Positions 1 to 18,850 of a stretch of 18,850 nucleotides of DNA are shown here, one piece after another. Position numbers and translations under genes: made by a program. Where the stretch lies: NCBI GenBank assembly GCA_038208905.1, contig JBBQYG010000066.1, forward strand, positions 1 through 18,850, in the 5' to 3' direction. Source of the DNA: Candidatus Sumerlaeia bacterium (GTDB taxonomy: Bacteria; Sumerlaeota; Sumerlaeia; SLMS01). The notes beneath the pieces were generated by a model, which did no database searches, was not told the origin of the DNA, and was given only the letters and a program-made list of their open reading frames with translations. Position 1 is the first letter of the stretch, and every line of letters starts with the position of its first letter.

Positions 1-404
1 GTGTCGGTGAGGTGGAGGGCGATTTCCACAAGTCCGGGGCGCGCAACGGTGGGTTCCCAGCGGGCGACCGTGGGGGCGAGCTGCTCGCTCTGGCCCCTCG
101 CCGTGCGGACGATGCCAGCGCGGGTGGGCGTGTAGCTCGCCTCGCCATCGGGGCCCACCGTGAAGAGCACTGCAAGCCCGGTAGAGGGATCCGCGGCGAC
201 GCGGAGGATGGTGGCTTGGTTGATGTCGGCGCGTAGCCGGCGCTGGAGCTTGTCGGCGTCCGAGGTGAACTCGGCGCGCATCGCCATCTCACGCCCGCGC
301 AGAGCGCTGGTTTGAAACAAGCCGAAGGTCCCGGCGGAGAGTAGGCCGATGATTGAAACGCAGATCATCAATTCGATCAGAGTGAAGGCCCGACAGCGAT
401 TCAT
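1..404 (-). CDS. Prepilin-type N-terminal cleavage/methylation protein (minor pilin/pseudopilin), partial at window edge
   Basis: Absent from the ORF track because it has no stop in the window. Manual translation from ATG 402-404 gives MNRCRA|FTLIELMICVSIIGLLSAGTFGLF..., a class III signal peptide with Glu+5. ATGA overlap with the upstream stop (401-403). Frame is open to the edge. Confidence 0.88.
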   Translation of the reverse strand, partial: MNRCRAFTLIELMICVSIIGLLSAGTFGLFQTSALRGREMAMRAEFTSDADKLQRRLRADINQATILRVAADPSTGLAVLFTVGPDGEASYTPTRAGIVRTARGQSEQLAPTVARWEPTVARPGLVEIALHLTD

Positions 405-1423
405 GGCATTGCCTCCGGGGGAGCGATCAGCGCATCGAACACGAGATCGGCGCGGCGGACAGGCGGGCCCACCGTGATGGAGATGCTGACAGGGACGAGA
501 CCATCGGCGCGCGGTTCGGCGATTGTAATGGACATCGGCAACTCTCCAGACTCGCGCTTCTCGGTGAGTCCTGCGACCAAGGGCGTGGCTCCCGCGCGTA
601 GGCGTTCGACCTCCGCGCTGACGACCAGCGCCGCCTCGCGTTCGTCCCGTGCCCGCGCCGAATGAATCGACGCGGTGTGAACTGCGTGCATATACATGGG
701 CGCTATGATCGCGATGATCGAAATGACGATGAGGAGTTCGATCAGCGTCATGCCTCGGGTGGACTTCGGCAGCCTCGGCAGCGAGCGGGGGCTCGAAACG
801 AACCGGGGAAGCGAGCGAGGGCGGAGGAGAAGGATTCCCCAGAGAATCGGCAAGAGGCTGTAGAGGAAAACACGCAGGGACGGATCAGTCATCAAACCGA
901 TGGCAAAGTTCAGGAAGACATTGCTGTTGATAGAGCTTAGCCACAACGAAGTCGAACGGGCGATCTCGACCATTCCAATTGAAAAGGAGAGCGCTGACCA
1001 AGCGATTGCCTGGAGGGGGCCGCGCATGGCGTCGCGTCCGTAGACCCATTCCCCGATGACGAGGATGGCAAGATACGAAATGACAATGCCGGCGAAAACC
1101 GCGATTTGCTGAGTTCCTGGAGCAATAAGGGCCAGCGTGCAAGCGACCACGATGACCACGGCAGACTTCAGAAAAGAACGCCGAAAACCCCGCGCGAGGA
1201 CGTACATGCCGACCGAAAAGAGTATCAGGGCAAAAGGGGCAATAATTCTTGCATTCTCGGCCTCAAAGCCGGGATTCGACCTGTTGAAGGACAGGCCAAG
1301 CGCCTTGCCAATTTGAACCCCGACAGGAAGGATAGAGATATACAAAAGAACGCCCACGATGACCGATACTGTGGTGGCGATCAGGATGCGGGGAAAGTTT
1401 ACTCGCTTCTCAGGTGTCGGCAT
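401..1423 (-). CDS. Polytopic membrane protein (~6 TM) fused to a C-terminal prepilin-type domain
   Basis: Start MPTPEKR at 1423 with GGAGGG upstream; the longer ORF extension overlaps the ATPase gene. Six hydrophobic segments, then an Arg/Pro linker, then KSTRG|MTLIELLIVISIIAIIAP (Met at 749-751). Confidence 0.85.
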   Translation of the reverse strand: MPTPEKRVNFPRILIATTVSVIVGVLLYISILPVGVQIGKALGLSFNRSNPGFEAENARIIAPFALILFSVGMYVLARGFRRSFLKSAVVIVVACTLALIAPGTQQIAVFAGIVISYLAILVIGEWVYGRDAMRGPLQAIAWSALSFSIGMVEIARSTSLWLSSINSNVFLNFAIGLMTDPSLRVFLYSLLPILWGILLLRPRSLPRFVSSPRSLPRLPKSTRGMTLIELLIVISIIAIIAPMYMHAVHTASIHSARARDEREAALVVSAEVERLRAGATPLVAGLTEKRESGELPMSITIAEPRADGLVPVSISITVGPPVRRADLVFDALIAPPEAMP

Positions 1424-2657
1424 GGCGATCAATCCCTCCCGGTGGCATGGTGAGGAAAAGGCGCTCGATCTCATCGGGCGTTGTATGTCCGCGTTCGAGA
1501 AGGGCGAGAGCCTCGGCAGTGGCCGGCGCGATGACGCGGAGCGACTGCTGAATCGCGCGGGCGTCATGGCGCGTGGCGAGGGCGGCGCTGGACTCCGGGC
1601 CGAGGACCGACCACTCCCCCACCGCGAGGCGACCCGCGTAGCCGATTCCTCCGCAAGCCTCGCAGCCAACCGCGGCATGGGCCCCGGCATCGTGCCATTC
1701 GGGAATCAGCGCGTCCAGCGGACGCGGTGCCGAGTCCACCGGGGCGGCGCACTTGGGGCACACGCGGCGCACGAGGCGCTGGCTGAGGATTCCGCCGAGC
1801 GCCGATGCGAGCATGAACGGCGCGGCGCCCATGTCGAGCAATCGGGCCAGCGCCTCGCCCGCGGTAAGTGTGTGCAGGCTGGAGAGCAGCCGATGACCCG
1901 TGAGCGCCGCGTTGAGAGCGACCTGGGCGGTTTCGGGATCGCGAATTTCGCCGACCAGAATGATCTCGGGATCCTGGCGCAGGAGCGCGCGAAGTCCACT
2001 GGCAAAGGTCAGGTTGCGCTCGGGGTCCACGGCGACCTGCGTCGCGAACGGCATCGGGATCTCCGGCGGGTCCTCCAGCGTGAGCACGGCCAGAGGCGAC
2101 GGTGAGACGGAGAACAGATGACTAAGTAGCGCCGCCAGCGTGGTGCTCTTGCCGCTCCCCGCGGGCCCAACGGCAAGGAGGAGTCCCTGTGGCCGGGCGC
2201 CCGCGCTGGAGAGCGCGTCGCACAGTGCCGGGCTGAAGCCGAGTTCCGCGAGCGCGGGAAGTTTCGACGGGCCGCCAAGCAACCGAATCACGGCCTTCTC
2301 GCCCGTCAGGGAGGGAATGATCGATAGCCGGGCCTCCGCCCTGGTGCCATTGGCGCCCGTGGCGAGCGTGAAGCGCCCCTCGATAACCGCCTCGCGGACG
2401 TAATCGGGGCAGCGGGCGAGGACCTTGAGGCGTGAAACGGCGCGTTCGTGCATGGCCCGTGTATAGACGCAGGCCTGGTGGAGGACGCCGTCGATGCGAA
2501 GCCAGAGGCGAGCCTCCCCTGCTGAAGTCGCCGGGAAAAGATGGAGGTCCGTGGCGCCGAGGGCCGCGGCCCCGTGGATCGTTTCGGAGAGCCACACCGC
2601 GACGTGGTCGAGGCTTTTGGGCGGAGAAATCATATACTGCCGGTCAGTAGTCGACAT
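1410..2657 (-). CDS. GspE/PulE/PilB family assembly ATPase, short form lacking the N1 domain
   Basis: ATDLHL and LRIDGVL (N2 domain), Walker A GPAGSGKSTT, Asp box TLEDPPE, Walker B RQDPEIILVGEIRD, His box GHRLLSSLHT, Zn motif CPKC...CEAC. Start MSTTDR at 2657 overlaps the pilC stop by 14 nt. Confidence 0.93.
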   Translation of the reverse strand: MSTTDRQYMISPPKSLDHVAVWLSETIHGAAALGATDLHLFPATSAGEARLWLRIDGVLHQACVYTRAMHERAVSRLKVLARCPDYVREAVIEGRFTLATGANGTRAEARLSIIPSLTGEKAVIRLLGGPSKLPALAELGFSPALCDALSSAGARPQGLLLAVGPAGSGKSTTLAALLSHLFSVSPSPLAVLTLEDPPEIPMPFATQVAVDPERNLTFASGLRALLRQDPEIILVGEIRDPETAQVALNAALTGHRLLSSLHTLTAGEALARLLDMGAAPFMLASALGGILSQRLVRRVCPKCAAPVDSAPRPLDALIPEWHDAGAHAAVGCEACGGIGYAGRLAVGEWSVLGPESSAALATRHDARAIQQSLRVIAPATAEALALLERGHTTPDEIERLFLTMPPGGIDRHADT

Positions 2658-3702
2658 TGCTAATCGTCCTGCCGATCCGGAGAATCGGAATGTACATTCC
2701 GAATGCCATCCATGCCACAAGGAAGCCGACGATGATGAGTAGCAGGGGCTCGAAGAATTCCTTCACCAGACGGATCGAGTGCTCCGCCCGGTGGCGATAG
2801 AATCCAGCGAGGGACTGGAGCGACTCGGCAAGCTGGCCGCGCTCCTGGGCGGAGCGAATCATGACGGAGAGCGTGGGTGGAAACACGGGCTGGCCTGAGA
2901 TCATGGCACCGAGCGCCTCGCCCTTGGCGAGACGCTGCTCGAAGTCCACCAGCGCAGAGCGCATGTAGCCGTTGACCGTCGATTCGGCAAGGAGCCCCAC
3001 CGCCTCGTTGAGGGGGATGCGGTTCTCCAGCATGAGCCCAAGGTGGCGGACAAATCGCGCGGTCTCGGCCATGCGGAGCGCGGGGCCAACGAGCGGCAGC
3101 GAGAGCATCCAGCGGCCCTGGCGATAGGAGGACCAGGAAAGCCCCGCCCCGACCCCGAGCAGCCAGAGGAAGCCGATGAGGACACCGGTCAGGGCGATCA
3201 TCGGAAAGAGATCGAGGCCAACTGTCGGCGTCGATTCCGCATTCCCTCCCATCGGCAAGTGACGGTAAATGTCCGTGACCTGGGGAACCACTCTCTGGAT
3301 CACAAAGATGGTAACAAGGAAGAGGACCCCCATGATGAAGGTTGGATAGATTGATATGCGCCGTAGCTGCTCGTGCATGGTGACGCCATCCTCCATCGTC
3401 GTGGCGAGGTCGCCCATCACGGCGGGGAGCGTCTGGCTTTCCTCCGCCATGCGAACGACTCGACGATAGGAATCAGGGAAAAGCCGGGGAGACTCCTCCA
3501 GTGCGGAGGAAAGCGTGGCGCCGGCTTCCAAGCGCAAGGCCACGTTGCGAACGCCTTCCTGCATCGATCGCGTCCCCGCCTCGTCGGCAAAGCTTCCGAC
3601 GACTTCCGCCAGCGGCGCGCGGGCCTGCATCGCCCCCGCGATGTGGCGGGTGAACAACGCAAGGTCCTGCGCCCTTTGGGCATAGCCCACGTGAATCTTC
3701 AT
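2644..3702 (-). CDS. Type II secretion system F / PilC family inner-membrane platform protein
   Basis: Two T2SSF repeats (LALFTRHIAGAMQARAPL...LEAGATLSSAL; RFVRHLGLMLENRIPL...LAKGEALG...QPVFPP...ERGQL...FFEPLLLIIVG) and three TM segments. AGGAG sits 6 nt before ATG 3702; alternative ATG at 3708. Confidence 0.92.
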   Translation of the reverse strand: MKIHVGYAQRAQDLALFTRHIAGAMQARAPLAEVVGSFADEAGTRSMQEGVRNVALRLEAGATLSSALEESPRLFPDSYRRVVRMAEESQTLPAVMGDLATTMEDGVTMHEQLRRISIYPTFIMGVLFLVTIFVIQRVVPQVTDIYRHLPMGGNAESTPTVGLDLFPMIALTGVLIGFLWLLGVGAGLSWSSYRQGRWMLSLPLVGPALRMAETARFVRHLGLMLENRIPLNEAVGLLAESTVNGYMRSALVDFEQRLAKGEALGAMISGQPVFPPTLSVMIRSAQERGQLAESLQSLAGFYRHRAEHSIRLVKEFFEPLLLIIVGFLVAWMAFGMYIPILRIGRTISNVDY

Positions 3703-3724
3703 CGCCATCTCCTAAATGTTGGAC

Positions 3725-4249
3725 TTACGGGCCAAAGACGTTGTGATCGCCGGGCGAAATTGTGCCGTTGGTTGGGTCGTAGTAGAGCACGTTTACGGGA
3801 GTCTTGGTTGCATCCAGGTCCAGCACCGCATCGGGCCCGGGAACCGCCAGCGCATACAGCGCCATGCCACCCCGGATCGGAACGCTGAACGGCTCGTCCT
3901 CGGTGTGAAACTGGGACAGATTGATATACGTGGCGCGTGTTTTTTGCATTCCATCGGTATAGGGAGCGCGGAATTCGGGGAGAGAAACCATATACGCAAC
4001 GGGTGTCGTGATGCAGGTTAGCTCGCCGGGGTCCGACTTGCGCGCCTCGCGGTTGAGGGGATACGCACGATGGTCGATGCGATAACTCTCAATGGCGCTT
4101 GCGATGGTTACCAAATCGGCTCGCTCCTGCGAAACACGGGCGCGGGTGGATGCCTCGAGGAAGTTGGGGACGGCGATAGCCATCAGAACGGTAATGATGA
4201 TCGCCACCACCAGCAGCTCGATATAGGTTACTCCGCGCCGTCGGCTCAT
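3725..4249 (-). CDS. Prepilin-type N-terminal cleavage/methylation protein (GspG-like major pseudopilin/pilin)
   Basis: MSRRRG|VTYIELLVVAIIITVLMAIAVPNFLEA...ADLVTIASAIESYRIDHRAYP and C-terminal YYDPTNGTISPGD. GGAGGG RBS upstream of ATG 4249. Confidence 0.9.
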   Translation of the reverse strand: MSRRRGVTYIELLVVAIIITVLMAIAVPNFLEASTRARVSQERADLVTIASAIESYRIDHRAYPLNREARKSDPGELTCITTPVAYMVSLPEFRAPYTDGMQKTRATYINLSQFHTEDEPFSVPIRGGMALYALAVPGPDAVLDLDATKTPVNVLYYDPTNGTISPGDHNVFGP

Positions 4250-4263
4250 TCGATGGGTCCCTC

Positions 4264-4773
4264 CTAGATCAGGTTGTACAGCTTCATCAGCTTGGCCTCG
4301 ATGCGCCGCCGTTCGTCGATGCGGTCGCGCGCGAGGGAAACATCCGCTGGATCGACGCTGGCGGAGAGAGCGGCGACTTCCCTCTCTCGCTCGGGCGGGC
4401 GAATGCCCGCGGCAACGGCCGCCCCATTGAGCCAGAGCGAGATCGCGAGCAGCGCCGCCGTGGCCGCGGTTCCCTGGGACAGGTGAATCAGCGGCGCGAG
4501 CCGACGGCGGCGGAGGCGTTCGGAGAGCGCCCCCTCGGCGTCGAGACGGTCCTCGAGGCGGAGCGCAAGATCGGCGAACCATGCGTCGCCGGGGACATCA
4601 AGCCCCTCTTCGCGGGCGGCGCGGATGATGGCCTCCGCCCCCTCCTCCAATTCGCGGCACGCGGGGCACCGGTCGCGGTGCTCGCGCATGGCGGAACGCT
4701 CCGTGTCGGGAAGCGTCCCCGACGCGAACTCATCCAGCCGGTCCTCGAATTCGCCACAGGCAATCCGCATCAT
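4264..4773 (-). CDS. Zinc-finger (zf-HC2/ZAS) anti-sigma factor with one TM helix
   Basis: ACGEFEDRLDEFASGTL...REHRDRCPAC (C...HxxxCxxC), then hydrophobic TAATAALLAISLWL. ATGA overlap with the sigma stop; GGAGG upstream. Confidence 0.88.
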   Translation of the reverse strand: MMRIACGEFEDRLDEFASGTLPDTERSAMREHRDRCPACRELEEGAEAIIRAAREEGLDVPGDAWFADLALRLEDRLDAEGALSERLRRRRLAPLIHLSQGTAATAALLAISLWLNGAAVAAGIRPPEREREVAALSASVDPADVSLARDRIDERRRIEAKLMKLYNLI

Positions 4774-5372
4774 GTTCCTTCCTCCCGGACGCGATTCGGC
4801 TGCGCCTCCCCAAGTGCTCCCTCGGCGCGCAGCAGCTCGCGCAGGCGCCGTATCGCAAAGTGGAGGTGCGCCTTGATGGCGCCCTCGCTGCACTGCATCG
4901 CCTCGGCAACTTCGGCGATGGACATCCCTTGATAGTGGCGCAGGGCGAATGCCGCCTGCTGGCGCTCCGGCAATCGGGCCGACAACACACGGATCCGCGC
5001 CGCCATGTCGCTGTTGACGATGTCGCCCAGCGGGGACTCGGTGGCGCGCTCCAGCGGATCGATCGCGACGACGCCGTCGGCCCGGTGCTGCCCGTCGCGG
5101 CGGCTTCGCTTTCGCAGCAGGTCGATGGACCGCCGCGTGGAAACCTGAATCAACCAGGCACGGGCGGAGCGAATCGCGCGTGCCTTGGCGCCCAGGCGTG
5201 CCAGCTCCAGAAAGGCGTCCTGGCTGGCCTCCTCCGCGTCCTCGTAGTTGCCGGTGATGCGAAGGGCCACGGCATAGGCGGTGCGGACGTGGGCGTCATA
5301 CAGGGCGCGAAAGGCCTCCCTGCTCCCTTTCGAGAGCTGCTCCAGCAGGATGTTGTCCGTGTTCTCGGCCAA
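4770..5372 (-). CDS. ECF RNA polymerase sigma-70 factor
   Basis: Region 2 EAFRALYD...DAEEASQDAFL...RAWLIQVSTRRSIDLLRK and region 4 LPERQQAAFALRHYQGMSIAEVAEAMQCSEGAIKAHLHFA. TTG 5372 preferred over TTG 5444 because a candidate promoter lies at 5408-5433. Confidence 0.93.
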   Translation of the reverse strand: MAENTDNILLEQLSKGSREAFRALYDAHVRTAYAVALRITGNYEDAEEASQDAFLELARLGAKARAIRSARAWLIQVSTRRSIDLLRKRSRRDGQHRADGVVAIDPLERATESPLGDIVNSDMAARIRVLSARLPERQQAAFALRHYQGMSIAEVAEAMQCSEGAIKAHLHFAIRRLRELLRAEGALGEAQPNRVREEGT

Positions 5373-5407
5373 GGCGTCGGGCTTTCTCTGCGCAGTCTGC
5401 TTGAATA

Positions 5408-5433
5408 GTCGCCAGAGGGGATGGAAGGGTTTA
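5408..5433 (-). promoter_or_regulatory. Putative ECF-type autoregulatory promoter
   Basis: Minus strand TAAAC-N17-CGAC just upstream of the sigma gene, matching the generic ECF pattern of AAC at -35 and CGt/a at -10. Confidence 0.5.
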
Positions 5434-5462
5434 GGGGTGATCAAACAAGGGACGCAATTAAC

Positions 5463-6257
5463 CTACTCCGGGTCTTGAGGAAGGCCGATCTGCCGGATGG
5501 CCCGGCGACAGACGCCGCGCAGGATGCTGACCTCGTTGCGTGTGGCGCCCCCCCGGGCGAGGAGGTTTCGGAGGCGGGCCACGGCATTGTCGGCTCGGCG
5601 GTCGGCGCTCCAGCCGGTGGCTGCCATCAGCTCGCGGAGGTGGTTTTCCAGCCCAAGAATTTCCTCGTGAGTGGCGGGGGCATCGTCGCCGTCTCCACCG
5701 GCAAGGGGGTTGAGTGCCCGGCGCGATGGGGCCAAGCCGAGTCCATCTTCCGTACACTCGACGCGACGATGGGCATCGGCCATCCCGGCGAGGGCGATCC
5801 CCACGGCCTGGACGAGGTTGAGCGAGGGGAAGTCGGGGGAGGTGGGGAGGCTCCAGAGAAAGTGACACAGTTCGAGTTCGGCGCCCTCCATGCCGCTCTC
5901 TTCTCGTCCAAAGACGAGGGCGCCCCGTGCGACGGCCCCTCGCTGGCGGAGCAGGGACTGCGGGACGAGTTCGACGCAATCGACCCGGTGGTGCCGCCCG
6001 TTGACTCCGGTCAGCCCGATCACGAGTTCGCGGTCGGCGATGGCCTCGGCCAGCGTCTCGAATACCGGGGCGGCTCGCAGGAGCTCCGCCGCGCCGGAAC
6101 TGAACCGCCGCGAGTCGGGGCCGTTGACCTCGCAACGGGGCGCCACGACGCGGAGCCCCCCGGCGCCTAGGTTCTTGACAACTCGCGCCACGCCGCCCAC
6201 GTTGCCGGGCTCCTTGGGCGATACCAGAACGACGATCCAGGGCCTTAGCAATTCCAA
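5463..6257 (-). CDS. trmJ: TrmJ/LasT family (SPOUT) tRNA methyltransferase
   Basis: IVVLVSPKEPGNVGGVARVVKNLG, ALVFGREESGM, PSLNLVQAV, and C-terminal helical domain ATHEE...RLRNLLAR...EVSILRG. TTG 6257 with GGAGG 7 nt upstream. Confidence 0.9.
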   Translation of the reverse strand: MELLRPWIVVLVSPKEPGNVGGVARVVKNLGAGGLRVVAPRCEVNGPDSRRFSSGAAELLRAAPVFETLAEAIADRELVIGLTGVNGRHHRVDCVELVPQSLLRQRGAVARGALVFGREESGMEGAELELCHFLWSLPTSPDFPSLNLVQAVGIALAGMADAHRRVECTEDGLGLAPSRRALNPLAGGDGDDAPATHEEILGLENHLRELMAATGWSADRRADNAVARLRNLLARGGATRNEVSILRGVCRRAIRQIGLPQDPE

Positions 6258-6399
6258 AACGGTGCCTCCATTTGAGCTAACTCGGGCCGATGCGGAGCCT
6301 GAATCGCGGCCATCCGGAAGGCAAGGGCGGCGATTTCCTTTGCGCGAGTGCGGCACTGCGCCCCAAGCATTGCGGGATTCGACAGCATCGAGGAAGTTC

Positions 6400-7479
6400 A
6401 TGGCCGACAAGTCATCGACGGACGACAGGGCGATTACATTGCTGGTGCAGCAGGGCCTGATTACCGACAGTCAGGCGAAGCGGCTTCGCACCGCCGTCAA
6501 GCGGGGCATGGCGCTGGGCGAGGCGGTGGTCAAGACGCCGATGGTGGATCCGGTGAAGCTGATCACCATCCAATCGATGGTGGCCCAGAATCTCCCCGTA
6601 GCCCCGCCTCAGGAGCCTGCGAAACCACCACTCGTCCCCGACCCCGACATGGATCTGGAAGTCGATCTGATCGATGATCGCGAGCCGCTCAAGATTGGCA
6701 ACGACGAGTTCCGCATCAAGAACCGGGGCCCAGTGGGGAGTGTTTCCGACGATTTGGACCTCGACTTCGACGACGAGGCGAATATGGAAACGGTCGGCCC
6801 CGCCCCGCCGATTCGCCCCAAGCTTCCTAGCATCGACCTCGCCGAGGCCCCCACGCTTTCCAAGGGCGAGATCGACGATCTGGCCGACAGCGATTTCGAA
6901 TTCCCCGATCCCGAGCCCCTTGCCGCGGAAGAGCGCGAGCAGTTCAAGGAGCAGGTGGACTCGCTGCTGGACGAAGCGTTCGACACGAAATCCAAGCCGC
7001 GCATCGTAAAGCCAAGCCACGGTACGCCCGCGCCACCGATGCCATCCTATGTGAGCCCGCGCTTGGAACCGCTCGCCGACAAGGAGAGCTATCGCGAAGG
7101 CAAGCGACAAATCCAGACGTTTGATTTGGCCGACGATGAGGGAATCAACCTCATCCGTCAGGTGAATGAAATCTTCGAGCGCGCGATCAACGAGAATGCC
7201 TCGGCGTTCCAGCTCGTCGCCGACGCCGTGCCCCAGAACCTGCGCATGTTCGACGCCAACGGGCGGATTTCATCCGAGGATTCCATCGACGCGGATAGCA
7301 TCGAGAAGGTGGTCAACCGCATCAAGGTGATGGCCCGCATCGAGGTGTGGCGCCGCCTGCCTGTGCAGAAGGGCTTCCTGAGACTGATCCACGCGGGAAC
7401 AAGCTGGGAATGCTTCCTGAAGTCGGAGACCGAGGCCGAAAGGAAGGAAGTAGTTTCGGTGTACTTGGAGCGAGCCTGA
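6400..7479 (+). CDS. Hypothetical protein: degenerate MshEN/GSPII_E_N-like N-terminus, acidic Pro-rich linker, PilB/GspE N2-like C-terminal domain, no ATPase
   Basis: ATG 6400 after GAGGA. N-term LLVQQGLITDSQ...GMALGEAVV. C-term LIRQVNEIFERAINENAS...VVNRIKVMARIEVWRRLPVQKG resembles PilB IVRLVN.I...AI...ASDIH...SRIKIMA.LDI.ERRLPQDG. Confidence 0.8.
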   Translation: MADKSSTDDRAITLLVQQGLITDSQAKRLRTAVKRGMALGEAVVKTPMVDPVKLITIQSMVAQNLPVAPPQEPAKPPLVPDPDMDLEVDLIDDREPLKIGNDEFRIKNRGPVGSVSDDLDLDFDDEANMETVGPAPPIRPKLPSIDLAEAPTLSKGEIDDLADSDFEFPDPEPLAAEEREQFKEQVDSLLDEAFDTKSKPRIVKPSHGTPAPPMPSYVSPRLEPLADKESYREGKRQIQTFDLADDEGINLIRQVNEIFERAINENASAFQLVADAVPQNLRMFDANGRISSEDSIDADSIEKVVNRIKVMARIEVWRRLPVQKGFLRLIHAGTSWECFLKSETEAERKEVVSVYLERA

Positions 7480-7507
7480 GGCGACGCAGGCGATGGGATA
7501 ACAATTC

Positions 7508-7540
7508 GGCCCCCGGCGGGAAAATCTCGCATCGGGGGCC
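7508..7540 (+). terminator. GC-rich hairpin downstream of the 6400-7479 gene (possible terminator)
   Basis: GGCCCCCG...CGGGGGCC with inner GCGGGA/TCTCGC pairing; the U-tract is weak. Confidence 0.4.
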
Positions 7541-7651
7541 TTGCTGCGTCAGCGTCGCGTTACTTTCAGATCGCCGAAGGAAGTGGCCGCGTCGGCCTTG
7601 GCCCATAAACCGGCGGCAAGCAAAGAGAATGGAGAATCACTGTTTCCCCGC

Positions 7652-7679
7652 TTGACAGGGAACCACCGCCTTGCACCTT
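7652..7679 (+). promoter_or_regulatory. Putative sigma70 promoter of the leuA leader
   Basis: Perfect TTGACA at 7652-7657 and a weak -10 (CACCTT, 7674-7679), just upstream of the T-box leader. Confidence 0.5.
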
Positions 7680-7721
7680 CATGACCCATCGGCAGCCGAA
7701 GTGGGCTGCCGCATCGCGAGC

Positions 7722-8026
7722 AAAGGCGATGATGGGGAGTAGTATGAAGCCCCGGCGAGCCAGCAGAGAGGGACCTCCCGGCTGAAAGGGTCCTGCCGCC
7801 AGCTTCTGAACTCGCCCCTGAGCCGCTGGTGCGAACCGCCCATTTCTTCAGGGCCAAGTAGAGCCAGCCGGGTTGGCCTCCCCCGTTAGAGGAGAAATGG
7901 AGAGTTCCCCGCGCAACAGCAGGCCGCGCGTCGGGAAATCGGGGTGGTACCGCGCTCGAAAGTTTTTGGCGCCCCCGAAGTCTGAACGGGTAAGCCCGCC
8001 ATGACTTCGGGGGCGCCCGCATTTTT
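7722..8026 (+). ncRNA. T-box riboswitch, leucine specifier (CUC), transcription-attenuation type
   Basis: Stem I has GCGATGA (GA motif), AGTAGTA, AGAGAG and GCTGAAA. Specifier loop GAA-CTC-G at 7808-7814. Stem II GAA/AGTA. F-box CCGTTA at 7883-7888. T-box GGGTGGTACCGCG at 7942-7954, followed by a terminator. Lies directly upstream of leuA. Confidence 0.95.
7968..8026 (+). terminator. Intrinsic terminator (attenuator) of the T-box
   Basis: GGCGCCCCCGAAGTC (7968-7982) pairs perfectly with GACTTCGGGGGCGCC (8003-8017), then TTTTT at 8022-8026. The 5' arm can alternatively pair with the T-box sequence (antiterminator). Confidence 0.9.
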
Positions 8027-8060
8027 AGCGGCCGGATGGCCGCACAGGAGGTCTTCCATC

Positions 8061-9656
8061 ATGGAAACGACGGACCGCGTGTTGATCTTCGACACCACGT
8101 TGCGCGACGGCGAGCAATCCCCGGGATGCAGCATGACGCCCAAGGAAAAGCTGGAAGTGGCCCGTCAGCTAGCGCGACTCGGCGTCGACGTGATCGAGGC
8201 GGGATTCCCGATCAGTTCCGTGGGGGACTTCGAGAGCGTCCGCGCGATCGCGGAGATTGTCGGCAATCTGGAAATCAATGGCATGGAGCCGCCGATCATC
8301 GCGGGCCTGGCACGGGCGAAGGAACTCGACATCATGCGGACGGTGGAGGCGGTCAAGGCGGCCCGCCGACCGCGAGTCCACACGTTCCTCTCCACGTCTC
8401 CGATCCACCGCGAGCGCAAGCTGCGCATGAGCCGCGAGAAAGTGCTCGCGATGGCCGTGGAGGCCGTCCGCCTGGCGAAGTCCCACGTGGAGGACGTCGA
8501 GTTCTCCCTGGAGGACGCGGGGCGCACGGAGTACGACTACATGGTGGAAGTGGTGCAGGCCGTCATCGAGGCGGGCGCCACAACGGTCAACATTCCCGAC
8601 ACGGTGGGCTATTGCCAGCCGGAGCAGTATGCGGATCGCATCCGCCATATCATGGAGAACGTTCCCAACGTGGGGAAGGCGATCATCAGCGTGCATTGCC
8701 ACGACGACCTGGGCCTTGCGGTGGCGAACTCGCTGGCGGCGGTGAAGGCCGGCGCGCGGCAGGTCGAGTGTACCGTCAACGGCATCGGAGAACGCGCGGG
8801 AAACACGTCGCTCGAGGAAGTCGTGATGAACCTGCGTACGCGGCGCGACTACTTCGGGATCGATACGCGAATCGTTTCCGCGGAGATATATCCAACGTCG
8901 CGGCTTGTCTCCCAGATGACAGGCTCGCGCGTTCAAGCGAACAAGGCCATCGTGGGCGCCAACGCCTTCGCCCACGAGAGCGGCATCCATCAGGACGGCA
9001 TGCTGAAGGACAAGGAAACCTATGAGATCATGACCCCTGAATCCGTCGGCTGGAAGGGCGAGGGGATGGTCATGGGCAAGCACTCGGGGCGACATGCCTT
9101 CGCGACGCGCATGAAGGAAATCGGCTTCGAGATGGAGAGCGAGCCGCTTGAGAGGGCATTCACGCGCTTCAAGGAACTGGCCGACAAGAAGAAGGAGATA
9201 TTCGACGAGGATCTGATCGCCATCGCCGAGGAAGTCCTCTTCAGGGAATCCAGCCAGGCGTGGGACCTGACGTATATGCACGCCAGCAGCGGCACGGAGA
9301 CCCTGCCCACAGCGACGGTCAAGATGACCTTCAAGGGCGAAGTGCTCGTGGACGCAGCAATGGGCGACGGTCCCGTGGACGCCGTGTTCCATGCCATCGA
9401 CCGCATCACCGGGAATCCCCTGAAGGTTCACGAGTACCACTTGGACGCGGTAACGGAAGGCCAAGACGCGCAGGGTCGGGTCACACTCGTCGTCAGCCGC
9501 CAGGAGGCCGAGTCGGTCAAGGTCAAGGGGAGCGGCATCTCGACCGATGTGGTGCTGGCCTCGGCGAAGGCCTACGTGAATGCGTTGAACGCTCTCGACC
9601 GCCTGGAGAAGTCCCACGGCGGCGAGGTGAAGAAGGTGAGCACGATGGCGCCGTGA
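8061..9656 (+). CDS. leuA: 2-isopropylmalate synthase
   Basis: IFDTTLRDGEQSPG, SVHCHDDLGLAVANSL, NGIGERAGN, NAFAHESGIHQDG, GKHSGRHA, and regulatory domain GDGPVDA...YVNALN. AGGAGG RBS; Leu T-box upstream. Confidence 0.97.
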   Translation: METTDRVLIFDTTLRDGEQSPGCSMTPKEKLEVARQLARLGVDVIEAGFPISSVGDFESVRAIAEIVGNLEINGMEPPIIAGLARAKELDIMRTVEAVKAARRPRVHTFLSTSPIHRERKLRMSREKVLAMAVEAVRLAKSHVEDVEFSLEDAGRTEYDYMVEVVQAVIEAGATTVNIPDTVGYCQPEQYADRIRHIMENVPNVGKAIISVHCHDDLGLAVANSLAAVKAGARQVECTVNGIGERAGNTSLEEVVMNLRTRRDYFGIDTRIVSAEIYPTSRLVSQMTGSRVQANKAIVGANAFAHESGIHQDGMLKDKETYEIMTPESVGWKGEGMVMGKHSGRHAFATRMKEIGFEMESEPLERAFTRFKELADKKKEIFDEDLIAIAEEVLFRESSQAWDLTYMHASSGTETLPTATVKMTFKGEVLVDAAMGDGPVDAVFHAIDRITGNPLKVHEYHLDAVTEGQDAQGRVTLVVSRQEAESVKVKGSGISTDVVLASAKAYVNALNALDRLEKSHGGEVKKVSTMAP

Positions 9657-9673
9657 TGGCGCTTGCCGGGAAG

Positions 9674-9703
9674 CCCCGCCCGATGGATGGATATCGGGCG
9701 GGG
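9674..9703. repeat. Perfect 11-bp inverted repeat between leuA and the TA pair
   Basis: CCCCGCCCGAT-N8-ATCGGGCGGGG with no U-tract. Could be a terminator/stabilising hairpin or an operator. Confidence 0.6.
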
Positions 9704-9731
9704 ACAACCGGGCCCCACAAGGAGGCACGTC

Positions 9732-9989
9732 ATGATTGTCACGCTGGAAGAAGCCAAGAACTCGCTGGAAGAACTAATTGCGCGCAGCGAGCGCGGCGAG
9801 GAAATCACGATTTTTGAAAGTGGGGCCAAGCCAATTGCCCGCCTAGTTCACGTGGAAACCGATACGCTAGCGGAGGATCCGCAGCAAGGCAAGCGCTTGG
9901 GAGGTTGGACCTTCGGGCTCGGCAAAGGAACCATCTGGATGGCCGATGACTTTGACGAGACCCCAGAAGAGTTTCGGGACTACGTGTGA
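9732..9989 (+). CDS. Phd/YefM family antitoxin
   Basis: MIVTLEEAKNSLEELIARSERGEEITI...KPIARLV and tail KGTIWMADDFDETPEEFRDY. AGGAGG RBS; GTGA overlap with the toxin gene. Confidence 0.9.
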   Translation: MIVTLEEAKNSLEELIARSERGEEITIFESGAKPIARLVHVETDTLAEDPQQGKRLGGWTFGLGKGTIWMADDFDETPEEFRDYV

Positions 9990-10222
9990 CCCAAGTCATT
10001 ATCGACAGCCATGTTTTCCTATGGGCGCGGGAGGCGAGATCATTGCTTTCTCGCTTCGCGGGAGAGATACTTGCGGACCCGGCGATTCTGAAGTTCCTGA
10101 GCATGGCGAGTGTTTGGGAGATGTCGATAAAAATTGGGACTGGGAAGCTAAAGATTTCGAACTCTCTCGAATTCGGCCGCGACCGGATCTTCGACCGCTA
10201 TGGCGTCGAGCGCATCTGGTGA
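9986..10222 (+). pseudogene. vapC: VapC/PIN toxin with an internal in-frame deletion (78 aa)
   Basis: Keeps the N-term IIDSHVFLW...SMASVWEMSIKIGTGKL and the usual C-term DRIFDRYGVERIW, but lacks the central segment with the H.DPFDR motif found in ~130-aa members. Confidence 0.8.
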
Positions 10223-10237
10223 GCGCGCTTCCCCACT

Positions 10238-11329
10238 TTGCGATCCATTGACCTCCTGATCGTCGGCGGCGGCTCCATCGGGTTGAGCTGCGCGCTCCAC
10301 GCGGCGGAGAGATTCCCCAATTTCCGTATTGCCGTGATGGATTCGGGAAACCTGCCGGGCGTCGCATCGCGGGCGGCGGCGGGGATGCTGGTGCCGTTCG
10401 CGGAGTTCGAGGAGGACAGCCCGCTCTTTCGACTCTGCGTTGAGAGCCTTGAATACTATCCGGAGTTTCTGCGCCGCTTTCGCATCGATGCGCCGCTCGA
10501 TGTTGCGGGGACGCTGACTCCTATCCTGCCGGGTGGTTGTGATCGCGTTGCACGGGTTGAGGCGCTGGCTTCGACCCTCGCGGAGTGTCGGCGCTTGGGT
10601 CGCGACGAATTGATGACGGAGGAACCGACCCTCGTTGGTGGCGCATCGAGCGGAGCCCTCTGGATTCCCGGTGCGCTGATCGATCCGCGGCGGCTGCATG
10701 GGGAACTCCTCAGCCGCGCCCGGGAGGCGGCAATCGAGTTCATCGAAGGCGCGCCGACCTCATCGGAGATTGTTGGCGGCCGAATTGCCTCAATCGTTTC
10801 CTCTAAGAGTAATCGCCTCTCACCCGGCCAGGTGGTGCTGGCGACGGGCGCGTGGTCGGAGGAGGCAGGCGCCGTTTTCGGCCTTCGCGCGCCCATTGTT
10901 CCCATCAAGGGTCAGGTGGCGAGATTCGACTGCCCAGATGGATTGCTGCGCCATGTGATCCACACCCACGGCGTCTATCTGGCCCCGCGCCCCGGGTCGG
11001 GGATCGTGTTTGGGGCGACGATGGAAGTGGCAGGATTCGACAGCGAGGTGTCTAAAGCGACGATGGCGAATTTGCGAGAAGCCGCGCTGGATTTGGCGCC
11101 GGGCCTTGCAAAGTACCCCGTGGCCGAGAGCTGGATCGGGTTCCGCCCCAAGTTTCCCGACGGTCTCCCCGCCATTGGGCGCAGCAGCCAAGTTGCCAAC
11201 CTGATCATCGCAACGGGGCATTTCCGGAACGGGATCCTGCTGACTCCGGCCACGGGAAAGATCGTGGCCGACGCGATCGGAGGCGACGGCGGCATGAGGT
11301 GGCTGCGCCCTGCGCGTTTGGCGCTCTGA
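10238..11329 (+). CDS. thiO: Glycine oxidase ThiO (FAD-dependent DAO family)
   Basis: LLIVGGGSIG, ASRAAAGML, IDPRRL, VVLATGAWS, PIKGQ, GATME..GFD, WIGFRP..PDGLPAIG, ATGHFRNGILLTPAT. Confidence 0.9.
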   Translation: MRSIDLLIVGGGSIGLSCALHAAERFPNFRIAVMDSGNLPGVASRAAAGMLVPFAEFEEDSPLFRLCVESLEYYPEFLRRFRIDAPLDVAGTLTPILPGGCDRVARVEALASTLAECRRLGRDELMTEEPTLVGGASSGALWIPGALIDPRRLHGELLSRAREAAIEFIEGAPTSSEIVGGRIASIVSSKSNRLSPGQVVLATGAWSEEAGAVFGLRAPIVPIKGQVARFDCPDGLLRHVIHTHGVYLAPRPGSGIVFGATMEVAGFDSEVSKATMANLREAALDLAPGLAKYPVAESWIGFRPKFPDGLPAIGRSSQVANLIIATGHFRNGILLTPATGKIVADAIGGDGGMRWLRPARLAL

Positions 11330-11334
11330 GGAAG

Positions 11335-11384
11335 CGCAATCCCGTTGCCCGCCGCGATGCGATGGCGGGTAGTGGAGCATTGCG
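11335..11384 (+). terminator. Imperfect hairpin after thiO
   Basis: CGCAAT...GTTGCCCGCC-loop-GGCGGGTAGT...ATTGCG; no U-tract. Confidence 0.3.
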
Positions 11385-11408
11385 AAATCGAAACGGGAAA
11401 ATCCCTCC

Positions 11409-12936
11409 ATGAGACTTGGCCAAAGTTGCGCAGCTTGCGCGATATCGCTGATTCTAGCAGCGCCGGCGGCTGGTATCGCCCAAGCGCAGCCGCCTGCGGC
11501 GGTGAATCAAGCAGGACGAGGTTGTCACGCTAAACCTGTCGCCCGAACAGGGCCCAGAGGACGTGTTGGCGATCCTGCGCTCGGGGGACAAGTTCGAGAC
11601 GAACAGCTACGTTTCCCGTGTCTTCGAACTGGAGCACGCGTTGGCGCTCGAGATTCGTTCGGCCGTCGCCGAGATGACGGGCGCCGAGAAGGGATTCACA
11701 CGCGCGGTCACAACGAAGCCGACGGACGGCTCTGCGGCGCGGCAATTCCTCCTGGTGACCACGACTCCAAGACAAATGGAGTATATCGCGGGAGCCGTCG
11801 AGCAGCTGGACGTTCCCTTCATCGTCAACAATTCGGGCACCGCCCGGCGGTCGGTGCGACTCAAGCACCGGCTGGCATCCGACCTTGCCGTCATTCTGAG
11901 GGCGACACGCCTTAGCCCAACGGGGAAGGCAGTGGCCGACGACTTGACCAACACCCTGTATTATGACGATACCCAGTATGTTGCGGGCGAGGTGGACAAG
12001 TACGTAAGCTTTTTCGACGTTCCCACGCCACAGGTGGAGTTCGACGTCAGGATCATTGAGATAAGGGAGGAAAACAGCGGGAAGCTCGGTCTCGATTGGG
12101 ACGCTTGGAAAAGCATGGTGGGCGGCCAGATCGGCCTGACAGCGACGAGTCTGGAGGGCGGCGAATCCTTTTCCCGCGTGGATACGCTTCTTTCGCTCGA
12201 TGCGAACGTGTTGGCGGCGTTCCTCAACTACACCGTGCAAACGGGGACGGCGCGCCTGGCACAGCGGTCTCGCCTCAATGCGTCGAACCTTCAGCCCGCC
12301 GTTATTTCCGACGCCCGACACGTTCCCGTCTATGGGTACCAGCGTTCGACGCGGGATCCGAAGATTCTGACCGAGGCGAACCCGAGGGTGGATGCGGGCA
12401 ATGTGTATGACGATAACGAAGCCGCCTCCCCGCGCACAGTGACTATCGTGCCGCCTGTGGAAAATCGCCTCGTCGATCTTTCCGATGACGAGGCCGGCCT
12501 GCTGATCGCGATTCGGCCTGTGATCGGCACGGAAACAGTCAGCGCCAACATCAATGTATCGATGAACACCGTGACAGGATTCGACGATCAGGGTCGTCCG
12601 CTTTTGTCGCGCCAGAGTCTTGAGAACCTGTTCACGCTGCACGATGGCAAGGAACTCCTGTTGGGAACACTTGAACGTGAAATGGCGACGCGCCAGCGGC
12701 GGGGCATTCCGTTGCTGATGTCGGTCCCGGTGCTCAAGTATCTGGTCAGCGTGGAAGCGACATCACGGCAGAAGTCGCGGCTGTTCCTTCTGGCGACACC
12801 ACGTTTTTCCTCAGTTCGATATGGCGCGCCCACCATGGCCGCATCCGAATCAGAGGGCCTGCTGAACATAACGGATCGCCCAGTCGAACTGGAGGACGGG
12901 GTCACGGCGAATACGATCGAGGACCTGAGAAACTGA
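11409..12936 (+). CDS. Secretin family (type II/III secretion, GspD-like) protein, interrupted by a +1 frameshift near 11505; main ORF is 11563-12936
   Basis: Secretin motifs DVPTPQVEFDVRIIE...KLGLDW, GLLIAIRPVI, TLHDGKELLLG, GIPLLMSVPVLKYL, LFLLATP. The Sec signal peptide MRLGQSCAACAISLILAAPAAGIAQA is in the adjacent frame from ATG 11409. Confidence 0.82.
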
Positions 12937-12942
12937 GGACGA

Positions 12943-12975
12943 AGAACGGCCGCGCGGTTATTGCGCGGCCGTTCT
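12943..12975. terminator. Probable bidirectional terminator between the convergent secretin and flotillin genes
   Basis: AGAACGGCCGCGC-N7-GCGCGGCCGTTCT, a perfect 13-bp stem. Confidence 0.75.
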
Positions 12976-13003
12976 GAATTGTCAAAGGTGAGGGGCTAGG
13001 CAA

Positions 13004-14575
13004 TCACGGCGCCGGTGGTGGTGGCGTTGCGGCTGGCGGTGGCGTGGATTCTTTTGGCCCCATCTTCCCCATGCCGGGAAGCCGCGAGACGACGTCCCCG
13101 AGGTTAATGCCGGTCAGTGACTCGACAATCGGCGGCAGGCCGCCGATGATTTTCGTCACATCCTGAGTCAGCTTGTTCACGGTACCGTCGTCCCCGCCCA
13201 TGCTGACGAAGGTGATGCGGTCGGTCTTGGAGAGCGGCAGGGCGATCTCGCGGGCGATCTCCGGCAACTTGTCGATGATGAGCTGCGCGATGGCCGCCTC
13301 GTTGTACTGCTTCCATGCCTCGGCCTTCTTTTCGTTGGCCTCGGCCTCGGCAAGACCCCGCGCGCGGATCGATTCGGCTTCCGCGAAGCCGCGCGCCCTG
13401 AGGACATCGGCCTCCGCCATGCCTCGGGCTCGGGAGGCTTCCGCCTCGGCAAGGCCCGCGGCACGCACAACGTCGGCTGAGGCGAAGCCATTCTTCTTCT
13501 CGGCTTCGGCGTGGCCGTGGGCCTCGCGCTCCAGCTTGGTCGCGGTGGCCTCAGCCAGCTTCTCGATGCGGTAGGCCTCCGCGTCGGCGGGCTTGCGGAC
13601 GGTCGCCTCCAGCTCGCGCTCGCGGCGTTCGATTTCCTTCTTCTGGACTTCGATGAGGCCGCTGCGCTCGACGACCTGAATTTTGACTTCCTCGGCCTTG
13701 GAAATCTGCATGGTGATGTTGCGCTGGATGTCATAGGAGAGTTCCGACTCGGCGCGCCGCTGGTTTACCGATGCCTCGTAGTCCTGCACCTTCATGCGAT
13801 AGTCGCGGTCGGCCTCTGCGATGCGGGTCTCGGCGCCGAGTCGGGCGATCTGGCCCTCCTGGTTGGCGGCGGCGCTGCGGGCGGTGGCGTCGCGGTCGGC
13901 TTCGGCCTGGCCGATGATGGCGTCGCGCTTGACCTGTGCCGTGCGGGGCTTGCCGAGGGCGTCCAGGTAGCCGTTGGGATCGGTGATGTCCTTGATCGTG
14001 AAGCTGACAATGCGCAGGCCCATGTTGCGCATGTCGGCGATGGCGATGGATTGCACGCTCTGGGCGAACTTGTCGCGTTCCTTGTAGATCTCCTCCACGG
14101 TCATCGTGCCCAGCACGGCGCGGAGATGGCCTTCCATCGTCTCGAGGGCGACGCGGTGGATCTCCGCCTCGCTCAGGCCAAGGAACTGCTCCGCGGCGGT
14201 GTCGATGGACTGCTGGTCACTGTCAATCTTCACCTGCGCCACGCCGCCTACCACGACGGGCACACCCTCGATCGTATAGACCTCGGGGGTCCTCACCATC
14301 AGGGTGAGGATGTTGAGCGACATGCGATCAACACGCTCTACGATCGGATAGACGAGGACACCGCCACCGCGAATCGTGCGGAAGCCCTTGCCTTCCTTCC
14401 CGTGGACAAGCCGGCCGGAGATGACCAGCACCTCGTTGGGGCCGACCTTCTTGTACCGGAAGGCAAAGAGGATCAGCAGAATCAGCACCAAGGGGATGGC
14501 GATGATGAAGAAAAGCAGCGTGCCGCCAATGGCCTCCAGAGAGAGGGCGTTGAGGACGGTCATGGGAAGATTCAC
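13004..14575 (-). CDS. Flotillin-like SPFH/band 7 protein (FloT/YuaG type)
   Basis: N-terminal TM, RYKKVGPNEVLVISG, GGGVLVYPI, AAEQFLG, LEGHLRA-like TMEGHLRAVLGTMTVEEIY, GYLDALGK, AEA coiled-coil repeats and DKLPEIAREIALPL. AAGGAG before GTG 14575. Confidence 0.94.
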   Translation of the reverse strand: MNLPMTVLNALSLEAIGGTLLFFIIAIPLVLILLILFAFRYKKVGPNEVLVISGRLVHGKEGKGFRTIRGGGVLVYPIVERVDRMSLNILTLMVRTPEVYTIEGVPVVVGGVAQVKIDSDQQSIDTAAEQFLGLSEAEIHRVALETMEGHLRAVLGTMTVEEIYKERDKFAQSVQSIAIADMRNMGLRIVSFTIKDITDPNGYLDALGKPRTAQVKRDAIIGQAEADRDATARSAAANQEGQIARLGAETRIAEADRDYRMKVQDYEASVNQRRAESELSYDIQRNITMQISKAEEVKIQVVERSGLIEVQKKEIERRERELEATVRKPADAEAYRIEKLAEATATKLEREAHGHAEAEKKNGFASADVVRAAGLAEAEASRARGMAEADVLRARGFAEAESIRARGLAEAEANEKKAEAWKQYNEAAIAQLIIDKLPEIAREIALPLSKTDRITFVSMGGDDGTVNKLTQDVTKIIGGLPPIVESLTGINLGDVVSRLPGMGKMGPKESTPPPAATPPPPAP

Positions 14576-14640
14576 GGGGAACTCCTTTGGCTGAGTCTGA
14601 GGCCTTGGACAACTGCAACGGGATCGTCGGTCGGGTATGC

Positions 14641-14666
14641 TACGACCGGACCCGGAGGTTTGTTCA
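14641..14666 (-). promoter_or_regulatory. Putative ECF (SigW-like) promoter of the flotillin gene
   Basis: Minus strand TGAAC-N17-CGTA, about 65 nt upstream of the start codon. Confidence 0.45.
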
Positions 14667-14852
14667 ATGCGTCGGGGACTTTATTTGCTGCTCGGATCAA
14701 GGGCGCAACCGTCTTCGGCTGATAGACGAGGGGCGGTTTATAGAACGCGGCCACGTTTCTCCTCGCGCGGCGGCCCCACGGTGGCGTTTACTTTGCGCCA
14801 CGGGGCGCCGGGGCCGGTTGCCGGGACCCGGCTCTCCACCAACGGACCAATG

Positions 14853-16604
14853 ATGATGCCAAAGAAAGAAGAATCCCTGCTGACGTTTGGGGAGCTGGGC
14901 CTATCGGACGCCGTCCTAAAGGCCGTGAACGAAATCGGATACGAGACGCCCTCCCCCATTCAGGCGCGGACGATTCCCGCCCTGCTGGAAGGCCGCGACC
15001 TGGTGGGCCAGGCGCAGACGGGCACAGGCAAGACCGGCGCCTTTGCTCTGCCTCTCCTCTCCAAGATTACCTTTGGCAAGCAGTCGATGCCACAGGTCCT
15101 CGTGCTGGTCCCCACCCGCGAGCTGGCGATTCAGGTGTCCGAGGCGTTCCAACGCTATGCCGCCCACATGCCGGGATTCCACGTTCTGCCCATCTACGGT
15201 GGGCAGGGATACGAACCCCAGCTCCGCCAGCTTCGCCGCGAAACCCACGTCGTCGTCGGGACGCCCGGGCGCCTGGTTGACCACCTGAAGCGTGGGACGC
15301 TGAAGCTGGATACGCTCAAGTGCCTGGTGATCGACGAGGCCGACGAGATGCTGCGCATGGGCTTCATCGACGAGGTGGAATGGATCCTGACGCAGGCGCC
15401 CGCAAAGCGACAGATCGCGCTGTTCTCCGCCACGATGCCCACCGCGATCCGGCGCATCGCGACCGGGCACCTCAAGAATCCCGTCGAGGTGACGATCACA
15501 GAAAAGACCGCCACCGCCGCCACGATTCACCAGCGTTTCTGGATGGTGAGCGGCCTGCACAAACTGGACGCGCTGACGCGGATCCTGGAGGGTGAAACCT
15601 TCGACGCCGTGCTGATCTTCGTGAGGACACGCATCGCCGCGGAGGAATTGGCGAAGAAGCTGGACGCGCGCGGATTCGCGTGTGCTCCGCTGAGCGGCGA
15701 CGTGGCCCAGAAAGACCGCGAGATCACCGTGGGGAAACTCCGAGACGGCGAACTCGACATCATCGTGGCCACCGATGTGGCCGCGCGCGGGCTTGACGTG
15801 TCGCGCATCACCCATGTGATCAACTACGACATTCCCCACGACACGGAATCGTATATTCATCGCATCGGGCGCACCGGCCGGGCCGGGCGCGCGGGTCACG
15901 CGATCCTCTTCGTGGCGCCGCGAGAGCGCCGCCTGCTCAACGCGATCGAAACCGCCACGCGCCAGAAGATCGACCAGATGAACCTTCCCACGGTGTCCGA
16001 CATCAACGACATCCGCGTGGCGCGTTTCAAGCAACGCATCAAGGACTCGCTGGCGACGGAAGAACTGGGCATCTACTACCAGATTGTGGAGGAGTGCCGT
16101 CAGGAATCCAATGTCTCTGCGCTGGAGATCGCCGCCGCGCTCGCCCACATGGCACAGGGCGAGATGCCGCTCCTGATGACTCCACCGCCCAAGGACGCTC
16201 CCCCGCCCTTCGAGCCTTTTGCCGAAAGGCCCAACCGGAAAGACAAGGAACCTTTCCCGAAGCCACGTCGCGAGGCCCCGTCGGGCGCGCCACGCGCCAA
16301 GTACCGCATCGAAGTGGGCAGCGTCCACGGCGTGAAGCCCGGCCAGATTGTCGGGGCGATTGCCAACGAGGGTGGCTTCGGCGGCCAGGACATCGGCTCC
16401 ATCGACATCCGCGAGGATCACTCGATTGTGGAGCTGCCGGACGACCTCCCACGCGAGGCGATGAAGGTCCTCAAGGGAACACGCGTCTGCGGAAGGCCGC
16501 TCAAGCTCACCAAGGTCGAGGGAGCCGTCGAGCCCAGCACTCATCCGAAGCCCGCACCCAAGAAGTTCTTTGAAGGGAAGAAGGGGAAGGAGTGGAAGAA
16601 GTAG
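14853..16604 (+). CDS. deaD: DEAD-box RNA helicase DeaD/CsdA with DbpA-type RNA-binding domain
   Basis: Q motif GYETPSPIQ, AQTGTGKT, PTRELA, TPGR, DEAD, SAT, ARGLD, HRIGRTGRAG, and C-term YRIEVGSVHGVKPGQIVGAIANE. Start is one of three tandem ATGs (14850/14853/14856). Confidence 0.95.
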   Translation: MMPKKEESLLTFGELGLSDAVLKAVNEIGYETPSPIQARTIPALLEGRDLVGQAQTGTGKTGAFALPLLSKITFGKQSMPQVLVLVPTRELAIQVSEAFQRYAAHMPGFHVLPIYGGQGYEPQLRQLRRETHVVVGTPGRLVDHLKRGTLKLDTLKCLVIDEADEMLRMGFIDEVEWILTQAPAKRQIALFSATMPTAIRRIATGHLKNPVEVTITEKTATAATIHQRFWMVSGLHKLDALTRILEGETFDAVLIFVRTRIAAEELAKKLDARGFACAPLSGDVAQKDREITVGKLRDGELDIIVATDVAARGLDVSRITHVINYDIPHDTESYIHRIGRTGRAGRAGHAILFVAPRERRLLNAIETATRQKIDQMNLPTVSDINDIRVARFKQRIKDSLATEELGIYYQIVEECRQESNVSALEIAAALAHMAQGEMPLLMTPPPKDAPPPFEPFAERPNRKDKEPFPKPRREAPSGAPRAKYRIEVGSVHGVKPGQIVGAIANEGGFGGQDIGSIDIREDHSIVELPDDLPREAMKVLKGTRVCGRPLKLTKVEGAVEPSTHPKPAPKKFFEGKKGKEWKK

Positions 16605-16614
16605 GTCGGCTCCT

Positions 16615-16980
16615 TCAGCGAATCGCCGCAGCCGGGCGCATGAGAGAATCCGAAACGAGGTCCTTCAGGCACTTCCCGGCCTCCGGATAGCGGGTGTGGC
16701 CATAGACACTTTCTGGAATTGATCGGATCGCGCTGGCATACTCCTTCTGTCGCACGGTTTCCTGAGGATGGGTCCATTCGGTGGGCGCACAGGGATACGC
16801 TAGTAGGCAGTCCAGCGCCTTGCGGAGACTGCCGCCGGTGGGAGCATCGAACTTGTAGAGATCGACGCCGACTTTCCCGCCGATCAGGCCCAGCTTGAAG
16901 AAGTGCTCCAGGTTCTCCGTGCAGTAGCTCCACGAGCGCGTCCGCGCGAGTGTCTGGGGCTGGGTGCCTTCCGGCGTATT
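16615..16980 (-). pseudogene. C-terminal remnant of an alginate lyase family (PF05426-type) gene
   Basis: Absent from the ORF track because it has no start codon. Manual translation: TPEGTQPQTLARTRSWSYCTENLEHFFKLGLIGGKVGVDLYKFDAPTGGSLRKALDCLLAY...EWTHPQ...*. This matches the recalled pattern PDG.QP.EL.RT.S..Y...NL...VGVDLW...G.SLRKALD.L.PY...W...Q. Confidence 0.75.
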
Positions 16981-17036
16981 CGTCGAGCGAGCCGCGCTAC
17001 GAAGCGGAGGACGCTGACACCTGATTGGGATGCCCC

Positions 17037-18521
17037 CTACCCCCGCGTCCCCTTACCCGCCACCAGCGGTTCTGTCTCCGCTTCGGTGAGAGGGTTGAGC
17101 AGCTTGGTGTTTCGGCGGGGCCTGCCGTCGACATACACGCCGGTGAAGCAGGTGGTGCAGTAGCTCATGGTCTTGGGCATGGCGCGCATGAGGCCCTCCA
17201 TGCTGATGAAGCCGATGGTGTCGGCGTCGAGGTACTTGGCGATGCCGGGTATGTCATAGTTGTTGGCGAGGAGTTTTTCCTCGTCGGGGGTGTCGATGCC
17301 ATAGAAGCATGGGTGCTTCCACGGCGGCGCTGAGACGCGGAAGTGGATCTCACGGGCGCCGGAGTCGCGCAGCATCCGGACGATCTTCTTGGCGGTGGTG
17401 CCGCGGACGATGGAGTCGTCCACGACGGCGACGCTTTTTCCGCGGAGGACTTCGCGGACGGTGTTGTACTTCATCTTGGCGCCAAAGTCGCGCATCGTCT
17501 GGGTGGGCTGGATGAAGGTGCGGCCGACGTAGTGGGAGCGGACCAGGCCGGTCTCCAACGGGATTCCAGAAGCGACGGCGTAGCCCGCCGCGGCGGCGTT
17601 GGAGGAGTCGGGAATTGCGATGACGATTTCGGCGTCCGCGGGATGCTCCCGGGCGAGTTCCTCTCCGAGGCGCTTGCGGAACGTATAGATGCTGCTCCCA
17701 GCAGCGGTGCTATCCGGGCGCGAGTAGTAGATCAGCTCAAAGACACATGAAGAAGGCTGGATCTGCTCCAAAAGTTGAAGCTTCTCGATGGTGCCGTTGC
17801 GGAAGACGACGACTTCGCCGGGAAGCAATTCGCGGAGGTAGGTGGCGCCGAGGATGTCGAGGGCGCAGGACTCCGACGCGACCACCCAGGAGTCGTCACC
17901 GAGCTTGCCGAGGCAGAGCGGGCGAAAGCCGTGGGGATCCTTGAAGGCGTAGAGTTCCTTGTCGCGCAGCATGGTGATCGAGTAGGCGCCGCGCAGGCGC
18001 TTGAGGCTGATCGCGAGGGCCTCGATGAAATCCTGGGAGCGGTTCTGCGCGATCAGGTGGATGAGGAGTTCGCTGTCGGTGGTGGACTGAAAGATGGCTC
18101 CGTTGGCTTCGAGGGCGAGGGCCAGTTCATCCGCGTTCGTCAGGTTGCCATTGTGGGCCACGGCGATGTGGCCTCCGCGATAGTTTCCCTGGAGCGGCTG
18201 GGCGTTACAGAGGCTGCTGGAACCGGTGGTCGAATAGCGCACATGGCCGACGGCGTTGCGGCCCGGAAGGCGGTCGAGGGAAGCGGGAGTGAAGACCTCG
18301 GAGACGAGGCCCTGCCCCTTGTGGACGTTGACGCGGGTGCCGTCGAAGGCGGCGATGCCGGCGCTCTCCTGTCCGCGATGCTGGAGGGCGTACAGCGCGA
18401 GATGCGCGAGCCGGGCGGCGTCGGGGTGGTTGTATATACCAACGACACCGCAGCCCTCGGGCTCGCGGATGGCGTAGTCGTGGGCGGTGATGCCCGACTG
18501 GGGCAGGGGGACTTGGCTCAA
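17037..18521 (-). CDS. purF: Amidophosphoribosyltransferase (propeptide, Fe-S type)
   Basis: Propeptide then CGVVG, ALQHRGQESAG, GHVRYSTTG, AHNGNL, CVFELIYYSRPDS, VVDDSIVRGTT, PCFYGID and CTTC. Confidence 0.97.
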   Translation of the reverse strand: MSQVPLPQSGITAHDYAIREPEGCGVVGIYNHPDAARLAHLALYALQHRGQESAGIAAFDGTRVNVHKGQGLVSEVFTPASLDRLPGRNAVGHVRYSTTGSSSLCNAQPLQGNYRGGHIAVAHNGNLTNADELALALEANGAIFQSTTDSELLIHLIAQNRSQDFIEALAISLKRLRGAYSITMLRDKELYAFKDPHGFRPLCLGKLGDDSWVVASESCALDILGATYLRELLPGEVVVFRNGTIEKLQLLEQIQPSSCVFELIYYSRPDSTAAGSSIYTFRKRLGEELAREHPADAEIVIAIPDSSNAAAAGYAVASGIPLETGLVRSHYVGRTFIQPTQTMRDFGAKMKYNTVREVLRGKSVAVVDDSIVRGTTAKKIVRMLRDSGAREIHFRVSAPPWKHPCFYGIDTPDEEKLLANNYDIPGIAKYLDADTIGFISMEGLMRAMPKTMSYCTTCFTGVYVDGRPRRNTKLLNPLTEAETEPLVAGKGTRG

Positions 18522-18686
18522 GGGGCCTTCCGATTCGGGCGCGATCGACTTCTCTCCCTCGGTGGGAAGGCGGGAGCCTCTTGCATGGCGGGGGGTGATC
18601 GCAAGGGCTAGATGGCTGATCTTTGGCGGTCCATCCGGATAAGGCCCAATCGACGGGCATTAGGTGAAGCAGCGTCAGCTCGGCGC

Positions 18687-18850
18687 CTACTTCAGCGATG
18701 GAAGGAGCAACCTGAAGCGCGCCCCCTTGCCGGGTTCCGATTCGGCGGCGAGACTGCCGCCGGCGGACTCCGCGAGGGCGCGGCTCAGGCTAAGTCCGAG
18801 GCCCGTGCCCTCGGCGCGCGTGGTGACAAAAGGATCGAAAATCTGGCGGA
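18687..18850 (-). CDS. Sensor histidine kinase, C-terminal HATPase_c part (partial at window edge)
   Basis: Manual translation RQIFDPFVTTRAEGTGLGLSLSRALAESAGGSLAAESEPGKGARFRLLLPSLK* contains the F and G2 boxes. Confidence 0.9.
   Translation of the reverse strand, partial: RQIFDPFVTTRAEGTGLGLSLSRALAESAGGSLAAESEPGKGARFRLLLPSLK

Follow-up and report, generated by a model that had tools for sequence, protein, structure and literature searches.

A predicted prepilin peptidase site behind a multi-helix membrane domain in a pseudopilin gene of a Candidatus Sumerlaeia bacterium

The locus and the fused gene

The window, an 18,850-nucleotide stretch of a Candidatus Sumerlaeia bacterium (assembly GCA_038208905.1, contig JBBQYG010000066.1, forward strand), carries, as far as the J-like gene that the contig end cuts, a minimal operon of the order G-F-E-(TM·I)-J-K, in which a gene for a transmembrane (TM) domain fused to a pseudopilin is located behind gspE. 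The features of the operon and of its upstream region are as follows.

3..404, minus strand: next pseudopilin gene, J-like, cut by the contig end; full length 159 aa in L056 (HMM searches)
401..1423, minus strand: whole fused gene, 340 aa plus stop, P0001 (ORF translation)
404..751, minus strand: predicted mature GspI-like minor pseudopilin, residues 225-340, 116 aa (AF2 model, fold comparison)
737..754, minus strand: predicted prepilin peptidase site, Gly224 / Met225-Thr-Leu-Ile-Glu229 (PF07963, TIGR02532, conservation)
752..814, minus strand: basic linker, residues 204-224, putatively cytoplasmic, ending in Gly224 (position -1) (sequence, alignment)
815..1423, minus strand: N-terminal membrane domain, residues 1-203, about six TM helices, without known family (hydropathy, AF2 model)
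1410..2720, minus strand: GspE-like ATPase, short, without N-terminal domain (PF00437, E 2e-79)
2644..3708, minus strand: GspF-like platform protein (PF00482, E 4e-44)
3725..4249, minus strand: GspG-like major pseudopilin (HMM searches)
within 4264-4893, minus strand: zf-HC2 anti-sigma candidate, upstream of the operon in the same orientation
4770-5444, minus strand: ECF sigma factor, upstream of the operon in the same orientation

The fused gene overlaps both neighbours, its start ATG (1423) with the stop of the GspE-like gene and its stop with the ATG of the J-like gene. The TIGR02533 match to the ATPase begins at model position 117. The gene order F-E-fusion-pilin is conserved in G006, G046 and G054, and a sigma factor gene is located upstream in G006 too. 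In L056 the fusion is followed by J-like and K-like genes, for which (159-aa pilin and 138-aa K-like ORF) no J or K HMM match was obtained at E<=0.001. A canonical bifunctional PilD-type peptidase is encoded on another contig of the genome (C123; A24_N_bact, E 4e-32; Peptidase_A24, E 4e-11), and its translation contains two CxxC pairs and a GMGDVK motif.

The fused gene is real and its architecture is confirmed: residues 1-203 form about six TM helices and residues 204-224 a basic linker, behind which come a prepilin site and a 116-aa pseudopilin. Seven 340-aa variants of 97-99% identity to P0001 were recovered from separate assemblies (NCBI, ENA, JGI, Logan), and the junction between the TM and pilin parts is spanned, with no indels or joints, by contigs of three runs (X1 record 3, X2 record 9, X3 record 17); the fusion is therefore no assembly artefact. 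No stop or frameshift interrupts the fused frame in any of the seven variants or in the contigs of four runs.

Predicted cleavage site, linker and membrane domain

The first-pass annotation had placed a class III motif internally, behind about six TM helices, and had proposed a HMMER search for an N_methyl match near residue 220. That match was obtained for PF07963 at residues 220-241 (26.6 bits; cut-off 21.2) and, for TIGR02532, at residues 223-241 (25.1 bits; cut-off 16.3); the hydropathy scan and the AF2 model agree on the helices ahead of it. In the site, LPKSTRG / MTLIELLIV, Gly224 occupies position -1 and Glu229 position +5, so that the mature pilin has the proposed 116 aa (340 minus 224). 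PF07963 is listed for all 16 family members, and the motif, whose conservation among fused homologues had been in question, is kept throughout the alignment: position -1 is Gly in 15 members and Ala in one, and Leu+3, Ile+4 and Glu+5 are each found in 16 of 16. As judged from this alignment, the cleavage signature is under selection, and its presence in every aligned member makes an internal motif after a multi-TM domain more than a chance occurrence. The +1 residue varies; it is Lys in variant P0016 (AAG for ATG) and Phe, Val, Thr or Ile in homologues, hence the ATG at +1 is not required as a start codon. As originally noted, the linker holds no ATG, GTG or TTG (none between residue 191 and the +1 ATG, residue 225).

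The linker is strongly basic, with seven K/R and no D/E in a 25-aa loop, and it holds a tandem PRSLPRF.../PRSLPRL... duplication with the family-conserved motif P-x-x-L-P-R, of which P212 and L215 are invariant in 10 sequences; upstream of the site, conservation is highest in this motif and in the last TM helix. The linkers of all 16 members measure 21-38 aa and contain 6-10 K/R. By the positive-inside rule we infer that linker and cleavage site are on the cytoplasmic side in all of them, and a periplasmic site, which would have spoken against processing, is not what the sequences suggest. In the AF2 model the linker has low confidence (pLDDT 49-59).

Six TM segments were located by the hydropathy scan (13-29, 60-76, 84-100, 107-123, 139-155 and 183-199), in agreement with the AF2 helices (10-31, 53-78, 82-100, 105-128, 136-158 and 181-203), which are modelled at low confidence (pLDDT 45-69). 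From the N-terminus to the linker, the loops contain 3, 3, 3, 0, 2, 1 and 7 K/R, and thus 3, 2 and 7 in the loops after TM2, TM4 and TM6, which had been described as basic. Invariance in the N-domain is limited to M1, G103, P136, P212 and L215, among which there is no charged or polar residue; the aligned members all retain the hydrophobic pattern of the helices, and the number of TM helices in relatives ranges from six down to four, one or none.

No known family for the TM domain was found in Pfam (16 members, E<=5, noise aside) or NCBIfam, and the best score in the ESM Atlas with residues 1-215 was 0.79, within the noise range. The VIA-wide fold search returned generic helical bundles and designed proteins only (Z 9.1 and 8.5), values under the level meaningful for helical bundles and obtained with a low-confidence model; they are not evidence of a new fold. 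Two families of the pilus machinery and a mobile origin were considered and rejected. For a prepilin peptidase of the A24 type, hhalign gave 0.2% against the genome's own PilD, PF01478 is absent from the families listed for the 16 members at E<=5, and the two conserved Asp residues of such enzymes, one of them in a GxGD motif, find no match, the invariant N-domain columns being free of Asp; for a GspF/PilC platform protein, hhalign gave 0.5% against the genome's GspF, and PF00482 is not listed at E<=5. Inverted repeats, which would suggest a mobile element, were looked for around the N-domain and not found, and no nuclease family appears in the Pfam listing of the members.

The pilin domain is modelled as a lollipop fold, with a long alpha1 helix (residues 227-277) and a head of four beta-strands (pLDDT 82-91). 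VIA-align against 5bw0_B, a chain of the XcpV-XcpW complex, gave Z 7.5 at 2.5 rmsd over 79 of 89 residues, and Foldseek gave TMt values of 0.68 to 9a1f_R and 0.60 to 5bw0_B. The assignment as GspI-like is a weak one, since the TIGR01707 (gspI) score of 25.5 bits is under the cut-off of 44.35 and the Foldseek E-values are 0.2-0.3; PF02501 is listed for three of the 16 members (best E 1.4e-4). The tentative likeness to GspI/XcpV lies in the mature size of 116 aa, in alpha1 with a four-stranded sheet, and in the position ahead of J-like and K-like pilin genes; the differences are the sub-threshold TIGR01707 score and the leader, which is short in known GspI.

Distribution and selection

The N-domain profile was found in nine of 75 genomes of the phylum, in single copy each. 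In every carrier the domain comes behind gspE, and it is conserved vertically within this one operon. Homologues that are always two separate genes would have suggested an accidental fusion; instead, the N-domain is in frame with the pilin in eight of the nine carriers, spread over five families of the class, and is split into two genes in one (G042). Among 1.84 billion representatives, phmmer found 12 matches at E<=1e-3; beyond the query's own cluster, these include five multi-TM fused forms of 275-344 aa. A word-index search with the whole protein, whose candidate list was saturated by pilin-motif words, returned the query's own cluster only, with one extra match for the alignment query.

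The split form of G042 comprises ORF-A (253 aa), in which a stop closes the frame after N-domain and linker (E 3e-21 to the N-domain of G054), and ORF-B (171 aa), which encodes one TM helix, linker and pilin (57% identity, E 3e-56). The membrane domain can hence exist as a protein of its own, and the split points to two products. The P-x-x-L-P-R motif of the linker is kept in the pilin-less ORF-A, which hints at some function other than that of a disposable leader.

Further short forms occur. One TM helix and the linker precede the pilin in P0008, as in G042 ORF-B, and ordinary short leaders are found on a similar pilin domain in P0007, P0009, P0010 and G012; in G012, G052 and G069, unfused GspI-like pilins with short leaders stand in a different gene order (F-I-J-x-G). 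Among five fusion-less genomes, the search for an orthologous GspE gave only paralogues (34-42% identity), and no orthologous operon with an unfused pilin was found there.

The TM domain appears to be under looser constraint than the pilin. Variants in four runs comprise two synonymous and four non-synonymous changes in the TM part, and eight and one in the pilin part (Fisher two-sided p = 0.089); the window compared with L056 gave two and five in the TM part, and five and three in the pilin part (p = 0.31). These counts are small, the two comparisons overlap, and the dN/dS of the window against L056 is based on 17 differences in 1020 nt, too few to settle constraint. The GC3 of the TM part is 0.65, against 0.71-0.85 in the adjoining genes.

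Proposed processing of the precursor and its alternatives

By definition a prepilin leader is a short hydrophilic peptide that is discarded, and the peptidases that remove it are seen as leader trimmers. The reading that we prefer, and to which we give about an even chance, is that the N-terminal part of the fused protein is a giant membrane-embedded leader that is removed by prepilin peptidase. The precursor would consist of two parts, a fast-evolving bundle of about six TM helices with the conserved basic linker in leader position, and the GspI-like pseudopilin behind it. The PilD-type peptidase of the genome would cut after Gly224 at the cytoplasmic face. The freed pseudopilin, of ordinary form and 116 aa long, would then begin at Met225 and, together with the J-like and K-like pilins, start the pseudopilus of the minimal GspG-F-E machine; the severed membrane domain would remain in the membrane as a protein in its own right. 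As an uncut, tethered pseudopilin could not be extracted from the membrane, processing would gate initiation. Since the fusion recurs in related genomes, the leader-cutting enzyme may split one precursor into two membrane proteins.

The first-pass interpretation is supported in part: architecture and conservation are as it proposed, and cleavage of a polyprotein, tethering or gating would each be compatible with them. Its further suggestion, a sensor linked to the anti-sigma factor, finds no support beyond the location of the ECF sigma and zf-HC2 genes, which precede the operon and share its orientation; the TM domain has neither conserved polar residues nor a known sensor fold.

The precursor might alternatively never be cleaved, the pseudopilin being tethered to a multi-TM anchor as a base or stopper subunit, able to dock on the growing pseudopilus though not to be extracted, or acting as a stator that holds I-J-K at the platform. 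The P-x-x-L-P-R motif and the last TM helix are conserved beyond what is usual for a disposable leader, the short forms G042 ORF-B and P0008 still hold one TM helix and the linker ahead of the pilin, and no prepilin is known to have a hydrophobic leader (Pelicic 2023, PMC10191384). However, position -1, the one specifically tied to cleavage, is Gly or Ala in each of the 16 members, relatives carry short leaders on a similar pilin (P0007, P0009, P0010, G012), and the N-domain is encoded separately in G042. GspI sits at the filament tip in known systems, and a tethered GspI-like subunit would be unable to travel there. A permanently uncut precursor seems unlikely to us.

Another reading with rather little probability in our judgement is that cleavage takes place but the membrane domain is a mere passenger, i.e. 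that it derives from an adjacent membrane-protein gene, or from an enlarged leader, joined in frame and without any function of its own. Such a domain would persist because the pilin depends on its start codon and because removal by the peptidase makes its cost low. The relaxed constraint on the TM part would fit a tolerated passenger rather than a working part, as would the lack of charged or polar residues among M1, G103, P136, P212 and L215, the variable number of TM helices among relatives (six to four, one or none) and the lower GC3 (0.65 vs 0.71-0.85 nearby). Against this, the domain is retained in eight of nine carriers of five families despite the bacterial deletion bias, its helices stay hydrophobic in all members, and G042 ORF-A, which has no pilin, still carries the linker motif; neither flanking inverted repeats nor a nuclease domain was found.

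A pilin made from an internal start codon, as one of two overlapping products or as a gene-calling or assembly artefact, is very improbable: linker codons that would give leaders of 6-19 aa do occur in several homologues (L004 M230, L006 M241, L007 TTG243, L009 TTG289, L012 GTG150), but about one such codon per 20 is expected by chance, the linkers of the window and of G046 (L011) have no ATG, GTG or TTG, the only Shine-Dalgarno-like sequence is a GAGG 1 nt ahead of the +1 ATG, a codon replaced by AAG in P0016, and the seven variants and the contigs of four runs show no stop or frameshift.

A more specific and speculative scheme, which we consider unlikely, is that the peptidase acts as a polyprotein processor. 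The gspE-coupled product would yield an initiator pseudopilin and a new polytopic assembly factor at 1:1, and the conserved basic P-x-x-L-P-R tail of the factor would dock on GspE/GspF and replace the missing GspL/M-type parts. A single cut would then activate the pilin as well as release the factor, and serve as a checkpoint for the start of a pseudopilus.

The fused protein shares with type IV prepilins and pseudopilins the G/xTLIE site, Glu+5, a hydrophobic alpha1N, the lollipop fold and a basic segment ahead of the site, as well as the clustering with genes for an E-type ATPase and an F-type platform and the PilD-type peptidase in the genome. In contrast to type II secretion, the operon is without GspC, L and M, and its ATPase is without the N-terminal domain. 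According to Pelicic (2023, PMC10191384), the last residue of a prepilin leader is always Gly or Ala, the cut is made on the cytoplasmic side, and textbook leaders are hydrophilic and at the N-terminus; the protein described here, by contrast, lacks a short hydrophilic N-terminal leader, its site being at residue 224, behind about six TM helices and with a conserved motif of its own nearby. In modular type IV pilins such as PilB of Streptococcus sanguinis, an extra functional module is grafted onto the pilin (PMC8179133); there the module is C-terminal and displayed on the filament, whereas the extra part of the present protein lies in the membrane, N-terminal to the predicted site. Full-text searches of the main texts of openly accessible articles turned up no report of a prepilin whose leader spans the membrane.

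A conserved family of multi-helix leaders would widen the substrate range of GxGD aspartyl proteases to polytopic membrane precursors and would offer a natural case for how prepilin peptidase recognises its site. It may also point to a means of controlling the onset of pseudopilus assembly in minimal machines without GspL/M-type parts. For annotation, such genes would be missed by pilin finders that consider the N-terminus only. Among the long-leader prepilins used for comparison are type IVb pilins and the major pilins of S. sanguinis; the linker alone, at 21-38 aa, is comparable in length to long natural leaders.

Architecture and genomic context of the fused prepilin gene

The protein P0001 (340 aa) comprises a membrane domain (N-domain, residues 1-203), a basic linker and a pseudopilin, and its gene overlaps the genes on either side.

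Features of the window
3-404, minus strand: next pseudopilin gene, its ATG overlapped by the P0001 stop; cut at the contig end
401-1423, minus strand: fused gene P0001, one open reading frame
752-814, minus strand: basic linker (residues 204-224), 7 K/R and no acidic residue in a 25-aa loop
815-1423, minus strand: coding part of the TM domain, GC 0.547, GC3 0.65
1410-2720, minus strand: GspE-like ATPase, its end overlapped by the P0001 ATG at 1423
4264-5444, minus strand: ECF sigma factor and zf-HC2 anti-sigma candidate, directly upstream of the pseudopilin operon and in the same orientation
11563-12936, plus strand: small secretin, 457 aa, with Secretin and Secretin_N domains

Six hydrophobic segments were predicted in the N-domain by hydropathy (residues 13-29, 60-76, 84-100, 107-123, 139-155 and 183-199), and the helices of the AF2 model agree with them. 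The GC3 of the TM part compares with 0.71-0.85 in the neighbouring genes (window overall GC, 0.637). The linker contains a tandem 10-aa duplication (PRSLPRFVSS / PRSLPRLPKS, residues 201-220), and thereby two copies of the motif P-x-x-L-P-R; the first copy of the duplication likewise reads ...LPRL in five of the seven variants of the P0001 cluster. The cleavage-type motif RG/MTLIELLIV follows (Gly224 at -1, Met225 at +1, Glu229 at +5). The first-pass annotation had described an internal prepilin motif behind about six TM segments and proposed a search for an N_methyl or TIGR02532 match near residue 220; the description is borne out by hydropathy, the AF2 model and both profiles, which score above their cut-offs (Pfam N_methyl on residues 220-241, 26.6 bits, cut-off 21.2; TIGR02532, 25.1 bits, cut-off 16.3). 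Its statement that the linker lacks a start codon also holds, with no ATG, GTG or TTG from residue 191 up to the Met at +1.

The mature pilin domain (residues 225-340) was modelled by AF2 as a long helix with four strands (pLDDT 82-91). Structurally it is closest to 5bw0_B from the XcpV-XcpW pseudopilin complex (VIA Z 7.5, rmsd 2.5 Å, 79/89 residues) and, by Foldseek, to one chain in the model of the Xcp pseudopilus (TMt 0.68, E 0.22); the GspI HMM scored 25.5 bits, under its cut-off of 44.35, and the domain is therefore named GspI-like rather than a proven GspI. The pilin half has every feature that defines type IV pilins and pseudopilins except the leader, which in textbooks is short, hydrophilic and N-terminal and in P0001 is none of these; the architecture contradicts the textbook definition of a prepilin leader. 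In modular pilins the added modules are C-terminal, whereas in P0001 the added domain lies upstream of the cleavage site.

Upstream of the fused gene the window also encodes GspF, a GspG-like pilin, the zf-HC2 anti-sigma candidate and the ECF sigma factor, and the order F-E-fusion-pilin is common to three other genomes of the phylum (G006, G046, G054), with an ECF sigma factor upstream in G006 too (L053 3354-4145). GspE, GspF and GspG had T2SS proteins as best models, all under the curated cut-offs. The GspE-like ATPase is shortened: TIGR02533 aligns to it only from model position 117 (the first ~116 positions are absent). In classical T2SS the N-terminal domain of GspE binds GspL; its absence here fits the operon, in which no gspC, gspL or gspM was seen. 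The operon is a minimal, T2SS-like type-IV-filament system. L056, a nearly identical metagenome contig, reveals the genes past the window end: a 159-aa pseudopilin, a 138-aa third pilin-like ORF (L056 4496-4912) and then unrelated genes. The 138-aa ORF has a GspK-like N-terminus without Glu5 (a basic leader, then G-H-A-L-L...) and no family match; together with the preceding 159-aa pilin and the fused pilin it makes an I-J-K-like trio. The secretin, with PilQ as best NCBIfam match far under cut-off, lies ~7 kb from the operon, with leuA, an FAD oxidoreductase and other genes between. A canonical bifunctional prepilin peptidase is encoded on a separate contig, C123 (A24_N_bact, E 4e-32; Peptidase_A24, E 4e-11; two CxxC pairs and GMGDVK in the translation). 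A second system type, with the order F(-F)-I-J-x-G, was observed in other members of the class (L005, G012:C11; L032, G052; L033, G069); there the GspI-like pilin carries a short leader of the usual kind.

Authenticity, distribution and conservation

The 90% identity cluster of P0001 contains seven distinct 340-aa variants (NCBI, ENA, JGI and Logan assemblies) of 97-99% identity to P0001, none with a stop or length change, and the stretch is present in DNA runs of at least four studies (at least half of the sampled words). Contigs of four runs showed no indel and no joint against window positions 300-1700, and three contig records span the TM/pilin junction (X1 record 3, X2 record 9, X3 record 17), of which X2 record 9 contains the entire compared stretch in a single piece. 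An assembly error, as considered in the first-pass annotation, does not account for this agreement of independent assemblies: the fused gene is real.

A phmmer search with P0001 against 1.84 billion representatives (E<=1e-3) returned 12 matches. Beyond the query cluster, five were fused multi-TM forms of 275-344 aa (P0003, P0004, P0005, P0006, P0012; P0004 aligned across residues 7-337), and the remainder were short pilins. P0008 (157 aa; one TM helix, linker and pilin) and P0007 (137 aa; 22-aa leader without a TM helix) may be further reduced forms, or truncated gene calls. When a profile of the N-domain and linker alone (A4) was searched against all 75 genomes examined for the phylum, matches were obtained in nine, exactly one per genome and nowhere else in any genome. 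The full N-domain and pilin share one open frame in seven (G000, G006, G029, G046, G054, G058, G061), and G030 joins a shorter N-domain (profile positions 69-225) in frame to its pilin; homologues are thus not always two genes, as had been considered, but are fused in 8 of 9 carriers and split in one, G042. The fused family is conserved and rare. In G030 a separate TM-rich ORF ends 13 nt upstream of the fused gene in a different frame (L031, G030:C115, 3-1328 and 1345-2181), and could be the frameshifted first part of the N-domain or an extra gene.

Split form in G042
L064 (G042:C13) 1222-1980: ORF-A, 253 aa, after gspE; N-domain and linker, then stop
L064 (G042:C13) 2088-2600: ORF-B, 171 aa, after ORF-A; one TM helix, second linker copy and pilin

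Of the same genus, G054 carries the fused form and G062 (98% complete) has no match. ORF-A aligns with the G054 protein over the whole of that protein's N-domain and linker (26% identity, E 3e-21) and terminates a few residues beyond the linker motif; ORF-B shows 57% identity (E 3e-56), and the module made of the last TM helix and the linker is present twice. G042 shows that the membrane domain can exist as its own protein, that the linker motif is retained even with no pilin behind it, and that the pilin retains a TM-containing leader although split.

Of the 16 members aligned, 15 have Gly at position -1 and one has Ala; all have Thr/Ser+2, Leu+3, Ile+4 and Glu+5, and the +1 residue is variable (M, V, T, I, F). 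The G/xTLIE motif is kept. All 16 linkers have 21-38 aa and 6-10 K/R, with the motif P-x-x-L-P-R (P212 and L215 invariant). The N-domain outside the linker aligned poorly; the only invariant columns overall are M1, G103, P136, P212 and L215, and no charged or polar residue is conserved in the N-domain alignment. It matched no Pfam or NCBIfam family, no repeats or nuclease were found with it, and the ESM Atlas gave noise-level look-alikes only; its model is of low confidence, which makes fold searches uninformative. Profile comparison with the genome's own PilD and GspF gave no match either.

Predicted processing of the precursor

Prepilin peptidases cut on the cytoplasmic side, according to PMC10191384, and by the positive-inside rule the basic linker should be cytoplasmic; its 21-38 residues match the length of long natural prepilin leaders. 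The strict Gly/Ala at -1 is expected if the bond is cut, and the predicted cytoplasmic position of the linker, the encoded peptidase and the kept -1 residue together favour cleavage after Gly224. We give about even chances to a precursor that would be cut there by the peptidase, releasing a normal 116-aa initiator pseudopilin and leaving the membrane domain behind; before the cut, the pilin would be unable to leave the membrane. A pseudopilin that stays uncleaved and tethered is unlikely; it would fit the conserved linker but not the Gly/Ala kept at -1, the relatives with short leaders or the split form.

The released domain may be an assembly factor or a tolerated passenger. Retention of the N-domain across five families and its conserved tail argue for a role, whereas relaxed constraint and the varying number of helices speak for a passenger; a precursor that is cleaved and leaves a functionless domain is rather improbable. 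Population variants from four runs gave 2 synonymous/4 non-synonymous changes in the TM part versus 8/1 in the pilin part (Fisher two-sided p = 0.089), and comparison with L056 gave 2/5 versus 5/3 (p = 0.31). These low counts, from comparisons that overlap each other, are only a hint of looser constraint on the TM part.

Internal initiation or an artefact is very improbable: start codons are present in the linkers of some homologues, but none in the window or G046, the +1 ATG is AAG in one variant (P0016, in the window's 90% cluster, with Lys for Met at residue 225, an unusual +1 residue for prepilins), and independent assemblies agree. No description of a prepilin with a membrane-domain leader was found in full-text searches of the main articles of the open literature. 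The architecture suggests that prepilin peptidases may accept a broader range of substrates, with cleavage after Gly224 as the predicted key step.
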